From the IMG/VR virus record IMGVR_UViG_3300010429_001737: a DNA stretch of 44,640 nt; one strand, given 5' to 3'. The notes under the pieces are model-generated. The model searched no databases. It had not been told where the DNA came from and was given only the letters and a program-made list of their open reading frames with translations. This stretch comes from a virus (Duplodnaviria > Heunggongvirae > Uroviricota > Caudoviricetes). This document shows, piece after piece, positions 1 through 44,640 of the stretch; position 1 is the first letter of the stretch; each line of letters begins with the position of its first letter. The position numbers and the translations under genes were made by a program.

Positions 1-102
1 AGATACTAAGTGAGAAAAGGAAATCAATTTCTTAAGTATACCTAAAATAAGACCATTTAATAGCTCAAAATTAAGCCATAAATGCCTTATAATGAAGATT
101 TT

Positions 103-309
103 TTATTCACCCTTAGGTTTTCTATGGAGCAATATTTCACCTATAACATAGGCTATCAATACTAGACCTAATACGACAGTCGAGCCATAGGTAATATTCA
201 TCATATTGTTATACGATGCATATATGCTCGCGATAAAAGCTATTACCACTAATACGATTAGTGGTGCTTTACACAGATTCCCGATTGTTTTTATATATTT
301 AGTTTTCAT
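103..309 (-). CDS. Small two-pass membrane protein
   Basis: 68 aa ORF with two hydrophobic stretches; last gene of the left minus-strand operon. Confidence 0.6.
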   Translation of the reverse strand: MKTKYIKTIGNLCKAPLIVLVVIAFIASIYASYNNMMNITYGSTVVLGLVLIAYVIGEILLHRKPKGE

Positions 310-439
310 AGTATACTCGATGTAGAAATAAGATGGTTTAACCTAGGTGAAAAAAGCCCGAATGTATGGGAAAGAAGTCTCATCCGAGAAAACACCCGAT
401 TGCGATTACTCAACAATCTAACCATCTTAATTTCTGACA

Positions 440-784
440 TCATTTTTCTGTAATTATAACATGTTTGTTCTTTAAATAGTTTACTAGATAATCATATTGT
501 TCTCTTCTATTTAACATTAGCCACACCACAAAAATAAAAGAGTTTTGATGTGCGGAAAAGCTAAATGAAAAACGATGATGTTTACTACATAAGGTTATCC
601 CGTTATTTATATCAAATCTTAAATCCTCATTCTGTCGATTAATTATGTGATGTGCATTTAACATTTTTGTTTCGTCACAAAATACACATTTAAAGTTATC
701 ACGTTCCTTAACTAATTTAGACCACTCTTTAAACCTTTTCTTATTTTCTATCCTTATTTTTCTTTTCAATTCCTTTTTGTTCAT
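440..784 (-). CDS. HNH endonuclease
   Basis: ERDNFKCVFC...NAHHII...NGITLCSKHH: CxxC plus HNH signature. Confidence 0.8.
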   Translation of the reverse strand: MNKKELKRKIRIENKKRFKEWSKLVKERDNFKCVFCDETKMLNAHHIINRQNEDLRFDINNGITLCSKHHRFSFSFSAHQNSFIFVVWLMLNRREQYDYLVNYLKNKHVIITEK

Positions 785-1395
785 GTTATATTAAAAGAAG
801 AATTTACTTGTGAAATAGAATTGCTATAAATATCATTTATTCTTTCTGCGACAGGGGATAATATATAAGGCATTGTTTTGATAAATGTATAAAATGAAAT
901 TATTGGATACGATATTAACAAGAAAACGTCTTTATAACTATTTATCTCGTGATTAATTGCTGACATACTTAAAATTGCAATGGCTTCTATAATAATAAAC
1001 GTTATTAAAGAGAAGAAGAAGTTGTTAAACCAATGTGATTCATCTGAGAAGAAACTCTTTTTATAGATAAACATGAAAACCTGTATCCAAGTTATTATGA
1101 TAATAATAGAAGATAATAGATTTGACGAATTATAAAAAACATTCCATATTTTTGTTAACGAATAGTCCTCAATATTATACACACCTTTATTATCTATTAT
1201 TTCCTGTGATGCAACTTGAAGATTCTTCGATGCCAGAAAAAACTTATTTCCAATGTCTTTCGCAACAGGCTCAAATGACTTTTCCTGAATGCCTTGAAAA
1301 ACGGCATTAGCAAATATAAAAATCAAGGCAATAATCAATATTGAACGAAACATCACCTTTATGAACGGCGTCTTAGTTGGAAATTCACTTACCAT
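781..1395 (-). CDS. Multi-pass membrane protein
   Basis: 204 aa with about 4 hydrophobic segments; overlaps both neighbours. Confidence 0.7.
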   Translation of the reverse strand: MVSEFPTKTPFIKVMFRSILIIALIFIFANAVFQGIQEKSFEPVAKDIGNKFFLASKNLQVASQEIIDNKGVYNIEDYSLTKIWNVFYNSSNLLSSIIIIITWIQVFMFIYKKSFFSDESHWFNNFFFSLITFIIIEAIAILSMSAINHEINSYKDVFLLISYPIISFYTFIKTMPYILSPVAERINDIYSNSISQVNSSFNIT

Positions 1396-1706
1396 GTGAA
1401 ATAGTGGTATATTTTTAAATAATCAGTTATTTCATTAATCACTTCTTGTTCATCTATAACATCTCTTAATTTCTTTTGATGTATAAAGTATGTCTTCTTC
1501 ACGGGGTCGTTTAAAGTTATAATTTCATTATCAAATAAATATTTTATTATCTTATAGAATCTTGGGTCGCTCATATTTAACTTAGCGTTTGATGCGATTT
1601 TGCTTAAGGTTAAATCACTAGAGTTTTCATTAAAAATCAGAATTCGTGTCATAATTCGACATTCCTGGTATGTAAAGTCTGTTTTTATATCGTCCATTTT
1701 TACCAC
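1389..1706 (-). CDS. Winged-helix-like DNA-binding protein (paralogue of 1700-2008)
   Basis: LTLSKIASNA...FYKIIKYLFDNEII...KTYFIHQKKLRDVIDE; wHTH-like pattern judged by eye. Confidence 0.5.
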   Translation of the reverse strand: MVKMDDIKTDFTYQECRIMTRILIFNENSSDLTLSKIASNAKLNMSDPRFYKIIKYLFDNEIITLNDPVKKTYFIHQKKLRDVIDEQEVINEITDYLKIYHYFTW

Positions 1707-2008
1707 TGGCAGTAATGCTCCTGGTTAAAATACTCATAATATAAGTTAGTAATTGGCAATTCATCAATCATATCCTTTAGTTTTTTTATTCGAACTTGGT
1801 ATCTCTTAATTCCTGCTACTGTATCATATAATCCAATAACATCTTTACTGATTAAATATTCAATTAATTTACGCAAATCAGGCTGGGGAGTCAGATATCC
1901 CAAAGAGCGCTCAAATTCGGATATGACAAAGACGTTTTTTCCTAGCTTAATTAGAGATATTAAGTATAATATTGTCCGAGGAATCCTGTTTATATTCTCT
2001 TCTATCAT
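1700..2008 (-). CDS. Winged-helix-like DNA-binding protein (paralogue of 1389-1706)
   Basis: LRKLIEYLISKDVI...KRYQVRIKKLKDMIDE. Confidence 0.5.
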   Translation of the reverse strand: MIEENINRIPRTILYLISLIKLGKNVFVISEFERSLGYLTPQPDLRKLIEYLISKDVIGLYDTVAGIKRYQVRIKKLKDMIDELPITNLYYEYFNQEHYCQW

Positions 2009-2172
2009 TGTATTTTTGATATAATAATATATACTTTTTATAACTATTTAAATCTTTCTAATATCATATTATAAAAAGTTAAAAGATACCTTTAAATATC
2101 ATCGACTCTTTGAATAATTATGAGATATAATGTTATATTTATACAAGTGAAAGGAGGTCAAAATTAAAGCAC

Positions 2173-3090
2173 ATGGACAAACAAGGAAAAGGTAGTATTT
2201 GGATACCTGTTGCCGTGTTCTTAGTCGTTGGATTGTTAGGAGTGATTGCTTATGGCGTTCTTTTTATGGAACCTGTTGCTCAGACAACTTTTGCTGACCA
2301 ACAAACTGGTTCAAATGGAAATGGCGTATACATAAGTACTGGAGCTACAACTTTGTCAATTGCTGGTAAAGACGCTCTGCAAGAAGGAACTTCTGTTGGG
2401 TCTACATCTTACATTGATGTAAGTGGTGTTGGATTCAAGACAGGAATTACATCTGCATCGCCTAAACAAGTACTTGATATTCTATTAGTAAATAATACTG
2501 GATATCATAATGTCTACATACCAGGACAAGCTGTCCCAGCATCACCAACTATGCCAATCGAAGCTAAGTTCTTTGCTAATTCATCACTAACTATTAACGC
2601 TTGGAATCAGAATGACCAATTGATGACTAGTGCTGGAGGAACACAGAATGAAACAGGAGCTTCAGGAGCTACATATACATGGAAGTTGAAATTCACAGCT
2701 CAAGACAAGAAATCTACTCAAGATATGAGATGTGTTCTTGAATCTACAGCTGGACAGAATACAACTGACGTAATATTGTCAGGCTCTGACTTAGGCGCTT
2801 CTTTCTTAGGAAAGAATAAACCTAACTGGTATTCAATGGCAGGTTCTAACTCTGGTGTTTACGTGTATGATGTTAAAGCTATATCAGGCGCTGACCCTGT
2901 TTACGGAACATTAACTACTAAGTCTGGAACATCAAAAACTCTAGCAGGTGGTAACTACGTAAAAATAGCTTGTTATACTAAAGAATGGTTCTTAGACTCT
3001 TATACCGGAAAAGTCGTTTTCGATGTAGAAGACAGTCAAGGTAATCTTCAAAGTATAGCTGCATACAGTTTCACAGGTTATATCAACTAA
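2173..3090 (+). CDS. Membrane-anchored beta-rich protein, candidate major virion/envelope protein
   Basis: GGAGGT SD, N-terminal KGKG followed by a hydrophobic helix, S/T/G-rich body, visible GCT/ACT/TCT codon bias, own T-rich terminator. Confidence 0.6.
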   Translation: MDKQGKGSIWIPVAVFLVVGLLGVIAYGVLFMEPVAQTTFADQQTGSNGNGVYISTGATTLSIAGKDALQEGTSVGSTSYIDVSGVGFKTGITSASPKQVLDILLVNNTGYHNVYIPGQAVPASPTMPIEAKFFANSSLTINAWNQNDQLMTSAGGTQNETGASGATYTWKLKFTAQDKKSTQDMRCVLESTAGQNTTDVILSGSDLGASFLGKNKPNWYSMAGSNSGVYVYDVKAISGADPVYGTLTTKSGTSKTLAGGNYVKIACYTKEWFLDSYTGKVVFDVEDSQGNLQSIAAYSFTGYIN

Positions 3091-3095
3091 GCTGA

Positions 3096-3132
3096 TTTTT
3101 AATTCTTTATTCTTTTCTTTTTATTTTCTTTT
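3096..3132 (+). terminator. Archaeal-type oligo-T terminator
   Basis: Long T-rich tract immediately after the stop codon of 2173-3090. Confidence 0.55.
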
Positions 3133-3168
3133 AGTAACTTTTATATAGTATAGTGAATATTATGATAA

Positions 3169-3531
3169 ATGAAAAGAACTACTATATATTTACTAATTAT
3201 TATGACACTGATTATAATCACTATTTCGATATTATCTTATAATCTATTTCTGGAACCCGCTTATGAAAGCGTTTTAGGTGGATGTAACATTACGCCTATT
3301 GAAGCAACAGGGACAACAACATTTGTCTATAACAAAACAACAGACGAAGTTCATGCATTAGTTACTCTTGTTAAGTTTGAAGATGACACATTAAATGAAA
3401 GAATAAAAAAACATGAATTATGTCATATAGAACAATATTCTCGTGGATGGATTAGAGATTGTGATAAAAACAAAGGAAAACTACTACGTTTTATCGCAGA
3501 AGTCGAATGTAATGTAAGAATGTATCTTTAA
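3169..3531 (+). CDS. Membrane-anchored HExxH (zincin-like) protein
   Basis: N-terminal TM helix; KKHELCHIEQ; distal E in AEVEC. Confidence 0.5.
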   Translation: MKRTTIYLLIIMTLIIITISILSYNLFLEPAYESVLGGCNITPIEATGTTTFVYNKTTDEVHALVTLVKFEDDTLNERIKKHELCHIEQYSRGWIRDCDKNKGKLLRFIAEVECNVRMYL

Positions 3532-3655
3532 CTATATCTAAGAAAATTTTATAAACTTTAAATTATTAATTATACTATCACCTCTTTACCTACTTAGAGG
3601 CTACCTAACGAACATAAGTAGTTATGTATCCTCTAAGCAAGGTTTCAATATCAAT

Positions 3656-3728
3656 CGCGGTGTAGTGTAACGGTTTAGCACGTAGGCCTCATGCGCCTAA
3701 AGTCTTTGTTCGACTCAAGCATCCGCGA
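3656..3728 (+). tRNA. tRNA with CAT anticodon (Met or Ile2), irregular, no encoded CCA
   Basis: Cloverleaf: CGCGG/CCGCG acceptor, D arm GTGT-AACGGTTTA-GCAC, anticodon stem TAGGC/GCCTA with loop CTCATGC (CAT at 3690-3692), T loop GTTCGACTC. Confidence 0.8.
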
Positions 3729-3745
3729 TATCACTACAAAAATAA

Positions 3746-3768
3746 AATTAACAATAATATTTATAAAG
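3746..3768 (+). promoter_or_regulatory. Class B promoter AATTAACAATAATATTTATAAAG
   Basis: Repeated motif with TTTATAAA TATA box; ATG 22 nt downstream. Confidence 0.75.
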
Positions 3769-3789
3769 GGTAGTTTAGTATATAATTTA

Positions 3790-4656
3790 ATGAAAAACAA
3801 AATATTAATGCTAGGAATTTTGGCTTTAGCCTTAATAACAATCGTTTATGCTGCAGACACTATTACTATATCAACCCCTAATGATAATGGTTTCATAGAT
3901 GGCACAGGATTATGGATATTTAATATGGATACTAATTCGGCAAATGTTACTAATGTTAGCATATGGATAGGAGTTGAAGGTTCATTTGATACAGCAATCG
4001 ACGAACCAACAGCAATCGTAAATAATGTATCTGAACAACAAACATCGTGGAATTATACTGAATCATACGCGGCTATTCCAGATTGTGGCCCCGTTTTAGC
4101 AGTAAATGCTACTGCCTATAACGTTACAGGTGGAATTATAACTTCTGATTATATTGAAAATGTGTCATTAAACAAGGGAAGTCCTACTGCTACATATGCA
4201 GGTAATTCATTAATCCCTGTTAATGAATATGGCTATTTCACATCAGACCAGTATTTCACTCTTGGTCTTGCACCAGATACTTCAATTGGATTTTGTAATT
4301 GTACTGTATCGTTAAATAGTTTAACAAAAAGTATATCAGTATCACCCTATGGTGGATTAACCAATTTTGGTAGTCAAGATGGATGCTCAGCTAATTATCT
4401 CGGAAGTGATTGGAATTTAAGTGAAAATACTCTTTATTCATATACTATAAAAGCTACTGATTGTAATAATAATCAAACTACATCGGGCACTAGAAAGTTA
4501 GTTATGATGTCAGCATCTGGAACTGGGTATATACCAGTAGACCAGTTAAATATAGCACCTAATAACCAACAATCAACTAGTTTATCATTTGGAGATAGAA
4601 TAAAACTTTGGTTCCAAAGTTTTATTGATAAGTTAAGAAATATGTTTAGAAGATAA
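3790..4656 (+). CDS. Secreted or membrane-anchored glycoprotein-like protein (start revised from 3691)
   Basis: Track ATG at 3691 lies in the tRNA anticodon loop; MKNKILMLG signal at 3790 follows the class B promoter; about 10 N-x-S/T sequons. Confidence 0.7.
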   Translation: MKNKILMLGILALALITIVYAADTITISTPNDNGFIDGTGLWIFNMDTNSANVTNVSIWIGVEGSFDTAIDEPTAIVNNVSEQQTSWNYTESYAAIPDCGPVLAVNATAYNVTGGIITSDYIENVSLNKGSPTATYAGNSLIPVNEYGYFTSDQYFTLGLAPDTSIGFCNCTVSLNSLTKSISVSPYGGLTNFGSQDGCSANYLGSDWNLSENTLYSYTIKATDCNNNQTTSGTRKLVMMSASGTGYIPVDQLNIAPNNQQSTSLSFGDRIKLWFQSFIDKLRNMFRR

Positions 4657-4692
4657 TTATATTATAACACATAATTATATTAAATCTTATTA

Positions 4693-5658
4693 CTATTCCA
4701 TTGGTGTATCTGTTATAATGCTTTTTAACGCTTTCTGACCTTGTTCATTCTCTAAGTCAAGACCTGTTACTTTATCGACATCCAATAACTCTTGTTTCTC
4801 AGCGAATACTAAGAACGCGTCGATTATTCTGTTTATCCGTTGGTTTGCTTTTTGGTCTATAAAAACATCCTCAATCTTATTTAAGAAATGATGTCTATTA
4901 AAATTAACATTTGAATGTTGAAATTTTGATAATTGTTCATATACTATTTCATGTTCTCTTTCGCCATCACTTAATAACTTATTTAATTTATATCGAGTAT
5001 TCTCTGAAGCAACATATCTCTCAGCACTTTGAATTAAACGGTATACAGCTACAAATATTTGAGCTTTATGAATAGGTTTTTCTGTTAATATGAATAACTG
5101 AGTTAAAACGCTATAAGGCACATTAGCTGCGATGTATGCATTAACTTCTTGAATCTCTTTCTTGTTAAATGTTCGTATTATTTCTATAATAGTCGTTCTC
5201 CGTTCGATGGCTCTATCGAGTGACGAAAACAGAGGTAGATTCTCGTTTTTTTCGATTAATTCGTTCGCATCAGATAAAACAGCATTTTCTTCACTTTCAT
5301 CTAAATCATCAGAAATAACATCATTAGCAGCACTAAATTGGTCATTTAGAAGCTCGCTATTAACCGTTTTTTCTGTTTCCTGTATATTTTCTTGTTCTAT
5401 TTTTTCACTCTTATCACTATAATCACTTATTTTCTCTTGTATTTCGTCATTCAATTTATCCATCCTATCCAATGCATTATCCTCTTCTGATTCGTCTTCA
5501 AAATATAAATTATCAGGTAAGTCGGCATTATTCGTTGTCATAGAATCATCTTGATTTAATTCCTCTAATACCGGGTCAATAATATCATCATGAATTTTTA
5601 ATTCGGCACCCTTCATTATTGGAATGCCGTTTTCGTCAAGATTTCGACCGTTTATCAT
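4693..5658 (-). CDS. Hypothetical protein with acidic N-terminal half
   Basis: 321 aa ORF directly downstream of the ATPase. Confidence 0.75.
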   Translation of the reverse strand: MINGRNLDENGIPIMKGAELKIHDDIIDPVLEELNQDDSMTTNNADLPDNLYFEDESEEDNALDRMDKLNDEIQEKISDYSDKSEKIEQENIQETEKTVNSELLNDQFSAANDVISDDLDESEENAVLSDANELIEKNENLPLFSSLDRAIERRTTIIEIIRTFNKKEIQEVNAYIAANVPYSVLTQLFILTEKPIHKAQIFVAVYRLIQSAERYVASENTRYKLNKLLSDGEREHEIVYEQLSKFQHSNVNFNRHHFLNKIEDVFIDQKANQRINRIIDAFLVFAEKQELLDVDKVTGLDLENEQGQKALKSIITDTPME

Positions 5659-5659
5659 T

Positions 5660-7300
5660 TTAATCCAATTCCCATTCTTCTTCAGTATTTATATTAGATT
5701 CTTTCTCTCTTTTTATACGTTTCTCTTTCTCATGTCGTATCTCAGGTAATGTTATATCTACATCATCGTTATCTTCCTCTTCACTAATATTCTCTTCAGT
5801 CTCTGTCACATCACTATCATCATCTTGGTTCACAGGAACACCTCTAGACATAACACGACTTAATTCCTCTATTTCATCAACATCTTTTGATGCTCTTCTT
5901 CGTAATGCTTTAACCTTCTGCTTAATTAATTCTTTCTCTTCTAATTCAGCCAGTTTCTCCTGCATGGCTTTTTCTCTTTCTTTCTCTTTTGCTACCCTAG
6001 CTGCTTCTTTTTTCAATTCTTCATCTCTCTCGATTTCTTTTTTCTTTTTTTCATAATCCTCGATTATTTCGTCTATGATTGGTCTGACATCTTTCCATTG
6101 GTCAACATACGATTTCCAAACATGGTCATAGAAATTACCATAACCCTTTTGCCAATACATTGTTCTTGGCAAAAAGAAATATCTCTTTTTAACCTTTTTA
6201 CCAGTTTCAGATATATAATACTCACCCGGATTCAATACACTTAAATCTTGAATCTGACGCTTACTCATTAAGTTGTCTTTATGAAGCTGTTTAGTTCCAG
6301 CTTCTTTATCGGCTTCACCTGTTAGTTTGCCGAAGATAGTTAAATCTTGACTACCATCAACCATTCCTCGAACTTCCGACGGCGACTGAGCGTCCATGAA
6401 CATATGCATACCTCGTCTACCCATTCTAATATAATGAGCTAATTGTCTTCTAAAGATTTTATATCTTGCTGGGCTAATACTATCATCTGTCGCTCTAAAG
6501 AACTCAGCAGCTTCTTGAATTATTAAAATGTTTTTACTCGGGATTTTTCCATTATCTAATAAAACAGAAATCTGTCGTAAAATCCAACCCATAACAAACA
6601 AACGAAAATCCTTCTCAATAAAATCTAATGCTAATACTGTAATAGATTCTTTATCCTTCATTTCACTAATCAAATCTAGATTATAATTGCTATATTCTCC
6701 TTGTAATAACTTATGTTTTACTAAGGGAGAAACAAACCCTTTATATAACATAGTGTTTTCACCACTTAGTTTTTTAAAATATTTTAACAAATGAGCACCG
6801 TTATCGTTTTTTCTCATCATGTCTTTTGCTTCTCGCCATAAATGTTCATTTGTTGGAGCAATATCACCAATTACTAATGAGATATCGTCAGTTTCGATTG
6901 ATGTGATTGGAATTGTGAAAACTTTTGAATTAATGTAAGGTTGCTTCTGTGGAAGTTTATGTCTTAAATCACTTGTCATTGGATACAAAACGTTTACTTT
7001 ATATTGTTTTGGCCCTTCTTGTTCAAGTCGTAATGTTTTCTTAACTTTATCCCAATATTTAAAATCCCGAGAAGGTAGTAACCAATACATTTGTTCATTT
7101 CTATCACCTCCCCATAAATGCATAATTTTATATTTTCTATCAGGGTGGTCATGATATTTTTGAGATAGAGATATCATTCCTGTTGATTTTCCAGAACCTA
7201 TCCTACCGAAGAGAAAGATTCCTCCAATCAGTATAGGCGGAGTATTAAAAATAGCAGATTGCAACGGATTACTCTTATTAATCTTTCTTAATCCAATCAT
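5660..7300 (-). CDS. FtsK/HerA-superfamily P-loop ATPase, candidate genome-packaging ATPase
   Basis: Walker A GRIGSGKST, Walker B LIIQEAAEFF, RMGRRG and DAQSP motifs; C-terminal coiled coil and acidic tail. Confidence 0.75.
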   Translation of the reverse strand: MIGLRKINKSNPLQSAIFNTPPILIGGIFLFGRIGSGKSTGMISLSQKYHDHPDRKYKIMHLWGGDRNEQMYWLLPSRDFKYWDKVKKTLRLEQEGPKQYKVNVLYPMTSDLRHKLPQKQPYINSKVFTIPITSIETDDISLVIGDIAPTNEHLWREAKDMMRKNDNGAHLLKYFKKLSGENTMLYKGFVSPLVKHKLLQGEYSNYNLDLISEMKDKESITVLALDFIEKDFRLFVMGWILRQISVLLDNGKIPSKNILIIQEAAEFFRATDDSISPARYKIFRRQLAHYIRMGRRGMHMFMDAQSPSEVRGMVDGSQDLTIFGKLTGEADKEAGTKQLHKDNLMSKRQIQDLSVLNPGEYYISETGKKVKKRYFFLPRTMYWQKGYGNFYDHVWKSYVDQWKDVRPIIDEIIEDYEKKKKEIERDEELKKEAARVAKEKEREKAMQEKLAELEEKELIKQKVKALRRRASKDVDEIEELSRVMSRGVPVNQDDDSDVTETEENISEEEDNDDVDITLPEIRHEKEKRIKREKESNINTEEEWELD

Positions 7301-7437
7301 TCTAAATTCCTCTGTTCTCTGAGTTGTTTAATTTCTTTCCTACACTTTTCACAATAATTTCCAGGAGACCCTGTTTCGTCAATGAATTCTCTTTCGTCTT
7401 TATTGTTTCCACAACGATAACATAATAACTTACCCAT
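7297..7437 (-). CDS. Small Zn-ribbon protein (46 aa, not in ORF track)
   Basis: MGKLLCYRCG...YCEKC; stop overlaps the ATPase start. Confidence 0.6.
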   Translation of the reverse strand: MGKLLCYRCGNNKDEREFIDETGSPGNYCEKCRKEIKQLREQRNLE

Positions 7438-7438
7438 T

Positions 7439-7720
7439 TTATCTTTTCTTTCTCCTGCTCTTATTATGTGGACGAGGCATTCCTTTAGGCCAAGGGATTA
7501 AGATTCCAACACCAACAACAGTTAACGCTTTTTTACTCTTCTTATTATCTTTAGCTAATTTTATAATATCATCCAACTCTTCTGTTGCCCATGAACTATT
7601 AACAGAAAACTGAGTTACGCCATCAGGTGTTATCGTATACCCTTTCCTTACCAATTCAGGTGCTTTTTCAGTATCAACCTTTACTTTTCCATTTTTTATT
7701 TTATGTGATATCTTTGGCAT
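7439..7720 (-). CDS. Small basic hypothetical protein
   Basis: Co-directional ORF in operon. Confidence 0.6.
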   Translation of the reverse strand: MPKISHKIKNGKVKVDTEKAPELVRKGYTITPDGVTQFSVNSSWATEELDDIIKLAKDNKKSKKALTVVGVGILIPWPKGMPRPHNKSRRKKR

Positions 7721-8027
7721 TTGTTTTTCCTCCTTTCAAACCTTTTTCTTTTAATAGACACCATAAATATTCTAGTGTCATATCCGGGTATCTTTTATTT
7801 ATTATTTTTAATATATATAAACGTAAAGAGTCTTTATATGATTTTCTATCACAATGAGGCATCAACCCGCTGGATTTCACCTGATTATGAGCAAAGTCTT
7901 GGAGTGTCGGGTTAATTTCTCTCATAAAAATATCTATGTCTAATGTAGATACATCTTCTTTTTTCACTTTATCAAATCGTTCTTGAATTCGTTTTCGTAA
8001 TTCTCTATTAACATCTTCTCTTTTCAT
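7701..8027 (-). CDS. Hypothetical protein
   Basis: Co-directional ORF overlapping neighbours. Confidence 0.6.
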   Translation of the reverse strand: MKREDVNRELRKRIQERFDKVKKEDVSTLDIDIFMREINPTLQDFAHNQVKSSGLMPHCDRKSYKDSLRLYILKIINKRYPDMTLEYLWCLLKEKGLKGGKTNAKDIT

Positions 8028-8263
8028 CCCACATAATTAGCTCTTCTCGTAGACATATTTAGATTAATAAAAGATTCTAAACTATTGATTTTATGTTCTA
8101 ATGCTAAAGTTTTATCTGAAATAGCAGTAAGAGTATTCACCATTGCACCTAAGATTTCTTTCAAATCTTCTAATTTTTGATTATTTGTTTCTTTATTCGT
8201 CGTCATGTTGTTCAGTCTCCTGTTCACAATATGGACAATCATCATCGTGATAAGCTGTAGCAT
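8024..8263 (-). CDS. Small coiled-coil protein
   Basis: Heptad-like LEDLKEILGAM...LEHKINSLE. Confidence 0.55.
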   Translation of the reverse strand: MLQLITMMIVHIVNRRLNNMTTNKETNNQKLEDLKEILGAMVNTLTAISDKTLALEHKINSLESFINLNMSTRRANYVG

Positions 8264-8310
8264 CTAAGCGCTCATATGTTTTGCCTGTGATTGGACATCT
8301 AACTATCATT

Positions 8311-8631
8311 TTAAAAATATACATCCCAATTGAGTTTACTTTTTTGTAATAGTGAATTATATTCTTCTAATTCACTAGCGTTTCGTAATACTAATATAAA
8401 ATCCTCTTCTTTCCATTGTTTAACACTTGTTTTCGGGACAAATAACGGCAAAACCGACCACATTTTACAAAGTAAAATAGCAAATTTATTTAATGTATTC
8501 TTATTTCCGTATATCTCGCCGAATCGATTAATAATATAACCTTCATTTCTAAACTCATCTAACATTATTTTCCAATATTTTTTATTAGATTCAGCTGTAG
8601 CTTTAACATCTATGATTTGAATATTACCCAT
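8311..8631 (-). CDS. Hypothetical protein
   Basis: Co-directional ORF with GGAGGT upstream. Confidence 0.6.
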   Translation of the reverse strand: MGNIQIIDVKATAESNKKYWKIMLDEFRNEGYIINRFGEIYGNKNTLNKFAILLCKMWSVLPLFVPKTSVKQWKEEDFILVLRNASELEEYNSLLQKSKLNWDVYF

Positions 8632-8963
8632 TTATACCTCCCAGATAAGATGTTCTTTCGTTCTTCAGATAAAATTATGAATAAAAGAATATTACCTAAT
8701 ACCTTAGAAAGAGCAATGAAGAGTAAACAAATAAACAGCATAGTTGATAAGAACGAAATGATGAACCAAAACATCATTGAGTCAGGAGTTGAAATACTAG
8801 AAACTTCCTCTATTTCAGTTATAAATTGACCATAAGCGAAAAACAACGGGATGACACATATAACAAAGAAAATTGCACTAATAATAGTAATCAGTATTTC
8901 TATTCTTTTTCTATATTCTTTAACAGTAACTAAATTACTGCCTTTATGTTTATCCTGTGGCAT
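8610..8963 (-). CDS. Two-pass membrane protein
   Basis: Two long hydrophobic segments. Confidence 0.65.
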   Translation of the reverse strand: MPQDKHKGSNLVTVKEYRKRIEILITIISAIFFVICVIPLFFAYGQFITEIEEVSSISTPDSMMFWFIISFLSTMLFICLLFIALSKVLGNILLFIILSEERKNILSGRYKWVIFKS

Positions 8964-9240
8964 TTTGAGGCTCTATGTATTTAATTAAGACCATCTGAGC
9001 TGTTTCATTCTGAATAATAATATATCCTTCTGTGTTAGCTCTGGCCATCATAGCATTAATCATTTCTTTTAATATCGCGACTTGTTTTTCTTGTGTATAA
9101 GACTTAATCCAATCTTGAGAAACAAAGGCTATTAGCGATATTAATAATATCCCAATTATAACTAAGGCTATGACAAACTTCTTTCCTTTCTGTTTAGTTT
9201 TTTCTACATTAGGGGTTTCACTTATTAATTCGTCACTCAT
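8950..9240 (-). CDS. Single-pass membrane protein
   Basis: KKFVIALVIIGILLISLIAFV TM helix. Confidence 0.65.
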   Translation of the reverse strand: MSDELISETPNVEKTKQKGKKFVIALVIIGILLISLIAFVSQDWIKSYTQEKQVAILKEMINAMMARANTEGYIIIQNETAQMVLIKYIEPQNATG

Positions 9241-9586
9241 TTTTTACTCCTGATATTATACCAGTCCCGGTTCCACACTCAGTCCAACTAGTCATTAAAT
9301 AATCATAAAATGTAATAGTAACCTTTTCTTGGGATTCTTGTTTTTGTTGTAATGTTGGAATCAAGCTTTTATCGATTAAACAATAAGCATCTTCTTGTGA
9401 ACTCTCAACATCTGTCTTAAAATATACAGTAACTGTTTTAAATATTAATCCATTAGTTTCAATTGCTGTAACATAGCCAGTATGAGTTCCATTCTCAGTA
9501 GTTTTAATATGAATACCAACGACTCCTATTAATACAAACCCTATTGTAAATATGGCAATAGTTATTGCCCAAGCAATTTTATTCAT
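9233..9586 (-). CDS. Membrane-anchored protein
   Basis: N-terminal TM helix then a beta-rich domain. Confidence 0.65.
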   Translation of the reverse strand: MNKIAWAITIAIFTIGFVLIGVVGIHIKTTENGTHTGYVTAIETNGLIFKTVTVYFKTDVESSQEDAYCLIDKSLIPTLQQKQESQEKVTITFYDYLMTSWTECGTGTGIISGVKNE

Positions 9587-9723
9587 TCTTCTATTTCCTC
9601 CTCTTCATCCTCATCATATGGTTCGCAGCAGCCTTCAGCTTCTTCAGGATTGTCATATTCCATTTCACAATGACTGCATGTCCAAACAACAACACCATCA
9701 ACTGTTTTCTTAAACGCATCCAT
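9583..9723 (-). CDS. Small Zn-finger protein (46 aa, not in ORF track)
   Basis: WTCSHCEMEYDNPEEAEGCC plus acidic tail; ATGA coupling to the next gene. Confidence 0.55.
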   Translation of the reverse strand: MDAFKKTVDGVVVWTCSHCEMEYDNPEEAEGCCEPYDEDEEEEIEE

Positions 9724-10249
9724 TTTTGTTATTCTCCTGTTTCATTTTATTTTTTCCATTTTTGTCTTTCATCAATTTATAAGCATCATCGAAAAACAAA
9801 TTCCAAGCATACATGTTTTCAACTAAATCTCTTGCCATTTTCTTTTTAACATCAGTTGACAAACTCTTAAGTATATGTTCGGCCCATTTAATTAACTTTT
9901 CAGTATGTTCTATTTCATTCTTTATTCTATCCAATTCTGTGAATGTTTTTTTATCACTGGGTTCTCCAAACATAAATTGCATAAAGGATTTATCATTATC
10001 TTTACATAACTCAAGAACTCTTTGCATTTCAGTATCTTTCATCTCCTCTGTTTTTATCGCTCTAATGCCTAAGTCGTCACAGTATTCGGCGATTGCTTCA
10101 ACAGCATAATCTAATATTTCTTTTTTCCATTCTAATTGCATTTTTGCACATTCAATAGCAATTAGTTCTTTTTTCTTAGGGTCCTTACTCTCTTTTTTCT
10201 CAAGGGTCTCCAACAATTTGTTTCGGGTTTTAGATTTTTTTATCGCCAT
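9710..10249 (-). CDS. Hypothetical helical protein
   Basis: 179 aa; start 26 nt from a class A promoter. Confidence 0.75.
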   Translation of the reverse strand: MAIKKSKTRNKLLETLEKKESKDPKKKELIAIECAKMQLEWKKEILDYAVEAIAEYCDDLGIRAIKTEEMKDTEMQRVLELCKDNDKSFMQFMFGEPSDKKTFTELDRIKNEIEHTEKLIKWAEHILKSLSTDVKKKMARDLVENMYAWNLFFDDAYKLMKDKNGKNKMKQENNKNGCV

Positions 10250-10274
10250 TTTATGATAATATGTATACTATATT

Positions 10275-10290
10275 CTAGTATATAAATGTT
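10275..10290 (-). promoter_or_regulatory. Class A promoter (TTTATATACTAG)
   Basis: AACATTTATATACTAG on the minus strand. Confidence 0.75.
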
Positions 10291-10298
10291 TCTTCGAA

Positions 10299-10898
10299 TT
10301 AGAAGAAACTCTGATACACATCCTCTCCTTTATACGTTTGTCTATATTCTTCATACTCATGTTCTTTATATATCGGCTGTGTTGTCTTCAGCCATGGATA
10401 AGGCCCACGCCGCTTAGATGTTTCACCGCTTTTAATTTCCTTATCTAAATCTACCATGTCTTTCAACATATCAATCTCCTTTACAATATCAGCTTTTTCA
10501 GCTTCACTTTCAACTTCTTTATACTGACTAGCAAGTCTCCGTATTTCACTAACATTCTCTCTCAACTCTTTCTCCTCTTGTGTCATTCGTTTCTCGACTC
10601 TTTTGAAAAAACCATTCTTACCACAAACAACATGCATAAAATTCCAGAATCCTTCGTGACCTTTACACCATGCCTGACAATAGTATTCTCCGTCACCATA
10701 GTTGTCGAATAATAACTTAGCGAATTGAGCATCGTTCTCTATCAAACCATTTCCATCAATAACCTTAAATACTGCCCTTGATTGAGGATAATCTATAACA
10801 CCTACTCTGCACCAATCACTTCTCCATTGATGAACAATCGCCCGCTTAGTTGGCACCAAGGTCTTCTTTCTGATACTTATTCTTATTTCTTTTGTCAT
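10299..10898 (-). CDS. Hypothetical protein
   Basis: 199 aa ORF, no recognised motif. Confidence 0.75.
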   Translation of the reverse strand: MTKEIRISIRKKTLVPTKRAIVHQWRSDWCRVGVIDYPQSRAVFKVIDGNGLIENDAQFAKLLFDNYGDGEYYCQAWCKGHEGFWNFMHVVCGKNGFFKRVEKRMTQEEKELRENVSEIRRLASQYKEVESEAEKADIVKEIDMLKDMVDLDKEIKSGETSKRRGPYPWLKTTQPIYKEHEYEEYRQTYKGEDVYQSFF

Positions 10899-11134
10899 GT
10901 GCTTTGTCTACTTGCTCTAGCTTTCTCCAATTCAGCCATCTTCTTATCGTTATAAAATTTAATTAGCCATCTTATCGCAACTGAAACTCTATCACCTTGG
11001 TTTTTCTTCTCTTTGCCAGTAATGTCCTTAACAACAAAGCGCGAATCAAGTTTAATTAATGTTTTAAATCTATCGAATTCATCAACAAAGTCTTCATTAT
11101 AAACAAACCGTTGTAAGTGATAGGATTTAGTCAT
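10895..11134 (-). CDS. Small hypothetical protein, possibly DNA-binding
   Basis: 79 aa; ATGA overlap with the next gene. Confidence 0.55.
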   Translation of the reverse strand: MTKSYHLQRFVYNEDFVDEFDRFKTLIKLDSRFVVKDITGKEKKNQGDRVSVAIRWLIKFYNDKKMAELEKARASRQST

Positions 11135-11551
11135 ATCATAAACCTCTGATTACTATTAATAGTATTACTATTATTAGTATTATTCATATTATTCTTGCTC
11201 TGATGTTCTTTGTTTATAGTAACCAAACAGCTCATGTGTACATTATCAGAGTTTCTCTTTGTTTTCATGAAAATAGCAACCTTTGAAAGTTTATATAGTT
11301 TGCCCTTATAGACTAACTCTATATTTATAGGATTAGTCTATAATTAAAAATTAAGCATACCGAATTATATATACGATACAGGCAAGTCGGCAAATAGCCT
11401 GCTAAAACTATGGTATATAATATAATTAGGCATGTATAGCCTTAGAAACATTTAAATAATATGTTTAATTAATTAATATTAATTAAAATAAGTATCCTTT
11501 ATAAAGAACTTTAAGGATGAAAATTTTAATTAATCTATTACATAAATTAAA

Positions 11552-12409
11552 ATGCACAAAACAAAAACATTATTACGAGAAGACAGGAAGAAAGACTTTA
11601 GAAAAAAAATATATGATAGATATAACGGTGAGTGTTGTTTCACACCTTCTCTTGTACCCATCTGGGCGAGTAAGCGACACTACTTGAACGAAGAACTTAA
11701 TGTTAAGTGTACCAACAAAGATGACTTAATGATTTACAGAAAGAATGGCAACATGAACAACAACGAAGATACTAATATCTTACTGCTATGCAAACATCAT
11801 TACGGTATTATGTTTCATGAGTTAAGAGACATGCCCAAACGAATCAATAACCAGAAACAAGGCATCAGAAAAGAAACTAAAGTGAAAACAATCATCACCT
11901 TATCTGAATTCAAACAAATTCTAAGTAACGTTACTATTCCGCAACACCTAATGCTGTTACAAACATTATATTATCTAGGAGGTAGAGTAACGGAAGTTGT
12001 TTTACTAGAAAAGAATGATGTACATCTGGCTAGAGACAATCCTTATGTTACGTTTAAAGCTGAGAACACTAAAAGAAAGGTAGAACGTCATGTTACCATA
12101 CCGAAGAACATGATTGAACCCTTTAAAGCTTATTTTAAATTAATAGAAAACAAACAAAGACTGTTTGACTTCACGAAACAAAGGGCATGGCAAATCGTTA
12201 AAATATATGTTAAGAAAGCCGGCATCAAAAAGAACATACATCCCCACTCGTTCCGACATAGTTATGCGACAGAAATATATAACACAACCAAAGACTTAAA
12301 GATGGTGCAAGAACTACTAGGACATAAGAATATGGCTACGACTTCAATATATGCTCACGTTAGTGATGAAACGAAGAAGGAGGCACTAGATAAAGTGTTT
12401 GGAAGCTAA
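11552..12409 (+). CDS. Tyrosine recombinase (Xer/integrase-like) with HNH-like N-terminal region
   Basis: Catalytic set GGRVTEV, HPHSFRHSYAT, VQELLGH, TTSIY. Confidence 0.9.
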   Translation: MHKTKTLLREDRKKDFRKKIYDRYNGECCFTPSLVPIWASKRHYLNEELNVKCTNKDDLMIYRKNGNMNNNEDTNILLLCKHHYGIMFHELRDMPKRINNQKQGIRKETKVKTIITLSEFKQILSNVTIPQHLMLLQTLYYLGGRVTEVVLLEKNDVHLARDNPYVTFKAENTKRKVERHVTIPKNMIEPFKAYFKLIENKQRLFDFTKQRAWQIVKIYVKKAGIKKNIHPHSFRHSYATEIYNTTKDLKMVQELLGHKNMATTSIYAHVSDETKKEALDKVFGS

Positions 12410-12454
12410 TATGAGAATCAAAGTATTTAAAGTCCACGAAGACCTCACTAAACA

Positions 12455-12877
12455 ATGAAACTTGAATCAATTGCCTTCGGCATTATCATGTTCTTCGCCA
12501 TTATAGGATGTATAGTCTTCAGCACTGCGATACATGAGTTATCACATTACTATGACTTTAACAAAAATAATACTGTTAAGACAGAAGAGATATGTGCTTT
12601 GAATCTTCCGACTCACCCGAGCTATTTATTAAACGCTAGTAATCTTTTGGAATTCGGCGCTGGTTATTATGCTTATCGTTACGAGTATCATAATCGAACC
12701 ATCGAGGATAAAGTTAACGACGTAGATATTTATACAGAAGGAAAGGCTTACACCATAACGTTTGCTATAGTTATAGTATTAATGATATGTATTATTATCG
12801 TGTATCATAGAAGAATAAAAATGAAAAAACGAGAAGATATGTTATCAATGTTAAACATTCTACAAGAGTTTGATTAG
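12455..12877 (+). CDS. Membrane protein with HExxH motif
   Basis: TM helix, then TAIHELSH, then a C-terminal TM helix. Confidence 0.55.
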   Translation: MKLESIAFGIIMFFAIIGCIVFSTAIHELSHYYDFNKNNTVKTEEICALNLPTHPSYLLNASNLLEFGAGYYAYRYEYHNRTIEDKVNDVDIYTEGKAYTITFAIVIVLMICIIIVYHRRIKMKKREDMLSMLNILQEFD

Positions 12878-12946
12878 TAGTTAAAAAATAAAAGAAATAG
12901 ATGCCTTAGATTTCCAAGAGTAAATCGTTAATAATACTAATATCAA

Positions 12947-12962
12947 CTAGTATATAAATCTT
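12947..12962 (-). promoter_or_regulatory. Class A promoter with no downstream protein gene
   Basis: AGATTTATATACTAG on the minus strand. Confidence 0.55.
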
Positions 12963-13105
12963 TCTATTTAAAGCATTCGCTATATGTAGCCGCGTATAGC
13001 GACCTACGCTTTTACTTTCTAAGGCAATAAATTAACGAAACACATGTTTATAAAGATTATTATTAATCATATATACTCAAGGGTATATATCAAAATCTCA
13101 GAGAA

Positions 13106-14278
13106 TTACCAAGCTAAGCATTTCAAATAGTTAACTTCACTCATAGAACATTCATCTGCATTATCGTTAAAGTTAGGTTCTTTCGCCATTGCCCAATAAT
13201 CAACACAACTAACTGGATATATTACTCCTGCAGTTGATTCTAGAATAGTCCACCCACTATTAGGTAACCAGACTTCGACCCAAGTATGTGCACCACCGCC
13301 TGTAATATATCGGTTACCTTCTTTTACTTCTTTTGACATTTTAATTTCTGGTTTAAATACTGTCATTGTTTGACATGTAACATCCAAATGAACACAACCA
13401 GTAACTTCTCTTGCTGCCAAACCTAATCCTCTTAATACGGCAACATTAACTCGAGACATTGTTGAACAAACACCTTTCTTATTATTCCAAATTTGTGATG
13501 CCCTATTATTATAACAATATGGCCCTGTTTGATACTTGGTGTCATAATCTACACTTTGAAAAACAGTATATGCAACATTCTTTGCAGCAAACTTAGGGTC
13601 CTTGTTCCCATTAAGTGATGTTACTATAACAATGTTTTTTATTGTTGAAGACTTATAATCATAATACCATGTTTCTTTTAAATAATCGTCAGATATTCCA
13701 GCTGCTTTCCTAGCTGTTTCATATGAATCAGAAAACTTAGGTAATCCAGAAACAATATCCTGATTACACTTTCCATTGATACATGTAAATCCTGAATAAC
13801 AAGTCCCACATGATATAGTTCCGCCGCAGCCATCAGAAAAAGTGCCACATGTTTTACTTAATGAAGAACAAGTATCCTTTATGCAAGAAGGTTTACATAT
13901 TCCATTTGAACATACATCACCACTTCCACAACTTCCACATTCTATACTTCCACCACAACTGTCAGGCCATAAGCCGCATCCCTTATACCCAGATAAACAT
14001 GATAGCGGTTTACAGAAAGGAGCATCTTTGCAATCACCAAAAGAACCACACCCATAATCACAATATTCACCATTAATCCACTGAGTTCCTTGCGAATTAC
14101 ATGTAGACGAATAATCATCTATGCATCGTTTATCACCAGGAGTACATATTCTTGAAACACTGGGAGAATTAGAAAAATAATTTATCGAAAAAACAGCTCC
14201 CCATATTAACACTGCCGCTAATATAATAATGCCAAAAATTCCTAATGCTATCTTTAGTTTACTAGGTTTTCTTTTCAT
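13106..14278 (-). CDS. Membrane-anchored Cys-rich-repeat transglutaminase-like protein (start revised from 14341)
   Basis: TM helix, two CG..DxCGG..CGxC repeats, GVCSTM (Cys), HTWVEV (His), GWTILEST; start 21 nt from a class B promoter. Confidence 0.75.
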   Translation of the reverse strand: MKRKPSKLKIALGIFGIIILAAVLIWGAVFSINYFSNSPSVSRICTPGDKRCIDDYSSTCNSQGTQWINGEYCDYGCGSFGDCKDAPFCKPLSCLSGYKGCGLWPDSCGGSIECGSCGSGDVCSNGICKPSCIKDTCSSLSKTCGTFSDGCGGTISCGTCYSGFTCINGKCNQDIVSGLPKFSDSYETARKAAGISDDYLKETWYYDYKSSTIKNIVIVTSLNGNKDPKFAAKNVAYTVFQSVDYDTKYQTGPYCYNNRASQIWNNKKGVCSTMSRVNVAVLRGLGLAAREVTGCVHLDVTCQTMTVFKPEIKMSKEVKEGNRYITGGGAHTWVEVWLPNSGWTILESTAGVIYPVSCVDYWAMAKEPNFNDNADECSMSEVNYLKCLAW

Positions 14279-14298
14279 AGAATTAGTATGCTTTAAAG

Positions 14299-14320
14299 CT
14301 TTATAAATATTATTGTTAAT
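14299..14320 (-). promoter_or_regulatory. Class B promoter
   Basis: ATTAACAATAATATTTATAAAG on the minus strand. Confidence 0.75.
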
Positions 14321-14441
14321 ATTTGGGTAACCTAAAAACATGGTCTATGAAAACATATATAAAGTATAGAGAATTTAACAAAATATGTATAAGGAAGACA
14401 AATACCACACGGCTTAACTTAAATAAACCGTGGAGGTATAA

Positions 14442-14570
14442 ATGGCACATAACAAGAACTGTAGTATTCTAAGAAACAGATATAAGTGTCCGCATTGTTC
14501 TAAAGGATATATGATGGAATGGGCATGTGAAAATCACAAGAAAGTATGTGTATATAAATTCAGAAAGTAA
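14442..14570 (+). CDS. Small Zn-finger protein (42 aa, not in ORF track)
   Basis: GGAGGT SD; YKCPHCSKGY...HKKVC. Confidence 0.6.
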   Translation: MAHNKNCSILRNRYKCPHCSKGYMMEWACENHKKVCVYKFRK

Positions 14571-14619
14571 ACATACTTATAGCGTTATTAATAAGTATGA
14601 ATAGTTATTAATAACCAAA

Positions 14620-14808
14620 TCAGAGGTTTTCATTATTTTTATTCTTTATTAATTTTACAAGATGATAAGCTTTGCTATGACAAATATCGCATTCCTGGTG
14701 TTTATTTAATACCTTCTCTTCATGCCATGGGGATTCACAAACCCGGATAAACACCTTAACGATAATTTTCTCTTCCTTCTTTGATTTATTAATCTTCTGC
14801 ATTTTCAA
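14620..14808 (-). CDS. Small Zn-finger-like protein
   Basis: CESPWH...CDICH. Confidence 0.5.
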   Translation of the reverse strand: MKMQKINKSKKEEKIIVKVFIRVCESPWHEEKVLNKHQECDICHSKAYHLVKLIKNKNNENL

Positions 14809-14939
14809 CAGTTGCTTCGTTTATTAATTATGAAAAACATTAACGACTAGAAATTTTGTAATACTGCGTTAACAAAGCTTTTTATCATAAATACTGATAC
14901 TCTTACAAGTTTATATACTTTGCTATTTTCTGAGAAATC

Positions 14940-15200
14940 TTATTGGATATAAATAGTGTCTTCACCAGTTCTTGTCCGGCCACTTCTAAACATTCTCTCT
15001 ATTTTTCTTCCCTTAACTCGTAACTTATTTATCTTCTTCTGCATTGTGTTAACAGCAATAGAAATGTCTTTCTCTTTGGCATGAACCAAATTTTGTTGTT
15101 CTAATAACGTTGTAATTTGAGAACGAAGTTGTCTAATAGCTGCACGATTCTCTTCTCTTAGTTTTATTGCTTGGTCTCTTGATATAATTTTGACTGCCAT
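14940..15200 (-). CDS. Basic coiled-coil protein
   Basis: 86 aa, heptad pattern. Confidence 0.6.
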   Translation of the reverse strand: MAVKIISRDQAIKLREENRAAIRQLRSQITTLLEQQNLVHAKEKDISIAVNTMQKKINKLRVKGRKIERMFRSGRTRTGEDTIYIQ

Positions 15201-15201
15201 T

Positions 15202-15372
15202 TTAACCGTTATTCCGCCTCCATTTTTGTAATCTTAAATATAATAACTTAGCTTCTTTATCACTTAGTTCAGGATATGCTTTCTTTAAATCGTCGGTATC
15301 GTATTCACTCCTGTCTTCTAACAATCCCTTTCTTTTAAAGGTATTATATAATGATGTAACTTTTGATGCCAT
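15202..15372 (-). CDS. Small hypothetical protein (56 aa, not in ORF track)
   Basis: MASKVTSLYNTF...; start 28 nt from a class B promoter. Confidence 0.6.
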   Translation of the reverse strand: MASKVTSLYNTFKRKGLLEDRSEYDTDDLKKAYPELSDKEAKLLYLRLQKWRRNNG

Positions 15373-15399
15373 TTTAATTTAATATACTAAGAATTAATC

Positions 15400-15422
15400 C
15401 TTTATAAATATTATTGTTAATT
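15400..15422 (-). promoter_or_regulatory. Class B promoter
   Basis: Exact copy of the 3746 motif, on the minus strand. Confidence 0.75.
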
Positions 15423-15623
15423 TTATCTTCGTTTCTTAAACGAAACCATACCAAAATAAGCAATGATAAAAACGCTTATTACGACGATTATACCGACGTA
15501 TAAAACTTGTAAGCTAGGAAGAGTAGTGATTAAATAAACATATCGATGTGCAATAAAATGAATAAATCCAACTATCAATGCACTAATTAAAGATATTATG
15601 AGAGCTTTCTTTTTGGTTACCAT
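15423..15623 (-). CDS. Small two-pass membrane protein
   Basis: Two hydrophobic helices. Confidence 0.6.
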   Translation of the reverse strand: MVTKKKALIISLISALIVGFIHFIAHRYVYLITTLPSLQVLYVGIIVVISVFIIAYFGMVSFKKRR

Positions 15624-15647
15624 TATAATCTCTTTCTAGGTTGTGAT

Positions 15648-15872
15648 TTATCCAAACCCGTGTTTTAAATATCTAACGTGTTTAATTTTTCCAGTTTTTC
15701 CATCTACAATTTCAACTAAAAACGTAGTTTTCATACTTGGAAAATATTTAGAACTATCCCTTGCTATTTTAACATAACCCAACACGTCTCTGTGGCTAAC
15801 ATTCTCAATTCGTTTAACAGTTCTCCCTCTTTGTTTAACAATTATATTGTATCTATTTCTTTGTCTTGCCAT
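15648..15872 (-). CDS. Small basic protein
   Basis: 74 aa, R/K-rich. Confidence 0.6.
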   Translation of the reverse strand: MARQRNRYNIIVKQRGRTVKRIENVSHRDVLGYVKIARDSSKYFPSMKTTFLVEIVDGKTGKIKHVRYLKHGFG

Positions 15873-15873
15873 T

Positions 15874-16053
15874 TTATCTCTTTCTCTCCTTTCTAATTTT
15901 TTGTAATAATTTTAAATGTCTCTTTTCGTCCTTTATAATAGCTCTTATCGTTTTCTTGTCTCTCTTACCTTTAAGAGTTTTAGCTAACTTCTTATATTCG
16001 CCAGGTGCTTTTCTCTCATCTCGCATTGCTTCTGTTAATAGATTTTTTGTCAT
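15874..16053 (-). CDS. Half ferritin/rubrerythrin-like protein (59 aa, not in ORF track)
   Basis: MTKNLLTEAMRDERKAPGEYKKLAK...IIKDEKRHLKLL; E..A...Y plus DExxH pattern; start 21 nt from a class B promoter. Confidence 0.6.
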   Translation of the reverse strand: MTKNLLTEAMRDERKAPGEYKKLAKTLKGKRDKKTIRAIIKDEKRHLKLLQKIRKERKR

Positions 16054-16073
16054 ATTATATTAATGAAACTACT

Positions 16074-16096
16074 GTTTATAAATATTGTTGTTAATT
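16074..16096 (-). promoter_or_regulatory. Class B promoter (variant)
   Basis: AATTAACAACAATATTTATAAAC on the minus strand. Confidence 0.7.
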
Positions 16097-16268
16097 TTAT
16101 TCATCAAAATAATCAATGTCTAAATCTTTACATACGTCTCTTAATCGACCTTCTTTACTTCTTATTTCGAATACCGTCTCTTGCATAAAGGGTTTTTCGA
16201 AAGTCGAAAAAACTCTATAAATGCCGTGTCCATTTGAATTATTGACCCAAAATAATGTTAATTCCATT

Positions 16269-16820
16269 TTATTCCTTGAATAAAGCTAATATTTTATGTA
16301 TTTCGTTTTCATGATAATTTCGATATCCACTGTCATCATAAACATGAATTAAGACACTAGTTTTACTTCTTGTCATAGCTTCTAATTCGATAGTTGTAAC
16401 CTCTTCATCTCCGCCTGAAAAATACCCAATGCAAATAGATATCATTAAACTTATTATTGAAGCAATGAACACTCTATTAAGAGGAAACATTGTATCGAAA
16501 TCATTTACGATTAAAGGATAAACCATTAACCCGATGACACTAAAAAACGCACATAGTACTAAAGCGACAAAGAATGCATGCCAATTGTAAGTAGGGTTCT
16601 CAGCATTTATTTTTTTGTCCTTATAATACCAATTGTCATAAATTTTTGCTATCTTATTTCCAACACTATCGATGTTTTCATCGACAATAAAATAACATTC
16701 ATCGTTTCCTTTATTTCGCATACGTCTCTGCCTGTTTTCAGCTTCTATTCGAGCACTATTAGAAGCAACAACTGCTGCCATCATTGCAGAACTTGCCGCT
16801 GCACTACTACAATTTGTCAT
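16269..16820 (-). CDS. Two-pass membrane protein
   Basis: Central hydrophobic hairpin. Confidence 0.65.
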   Translation of the reverse strand: MTNCSSAAASSAMMAAVVASNSARIEAENRQRRMRNKGNDECYFIVDENIDSVGNKIAKIYDNWYYKDKKINAENPTYNWHAFFVALVLCAFFSVIGLMVYPLIVNDFDTMFPLNRVFIASIISLMISICIGYFSGGDEEVTTIELEAMTRSKTSVLIHVYDDSGYRNYHENEIHKILALFKE

Positions 16821-17017
16821 TTCTCTCCTACGAAAACCAATTCACTACTAACTTCTTCTTCTAACGGATTTTCGTATTTTCTTGTATTAGGTACATAACT
16901 TAAACATGTTACAGTAGTTATATTCCTAAATCTATCGTTTTCATGCCACTGTCCAGTACCATGACAATGTGTTTCATGGCATAAATCATAATACATACAT
17001 CTACTAGTAGGTGTCAT
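16817..17017 (-). CDS. Small Cys/His-rich protein
   Basis: CMYYDLCHETHCH; ATGA overlap. Confidence 0.45.
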   Translation of the reverse strand: MTPTSRCMYYDLCHETHCHGTGQWHENDRFRNITTVTCLSYVPNTRKYENPLEEEVSSELVFVGEK

Positions 17018-17177
17018 GTTCTTAATTTCTCCGGTAGTTTAGATTTACTTAAAGTAACTCTATAAGCATAACTATCATTACATGTTGGGCAGTCATATGT
17101 TTTTTCGTATTTCTTACTTATGACTAAAACACCAAAACAATCAGGACAGTGTCTTACACCATTAACTCTATCACTTT

Positions 17178-18140
17178 TCATTTTGTGCTCACCTCAATAT
17201 AAAATTTATCGAAGCAATTAAACGAAACGGGTTTGCTGTTCGGATTCGTATCAGAATAAGTCGGTTCACAATTATTCATTAGCCATTGTCCGGTCAATTC
17301 ATCCCTTGTTATTAATGTTCTTTGAGTTGGTGAATGTGACTGACAATCTGACTTACAATGGATTAGTGCATTTGTTTGATTAGCATAAAAACTAATGCAA
17401 TTTTGCAAACAATCAACTAAGAACATATCATCATAAACAGTTATTTCACCAACTTCTACTGCATCACATTTTTCAACAGTATTAACATGCTTTAAAGCGA
17501 CATTATATGTTGTAACATTAAAAACAACAATTACCGTATTTTTGTCATATCTTAAGTTCTTAACTTTACCGTTATCATCACGAATCGAATCACCTAAAAA
17601 GCTTATACCATAAACTTTGTTAATTATTAAATTATCACCATAATAAGCTTTTAAGAATTCTGATGCATATGCTTCACCAGCATAAATAATATCACGTCGA
17701 TTACTGGCATAAACGCTAGATAATTTGCAATCACTTCGAACGTATGGGTTAATATCTCCAAAACATAAATTATCAAAACTATAGTTCTTTAAAACATATC
17801 TTGTAATGTAATCTCGGTCCAACTCTTCTAATCCTGCTAAATCGAAAGTACCAGAAATTGTTTTAGTACTAAGTTCACTAATACCTTCATACCCTCTCAC
17901 TTCATATAAAACTGTTGTCTCATTATGACACACATTTGTCTTAATAATATAATTTTGAGTAATAGTATCAGGAGCAACAATTGAAAACCAATAACCAAAT
18001 AAACATAACCCTAAAAGAATCCCTAACAAACAACCAATTACTTTAACTCTTTCCCATCTAACTTGTCGTTTCAGTTCTTTATCCCGATGTTTCTGCAATT
18101 CCTCGCCCATGACTTTTATTTGTAAATCTTTCTTGTTCAT
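17178..18140 (-). CDS. Membrane-anchored extracellular protein
   Basis: N-terminal TM helix, sequons NET/NYS/NVT/NQT, Cys-rich C-terminus. Confidence 0.7.
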   Translation of the reverse strand: MNKKDLQIKVMGEELQKHRDKELKRQVRWERVKVIGCLLGILLGLCLFGYWFSIVAPDTITQNYIIKTNVCHNETTVLYEVRGYEGISELSTKTISGTFDLAGLEELDRDYITRYVLKNYSFDNLCFGDINPYVRSDCKLSSVYASNRRDIIYAGEAYASEFLKAYYGDNLIINKVYGISFLGDSIRDDNGKVKNLRYDKNTVIVVFNVTTYNVALKHVNTVEKCDAVEVGEITVYDDMFLVDCLQNCISFYANQTNALIHCKSDCQSHSPTQRTLITRDELTGQWLMNNCEPTYSDTNPNSKPVSFNCFDKFYIEVSTK

Positions 18141-19123
18141 TTTTTCACCTCAATTGTTGCTTCTGAAGATACTATTGATTTACTTGTATAATCGTTATAC
18201 GCTTCATCTGCATATTTAGTAACATCGAGTATCAATTTATTTGTTTTTGTAATATAAAAATTTCTAGGTAATAAAACAACTTTAATTTTTTTACCATTTA
18301 TTTTATCAACGTTTTCTATATTATTAAACCCGAAAGTACATTGAGCGTCGTTAAACCCATATTCGGCTATATCGAATTTTTCTTCTACCTCATAAGTATT
18401 AAAGTAATTATCAGTTGAATCGAGTACATAAAAATATGGATTACTTGTTCGTGAAATAAAATTGTTTGCCCCTAAAGTATGACATTCAAAATTACTCAAA
18501 AAACCAGGAAATTCGATTACCATTAAACTGCCAAACGGCATAAATCTTCCAACTAAATCAGGGCGGTATCTAATTCGCATCACTCCGAAGTATTTTCCTT
18601 CACTATCTGTAGTCATAACGATTTTACCGTTTTCGTACGAACCCAACTCATCAAATAATTTCATATCAGAATCTTTAGAAGCTTTAAAAACACTTGGTTT
18701 AACATAAAAAGGTTGAGTGTCAGTTTCATCTATGCACTGTGCTTGAAAACCAAACGGACTCATATAATAATCCTTACTATCAATCCATAAACTATAATGC
18801 AAACCTTTTTGCATTTTCATCTCGGAAATATTTGTTATTTCTTCGAACCTCTCTTCGTTGATTGAAACCCAAACTTTACCAGTAACAGGATTTCCTTTTT
18901 CATCTTCAAATATAAAACGAGTATTATTACAAAACTCAACTACTAAAGGCGGTCGTTGCATTGACTCACTGCCATAGTTAACTGTATTATCAGAACTACT
19001 ATCATATCGTAAGGCGTGCATAACAAGTGCATAAACTATTAGACTAATAATTACACATGCAATAATAATAGTTTTCTTTCTTTTTCTCTTAATATCGTTT
19101 GTCATTTCAGGTATAGTTTCCAT
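18137..19123 (-). CDS. Membrane-anchored beta-rich extracellular protein
   Basis: RKRKK followed by a TM helix and a beta-rich body. Confidence 0.7.
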   Translation of the reverse strand: METIPEMTNDIKRKRKKTIIIACVIISLIVYALVMHALRYDSSSDNTVNYGSESMQRPPLVVEFCNNTRFIFEDEKGNPVTGKVWVSINEERFEEITNISEMKMQKGLHYSLWIDSKDYYMSPFGFQAQCIDETDTQPFYVKPSVFKASKDSDMKLFDELGSYENGKIVMTTDSEGKYFGVMRIRYRPDLVGRFMPFGSLMVIEFPGFLSNFECHTLGANNFISRTSNPYFYVLDSTDNYFNTYEVEEKFDIAEYGFNDAQCTFGFNNIENVDKINGKKIKVVLLPRNFYITKTNKLILDVTKYADEAYNDYTSKSIVSSEATIEVKK

Positions 19124-19124
19124 T

Positions 19125-19514
19125 TTAACTCGTATGATTTGTACAATTTAATATATATAACTGTTTCTGAACTTCCATTTCAACTAGTTCGTCAATCATA
19201 GAATCATCAAATTTTATGGATACTGTAAGATTCTGATGACTTATTGGGTTACAAGTAATATCTCCAGTTGTTATATTAGTACTACTCGATATAGGAACTG
19301 TCGTATTCATATAAACATTAGTGTTTAATTTTCCCTGGTCCATTAGATATATACCGTATCCTAAAATAGTTAGAAAGGCAATAGTTTCAAAAATAGCTAT
19401 GACAAATATTACTTTTAAAAAGCCATAAAAAGATTTAGTTACTAATATAGCGTTTATTCTATCTAAACCTTCTTTGTTTGTTTTGTTGTAATTATCTATG
19501 ACATTATCACTCAT
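19125..19514 (-). CDS. Membrane protein with sequon-rich C-terminus
   Basis: TM helix; NTT, NIT, NLT, NCT, NHT. Confidence 0.65.
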   Translation of the reverse strand: MSDNVIDNYNKTNKEGLDRINAILVTKSFYGFLKVIFVIAIFETIAFLTILGYGIYLMDQGKLNTNVYMNTTVPISSSTNITTGDITCNPISHQNLTVSIKFDDSMIDELVEMEVQKQLYILNCTNHTS

Positions 19515-19698
19515 TTTTATTTACCCTCTTTAATATTTTTTGTTGCACTCTAAATAAATCGCAATATTCAGCTTCTAATTTTCCTGTTATACACATACTT
19601 TCATTAATAGAGTTATTAATATTCTTAATCTTTTCCAGAATTTCATTTAATTTATTATCGATTTTTTCAAGTTCTAAGGATTGTGTTATTTGAGTCAT
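19507..19698 (-). CDS. Small coiled-coil protein
   Basis: Start 26 nt from a class A promoter. Confidence 0.6.
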   Translation of the reverse strand: MTQITQSLELEKIDNKLNEILEKIKNINNSINESMCITGKLEAEYCDLFRVQQKILKRVNKNE

Positions 19699-19723
19699 TT
19701 TATGATAAATTATATAACACTTT

Positions 19724-19742
19724 CTAGTATATAAATGTTGCT
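19724..19742 (-). promoter_or_regulatory. Class A promoter
   Basis: AGCAACATTTATATACTAG, identical at 26062 and 27632. Confidence 0.8.
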
Positions 19743-19752
19743 ATTTTCTATC

Positions 19753-22257
19753 TTATATCTTTATACTAGCAATGTTTTGAGGTGTAATTCCCCAGTTACT
19801 CAAAAGTGTTTGTTTTTTGGATTTCATATCAATGTAACTTATTATAATCTTAGGGTCTATTTTAAGCATGATTAACTGCTTTTCGACGATTTTAAATGCA
19901 CTATTCATAAGCATTTTTTCCATATCTATCTCTAAGTCTTTTGGCACTTCTGAGTTATTATTAAAACAAAAACTTGTCGTTGGATATTTAGGAGTGGCCT
20001 TTACATATAATAAATAAGGCTTTGGCGAAAACTGAAACCCATGTATATATTTTTCAGAAAACCTTACCCCATCAATCCATGGGTTACCCGTTTTATACTC
20101 ATCTAAGTCTTTTGATATAGCTTTAGGAATCCCTATATATTCCATCGGATATTCTTTTTTATGAAACTTATCTATTTCACTTGTTATAAAACGTAAAACT
20201 TCATCCTTAGATTTATTATCAAATATCATTTCGAAGACTTTCCGTTGAAGAGTCTTTGAAAATGTGCTTCTATCACTTTTAACAGTTGCAAAACCCTTAA
20301 GCTCAATTTTTGGTTTTTCTAATAATCCGCCTTCCCAGTCCCAAACAATTTTACCACCATAACACTTCTTGTCCCCGGTATTCAATAACATTTGATATAG
20401 CTTCTCAAACTTAATTGAAAAATATGTCGTATCGATATTACTACCTTTAAACCATTCAACAAATGAACTATTAATTGCGGCCTCAAGTTCTTTTCCAATT
20501 TTTATGGCTTCTTCAGTGCTGTTTGTCTTTGTATCAACCATACAACTATCTGTATCAGCATTTGTAACAATGTAGCCTTTGCTTCTAACCAATTCTCTCA
20601 TCTTTTCATTAATTGTCCGACCAAGAAATGTTATAGAACTACCAATCGCGGGGTTGAATAAACGAAAACCAGGAAACAGTGTTATACCATAGGCAGAATT
20701 TGTAAACGTTTTTAGATGATATTGAGTCTTATATAATCGAGTATACAATTCAGCATCGTTATAAACTTCTGGTTTTTTTAACATTGCTCTAATTTTATCT
20801 CGTCTATCAATTAAATCTTTCAGAACACTAGATAAAATACCCGTTTTATTTGAAAAACGAATTCCATTTCCAATTATAATCTCGCCATCACCGGAAACTG
20901 TTTCGGGACTCATATTACATGCCAACATTATAGCCGGATACATACCTTTAATATCAAGAACAGCTATATTTTTATGTATACCAGGAACAGAATTTAAAAC
21001 GAAACCCCCTTCTATTTTATCTTTCTTTTCTTCTTTTTCTTTTTTAGTGTATTTCTTTTTATCAGGAAGAATAAACTTTCCCTTACATTGTCTTAAAATG
21101 TATGTATCAAATAAACGAGAATTCTGTAAAACATCAGATAGCTCTGCTCCGCATAATCGTCTAACACCTAACAAAGAATCTAGAATGTTATATTTTCTAT
21201 TTATAGCAATGCAAATTTCAACATCCTTGATATTATATTTCAAGAAATTTTCGAAGTCGTTTTTCCAAAACTCACTTATCCATCCTTCGTATTCAACTTT
21301 ACCAGAATTAAATTCTGTTTTAGCTACGACATCAAGTTTAAACGACGGGATGCCTTTCCATTTCAAACGTTTGTAGCCAGCCATTAAATCAATAAAAGCT
21401 CGTCCTCTAATCATAACACTTTTTTTTCGCCATGAACTCTGTGTCACTGAACTATCCTTACCAGAACGATAACATATATGACCATTATCATAACTTATTT
21501 TCTTTATTGGCGATAATGACTCAGGTTCCAAATTTAAAATGTTCATTCTGTGTAAAATATAAGCAAAATCGAATGCTGCGTTCCACCCTGTTAAAATATC
21601 AAAATCTAATTCACACATATAAGACTTAAACAATGTCAATAATTCTACTTCGTTTTCAACAATTGTTTCAACAATCTCAACATCAGTTCCTAGCTCTTTA
21701 TCGACGTTTCGATATGTTCTTTGTCCGGTTTCACCATTTTCTTTATATGATAAAGCATAAATTCTATTACTATAATTATCAAAAAATGATATAGCTGTTA
21801 TAGGGAAAGTCATTTCTTTATTACTGCCGCCGGCGTAAAGAGTCTCAATGTCAACAATCATAATACGAGGCACAGATTCACAATCAGAATGTTTAATATC
21901 TTCACCATCAAATTCGACACCTGTATATATCTCTTTATCAATTAAAATCTTTGTTGGGTATACAATGTCTGATTCAAACGTCTTAGAGAATTTGTGTTTA
22001 ACGTCTTTTAAGTCCCATGGGTTAGTAAGATATACTTTTAATAACTTATCGTTGAAAATAGAAACGAAACCGTCATCTGAATGACATGGAAAATCAATCT
22101 TATCTTCTTCAGATTCTAAAATATAAAAAAAAGTAGGTGGACCGTTAATAGTAATATCTATTTTATTCTTATCAACGTCTCTTCCAAACAATCTTAATCC
22201 GCTTGGACTTTTGTCTTTGTAACATTGCTCAATCGTAAACATTTCAAATTTTACCAT
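19753..22257 (-). CDS. polB: Family B DNA polymerase (RNA-primed type, with 3'-5' exonuclease)
   Basis: ExoI DIET, ExoII GWNAAFDF, ExoIII YNIKD; motif A DIKGMYP, motif B KTFTNSAYG, motif C ADTDS. Confidence 0.95.
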   Translation of the reverse strand: MVKFEMFTIEQCYKDKSPSGLRLFGRDVDKNKIDITINGPPTFFYILESEEDKIDFPCHSDDGFVSIFNDKLLKVYLTNPWDLKDVKHKFSKTFESDIVYPTKILIDKEIYTGVEFDGEDIKHSDCESVPRIMIVDIETLYAGGSNKEMTFPITAISFFDNYSNRIYALSYKENGETGQRTYRNVDKELGTDVEIVETIVENEVELLTLFKSYMCELDFDILTGWNAAFDFAYILHRMNILNLEPESLSPIKKISYDNGHICYRSGKDSSVTQSSWRKKSVMIRGRAFIDLMAGYKRLKWKGIPSFKLDVVAKTEFNSGKVEYEGWISEFWKNDFENFLKYNIKDVEICIAINRKYNILDSLLGVRRLCGAELSDVLQNSRLFDTYILRQCKGKFILPDKKKYTKKEKEEKKDKIEGGFVLNSVPGIHKNIAVLDIKGMYPAIMLACNMSPETVSGDGEIIIGNGIRFSNKTGILSSVLKDLIDRRDKIRAMLKKPEVYNDAELYTRLYKTQYHLKTFTNSAYGITLFPGFRLFNPAIGSSITFLGRTINEKMRELVRSKGYIVTNADTDSCMVDTKTNSTEEAIKIGKELEAAINSSFVEWFKGSNIDTTYFSIKFEKLYQMLLNTGDKKCYGGKIVWDWEGGLLEKPKIELKGFATVKSDRSTFSKTLQRKVFEMIFDNKSKDEVLRFITSEIDKFHKKEYPMEYIGIPKAISKDLDEYKTGNPWIDGVRFSEKYIHGFQFSPKPYLLYVKATPKYPTTSFCFNNNSEVPKDLEIDMEKMLMNSAFKIVEKQLIMLKIDPKIIISYIDMKSKKQTLLSNWGITPQNIASIKI

Positions 22258-22958
22258 TTGTATTTCTCCGGAATTTTATTTGCAAAAAGTTTTTTAGAAC
22301 AATCATACAACAGATACTGCCCCTTAACAATGTTCTTAAAAAGAATAAATTTATAACCCATATTATATGAAGCACGTATCTTACGTTGTATAATAGTTGG
22401 TCGTAAATCTGACAAAAGTTCAATCGCTATAAAATGTCCCGACTCACTGGCGACTAAGTCCGGAATATACCCTATTCCTAAACCTGCCGTAGCAACATTC
22501 TTAATTTTTAGCTTCTTGTGACATTCAATGACAGCATTTCTTTGAAACGACAAATCTTTCGGTACACCTTTTATTTTTGGGTTATTCAAATTCGCCTGAG
22601 AAACTGTCCGACGCTTAATACCATTCAATTGTAAAAACCGCTTAATGGTTTGAACAGAAAGCTTATATTTCTTGGCAATGTCATACATCGAGGCCCGTTT
22701 ATTATACATCTTAATAATATCGTTTTTATTATTCTCTAACATCCGACGTTCCTTAGTAATAAAAAGATGTATTGGAATCCTCTCACGAATAGTCCATTCG
22801 CGTAAGGTTTGAGGATGCATCTTTATTTTTCTAGCTATTTCTTTTACAGACATTCCTTGAGAGTGCATTACTAAAAACTTATTTCTGAATTCTTTAGGAA
22901 ACATACTTGCATGTCTAGTCTCCCAACCTCTAACAACTTGTTCTGTTTTTGGTTTCAT
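22251..22958 (-). CDS. HTH-repeat plus PD-(D/E)XK nuclease, homing-endonuclease-like (start revised from 23162)
   Basis: Two HTH-like repeats (MSVKEIARKIKM, SMYDIAKKYKL) then YIPDLVA...FIAIEL; the track extension overlaps the TS-like gene. Confidence 0.55.
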   Translation of the reverse strand: MKPKTEQVVRGWETRHASMFPKEFRNKFLVMHSQGMSVKEIARKIKMHPQTLREWTIRERIPIHLFITKERRMLENNKNDIIKMYNKRASMYDIAKKYKLSVQTIKRFLQLNGIKRRTVSQANLNNPKIKGVPKDLSFQRNAVIECHKKLKIKNVATAGLGIGYIPDLVASESGHFIAIELLSDLRPTIIQRKIRASYNMGYKFILFKNIVKGQYLLYDCSKKLFANKIPEKYKW

Positions 22959-23001
22959 TTTATCATTTACTATAAAAAGATACAACTTTATAAAGATTTC
23001 C

Positions 23002-23730
23002 CTACCAACGATATGATTCCGGAACGTCCCGTGCGTACACATGTAAACTGTCAATGCTTTGAATAACATAGCCAACAGGAATTCCGACTTTTTCTGAAAT
23101 ATACTGTAATAATAAAACCCCCTTTGCAAAATCCAACGGGAAGAAATTAATTGCATCAGCACTCCTCTGATTAATTATCAAATTTAACTTATCACCAGGC
23201 ACTGTTGGGCGACAAATGAAATGAAATGAAGTCGTGCAAGGAATTCTTCTGCCTACTGTAGAAATGTCTGTTTCTCTAGATACAATTATTTGAGCCCCTG
23301 TACTATATTTATTTCTTTTTATCTTTTCTATAAGTGGTTGTATTTGATTTATCATTCTATTACCATAAGAATATGATGCATTACCGTCTTTCTCTTCACA
23401 AAATTCTTTCCAATATCTCTTTGATGATTCATGTAATTGCCACCAATTTTCTCTTAATGTATTATTCTGAGTCATATCCTTTAGCCATTCATAAGCAGAA
23501 TCTATAGCTAAGTGTTCCTTGTTAAATGTTTCACGAGCTTTATCTAACATGTCTTTTAAATCATCAAAATTATCAACCCTAAAGTTATAAAATACTAACT
23601 CTCTTCTTTCAAAGTCTTTCGGGTCAACGATTTTACCTTGCACAGTTTGGTCAAAGATAGTCTGTCCTCTTTTCCATACCTCTCTGTATGTTTCATCAAG
23701 CATTTGAATACATGATGTGAAGATTCTCAT
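23002..23730 (-). CDS. Thymidylate-synthase-superfamily enzyme, predicted dCMP hydroxymethylase or methylase
   Basis: SYSYGNR, IPCT (catalytic Cys), QRSADAINFFPLD (Asp at the specificity site), SLHVY. Confidence 0.8.
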   Translation of the reverse strand: MRIFTSCIQMLDETYREVWKRGQTIFDQTVQGKIVDPKDFERRELVFYNFRVDNFDDLKDMLDKARETFNKEHLAIDSAYEWLKDMTQNNTLRENWWQLHESSKRYWKEFCEEKDGNASYSYGNRMINQIQPLIEKIKRNKYSTGAQIIVSRETDISTVGRRIPCTTSFHFICRPTVPGDKLNLIINQRSADAINFFPLDFAKGVLLLQYISEKVGIPVGYVIQSIDSLHVYARDVPESYRW

Positions 23731-24158
23731 TTGACAGCTACCTCCCTTTCAATAACATATGTTGGCAAATTGTGTTTTAGTTGACTTGAAAACTTAACAT
23801 AATTATGTTTTTTGTGGAGTCCTTCGTTTTTAAGCTGGTCTCGACTAATCTGATAGATGCAATATTTCTTATATTTGTGTTGTTTCATAAACCAAACAAC
23901 AAATAAATAATCTGCAACAAAAACTTGAGATTTAAATTCAGAAGAATACGCATTTGGAATCGAGTTCTGTTTAGTGGTTCCTTTAACTTCAGCTGTAAAT
24001 GTTTTTTTCCCTCTTACACATATTAAGTCAATACCTTTAAATCTAGCATCATGTGAAACATCTTCCGTTTTATATTTTTTTGACGATAAATATTCTTGTA
24101 TAATATTCATCGCTTTAATACCTATAGTATGACGGATATTTTCTTTTCCTGTTTTCAT
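23727..24158 (-). CDS. Restriction-endonuclease-like PD-(D/E)XK protein (DUF3883-like)
   Basis: GIDLIC...TAEVKGT. Confidence 0.65.
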   Translation of the reverse strand: MKTGKENIRHTIGIKAMNIIQEYLSSKKYKTEDVSHDARFKGIDLICVRGKKTFTAEVKGTTKQNSIPNAYSSEFKSQVFVADYLFVVWFMKQHKYKKYCIYQISRDQLKNEGLHKKHNYVKFSSQLKHNLPTYVIEREVAVK

Positions 24159-24159
24159 T

Positions 24160-24567
24160 TTAATAATTACTCTCCCGTCTAAACTCGTTGACGATTAATT
24201 TTTTAATATAAGTTTCTTTAAAAGTTTCTGCATTGAAATCCAATAACAATAATAATTGAATCATAAAAGCAAACATATCACATATCTCTTCAGTCATATG
24301 TTCTTCGTCAGTTGGATATTCTTCTATACACCAAGATTTGTTCTTTAACGTATTGGCAAATTCAAAAGATTCTTCTGTCATAGCAAACAATATTTTTCTG
24401 ATTTGTTCTTGACCTTCTCTACTATGAATATTAACTTTCTTAGTTCCGTATTTAGTCATATAATGTCTTCCGATTTTAAAAAATAACTCTAAGTTATCAC
24501 ATTCACCGTTGCCGAATTCTTTTAATTTCTTTTCAACATCCTCTTTGGGTATATTTAAAATATTCAT
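24160..24567 (-). CDS. All-alpha dimeric dUTPase/dCTPase (MazG-like superfamily)
   Basis: EESFEF...KNKSW...EEICD and C-terminal KLIVNEFRRESNY. Confidence 0.75.
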   Translation of the reverse strand: MNILNIPKEDVEKKLKEFGNGECDNLELFFKIGRHYMTKYGTKKVNIHSREGQEQIRKILFAMTEESFEFANTLKNKSWCIEEYPTDEEHMTEEICDMFAFMIQLLLLLDFNAETFKETYIKKLIVNEFRRESNY

Positions 24568-24710
24568 TTCTTTTTTCTCCTATCTTCATATCTTTGCCAT
24601 AGTATTTGATTTAATTGAGTGGAAGTATCTAAGTGATTAGTCGCTGCTTCATCTTTTAAAGCTTCAATATTCTCAATATCCAATGTAACTGATAAATTAT
24701 CTTTTGTCAT
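24564..24710 (-). CDS. Ribbon-helix-helix-like protein (48 aa, not in ORF track)
   Basis: NLSVTLDIENIEALKDEAA...TSTQLNQIL; ATGA coupling. Confidence 0.55.
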   Translation of the reverse strand: MTKDNLSVTLDIENIEALKDEAATNHLDTSTQLNQILWQRYEDRRKKK

Positions 24711-24729
24711 TTTATAATATATTATAACA

Positions 24730-25047
24730 TTAACTTATATTTAAATGTTTCTTTGATTTAGCTTCTTTTTCACGCATAATGAGAAAAAATATCAAATAAT
24801 TGATGATATCAATGACGTTATCATCGACTTTCTCGTAATTATTAGCCAGATTAATATGATTAAGTTCTAAATCCAATTGATGTCTCAACCGTTTGAACTT
24901 ATTAAATGCATGGAAATAATGACCTAAACTTTCCATTTCGTTATAACTATCGCCATATAACGATTTTCTTTCTTTTCGTATTTTCAGTATTTTTTCTATT
25001 ATTTTTTGATAATCATCAATTGATGATTTTTTGATTTTTTGTTTCAT
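24730..25047 (-). CDS. DUF1599 / nucleotide-modification-associated domain 1 (Nmad1)-like protein
   Basis: K..YGDS...NKFKRL...E...D..ID.INY pattern. Confidence 0.65.
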   Translation of the reverse strand: MKQKIKKSSIDDYQKIIEKILKIRKERKSLYGDSYNEMESLGHYFHAFNKFKRLRHQLDLELNHINLANNYEKVDDNVIDIINYLIFFLIMREKEAKSKKHLNIS

Positions 25048-25092
25048 GATTATAATTAAAAGTAAAAAATAAAAAAATAATAAATATTATTT

Positions 25093-25596
25093 TTACTTCT
25101 TTGTTACTTCAACACCAGCAGATTTTAAGTACCTTTGAATCGCCTTAACACCAGGACCGTTAAGGGCTTTGTAAATTTCTTTTAAGCTTTTTCCCTGTCT
25201 TGCAAGAGAAATTGCTCTTTCTTTTACATCAGCTCCGTAACCTCTAGACTTTTTCGCCTTTGATTCATCTGCAGATGATTCTTCACATTCACAAGTAACC
25301 TTTTTTGATTTCTTGTTTTTATCTTTTGACATAGTAGAGTTACCTCCTTTAATATTAGTTGAAATACTTTCATCGGGTTTTCGATATAAAGTTCCATATG
25401 TTCCAATTTTTTTACCTTCATAATATCTCATGTCTTTGTGTTTACACACTTTACAAATGTAAGATTTTTCGTCAACAGTCGGGTCTGGAATAACAAAGTC
25501 ACTTGGATATCGAACATTGTCATGACAATTTAAACATCTTGAGACAACGACTCTTGGTGCTGTTGGTTCGACGAGTTTAACATGTTTTCGTCCCAT
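25093..25596 (-). CDS. Zn-finger plus HTH protein
   Basis: CLNC...CKVC; C-terminal RAISLARQGKSLKEIYKAL. Confidence 0.6.
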   Translation of the reverse strand: MGRKHVKLVEPTAPRVVVSRCLNCHDNVRYPSDFVIPDPTVDEKSYICKVCKHKDMRYYEGKKIGTYGTLYRKPDESISTNIKGGNSTMSKDKNKKSKKVTCECEESSADESKAKKSRGYGADVKERAISLARQGKSLKEIYKALNGPGVKAIQRYLKSAGVEVTKK

Positions 25597-25862
25597 TTTC
25601 GCAATTCCTCCTCCTTTTTATTTAATTCTAGGATAAGATTATGATGTTTTTGTTCAATAAGAAAATTATTCTTGAATGCACCTTTTAAATCATATTCACA
25701 TAACTTGATTCTTGTTTTCAATTCACTGATTTCAAATAGAAGTTTCTCTTTTCCTGCTAAATCGTCAATCTCTTTCTGTCTTGCTCTTCTTCTTTCCCGG
25801 TTCTCTTCTTTTGCCTTATTAAGTGCTTTTCTGATTTGGTCAGCACTTTTCACCCCTCCCAT
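25530..25862 (-). CDS. Coiled-coil protein
   Basis: 110 aa, charged and helical. Confidence 0.6.
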   Translation of the reverse strand: MGGVKSADQIRKALNKAKEENRERRRARQKEIDDLAGKEKLLFEISELKTRIKLCEYDLKGAFKNNFLIEQKHHNLILELNKKEEELRKWDENMLNSSNQQHQESLSQDV

Positions 25863-26061
25863 TTTATTAAATGTTTTGAACTAGCTTACCGATTTTAGCA
25901 ACAAAATCATCGAATGAGATTTTCTTTTCGCCCTCATACAATGTGTAAGTCTTGTTTTTCTTCGTAGCCAAGTCCTTTACAATGATTCTGAATTTTGCTT
26001 TCTTTTTTAATTCCATGTTCTATTGTATTTCTTATTTTATTTATAAATTATATACTAGATT

Positions 26062-26080
26062 CTAGTATATAAATGTTGCT
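26062..26080 (-). promoter_or_regulatory. Class A promoter within an inverted repeat
   Basis: TATATACTAG-ATT-CTAGTATATA (26049-26071). Confidence 0.8.
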
Positions 26081-26349
26081 ACGACTTATCAAAATCTTCC
26101 TCCTTTATATGTTTTATCATGAAAAGTACTACAGATGTTCAATCGATAGGTAAAGAGGTGATTTAAACCTTGTCTATTTACTAGTCTGCAGTACATATGA
26201 GTTTTCATTGTGTTATAATTTCTAATTTATCATCAATTTGTTTAATTAAAGACTGTAAATAGATGTTAATACCTCTTCTTTCAATCGATTTCAGATTATT
26301 ATCGGCTAATAATTCATTGCATTTTTCAATTTCTTTTTCAATCCAAGTT

Positions 26350-26538
26350 TTATTTGTCATTTTGTTTTACCTCTTTGTCAATTTGGATAATCACTTTATT
26401 CATAACATCTACTCTAGCTTGTAAATCATCCTTATTAACAGGTTCTTTATTATCTATCACCCATTGAGTATTACCTGTTTGTTTCTCTAATATCGTCTGT
26501 AGTAATACGGCTTCTTCGTTGTTAAGTTCAATTTTCAT
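26350..26538 (-). CDS. Small helical hypothetical protein
   Basis: Co-directional ORF. Confidence 0.55.
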   Translation of the reverse strand: MKIELNNEEAVLLQTILEKQTGNTQWVIDNKEPVNKDDLQARVDVMNKVIIQIDKEVKQNDK

Positions 26539-26647
26539 CTTTTATTTGCCATCCTTTTTCTTCAAATTTTTGAATTTCATTTTCAGTAAAATCGCCAGTT
26601 ATCTTACAGCCACTTCCATCAATTATCGTGACGTGTTTCTTTGACAT
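26528..26647 (-). CDS. 39-aa microprotein, family copy A (not in ORF track)
   Basis: MSKKHVTIIDGSGCKITGDFTENEIQKFEEKGWQIKDEN; paralogous to 29605-29721. Confidence 0.75.
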   Translation of the reverse strand: MSKKHVTIIDGSGCKITGDFTENEIQKFEEKGWQIKDEN

Positions 26648-26936
26648 CTTTTACCTCCCATCCCTTGAGTTTAAATCCTCGTATATCGTCATCAGTAAAA
26701 AAACCATGAGTTTTACTTCTTTTATCGATAATTACTACAACTCGTTTTTTTACCAAATTTCTATCAAGATGTTTACATTGCTTCTTACACGGCTGTGAAC
26801 ACATATCTCTAAATCCACATAAGAATTCTTTATCACGAGAAGCTTCAGCTTCATATATATCCTGTTCTATTGGACAGCCACTTAGTCTCATTTGTTCATT
26901 TTCATCTCTCATTTTTCGAAAAACATTTGCCTCCAT
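26619..26936 (-). CDS. Cys-rich protein ending in a microprotein-family module
   Basis: CGFRDMC...CKKQC then KKRVVVIID...GFFTDDDIRGFKLKGWEV. Confidence 0.65.
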   Translation of the reverse strand: MEANVFRKMRDENEQMRLSGCPIEQDIYEAEASRDKEFLCGFRDMCSQPCKKQCKHLDRNLVKKRVVVIIDKRSKTHGFFTDDDIRGFKLKGWEVKDVKETRHDN

Positions 26937-27229
26937 ATCAATTCGTTATAATTTAAATAATCTATTTCGTCGTAAGAATCATCGTGTGTTATGATATTAA
27001 CATTATCTTCGTATACTTCAAAACCCAAACATATTTCTTTAACATCATGGTCACGGGTTTCATGGTTATAGACACGTAACATAACTTTCACAGTTACTTC
27101 AATATAATCGTCATCAGTATCTTGTGTTTCAACATGATATTCATCAGTAAACCCGTATTCGCCTAAAGTGTTTTCGAGCCATTGTTTTAACTCTTCCAAC
27201 TTTTTCATTTGTCTTTCATTCATTTTCAA
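26909..27229 (-). CDS. Acidic hypothetical protein
   Basis: Co-directional ORF. Confidence 0.6.
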   Translation of the reverse strand: MKMNERQMKKLEELKQWLENTLGEYGFTDEYHVETQDTDDDYIEVTVKVMLRVYNHETRDHDVKEICLGFEVYEDNVNIITHDDSYDEIDYLNYNELIWRQMFFEK

Positions 27230-27452
27230 TCACATCCTCGTATCTAACATCGACCTCATTTATTTTATGTTTTCTATAGGCTAATAATCTTTGTATATAA
27301 ATAATATAATGATTTCTTAAGAAAATGTCTGTTGGTTTCAAAATATAATCATTAACCATTACACCCTTATTATTAAGATTAAAGATGACTAGTTCTCCGT
27401 TACTAGTCATCTTCATCTTTGTTGGCATCTGTTTATTTATACTGTATTTCAT
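27216..27452 (-). CDS. Hypothetical protein
   Basis: Co-directional ORF. Confidence 0.55.
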   Translation of the reverse strand: MKYSINKQMPTKMKMTSNGELVIFNLNNKGVMVNDYILKPTDIFLRNHYIIYIQRLLAYRKHKINEVDVRYEDVIENE

Positions 27453-27631
27453 TGTTGTTGTTTTTAGTTTAGTTCTGGGTTTTCATTTCTCCAGATAAAT
27501 TCAGCTTCTAAGTCAAGATTTTCATAAATCTCAGCTTGTGTGAATTCTGTGTATTCTTGTTTCATTTTATCACCTCTTATTTTTGTATTATGAACGTATG
27601 ATTGTTTTTATCTTATAATATGTAATACATT

Positions 27632-27650
27632 CTAGTATATAAATGTTGCT
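27632..27650 (-). promoter_or_regulatory. Class A promoter
   Basis: AGCAACATTTATATACTAG. Confidence 0.8.
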
Positions 27651-27678
27651 ATTTAATTGTTGTAACTTTATCATAATA

Positions 27679-28623
27679 CTATTTGTCATTTTTATCGTTT
27701 CTCCATCTTACAAACGTTGGATGTCGCACACAATCTTTTACACCAATTAGCATTCCCTTAAATTCTATCCATTTACCAATATACTGTTTTCTGTTTTTCC
27801 AAACTTCTCGTCTGAACTCTTCTGTGCCTGTTAATGCAACTTTCTGTTTTTGACCTTCATAATCAACAACAAATGAACCAGCAATACCGGTAGGTATCAT
27901 AGCCTCTTTATTATTATGCTTCTGTGATTTCCCTAATTCGTTAATATAAGATTCACTTGTATTAAGATAACGTTCTTCTATGTCTATAATCTGAGCATCA
28001 AACGTTCTATATGGTTTCACCTTGTACATCGTACCTTCGTTCATTGTGCATCTGCCAAACTTATACCGACTATCGTACGATTTCAATATCAAGCCTTCAT
28101 ATCCGTCGCCTAAAACTTCTTCAAAATATTCCATAACGGCTTCTTTAGAATGAACAGCTTTCTGTTCAACAACTTCCACTAATTCAGCATAATAACACAT
28201 TTCGTCAACTTCTTGCAATCTTGTTTCAAAAGGAACATCAAATTTTAAATCTTCAACTGCATCGAAACAGTAGAATTTTAATTTCTCCGGTATTATCTCT
28301 TCATGGCCAACTTTCTTAATGTTCTTAGAATCGTCTAAATCCTGAGTCATGATGAAGTGGGTTATCTCTTGGAAAGTCATTCCTTCGCCGTAAAGTTCTC
28401 CATCCAAGATTATATTGTATTTCTTAGAGTATTCAGCTAACACTTTAAACTTCTCTTGCATTTGTTTATTTGGAATAGGTTTAAGAGAACGTGATAACAT
28501 TTGGCCATTCATAAAAATACATCTAATCCCATCAAGCTTAGTAGAAGCTAGAATCGGATATTTAATGTTATCTAAATCCACTTCGTCGTTCGGTGCAAGC
28601 ATAGGCCTGAACTTCTTATCCAT
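27679..28623 (-). CDS. lig: Minimal ATP-dependent DNA ligase
   Basis: Motif I KLDGIR, III LDGEL, IV YEGLILK, V YKVKP, OB tail VRHPTF. Confidence 0.92.
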   Translation of the reverse strand: MDKKFRPMLAPNDEVDLDNIKYPILASTKLDGIRCIFMNGQMLSRSLKPIPNKQMQEKFKVLAEYSKKYNIILDGELYGEGMTFQEITHFIMTQDLDDSKNIKKVGHEEIIPEKLKFYCFDAVEDLKFDVPFETRLQEVDEMCYYAELVEVVEQKAVHSKEAVMEYFEEVLGDGYEGLILKSYDSRYKFGRCTMNEGTMYKVKPYRTFDAQIIDIEERYLNTSESYINELGKSQKHNNKEAMIPTGIAGSFVVDYEGQKQKVALTGTEEFRREVWKNRKQYIGKWIEFKGMLIGVKDCVRHPTFVRWRNDKNDK

Positions 28624-29608
28624 TTTTCACCTTAATATTCTGTATCGTTTCGTTTAATATATCTAAATCAAGAACTCGTAATTCTTTGTCCCAAAATCGT
28701 ATTGTTTTTAGACCTGTTGCTAATAATTCCTGTTCACGAATAATATCAATTTCATTTCCATTAGGCCAATTATGCCATTTCATCCCGTCAATCTCAATAA
28801 CCAACTTATGATTTGGTAAATAGAAATCGACAGGATAAGCATGTTCTATATTTAGTATAGGATAGTTATGTTTATAAGTAATATGTAAAGCATCTAGCAT
28901 TTGTTTAAATTTTTGTTCAGGTCTTGTGTTAAAATACTGTTTATTAGGCACTTGTCCAGTAGCAATACGTTTAACCGTCGCAACACGAAGTTTTCTTGAT
29001 ATAACAGCTTTCTCTTCCGAGCTCATGTTTTGGAAAGTTTCTGAAATGTTTTTTCCAATTACAGCTACTTTCTGACAATTAAACTTATTCAATCCTTTAT
29101 TCCACGACGTATGGTCCGTTTGTATTAATGCCCTTTTTATTTTTTCGGACTTATGTTTTCCAATTGTCTCTTTCCATTCCTTATCGTTTTCCCTCTTTCT
29201 TATATTTTCAGAAATTTGATACATAATTATATTAGACTCTTTTGTTAAGCCTTTATTCCATGAAGATTTAAAACTCTTATATCTTTCATTGCATTCTGGA
29301 CATCTGGTCAATAACTCTAGTAAGGATTTTTTGGCATCAATCTTATGTAATCGTTTTTCTCCTAAATATAATGTCATCAACTTCGAAAATAAAAATGGTT
29401 TTTTAGGAGAATATCCCCTCCTAATCATTTCTGTTCTTAATTCGTTATACCGACGTTTTATGTACAAAGGTTGAATTAAGTCATTATCAAAATACCCCTG
29501 TAAGCTTATCTGTTTTCTAAGACTACCAACTATTGTAAATAATTCTCGATATTCCCCTAATAAGTGTTGGCGACACATTATTTTTGGATTACACATCCAC
29601 ATTCTCAT
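28616..29608 (-). CDS. Pyrimidine-dimer glycosylase (DenV/T4 EndoV-like) fused to a DUF559/Vsr-like endonuclease
   Basis: N-term MRMWM...CRQHLLGEYREL...EMIRRGY; linker SWNKGL x2; C-term TRPEQKF...VDFYL...VIEIDG..WH. Confidence 0.75.
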   Translation of the reverse strand: MRMWMCNPKIMCRQHLLGEYRELFTIVGSLRKQISLQGYFDNDLIQPLYIKRRYNELRTEMIRRGYSPKKPFLFSKLMTLYLGEKRLHKIDAKKSLLELLTRCPECNERYKSFKSSWNKGLTKESNIIMYQISENIRKRENDKEWKETIGKHKSEKIKRALIQTDHTSWNKGLNKFNCQKVAVIGKNISETFQNMSSEEKAVISRKLRVATVKRIATGQVPNKQYFNTRPEQKFKQMLDALHITYKHNYPILNIEHAYPVDFYLPNHKLVIEIDGMKWHNWPNGNEIDIIREQELLATGLKTIRFWDKELRVLDLDILNETIQNIKVKNG

Positions 29609-29721
29609 TTTTCAATGACCTTCCATTCTTTACTTTTGAATAGCTCAATTTCTTTATCAGTAAAAACACCTGATATTTTGCACCCGGCTGAATCGATTAT
29701 TGTAACATGCTTTTTATCCAT
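29605..29721 (-). CDS. 38-aa microprotein, family copy B (not in ORF track)
   Basis: MDKKHVTIIDSAGCKISGVFTDKEIELFKSKEWKVIEK; first gene after a class A promoter; ATGA coupling. Confidence 0.75.
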   Translation of the reverse strand: MDKKHVTIIDSAGCKISGVFTDKEIELFKSKEWKVIEK

Positions 29722-29773
29722 TTTTATCCTCTTTTATCTGTTATAGTTTTTATTATATATAATATACCATATA

Positions 29774-29789
29774 CTAGTATATAAACGTT
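29774..29789 (-). promoter_or_regulatory. Class A promoter inside a perfect palindrome
   Basis: ATATACTAGTATAT at 29769-29782. Confidence 0.75.
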
Positions 29790-29945
29790 ATCACTGTGAT
29801 AATGTAACTATTTAGTTACACAAACTATAGAACACAAAATAAGAACATTTATATACTATAAAGTGTTATATATTATGTTATAAAAACAATGAAATATTAT
29901 GTTATAATATTCCATTATTTTCATATTAAAAGGAGGTGAAAAAAG

Positions 29946-30365
29946 ATGTTAGAATTTGATAACAACGGTTGTTTAATTATACCCGTGGCTATCGAACGTG
30001 ATTTAGAAGACCAAAACAACGCTAAAAATTTAGGCCTAACTTTATCACAATTTCGACAACATCAATATAAATCTGAAAAACAAGTTATTCGTAATCTGCA
30101 TGAAACAGAAGTTTTACAAGAAATCATGAAACATGCAGAACACGGTAAAAATCAAAAGTTTACCGATAACGAATTATCTGAGTTGCACGAAAGAGGATTT
30201 AGCGATGTTGAAATAGCTAAAGTATATAGATGTCATCCAACTTCAGTTTGGTTAAGACGTTGTAAGTTAGCAAAGGTTGCAAATTTTCCTGCACCTTACG
30301 GACGAGAAAACTTAAACGAAGTTGAACTACGAGACAGATACGACACTAAAATGCATAAGAAATAA
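29946..30365 (+). CDS. HTH-containing protein
   Basis: GGAGGTGA SD; LHERGFSDVEIAKVYRCHPTSVWLRR. Confidence 0.65.
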   Translation: MLEFDNNGCLIIPVAIERDLEDQNNAKNLGLTLSQFRQHQYKSEKQVIRNLHETEVLQEIMKHAEHGKNQKFTDNELSELHERGFSDVEIAKVYRCHPTSVWLRRCKLAKVANFPAPYGRENLNEVELRDRYDTKMHKK

Positions 30366-30371
30366 TTAAAA

Positions 30372-30650
30372 CTATAATAAAAAAGTTTTAATTACTATGT
30401 ATCCATCGACTATTAGTCCCAGGACCCCAATAATAAGAATAATGTATGCAATCCAATCAGGAGTTTCCTTATCAGTTAAAAGCATCCAGCCACCAAGTCC
30501 TAAAAAGAATACCCAAACTGATATACCAAATATGTCAAAAAATTCAGCTGGAAAAAAGACTAGTAATATCGCTGAAAGAATAATCCCAATAAACAAAAAT
30601 AGTAAAAACTTAGGCGAAAAAAGCTTCTTGAGTTTTTTCTTTACTCTCAT
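30372..30650 (-). CDS. Membrane protein
   Basis: Three hydrophobic segments. Confidence 0.65.
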   Translation of the reverse strand: MRVKKKLKKLFSPKFLLFLFIGIILSAILLVFFPAEFFDIFGISVWVFFLGLGGWMLLTDKETPDWIAYIILIIGVLGLIVDGYIVIKTFLL

Positions 30651-30922
30651 TTTAATTTATCTTTAACAGCTTTAGATAATCGTTTATATGATAAAATAAT
30701 AGTAATTACTGAACCAGTAACAGTAGCGATTCCAGCTGTTATACCAGCAACAGATAATGTTTCTGCTATTCCAACACCAATTAATATTATTAAAACAAAA
30801 AGAGCTGGTATTGGATATTTCTTAGTTAATTTAAACAACATATAGAGAAAGAAAACTAGTAAAGCTATGTAAACGATTACTCCAATACTAATTATCCATA
30901 ATATAGCGCTTAATATATCCAT
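30647..30922 (-). CDS. Membrane protein
   Basis: Three hydrophobic segments; follows a class B promoter. Confidence 0.65.
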   Translation of the reverse strand: MDILSAILWIISIGVIVYIALLVFFLYMLFKLTKKYPIPALFVLIILIGVGIAETLSVAGITAGIATVTGSVITIILSYKRLSKAVKDKLK

Positions 30923-30950
30923 TTTTCCTTAATTACTTAACAAATTTAGT

Positions 30951-30973
30951 CTTTATAAATATTATTGTTAATT
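30951..30973 (-). promoter_or_regulatory. Class B promoter
   Basis: Exact copy of the 3746 motif, on the minus strand. Confidence 0.75.
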
Positions 30974-31995
30974 TAATAATCATTAACCATCATGTTCTTA
31001 TATATCCAATCAACTTGATATTGTCTAAATTGACCATCGCCACCGTTTGCATCCATAATACTACCGTCGTTACTATGACCCCATCTTGTATAAATATGAC
31101 CAGACTCGTGAAACAATAAAAAAGACCAATGTTTGTTTGGATTCCAAGTTGAAAATGTTAGTTCACCGGGTTGACCTGTGCCAGCAGGAGGTTGACCCCA
31201 TCCATAACAGTTTGGACACCAAGATATATAATCAAACCCAATCCTAATGTCTTTTCCTCTTTGAGTAATGATGTTTCGACAAGCATATTTAGTATCTTCG
31301 TGATAAACATTCCATGTTATTTTGTTAAATGGAGCTCGAGATGAATATTCTGATAAAACCCACTTATAATACTCCTTGTCTGAAGCATCGTTATAAATAA
31401 AAATATTTATTTCTTTATTATCAGTCTTCCCTGGCCCAGATAGAAGTTTGCATGGAGAAGGAGGTGGCGTTATAACAGGTGGTTTAACAGGAGCACACCC
31501 AGCAACACAACGACTATATTTACAACTACAACAATAAGTTGTTGTTAAAGTACCTAATTTATCGGTAGTAAAGAATTTACTTCCATCAGAACTACACGTT
31601 TTAATACTAGGCTTATAATCACCCTTACATTTCGCAATGGTTACAGTCCCGCTGTCGATGGTTTTTTGAACAACTTCACACCCTGTCTTACATCTGTCGA
31701 CTATTTTTTTACTTGTTTTTCCAGGAGCAATATAATAAATCGTATTTGATTTACTATCACAAAAATATCTCTCGTTATTAGAGGCAACTATTTTTGTCGT
31801 TGGTTTATCAACTACTGGAAAATAATACTTATTAATGTATTTATCTAAAGAATCGTCAGGTGTTTGTGGTGAAAAAACTGTTGATAGAACACCTCCAAAA
31901 TACAGTACCGAAATAAGTAGAATAATTGAAGAAACAATACCAATTATAACATATAATCTCTTTTTCTCCTTTTTATTCATTCTATGCTTTTTCAT
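30973..31995 (-). CDS. Membrane-anchored Cys-rich protein with C-terminal metzincin (matrixin-like) domain
   Basis: TM helix, Cys-rich region, poly-Pro linker, HESGHIYTRWGHS...IM (three-His zinc motif plus Met turn). Confidence 0.7.
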   Translation of the reverse strand: MKKHRMNKKEKKRLYVIIGIVSSIILLISVLYFGGVLSTVFSPQTPDDSLDKYINKYYFPVVDKPTTKIVASNNERYFCDSKSNTIYYIAPGKTSKKIVDRCKTGCEVVQKTIDSGTVTIAKCKGDYKPSIKTCSSDGSKFFTTDKLGTLTTTYCCSCKYSRCVAGCAPVKPPVITPPPSPCKLLSGPGKTDNKEINIFIYNDASDKEYYKWVLSEYSSRAPFNKITWNVYHEDTKYACRNIITQRGKDIRIGFDYISWCPNCYGWGQPPAGTGQPGELTFSTWNPNKHWSFLLFHESGHIYTRWGHSNDGSIMDANGGDGQFRQYQVDWIYKNMMVNDY

Positions 31996-32015
31996 AGAAA
32001 AATAACCAAATATGA

Positions 32016-32038
32016 CTATATAAATATTATTGTTAATT
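32016..32038 (-). promoter_or_regulatory. Class B promoter (variant)
   Basis: AATTAACAATAATATTTATATAG; ATG 21 nt downstream. Confidence 0.75.
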
Positions 32039-32042
32039 TTAT

Positions 32043-32077
32043 GACGTAGTAAGACTGTGGTAATGCCTTACTACGTC
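32043..32077. repeat. 11-bp perfect inverted repeat with 13-nt loop
   Basis: GACGTAGTAAG / CTTACTACGTC. Confidence 0.8.
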
Positions 32078-32136
32078 TCCAAGAGAGGACATAATCTGAA
32101 CTATCCATTATTTTTCTAACATTATTAAATACTAAT

Positions 32137-32152
32137 CTAGTATTTAAACATT
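32137..32152 (-). promoter_or_regulatory. Class A promoter (variant TTTAAATACTAG)
   Basis: AATGTTTAAATACTAG on the minus strand. Confidence 0.6.
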
Positions 32153-32211
32153 TCTGAAAAAAATAAAAAAGAAAAAGTTAATAATAAAAAATAAAAATAA
32201 AAAATTTTTAT

Positions 32212-32673
32212 TTATTGAGCTGTCATTGCATTAACAACCTTAAGACCAACTACCTGAAAGTTAGCTTGAGACAAACTGCTCACTCCAGTCATTGTCATAC
32301 TTCCATCTTCTTCAATTACGTTAGTAACAGAAGAATAAGACACTCTAACTGGTAAAGCTCCCTTCATCCAATAAGTTCCATAGGCTGTGCCGTCAGCAGA
32401 AAGCTTAAGATTTAACACAATTCTTTTCTTAGCACTTGTTTCTGCAACAACTTGCAAAGTTCCTTGACCTGTTAACACATCAACATTCTTTATTTTGTTA
32501 ACAGCTGTCCAACCAGAATAAGAAGCCTTACTGAAACTAAAATCGGAGTTACTTCCAACATATGCTACTGTCCCGTCGTATCCTCTAACACTTGATGAAG
32601 ATTGAAGAGCTGCAGCAGCGAAGCTAACACTAAGCATAGCTAATAATGGTAGCACAAAAAGTAATTTTTTCAT
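32212..32673 (-). CDS. Secreted beta-rich protein
   Basis: Signal peptide MKKLLFVLPLLAMLSVSFAAA; GGAGGT SD; T-rich terminator after the stop. Confidence 0.75.
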   Translation of the reverse strand: MKKLLFVLPLLAMLSVSFAAAALQSSSSVRGYDGTVAYVGSNSDFSFSKASYSGWTAVNKIKNVDVLTGQGTLQVVAETSAKKRIVLNLKLSADGTAYGTYWMKGALPVRVSYSSVTNVIEEDGSMTMTGVSSLSQANFQVVGLKVVNAMTAQ

Positions 32674-32747
32674 CTGATTCTTTTATAACCTCCTTTCACT
32701 AAATGATTATTAATTGTCATTTTGTTGGATAAAATATGTAACATAAT

Positions 32748-32763
32748 CTAGTATATAAAGTTT
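32748..32763 (-). promoter_or_regulatory. Class A promoter
   Basis: AAACTTTATATACTAG. Confidence 0.75.
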
Positions 32764-32772
32764 TCTATGACA

Positions 32773-33414
32773 TCATAAAAACTCAGCATATAGTTCTCCT
32801 GTTTTTGGTATTTTGTTAAATATCCACACTGCACGCCAGTTATCTGTCGATTCTTGACTTTGTTTACCCCACCATTTTAAAGAACTAGTGTTATATTTAA
32901 CGGGGTAATTCTCTATGAAAAAATCAGTACAATGCTTTTTAAAATCACCGGTTAATTTAAAATCAAGATAGATATTATTAAATAATGGAATCTCGAAGCG
33001 TTTTTCTCTCAAAGTTTTGACATTAACAAAATTGTATCCACTTAAACTCTTATATACCTTAGCACTTATATCAGGAATCCTTAATGTTAACTTAGGGCTT
33101 AAATAACATACAATCGTCAAAATAAAAGATAATACTATTTGTAAACCTATTATGCACGATAATATTACGCCAGTAATTAGGAGAGCCTCATAAAAATCAT
33201 AATTTATTGCAACAAGTATGATAAACCAAATAATTGGTAATACAAAAAGTATAATTTTTATGACTATAGCAGCAAATATTGAACTTATACCATTGAATAT
33301 AGCCTTAAACTTCGTTTGCATATTTGGATACCTAAAAGAGACAGGTTTCTCTTTACTCTTAAAGTCTAAATAGATGCAACTATAAGACGGGTTCTCCATA
33401 TGATATTGTTTCAT
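32773..33414 (-). CDS. Membrane protein
   Basis: Two central TM segments. Confidence 0.7.
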   Translation of the reverse strand: MKQYHMENPSYSCIYLDFKSKEKPVSFRYPNMQTKFKAIFNGISSIFAAIVIKIILFVLPIIWFIILVAINYDFYEALLITGVILSCIIGLQIVLSFILTIVCYLSPKLTLRIPDISAKVYKSLSGYNFVNVKTLREKRFEIPLFNNIYLDFKLTGDFKKHCTDFFIENYPVKYNTSSLKWWGKQSQESTDNWRAVWIFNKIPKTGELYAEFL

Positions 33415-33627
33415 TTTCTTATTCTACTCTACAAACAGGGTCTCCTCGAGTTTCGACTCTTCTTGGCAGCTTAGCTTGTAAATCTCTTTTCTTCTTTTCG
33501 AGCCCAGCTATCGAAGAATCTAGTTTCTTGATTTCTTCCCGTATTTCTTTTTCATTCATTTTTAATTTCCTCCGTTAGTATGATTATAAATAAATAAAGA
33601 GATAAAAAAAATAAAAAATAAAAAGGT

Positions 33628-34017
33628 TTATCTCTTTGGTACTATTGACCCCTTAACGACTTGTGGATAAATTTTTGTTGGGTCTTTTGTGCCAGGAACG
33701 TTCATTACCATATAAGATACTTCCTTATTCAACAAAACTTCTCTTGGAACGATTTTCTCGCCGACATTAAATGTTTTGAACTGAGAAACAAATTTTCCCC
33801 AAGAATTGTTTGAAGTTAATTCGTTTGCTGATATTGATGCAACGATAGTTGTATCTGGCATCCCGTCAACAGTCAATGTCATATCTGCGTATGTAATAGT
33901 GTCTCCTCTGTAAAGAGTGTCTCTATATTTCAATTCAACAATTTTTCCTGAATACGCACCGTTCGGTATTGGTTTCACAAGTTTTGGTTCTTTTGCAATG
34001 TATTCTTTTTCTGCCAT
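33628..34017 (-). CDS. Putative single-stranded DNA-binding protein
   Basis: PIPNGAYSGKIVE start and beta-rich OB-like pattern; GGAGGT SD; weak family assignment. Confidence 0.4.
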   Translation of the reverse strand: MAEKEYIAKEPKLVKPIPNGAYSGKIVELKYRDTLYRGDTITYADMTLTVDGMPDTTIVASISANELTSNNSWGKFVSQFKTFNVGEKIVPREVLLNKEVSYMVMNVPGTKDPTKIYPQVVKGSIVPKR

Positions 34018-34163
34018 TTTTTTTGACCTCCTTTCATTTGTTCTTTTGTGAGTGTAATATCTTCAATATAATGGTCTTGACAATGAACACATGTATAAAA
34101 CGGTTCATTTTTTCTTTTTACAACTTCTCTGAAACATTCAGGGCAAAATCTTTTTTCATTCAT
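33975..34163 (-). CDS. Small Zn-ribbon protein
   Basis: CPEC...CVHC. Confidence 0.6.
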   Translation of the reverse strand: MNEKRFCPECFREVVKRKNEPFYTCVHCQDHYIEDITLTKEQMKGGQKKWQKKNTLQKNQNL

Positions 34164-34310
34164 CTTCTGTAAACTCCTCCACTTCGTCGATATTTATATA
34201 ATTAACATCACCATCAACTTTATTTAGTTGTTCTTGAGCTAAAGACTCGGCTTCATACTTATCTTTGGCATCTAACGATATTCTCCCGCTGAAAAACACT
34301 TTATATCTTT

Positions 34311-34835
34311 TCATATTAATCCACATCCTTTGCATTGTTGATATAGACGTAATGTCAACTGGACATCCTCTAAATTATGATTTTTTATTTGCAACCAGTT
34401 TTTCTCTTTAAAATAAAAAGGCATCATTTCGCCATTTTGAGTTTTAACCTCAAGATTTAATGCTTTAGCATAATCGCTCAGCGTTCCAACAGCAAACTTA
34501 TAATTATTTATAGCGTTACGTAAATCGACTACACAAATACTTTTAAAGTTTACAGAAGCTTTAACATTGTTGACCAACGTTCGTACTCTAATGAAATTTA
34601 AATCAAACTCACAATTAAAACCGACAAGAGTGTTTTCGTTTTCGATAAACGCAAAAAACATCCTAAGAATATCAGCCTCATCATCTCCACAAAAACATTC
34701 ACAGATTCCTCTTTCAACGTGCATAACACCTATGCTAATTATTCTATGTTCTACAACTTGTCTCACTTCGTTTCGCTCATTTAACTTTTCAAATGGAGCG
34801 ATTCCATCTGTTTCGATATCAAATATAGTTGTCAT
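34311..34835 (-). CDS. DEDD 3'-5' exonuclease (RNase H-like, PolB-exo-like)
   Basis: FDIET, GFNCEFD, HNLED. Confidence 0.8.
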   Translation of the reverse strand: MTTIFDIETDGIAPFEKLNERNEVRQVVEHRIISIGVMHVERGICECFCGDDEADILRMFFAFIENENTLVGFNCEFDLNFIRVRTLVNNVKASVNFKSICVVDLRNAINNYKFAVGTLSDYAKALNLEVKTQNGEMMPFYFKEKNWLQIKNHNLEDVQLTLRLYQQCKGCGLI

Positions 34836-35007
34836 TCTAAATCATCAAGAACCCCTTTTATTCTCATTCTTAAATGTAAACAATCGTCTAATGTGGTTTG
34901 TTCAAAAGTTTGCTTACCGCCATAAACATCTGATACTAGGGTGTGCAAAAACATTAATTCTTGTTTGTTCAATGTTTTTCGGTTTCTAAAAAATCTAAAG
35001 TTAAATT

Positions 35008-35241
35008 TCATTTTTTAAGTTTTTTTATTTTGTTTAATTTCATAACCTTAACCTGCGCCTGCAATTTCTTTATTTTATCACTAGTTTTACCATGTAAAAA
35101 CTGTAATATATTTCTTTCTTTTGTGTCAGATGTTCTAACAGCCTTTTCTAACTCTTTTAAATATCTTTGTCGTTCCTTTATCTGCTTTTCAATACCCCAT
35201 ATGTTCATGTTCGTCCTCCATATTATCAAAATCACCGACAA
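35008..35241 (-). CDS. Basic coiled-coil protein
   Basis: Co-directional ORF; true start may be the internal MNIWG. Confidence 0.5.
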   Translation of the reverse strand: MSVILIIWRTNMNIWGIEKQIKERQRYLKELEKAVRTSDTKERNILQFLHGKTSDKIKKLQAQVKVMKLNKIKKLKK

Positions 35242-35345
35242 CTAACTTAACTAATATATGATAAGCATCAATTTTTGTTAATGATTCATATTTATAATCG
35301 TTTAATTTTTTCATTTTTGTTTTATGATATATTTTATTATACTTT

Positions 35346-35361
35346 CTAGTATATATACTTT
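35346..35361 (-). promoter_or_regulatory. Class A promoter (variant)
   Basis: AAAGTATATATACTAG; contains the palindrome AGTATATATACT. Confidence 0.7.
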
Positions 35362-35362
35362 T

Positions 35363-35569
35363 CTATGTGCAATGATTTCTTTTATCAAATAAGTCATTTG
35401 ACGAGGTATCTTCTCTGACATAGTAGTCTGGTCTTGTTGTAACTTTATGGTACCAAGCCCCGTCATAAAAAACACGACCTGTTTCACTATCACCAAGTCT
35501 TTCGACACGTATAACGCCTTCCGAAATCAATGCTTCAACTTCATCTTTTCTTAGTGTGTATTTTTTCAT
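35363..35569 (-). CDS. Hypothetical protein
   Basis: Co-directional ORF. Confidence 0.55.
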   Translation of the reverse strand: MKKYTLRKDEVEALISEGVIRVERLGDSETGRVFYDGAWYHKVTTRPDYYVREDTSSNDLFDKRNHCT

Positions 35570-36044
35570 TTTTCTTTAACCTTCTTAATTTTGCATCTTC
35601 TTTATCATAAATATCGTTACATTTTTTTGAACAAAAATATTTATCCATTCTTGGTTTAATCATTCCTCCATACATTAAACAATGACAGTCGTAATGATTA
35701 GTAGGTTTTTTACATATAAAGCATTTCTTGTCGTCTTTAATAAATCTTCTTACCCCCTCGAGTTCAAAATCTAAATCCTCTTTCTTCATTTTTTTCAGTC
35801 TTATCAACTCTTCTTTTGGAGTAAGACAGTCTTGTCTTGGGTCCATTTTAAAAGAGCATACCCATATAGCTTTCTTACATTTTCCACATCTAACACACAT
35901 CCAATCATTAAACCATCCCTCATGAAAATCAATAATTAAATTACTTACATATTTTTTACACTTTTTACAATAACTAAAACCTTTTTCGCGATATGGTATA
36001 TGCCAATAATCGACTTTACCGGTTATTGATGTATGTTCTGACAT
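35541..36044 (-). CDS. Multi-Zn-finger protein
   Basis: CKKC, CVRCGKC, CFIC, YFCSKKC. Confidence 0.65.
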   Translation of the reverse strand: MSEHTSITGKVDYWHIPYREKGFSYCKKCKKYVSNLIIDFHEGWFNDWMCVRCGKCKKAIWVCSFKMDPRQDCLTPKEELIRLKKMKKEDLDFELEGVRRFIKDDKKCFICKKPTNHYDCHCLMYGGMIKPRMDKYFCSKKCNDIYDKEDAKLRRLKKNEKIHTKKR

Positions 36045-36046
36045 TT

Positions 36047-36433
36047 TTATATTGCGTGTTGTAACGAAGCAAAATTTAATTGAGTAGCAACATCTAATAT
36101 CACGATTTCACTAATAAATCTATCATTTATATCTTTTTTAAATTTTTCGATTACAGTTTTAAAAACCTTAACCAGCGGCTCGCGAGCAAACTCATTACTA
36201 CTGATTTCTCCGCAGGCCACTCTAAATGAATCATCAAAATTATACTCGAAGTAACCTCTCTTTCTACCATCCAAGCATATTTGTGATATTGCTTGTTTAA
36301 ATCTCGTTATTTTTTCTTGTTTTTCAAATTCAGCACATACCGGACAAAAACCTCGGCCGTCGATTTCTGTAATAAAATTATCACATTTGACACAATTTAA
36401 TCTGTCACCATCCACATTATCATATTCACTCAT
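36047..36433 (-). CDS. Zn-ribbon-containing protein
   Basis: CVKC...FCPVC. Confidence 0.6.
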   Translation of the reverse strand: MSEYDNVDGDRLNCVKCDNFITEIDGRGFCPVCAEFEKQEKITRFKQAISQICLDGRKRGYFEYNFDDSFRVACGEISSNEFAREPLVKVFKTVIEKFKKDINDRFISEIVILDVATQLNFASLQHAI

Positions 36434-36642
36434 GCTCTCACCTTCCTATAAAACACTTCCATAGCTACAGAAACTTGTTTTTCATCATGTCTTAATAATC
36501 TATCAAAGAATTCTTCTGTTTCATCTACAACTTCTAATCTTGATGAACAACATAGTCTATTTCTTGCTTCTTTATATAAAGCTGCAAATCGAGTTGCCAT
36601 ATCATCTATTATTTCGGGCATTGTTCTATATGTTTCAGTCAT
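36430..36642 (-). CDS. Hypothetical protein
   Basis: ATGA-coupled ORF. Confidence 0.55.
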   Translation of the reverse strand: MTETYRTMPEIIDDMATRFAALYKEARNRLCCSSRLEVVDETEEFFDRLLRHDEKQVSVAMEVFYRKVRA

Positions 36643-36884
36643 AGTAATTTCGCTCCAAATTCTTCTTTGAATATTTTGTCTATTATTTCCTCTGTTTCTA
36701 CTAAAACAATAGATGGTAATCTATTTCTTCCTGATGCAGTCTTTAAACTTATCTTAGAAACCCCTTCTTTTAATCTTCCTTGTGCATTTTGGATATGTTG
36801 TTTTACATCTTTCTCTGCATAGTAATGAAATTCTCTGTCTCCACTCATTTGTTGGTCGCTTAGATTGTCAATTGTCATTTTCAA
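36639..36884 (-). CDS. Hypothetical protein
   Basis: ATGA-coupled ORF. Confidence 0.55.
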   Translation of the reverse strand: MKMTIDNLSDQQMSGDREFHYYAEKDVKQHIQNAQGRLKEGVSKISLKTASGRNRLPSIVLVETEEIIDKIFKEEFGAKLL

Positions 36885-37167
36885 TATCTCCCGGTGTAAG
36901 AATTTTTACACCAAATCGTTTTTCAATCTTTGCTTTATCTTTTATTAATGGGTTACATAAAGTTAAAAACCCATCCATCTTTTGACTAGAAACTAACATA
37001 GATAAATAATTAATAAAACTATCATTACCATATTCATCAAAATATTTTCCAATGTATTCATTAAATTCACTTAATTTTAAAATGTCATGATATAGAGCAA
37101 GACCTACTATTTTCTGTTTTTCTAATTCTATTTGTTTTTTTAAATCCGTCATTGTAAACTCCTGCAA
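36868..37167 (-). CDS. Hypothetical protein (non-ATG start)
   Basis: Co-directional ORF; start uncertain. Confidence 0.5.
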   Translation of the reverse strand: MQEFTMTDLKKQIELEKQKIVGLALYHDILKLSEFNEYIGKYFDEYGNDSFINYLSMLVSSQKMDGFLTLCNPLIKDKAKIEKRFGVKILTPGDIENDN

Positions 37168-37230
37168 GCTAAAAAGATAACTACACCTACAATTATCAAA
37201 ATACTTATTTCGAATACCTGAAATTTATCA

Positions 37231-37680
37231 CTATCTGTCATAATCAGATAACCTCCTCTGACCATGAGTGTTTTCTTTCTTTCTTTCTATTTTTTCAGGT
37301 CTTATAGAAGGACCTTCTATTTGCTTCATATCTAATAATGACACAAAGGTTTGTTCACCATGCAACCAATTAGCAGCAGGATGTGAATGTTCTTTATCTC
37401 TAAAATAACCCAGAGGACAAGAGAATTTTCGTATAGTTTTTTCTTGTGACTTATTAGTATATTCCCATGTTAAAATTAATGTATCAACTTTATAAATAAC
37501 CAATTTGTCGTAAATATTATCGTGAAGTCCATAAGCAAATTGACAACCTGACATTGCATATATTATTGATTGAGGCCCGCCGTGAACATTATGAGCAGTA
37601 GTTCGAAAAGTATTTCCAACTATTTGCCCAACAGCTTTATCGTCCATAATAACATATCCATTTTCTGTAACATTAATCAT
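37231..37680 (-). CDS. Hypothetical protein
   Basis: 149 aa co-directional ORF. Confidence 0.65.
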   Translation of the reverse strand: MINVTENGYVIMDDKAVGQIVGNTFRTTAHNVHGGPQSIIYAMSGCQFAYGLHDNIYDKLVIYKVDTLILTWEYTNKSQEKTIRKFSCPLGYFRDKEHSHPAANWLHGEQTFVSLLDMKQIEGPSIRPEKIERKKENTHGQRRLSDYDR

Positions 37681-38296
37681 TTTTTAAAATCTCCTTAAAT
37701 TTAAGTTTATATTCTTCTGTTTCTTTAATCCCACGTCTTAACACATAAGCGGGATGACATAACGAATAAACGTTATATCTTTCTTTTAATCCTGGTTCTA
37801 AGAAGTTTTTAGCGAACATTCCTAACAATATTATCTTTTTAGGTTTTATTACCTTGATTGCTCTTAATAAATACGGTGTGCATAAAATAACGTTATCCAT
37901 ATCAGGTTTTCCATTCATTGGTGGACTACAAAAACATACATTAGAAATAAAACATTCTTCCTTCCTTATATTATTATTCATCAAAATTTCTGACAATAAT
38001 TTTCCAGAAAATTTTGAAGTAAAGGGTTCACTTGTTATATTACCACCTGAACGAGAAGGCGCTTCACCTATTATTATAATACCATTACTGCCATCACCAT
38101 AACCAAAAACAACTTTTGCATCTGTATACATATTTTTTATATCTTCATTATTCATAACTTCTTCGTTGATTTTTGATAAAGTGTCAGCAGATTTGTCCCT
38201 CCCAATCGTCTCTTTCAGTGCGTGACCGTCAAGACGACTATTGTCCGATTTCACTCTGTCGGGTTTTGTCTGCTGACTATTAATATGTTTTGACAT
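37673..38296 (-). CDS. udg: Uracil-DNA glycosylase, family-4-like
   Basis: IIGEAP, FISNVCFCSPP.N.KP, CTPYL, IILLG, HPAY. Confidence 0.85.
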   Translation of the reverse strand: MSKHINSQQTKPDRVKSDNSRLDGHALKETIGRDKSADTLSKINEEVMNNEDIKNMYTDAKVVFGYGDGSNGIIIIGEAPSRSGGNITSEPFTSKFSGKLLSEILMNNNIRKEECFISNVCFCSPPMNGKPDMDNVILCTPYLLRAIKVIKPKKIILLGMFAKNFLEPGLKERYNVYSLCHPAYVLRRGIKETEEYKLKFKEILKND

Positions 38297-38655
38297 TATT
38301 CACTTACCTCGATTTTAATTTTTAATTCTTCGTTAAGATTATTAACGTCTAAAAATTCTTGAAACAAACTTTTTATGATTTCTAAATTATCTTCAAAAAC
38401 CTTTACAAGTATAACACCATCATAAAAGAAGATATCCTTAGTTAAAACTTCGTATTTATTTTTTTCTTTATCAATGAACCCTAATGTTGTTAAGATTGAA
38501 TAAAAAACACCTGATTTTTTTCTTTCGTCTTCGATTTCTTTCACGACTTGACAACTAACACTATATTTAGATTGTAGTTCATATCCACGTTCCGTAAGAA
38601 AATCACGAACCAATTTTCTTAACGTCATCTCATTAGTATTAATTTCTATTGACAT
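38296..38655 (-). CDS. Hypothetical protein
   Basis: Co-directional ORF. Confidence 0.6.
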   Translation of the reverse strand: MSIEINTNEMTLRKLVRDFLTERGYELQSKYSVSCQVVKEIEDERKKSGVFYSILTTLGFIDKEKNKYEVLTKDIFFYDGVILVKVFEDNLEIIKSLFQEFLDVNNLNEELKIKIEVSE

Positions 38656-38828
38656 AGCGCTAAAGCCTCCTTATTTTTTCTCTTTTTATAAAAAGTAGGA
38701 ATTCTATTATCCAACACAACTATACATTTAGAACATTGCATAGCTTCAAATTTACTACATTCTTCATATATCTCTGTTTCGTGTCCAAAATTAACTGCTA
38801 TTGTATTCATTTTAATTTGCACCTCCAA
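38646..38828 (-). CDS. Small hypothetical protein
   Basis: GGAGGTG inside the ORF start suggests the true start is at MNTIA. Confidence 0.5.
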   Translation of the reverse strand: MEVQIKMNTIAVNFGHETEIYEECSKFEAMQCSKCIVVLDNRIPTFYKKRKNKEALALCQ

Positions 38829-39297
38829 ACATCAATTGAGCCCAACTTTTCATATCAATGACCTTTTTCTTTAATGTCTCTAAATCATCTTCAATTATTT
38901 TGAACTCATAATTATATCCTTTTGTATTCTTTATTACCTTAAAACTGCTTTTTTCGTCATAGACAAATTTATCTTTTTCACTTGATTCATAAGACTCTTC
39001 GTTTTCTTTAATTACTTTATTTTGTGTTGTTTCTTTTGACAATGATTCTTGAACCTTTTTATTTAGAGCTTGCATGTCTCTTCCTTTAACATTAAATTCT
39101 CTCTCACCACCTTTTTCTTCAAACTTCGGAATTTCTGGGTGTTCGTCTATTTCTTGATTTTCTTTTGCCCATTTAATATAGTCATTTGGAATTTCTTTTA
39201 ATAATTTTCCCTTATGTTTACCAAAATTTATAACTTCTTCCCAATTCTCCGATGCAGCAGCTTGTACTAATTCTGAAATAGTATTAATCATCTTCAT
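38812..39297 (-). CDS. Protein with DUF3820/ExoX-C-terminal-like motif
   Basis: INFGKHKGKLLKEIPNDYIKW. Confidence 0.65.
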   Translation of the reverse strand: MKMINTISELVQAAASENWEEVINFGKHKGKLLKEIPNDYIKWAKENQEIDEHPEIPKFEEKGGEREFNVKGRDMQALNKKVQESLSKETTQNKVIKENEESYESSEKDKFVYDEKSSFKVIKNTKGYNYEFKIIEDDLETLKKKVIDMKSWAQLMFGGAN

Positions 39298-39550
39298 CCT
39301 CCTGTGAGTATTCCATTACACTTTCACTTCCACATATTGGGCAATAAACATCATCTTTTTCCATATCAAATATATGTTGACATGCAGCACATCTAAACGA
39401 GATAGTGTTTTCATTTATCTTATCTAATAATCTAATATCTAGTTTCAATGTATCACCATCTTTAATATGATATAAACTAGTGAAATGTTTGGGTAAAACT
39501 ATTGTCTGAGAAGATTTTCCCTGTTTTATTGATTTTGTAACGACTATCAT
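39284..39550 (-). CDS. AbrB-like swapped-hairpin plus Zn-ribbon regulator
   Basis: QGKSSQTIVLPK...IKDGDTL; CAAC...CPICG. Confidence 0.7.
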   Translation of the reverse strand: MIVVTKSIKQGKSSQTIVLPKHFTSLYHIKDGDTLKLDIRLLDKINENTISFRCAACQHIFDMEKDDVYCPICGSESVMEYSQEDEDD

Positions 39551-39858
39551 TTTACTACCTCTATAAGGAAAACATAATGTTTATCCTTTATTTCATCTAT
39601 AATAGGTTGTATGGCCCTAAAATCATCCTCTAAAATCCCACCTATGAAAAAATACTGCTTTTCTTTTATATCATAAGATATCGTATAAGGAGGTATACCC
39701 GTTCCTAGACCAAATAACCCCTTTCTAATTAATTTAGGGTGATTGTCAACATAAATGATTTTATACTTCGATTTTAGTTTATCTGACGCTTTGTTAAAAG
39801 ACTCTACTAGTCTATCGTATATGTCTTGTTCTACAAAGTTTTTTACTATTGTTTTCAT
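39547..39858 (-). CDS. Hypothetical protein
   Basis: ATGA-coupled ORF. Confidence 0.6.
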   Translation of the reverse strand: MKTIVKNFVEQDIYDRLVESFNKASDKLKSKYKIIYVDNHPKLIRKGLFGLGTGIPPYTISYDIKEKQYFFIGGILEDDFRAIQPIIDEIKDKHYVFLIEVVK

Positions 39859-39918
39859 TTTCCCTGTTTTATTAAGACTTTTTATAATAACTCTGAATAT
39901 GAATATATTTAATGATGA

Positions 39919-40188
39919 TTAATCTTCATCATTATTATCTATATTCTCATCTTCGTTATCATTTCTTAACATGCCTCGAAATTCCTTTTGTGTAAATTGC
40001 TTTAATTCACTTATACCAGAGCCATTCTCGATTTGTTTATCGATTTTCTTAAAAGCTGTTGCGATGTCGTTCACTGTTAATCTGACACTCTCTCTTGCTT
40101 CTTTGTTTTCTGGTAAGTTCTTTAACAATTCAGCATGCTGAAATGCTAATGCTTTACAACAAAGGGTTCGTCTTTTTTGTGCATCCAT
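39919..40188 (-). CDS. Hypothetical protein
   Basis: First gene after a class A promoter. Confidence 0.6.
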   Translation of the reverse strand: MDAQKRRTLCCKALAFQHAELLKNLPENKEARESVRLTVNDIATAFKKIDKQIENGSGISELKQFTQKEFRGMLRNDNEDENIDNNDED

Positions 40189-40229
40189 TTTATTTTTGTT
40201 TTTGTTTAGGTTATTATTTATAATACACC

Positions 40230-40245
40230 CTAGTATTTAAACTTT
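40230..40245 (-). promoter_or_regulatory. Class A promoter (variant TTTAAATACTAG)
   Basis: AAAGTTTAAATACTAG. Confidence 0.7.
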
Positions 40246-40480
40246 TCTATGAGTATATATTTTATATACTGGAGTCAGTATATATTTTATATACTAAATA
40301 GTTACAACATATCACTCCTTATGATTTACCCCATAAAAATCTTACTCATTTTTTCCCCTCATTTTTAACCCAATTTTTTTATAAATTTGGAAGAATTTTT
40401 GGGCAATTATAAAATATATTCAGCTCCACCATGCATGAGGGTTATGAGCAACAGAAATGATATTATTATATAATATGATA

Positions 40481-40724
40481 AAGCTCATTAAAAGATGATG
40501 AGACTAACAAAAATAAAAGAATACATTACAATTTTAGATATATAAAATATAATACAAATTTATGTAAGATAAAAAAAGATTATTTTTTATCAAAAATATT
40601 TAGGTAGAATGTATATCATATTTTATCTAAGATAAAGTAGATAAAATATGATATATTACACATCTCTACCCGTCGGCTCAAAGCGGTCAAAAACAGCTCA
40701 TTAAGCTCATTAAAAGATGATGAG
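40481..40724. repeat. 22-bp exact direct repeat pair
   Basis: AAGCTCATTAAAAGATGATGAG at 40481-40502 and 40703-40724. Confidence 0.9.
40612..40655. repeat. 18-bp perfect inverted repeat with 8-bp spacer
   Basis: TATATCATATTTTATCTA-AGATAAAG-TAGATAAAATATGATATA. Confidence 0.9.
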
Positions 40725-40809
40725 TGGTATACTTAATATTTAGCGATAAACTAGAGAGAGGTCTATGAGTCATGAAAACCTTTAAATACTAGGATGTATT
40801 ATATTATTT

Positions 40810-41784
40810 ATGAAACCTGAAACAATAGAACATATCAAGAATGCCATTAATAGGAATAAAGAGACAATTGAAAAAGTAAACACTCTGTTTTATGAAAAAG
40901 ACTTAAGAGACTGGTTTAAGAATAATTATAACTTATTAGGTATAGAGAGTTTAATTTTGATAAGAAGAATATCTGCCGATAGGCCGGATTTTAAAGTTCT
41001 AGTTAATGGTGAAGAAATCGACTTAGATTTAGTCTTTTATTCATCTAAAGTAATCGATTGTTTTGTAAATCATAAACAAGAACTAAATCTTGTATTATGT
41101 TGTGAAATTAATCATTTCAAAGAAACAACTATGCCTATAATATTAATACCATTGAAGCATGAAAATAGAAGAGCGATACGATTAAGAGAAAGAAAAGACA
41201 AACGAAAATCACTCAAGAATACAAATATATCGTTTTCAAAAAACTTAAAAGAATGGATAGAAGAGCTTTCGACACATAAAGGATTAAGTTCTCGTTTTGC
41301 TCTAAGACACTTACTAAAGGAATTAGAAGAATTACGAGAATTTAAAAGAAAATATAATTTTGATGATAGTTCTCAGGAGACACAAAGCCCACAAGCTATA
41401 TTAATCGACGGGGGTGCACTTACGCCGGTTTTAAGCGGGGACAAAACTCCCGAGGACACTTTATCTTTAACTAATAGTGGTATGGGTCTATCATCTGATG
41501 TTATAGCAGAAAAAATGAAAGATGATGGGTATCAGGTAATTACTGTTAGTGATGGAGAAACAAAAGAATATGAAGTTGAAAGAGAGAATCTAGTTTTGGA
41601 ATCTGCACGCGAAAGAGAAGTATTATGTATATGTGGCCATCCTCGAAAATCACATTGGAATGGAATGACTCCTGGATTAAAGGCCGGGGAATGTGGAGTA
41701 GATGGTTGTTCATGCAAAGAGTATATAGAAATAAAAGATGAGTGTGAAGTTGAAATGATGAATAATGGAGGTGAAAATGAATAG
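40810..41784 (+). CDS. Multidomain protein: nuclease-like N-terminus, RHH-like middle, C-terminal Zn finger
   Basis: RPDF...IDLDL; NISFSKNLKEWIEEL...GLSSRFALRHLL; CICGH..H...CGVDGCSC. Confidence 0.55.
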   Translation: MKPETIEHIKNAINRNKETIEKVNTLFYEKDLRDWFKNNYNLLGIESLILIRRISADRPDFKVLVNGEEIDLDLVFYSSKVIDCFVNHKQELNLVLCCEINHFKETTMPIILIPLKHENRRAIRLRERKDKRKSLKNTNISFSKNLKEWIEELSTHKGLSSRFALRHLLKELEELREFKRKYNFDDSSQETQSPQAILIDGGALTPVLSGDKTPEDTLSLTNSGMGLSSDVIAEKMKDDGYQVITVSDGETKEYEVERENLVLESAREREVLCICGHPRKSHWNGMTPGLKAGECGVDGCSCKEYIEIKDECEVEMMNNGGENE

Positions 41785-42043
41785 TAATAAAGCCAATACT
41801 TTTATAAGTAATAATAACTTCTTTAAAGAATTAAACTTTATGGAAGGTTTATTTTTGTTAATTAGCATTCTGGGCATAAGCGGAGTTATATGTTCTATTC
41901 TAAATATTCCATTAATCATCTTCACAACAATGTTGTTAGCGATAGGCATTATATTATTAATATATGGTTTAATAACTAAGAAGATTCGTTTCACGGATAG
42001 TAGTGTAACTAAAGAATTACATAACTCAAAACCTAAAAAATAA
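41777..42043 (+). CDS. Two-pass membrane protein (start revised from 41765)
   Basis: GGAGGTGA SD just before the ATG at 41777. Confidence 0.6.
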   Translation: MNSNKANTFISNNNFFKELNFMEGLFLLISILGISGVICSILNIPLIIFTTMLLAIGIILLIYGLITKKIRFTDSSVTKELHNSKPKK

Positions 42044-42054
42044 CAATCCAAGAA

Positions 42055-42070
42055 AACCTTTATATACTAG
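42055..42070 (+). promoter_or_regulatory. Class A promoter
   Basis: AACCTTTATATACTAG. Confidence 0.75.
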
Positions 42071-42114
42071 AAAGTATTACATAAAATGTCATAAATTCAA
42101 TCACATTCATAAAA

Positions 42115-42399
42115 ATGAAAAGAAAAATAGCTTATATAAATCGTTTAAGAGATAGTAAAGGTAGATTTACTTCTTTTAAGAATAAAATTAATAAGAAGTC
42201 TGTTGTTCATAATAAGACAACAAAGAGACCTGCTATTAAACCACCTGAATTAGATTGGGAAGGCACTGCTGATATGTATATTAATGAATGTGACAGATTA
42301 AAAAACAAAATGAATTGGATAGCATTAATTGCTTTTCTGGGTTCATTAGCAACATTCTGCTCTCTTTTAATCTTTTTAAGAGTCACAGGAGCTATATAA
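42115..42399 (+). CDS. Basic protein with C-terminal TM helix
   Basis: RDSKGRF motif near the N-terminus; hydrophobic C-terminus. Confidence 0.6.
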   Translation: MKRKIAYINRLRDSKGRFTSFKNKINKKSVVHNKTTKRPAIKPPELDWEGTADMYINECDRLKNKMNWIALIAFLGSLATFCSLLIFLRVTGAI

Positions 42400-42400
42400 A

Positions 42401-42763
42401 ATGAATTGGCAAATTGGACAATATTTATTATTTCCAACGAAGGTGGCAAAAATAACTAATGTTAAAGGTGACAAAGTTGCTTTAAGATGTTTAACTAAGG
42501 GCAATACGAAGAATGGCTATAGTTGGCAACAGAACGTAACTAAGAAACATTTAACTAAGCTATTTAATGAAGGCCATATGGCTTGTATCGGAACAGAAGA
42601 TATATTAAGATTCTTATTTAAAGAATATGTATTAAACAGAGAAGAAGCTACGAAAAGATTTTTGAAGAAAGAAAGCACAATCAAAAAAGTTATGAAATAT
42701 AGTAATCCAAAAAATACTGTACTGAAATTAAAATTGAAAGGAGGTAAGAAAAATGGAAAATAA
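42401..42763 (+). CDS. Hypothetical protein
   Basis: Co-directional ORF. Confidence 0.6.
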   Translation: MNWQIGQYLLFPTKVAKITNVKGDKVALRCLTKGNTKNGYSWQQNVTKKHLTKLFNEGHMACIGTEDILRFLFKEYVLNREEATKRFLKKESTIKKVMKYSNPKNTVLKLKLKGGKKNGK

Positions 42764-43646
42764 AAAAGAAGTTATTAAAACATCTTTACCCTTTAAGAGA
42801 GAAAGTGTGAAAATAACACCGGAGACCGTCAAAAAATATCAATTTATGCGTGACAGAAGAGATATTGGTACATCCTGGGTTAACGATTATAAGAAATTAT
42901 TAGGACAAGGAATAAATCTTTTTCGGGTAATCTCTATTAATCGAAGACAGACCGGCGATATTTTAATTGATGGTAATCATCGGATGGAGGCATTTGCTCA
43001 ATTATGTGAATCAAACCCAAATAAACGGTTCGAGTTTGAATGTGAACAAGAAGTTTATGATAACTTATCAGATGAAGAAATGAAGCAGAAGTTTGATGAA
43101 CTTAACGGTGGAAAAGTTGTTTCAATGAATAATATGTTACAAGTTCATTATAAAGATTTTCAATTTATTAAAAACTGCCAAGACTATGGTTTTCCTTGTA
43201 AGATAGTTGTATCTGACGTTGTGGAGGGTATCCAATTAAAAACTATTCTTTCTGCGTTTGCGGCGGCTCAGAAATGTGAAACCGGCAAATTCACACCTTA
43301 TACACTCGGAAAGCGTACTATTATTGGATTTGGAGCCAATTTACAATACCAAGATTATAAAAATATGAAAGAGTTTATAGAGTTTTTTATTCCTATTTTT
43401 GGTAAAATCAATAAAAACAACATGTACATAAGACCTCATGTTTTTGTTCCTTTGTTCCATATATTCATTGTTAACAGAATACATGAAAATGAACCAAATT
43501 TTACAAGTAGATTTAAACGTTTGGTTGGAGAGTCTATAATTTTGAATCATGCCAGTGGAGGAGGAGGTCGAATTCAGACTACTAGATGTCGAGATGATAT
43601 GATTCGTTTTTTAAATGTTGGATGTAGTAAGAATCTCTTTGTTTAA
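42753..43646 (+). CDS. ParB/Srx-like domain protein
   Basis: ILIDGNHRMEAF; GGAGGT SD. Confidence 0.65.
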   Translation: MENKKEVIKTSLPFKRESVKITPETVKKYQFMRDRRDIGTSWVNDYKKLLGQGINLFRVISINRRQTGDILIDGNHRMEAFAQLCESNPNKRFEFECEQEVYDNLSDEEMKQKFDELNGGKVVSMNNMLQVHYKDFQFIKNCQDYGFPCKIVVSDVVEGIQLKTILSAFAAAQKCETGKFTPYTLGKRTIIGFGANLQYQDYKNMKEFIEFFIPIFGKINKNNMYIRPHVFVPLFHIFIVNRIHENEPNFTSRFKRLVGESIILNHASGGGGRIQTTRCRDDMIRFLNVGCSKNLFV

Positions 43647-43653
43647 TATTACA

Positions 43654-44121
43654 ATGGTCAAAAAACAACAAGATAAAGTTGAAACTTTAAAAGAAAATGA
43701 TAAAGTTAGTCAACACTCTGAACCTTCGTTCAAAAAGCGCTTATTTAAGTTTACTTGTTTAAAACTCGGAGAAATTGCATTAGTTGTTTCTCTTGTTCTT
43801 CTTCTCCATTTTTCTTTTCTGTTCATAGCTAACATATCCGGGATATATGGGTCCAATAAATTTATGGATTCTAATGATATCTGTTCTTATACCGAATATT
43901 TTACTAATCAAAATAAAACCATTGTAAACAGTATTAGTAATAGCTATAGTCAAGCTTCGTGGACATCAACTCTGGAATGTGGTGGTGAAGAATTAATTAT
44001 GTATATTATGGTAATCGATATTCTAATTCCAATATTAATTTTGATATTTATCGGGCTATGTATATTATTAGCATATGGTCTTATGAAATGGATATTTTGG
44101 AACTGGGAGATGTCAAAATGA
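43654..44121 (+). CDS. Two-pass membrane protein (start revised from 43615)
   Basis: Two TM helices; start follows the previous stop. Confidence 0.6.
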   Translation: MVKKQQDKVETLKENDKVSQHSEPSFKKRLFKFTCLKLGEIALVVSLVLLLHFSFLFIANISGIYGSNKFMDSNDICSYTEYFTNQNKTIVNSISNSYSQASWTSTLECGGEELIMYIMVIDILIPILILIFIGLCILLAYGLMKWIFWNWEMSK

Positions 44122-44345
44122 CAAATGACTTAAATGATGACCAATATAATTACTGTCCGGTTTGTGGTGTTATTTGGGAATTGCATCCCGAAGGAGATTG
44201 TGATGAAGGAAGACTTATTGAGTTAGAAAAACCTAGATTTTACATGCTAGATTTGGATAATTATACTGATGACTTTTTAAAAGAGATTATTTTATGGATG
44301 GATAAGAAAATTGAATTTCTTGAGGCCAAAAATGAAAAAAACTAA
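44118..44345 (+). CDS. Small Cys/His protein (start revised from 44058)
   Basis: ATGA overlap; YCPVCG..WELH...C. Confidence 0.55.
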   Translation: MTNDLNDDQYNYCPVCGVIWELHPEGDCDEGRLIELEKPRFYMLDLDNYTDDFLKEIILWMDKKIEFLEAKNEKN

Positions 44346-44493
44346 TCCAAAATGCTTAATGTATAAAAAAGGAAAATGTAATTCAGATTATAATAAAAAC
44401 CAACCTTGTGACTTAAGTAAATGTCCATACAATTATGGAAATTTTGCTATGGCTGTAAGAGACAGTAAAAATAGAATAAAAAAGATGAAATAA
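44332..44493 (+). CDS. Small Cys-rich protein (start revised from 44311)
   Basis: C...C...C...C pattern. Confidence 0.5.
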   Translation: MKKTNPKCLMYKKGKCNSDYNKNQPCDLSKCPYNYGNFAMAVRDSKNRIKKMK

Positions 44494-44524
44494 TGTAACT
44501 ATGTCGTTACACTAAAAGTATGTC

Positions 44525-44540
44525 AAAGTATATATACTAG
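44525..44540 (+). promoter_or_regulatory. Class A promoter (variant)
   Basis: AAAGTATATATACTAG. Confidence 0.7.
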
Positions 44541-44557
44541 AAAGTATTATATTATAT

Positions 44558-44640
44558 ATGACATCAAACACATTCAATATTAATACTATCAACATTCCTA
44601 ATTTATCATTTAATAAAGAGGGTTTCATTATATTACCACA
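44558..44640 (+). CDS. ORF truncated by the window end
   Basis: MTSNTFNINTINIPNLSFNKEGFIILP..., open to the last base, downstream of a class A promoter. Confidence 0.5.
   Translation, partial: MTSNTFNINTINIPNLSFNKEGFIILP

Follow-up and report, generated by a model that had tools for sequence, protein, structure and literature searches.

A probable dCMP-modifying thymidylate synthase homologue of the Arg143 clade in a virus-like element

The gene module in the window

The window, by which we mean the whole 44.6-kb stretch of DNA analysed here, carries on its minus strand a thymidylate synthase (TS) homologue, P0001 (23002..23730, 242 aa). The genes around it are transcribed in the order DUF1599 gene, 48-aa ORF, pyrophosphatase, nuclease, TS homologue, double-HTH gene and family B DNA polymerase (PolB) gene, all on the same strand. 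The DUF1599 gene (24730..25047, minus strand) encodes a 105-aa "nucleotide modification associated domain 1" protein, an assignment drawn from a weak Pfam match, Atlas features (0.94, 207-210 of them shared) and structure (TM 0.72-0.81). Downstream of it, the 48-aa ORF (24564..24710, minus strand) has no assigned function, follows a TATA-like, AT-rich upstream stretch and is likely the start of a transcription unit. The 135-aa all-alpha NTP pyrophosphatase of the dUTPase_2/MazG clan (24160..24567, minus strand) resembles the T4 dCTPase/dUTPase gp56. The gene of the 143-aa PD-(D/E)XK (restriction-endonuclease-like) nuclease (23727..24158, minus strand) overlaps the adjacent genes at both its start and its stop. 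A 235-aa double-HTH protein gene (22251..22958, minus strand), inserted ahead of PolB after the TS homologue, has its own promoter-like upstream stretch and is probably a mobile or homing-type gene outside the pathway. PolB (19753..22257, minus strand, 834 aa) is the presumed user of the modified dNTP.

The DUF1599, gp56-like pyrophosphatase, PD-(D/E)XK nuclease, TS homologue and PolB genes form one module. The nuclease was considered as a conserved member of this module and rejected, because it has no homology to the gene in the same place in the related locus L017 and is not conserved at that position in relatives. GGAGG-like sites accompany the genes within units; they are missing from the first genes of units, which are preceded at about 30-40 nt by TTTATATA-like boxes, a pattern that fits archaeal-type expression. 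Searches of the 44.6-kb window turned up no dNMP kinase, deaminase, DHFR or glycosyltransferase.

P0001 and its active site

The P0001 reading frame comprises 242 codons and begins with an ATG in a 4-nt overlap with the stop of the upstream gene, with GGGAGG 13 nt 5' of the ATG. The protein matches Pfam PF00303 (Thymidylat_synt; E 9.1e-16, residues 94-237) and PHROG 160 "thymidylate synthase" (E 5.6e-26). Against the NCBIfam thymidylate-synthase equivalogs it scores 38-44 bits, and none of their cut-offs (108-327 bits) is reached. An AlphaFold2 model built with 60 relatives has the TS alpha/beta fold (pLDDT 96.7, pTM 0.93). Comparison of this model with the PDB using Foldseek gave 396 matches at E <= 0.001, of which the best 50 all belong to the TS superfamily. 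By Pfam, PHROG, alignments, model and Foldseek alike, P0001 is a member of the thymidylate synthase superfamily (PF00303 fold) and, like the rest of the family, is expected to dimerise. Six independent contigs from several samples encode the identical protein, among them a 108,568-bp ENA contig (ERZ795055 NODE_92) and a contig of GCA_035916335.1, so that it is not an assembly error. A 7-kb segment centred on the gene region had no megablast match among 50,697 phage records, a search of viral contigs with P0001 alone found no related loci, and no relative was found when species-representative prokaryote genomes were scanned with the close subclade.

An earlier note on this DNA had described a gap-free alignment with ThyA that places Asp at Asn177, a catalytic Cys in PCT rather than PCH, and a C-terminus ending soon after SLHVY; all three observations were borne out against E. 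coli K-12 ThyA and T4 gp42 sequences taken from their genome records. The P0001 segment R-S-A-D-A-I-N-F-F-P-L-D aligns without gaps with R-S-C-D-V-F-L-G-L-P-F-N of K-12 ThyA, so that Asp200 (codon GAT at 23131-23133) occupies the site of E. coli Asn177. The same gap-free alignment was recovered by phmmer to solved TS chains. BLASTP against T4 gp42 pairs Asp200 with T4 Asp179. Asp200 also falls on site 177 when P0001 is aligned to 136 relatives by MAFFT L-INS-i, and in a profile alignment with the dCMP hydroxylase of phage HY126. P0001 thus has Asp200 in place of the canonical ThyA Asn in four independent alignments, and these together with the model would place Asp200 in the base pocket.

The residues that make up the TS catalytic set (C146, R166, S167, Y94, H207 and Y209) are all present. 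They correspond to Cys165 (codon TGC at 23236-23238), which stands in P-C-T where T4 gp42 has M-C-T, to Arg189-Ser190, to Tyr122, and to His230 and Tyr232; Asp192 (D169) is also retained. Several other positions depart from ThyA. Arg162 lies at site 143, where E. coli has the hydrophobic Leu143, and Thr166 lies at site 147, where E. coli has His147 and T4 gp42 has Thr. Tyr120 is at the T4 Ser94 position, and a Ser/Thr is found one residue before the Tyr instead of two. After H-V-Y only 10 residues follow in P0001, compared to 55 in E. coli ThyA and 28 in T4 gp42; P0001 lacks the ThyA-type C-terminal segment that closes over folate and ends in Trp242.

Some substitutions are peculiar to P0001. 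Its eight closest relatives (47-64% identity) have Arg at the phosphate ligand R126, and P0001 alone has Thr144 (ACA) there; it is likewise alone among the eight in having Ala191 for Cys (Cys168) and Asn124 for Glu. The Thr144 substitution is real, since it recurs on all six contigs. In place of Arg126 it may weaken nucleotide binding, and together with Ala for Cys168 it may lower the activity of P0001.

The Arg143 clade

Nearly all known pyrimidine hypermodifications in viral DNA start from a TS relative, and three residue positions currently serve to predict what such an enzyme makes. Asn177 selects dUMP and Asp at this site gives a preference for dCMP, T4 gp42 having Asp179 (PMC13326640, PMC8670742, PMC6400193); the exchange of Asn177 for Asp alone turns a TS into a dCMP methylase (PMC13326640, PMC8670742). 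What the earlier note had called established about site 177 (Asn for dUMP, Asp179 in gp42, and the effect of the Asn-to-Asp change) agrees with these papers. Sites 177 and 147 best separate cytosine-modified from unmodified metavirome contigs (PMC8670742). At site 143, Leu goes with a methyl product and Asp or Glu with a hydroxymethyl product, and Asp169Asn marks the newly found flavin-dependent 5-hydroxy-dCMP synthases (PMC13326640). In T4 gp42 the substrate water is activated by Asp145, which precedes the Cys by three residues and is essential, D145N being inactive; the dCH signature also includes Ser94, two positions ahead of the Tyr, where Ser or Thr is expected (PMC6400193).

HMMER, run exhaustively against 1.8 billion representatives, returned 754 hits. 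Of the 150 best representatives at 50% identity, 136 are full-length proteins (200-340 aa); residues were counted in these, and 118 of the 136 combine Arg at site 143 with Asp at site 177. We define here a clade characterised by Arg143, Asp169, Asp177, Ser/Thr147, a length of ~240 aa, an aromatic last residue and a gp56-like partner; P0001 shows every one of these features, the partner included. Among the 118 members, Cys146, Arg166, Arg143 and Asp177 are each found in all (118/118), and Tyr120 and Tyr122 (P0001 numbering) are invariant. Site 169 is Asp in 115 and Asn in three, site 147 is Ser or Thr in 117, and Arg126 is present in 114. Site 173 is His in 82 and Phe in 26. The tail after Tyr209 has a median of 10 residues, and the last residue is Phe or Trp in 95.

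The phylogenetic tree joins 124 such sequences and three Asn169 variants in one 127-row clade that includes P0001 (support 84), and all characterised enzymes fall outside it. E. coli ThyA, T4 gp42, the Mosigvirus-type 5-hydroxylase, PaMx74 gp52 and the phiRSL1 enzyme lie 4.5-5.5 substitutions/site from P0001. The alignment and phylogeny with ThyA and T4 gp42 that had been proposed as a check thus put Asp200 at site 177 and both references outside the clade of P0001. The best match of the clade profile is HY126 AfhB (E 2.4e-23), TS following at about 1e-18. In its residues, the clade fits none of the signatures of canonical TS, T4-type dCH, AfhB-type hydroxylase, PaMx74-type methylase or MilA.

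Gene neighbourhoods of clade members

The 135-aa partner of P0001 matches T4 gp56 by BLASTP (E 8e-5) and by hhalign (91.9%, E 7e-7), the latter alignment extending to a shared C-terminal Tyr. It hits the same Pfam family as T4 gp56, equally weakly, and on these alignments is a relative of T4 gp56. Neighbourhoods were surveyed in 59 viral loci with clade members, 10 kb to either side. With T4 gp56 as the seed, jackhmmer found a gp56-like pyrophosphatase in 56/59 loci, the window included; as a BLAST cluster, the partner is present on the same strand, at a median of 1.7 kb upstream, in 53/59. A polymerase adjoins the TS homologue in nearly all 59 loci, with a family A polymerase downstream in 48/59 and the PolB cluster that includes the window's PolB in 5/59. 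Other recurrent genes encode a dCMP-deaminase-like protein (44/59), a Tmk-like kinase (22/59), a C5 DNA methyltransferase (15/59), an AsnB-like amidotransferase (14/59) and DUF1599 (12/59). DHFR was found within 10 kb of clade members in 0/59 loci, and no canonical TS was found near the clade genes in these loci. Some relatives carry a second TS-fold paralogue in tandem.

Sixteen loci of the PaMx74-type enzyme, all from a single phage lineage, served as a control. Here DHFR is present in 14/16 (clade, 0/59), a PRA-PH pyrophosphatase in 16/16 (clade, 0/59) and a deaminase in 16/16 (clade, 44/59), whereas the gp56-like pyrophosphatase is found in 0/16 (clade, 56/59). The DHFR contrast is suggestive and not statistically independent, because the control is one lineage.

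Comparison with characterised enzymes

T4 gp42 shares with P0001 the TS fold, Cys followed by Thr, Asp at the base-specificity site, an identical S-L-H-V-Y motif and a shortened C-terminus, and T4 resembles the window in that a gp56-type pyrophosphatase accompanies the enzyme and a polymerase gene is close by. The two proteins are about 27% identical over 77 residues. P0001 differs in having Arg in place of the essential Asp145, Tyr in place of Ser94 and no equivalent of Arg127; unlike in T4, no gp1-type kinase or glucosyltransferase was found in the window, and in the tree T4 gp42 lies outside the Arg143 clade.

The closest solved structure and best profile match to P0001 is HY126 AfhB / RB69 gp48 (PDB 9iqc, 9iqu). 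These enzymes are similar in length (234-238 aa) and have Asp at site 177 and Thr at site 147, but they carry Asn at site 169 and Glu at site 143, where P0001 has Asp and Arg. The Xp12/PaMx74-type module consists of a TS homologue, PRA-PH, deaminase and DHFR. Its enzyme shares Asp177 and Asp169 with P0001 and has a nucleotide pyrophosphatase upstream, and its adjoining deaminase is matched in many clade relatives. However, the enzyme is 298 aa long with the full TS C-terminal segment and Arg21, which the 242-aa P0001 lacks, and its partner is PRA-PH where that of the clade is gp56-like. The CMP hydroxymethylase MilA (PDB 5jnh, 5b6d) has the top Foldseek E-value to the P0001 model (TM 0.72-0.73) and also has Asp at the cytosine-specificity site, but its site 143 is Asp and it carries a large additional C-terminal domain. 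The ribose preference of MilA/BcmA goes with Ala at site 167 and Lys at site 126, and Ser at site 167 goes with deoxyribo substrates. P0001 has Ser190 and Thr144 at these two sites, and Ser190 indicates, as far as this residue rule reaches, a deoxyribo substrate.

Proposed pathway and alternative products

P0001 is probably a dCMP C5-modifying enzyme, a reading that is well supported. Asp177 with Thr147, the low equivalog scores, the gp56-like partner and the lack of DHFR fit a dCMP modifier better than a dTMP synthase, and the part of the earlier note that had argued for a dCMP- rather than a dTMP-making enzyme is supported by them. A cytosine-set active site combined with a gp56-like dCTPase and the element's own polymerase points to DNA with C5-modified cytosine, which this virus-like element probably builds. 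The modification itself is not readable from sequence, because the enzyme sits in a large uncharacterised branch, and P0001 does not carry the residues diagnostic of any characterised product class. The choice offered earlier between a 5-hydroxymethyl and a 5-methyl product was too narrow, as it omits 5-hydroxy-dCMP, the product of the closest solved relative. We regard 5-hydroxymethyl-dCMP as the most likely product and 5-methyl-dCMP as its main rival; the full reading, in which a dCMP-specific enzyme makes 5-hydroxymethyl-dCMP, is offered tentatively.

It is hypothesized, by analogy to T4, that the gp56-like pyrophosphatase would convert dCTP to dCMP and so keep ordinary dCTP from the polymerase. 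Cys165 of P0001 would then attack C6 of dCMP while Asp200 holds the dCMP and protonates N3, and the one-carbon unit of a methylene-pterin, held by the retained Asp192, would be added at C5. Hydration of the exocyclic methylene intermediate would regenerate tetrahydrofolate, the Arg162/Tyr120 pair possibly replacing the water-activating Asp145/Ser94 pair of T4. The product would be phosphorylated, again by analogy to T4, by a kinase that was not found in the window, and the modified nucleotide would be incorporated by the PolB encoded just downstream.

Evidence for a hydroxymethyl product comes from the T4-type gp56-like partner, the short C-terminus of P0001, and the invariant polar Arg162 and Tyr120 at the two water-activating sites of T4. 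The difference in DHFR between clade and PaMx74-type loci is suggestive in the same direction, and the known 5-methyl-C module instead uses a long TS (61 residues after Y209) with PRA-PH. The DUF1599 gene in the same module speaks more generally for a dCMP-modifying function. On the other side, the residue three before the Cys is Arg162 and not Asp or Glu, as in all 118 clade members, and Tyr120 rather than Ser or Thr stands two before the Tyr; a rule in which L143 changes to D/E would class an Arg enzyme as "not hydroxymethyl". Also against it are the missing dNMP kinase, deaminase and glycosyltransferase in the 44.6-kb window, and Thr for Arg126 and Ala for Cys168, which P0001 alone has among its close relatives. 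The short tail alone does not exclude methylation, because the models of short archaeal TS enzymes stop there too (the TIGR03283 match runs to profile position 199/201).

The main rival, a dCMP methyltransferase, would proceed as in Xp12 and PaMx74 by addition of the methylene group followed by hydride transfer from tetrahydrofolate, giving 5-methyl-dCMP and dihydrofolate. The methyl product would either replace cytosine in DNA or, in those relatives that have a deaminase and a Tmk-like kinase beside the gene, be deaminated to make thymidylate by a "cytosine-first" route. That Asn177Asp alone yields a dCMP methylase, and that the water-activating Asp/Glu of the hydroxymethylases is absent from P0001, favour this alternative, as do the frequent deaminase and Tmk-like kinase genes (44/59 and 22/59 clade loci) in the absence of a canonical TS nearby. 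The aromatic C-terminal residue (Phe/Trp in 95/118) could perhaps close the site as the TS C-terminus does. In one study, five of seven deaminase-linked Asp177 homologues, possibly of another subfamily, made 5-methyl-dCMP in vivo; the Pfam families that it names (PRA-PH) are those of the PaMx74-type module and not of the Arg143 clade. The PaMx74-type enzyme is linked in the literature to complete 5-methyl-C replacement in DNA. Yet P0001 has none of the known type's features (298 aa, full C-terminal segment, Arg21, PRA-PH), DHFR is missing from all 59 clade loci and present in 14/16 of the known module, two invariant polar residues lie where methylases must exclude water, and the window has no deaminase. 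Methylation is a rather unlikely reading, ranking behind hydroxymethylation. A flavin-dependent dCMP 5-hydroxylase of the RB69 gp48 / HY126 AfhB kind, using O2 in place of the folate one-carbon unit, would agree with the best TM-scores (0.76/0.78) and profile match (E 2.4e-23) to AfhB, with the similar length and short C-terminus, with the needlessness of DHFR and with the three clade members that have Asn at site 169. It is disfavoured because Asp169 is retained: P0001 lacks the diagnostic Asp169Asn, having Asp192 as do 115/118 clade members, and site 143 is Arg, not Glu, all of which makes this chemistry improbable.

The misfit of the clade to all four characterised product classes leaves room for chemistry that has not been described, in which Arg143, His/Phe173 and Tyr120 direct a nucleophile that is neither water nor hydride onto the exocyclic methylene, or another pterin of an archaeal host is used, to give a different C5 substituent. 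An invariant Arg (118/118) at the product-determining site, opposite in charge to Asp/Glu, would be in keeping with this, as would the distance of 4.5-5.5 substitutions/site to characterised references outside the clade and the AsnB-like amidotransferase or second TS-fold paralogue that relatives often add. Nothing observed speaks positively for any one alternative product, and simple hydration or hydride transfer is more economical; we consider such undescribed chemistry unlikely. The related claim, that the product of the clade is neither methyl, hydroxymethyl nor hydroxyl dCMP or that a non-folate archaeal pterin is used, is slightly more doubtful again. If true, the window would hold the first pathway for pre-replicative cytosine modification from a DPANN-type archaeal virus, and the base made would be new. 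Least probable is an ordinary or decayed TS, either forming dTMP from dUMP or inactive, as the database label "thymidylate synthase" on relatives and the missing Arg126 phosphate ligand might suggest. This sits poorly with Asp, not Asn, at site 177 in 118/118 clade members, with 38-44 bits against equivalog cut-offs of 108-327, with the retention of all catalytic residues in a protein that is identical on six contigs, and with operon-like coupling to conserved partners.

Occurrence and relevance of the clade

An Asp177 TS homologue accompanied by a pyrophosphatase is a known theme (T4, Xp12, metaviromes). What is new is the delineation of the Arg143 clade, which none of the published product rules fits, together with its strict gp56-like, DHFR-free context and the occurrence of one of its enzymes in an apparently archaeal-type element. 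Pre-replicative base replacement has, to our knowledge, hardly been studied in archaeal viruses. If cytosine is modified in such elements, this would explain restriction resistance and would bias sequencing-based methylation calls for them. The clade is large and widespread, with a residue combination covered by no published rule, and a single product assignment would extend to hundreds of viral genomes and test the rule set. We found no report in the literature on DNA modification in the clade-bearing Clostridium perfringens phages. These phages, the cultured carriers of the clade, include P21, CPD4, CPAS-15 and others.

Tandem TS-fold paralogues in related viral loci

Many phages that carry a member of the Arg143 clade (short thymidylate-synthase [TS] homologues with Arg143, Asp169 and Asp177 in E. 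coli numbering) have two tandem TS-fold paralogues, since a 250-300-aa protein encoded directly upstream of the clade member in 37 of 59 viral loci also adopts the TS fold. This protein, exemplified by L033:8583-9419 (+) in a related locus outside the window, had no match in Pfam. Its relationship to the clade was detected by hhalign (E 5e-5) across the Cys..R-S-x-D..D core, and every top PDB match to its AF2 model (pLDDT 89) belonged to the TS superfamily, with AfhB, the flavin-dependent 5-hydroxy-dCMP synthase of phage HY126, as the best. Tyr, Cys and Asp are invariant in the paralogue.

Two further types of gene recur near the clade members. An AsnB-like glutamine amidotransferase (GATase_6/7 + Asn_synthase) was found near the TS homologue in 14 of the 59 loci, at a median of ~3.1 kb upstream, and separates the TS homologue from the polymerase at L012:10967-12310, in a 62%-identical relative, and at L018:10948-12468. 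Its presence beside the TS homologue may indicate an extra modification step; the window has no such amidotransferase. A C5 cytosine DNA methyltransferase adjoins the TS homologue in 15/59 loci (e.g., L062:7314-8504 in a related locus), which is an odd neighbor if replacement of cytosine precedes replication.

Residues peculiar to the window copy and to some clade members

Codon 144 of the window TS homologue (23299-23301, -) is ACA, encoding Thr in place of Arg and lying one base from the Arg codon AGA. The replaced Arg is contributed by the partner subunit and is a ligand of the nucleotide phosphate in TS and T4 gp42. Arg is kept at this site by 114 of the 118 clade members. Ala191 and Asn124 of the window copy are also unique among close relatives. 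Elsewhere in the clade, three metagenomic members (P0022, P0099 and P0110) have Asn at site 169, a published marker of 5-hydroxy-dCMP synthases; judged from this residue, they might be hydroxylases that arose within the Arg143 clade.

Possibly inserted genes around the TS homologue

The gene for a small PD-(D/E)XK, restriction-endonuclease-like protein (23727-24158, -) separates the dCTPase-like gene from the TS homologue. T4 EndoII/IV degrade unmodified DNA, and by analogy this protein could do the same, or its gene could instead be a mobile insert; the equivalent position in a relative (L017) is occupied by an unrelated gene. Between the TS homologue and PolB lies a gene (22251-22958, -) that encodes two HTH domains in a 235-aa product and has its own promoter-like stretch upstream. 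The interval from TS homologue to polymerase varies in gene content among relatives L006, L007 and L012, suggesting a mobile or homing-type insertion of the double-HTH gene.

Promoter and start signals

Genes that are first in their units (starts at 24710, 22958, 19698 and 19123) lack a Shine-Dalgarno site and have TTTATATA-like boxes ~30-40 nt upstream of their ATG, and genes internal to units have GGAGG-like sites. This pattern is compatible with archaeal promoters.

Other genes of the window

The DNA-repair set of the window comprises a T4 endonuclease V-like pyrimidine-dimer glycosylase fused to a DUF559/Vsr-like nuclease domain (28616-29608), a UDG-superfamily protein (37673-38296) and an ATP-dependent DNA ligase (27679-28623), all on the minus strand. 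A UDG in relative L017 is sited between PolB and the pyrophosphatase. The window also encodes a tyrosine integrase (11552-12409, +), a transglutaminase-core protein (13106-14341, -) and an HNH endonuclease (440-784, -); most of the remaining proteins were without a Pfam or PHROG match.
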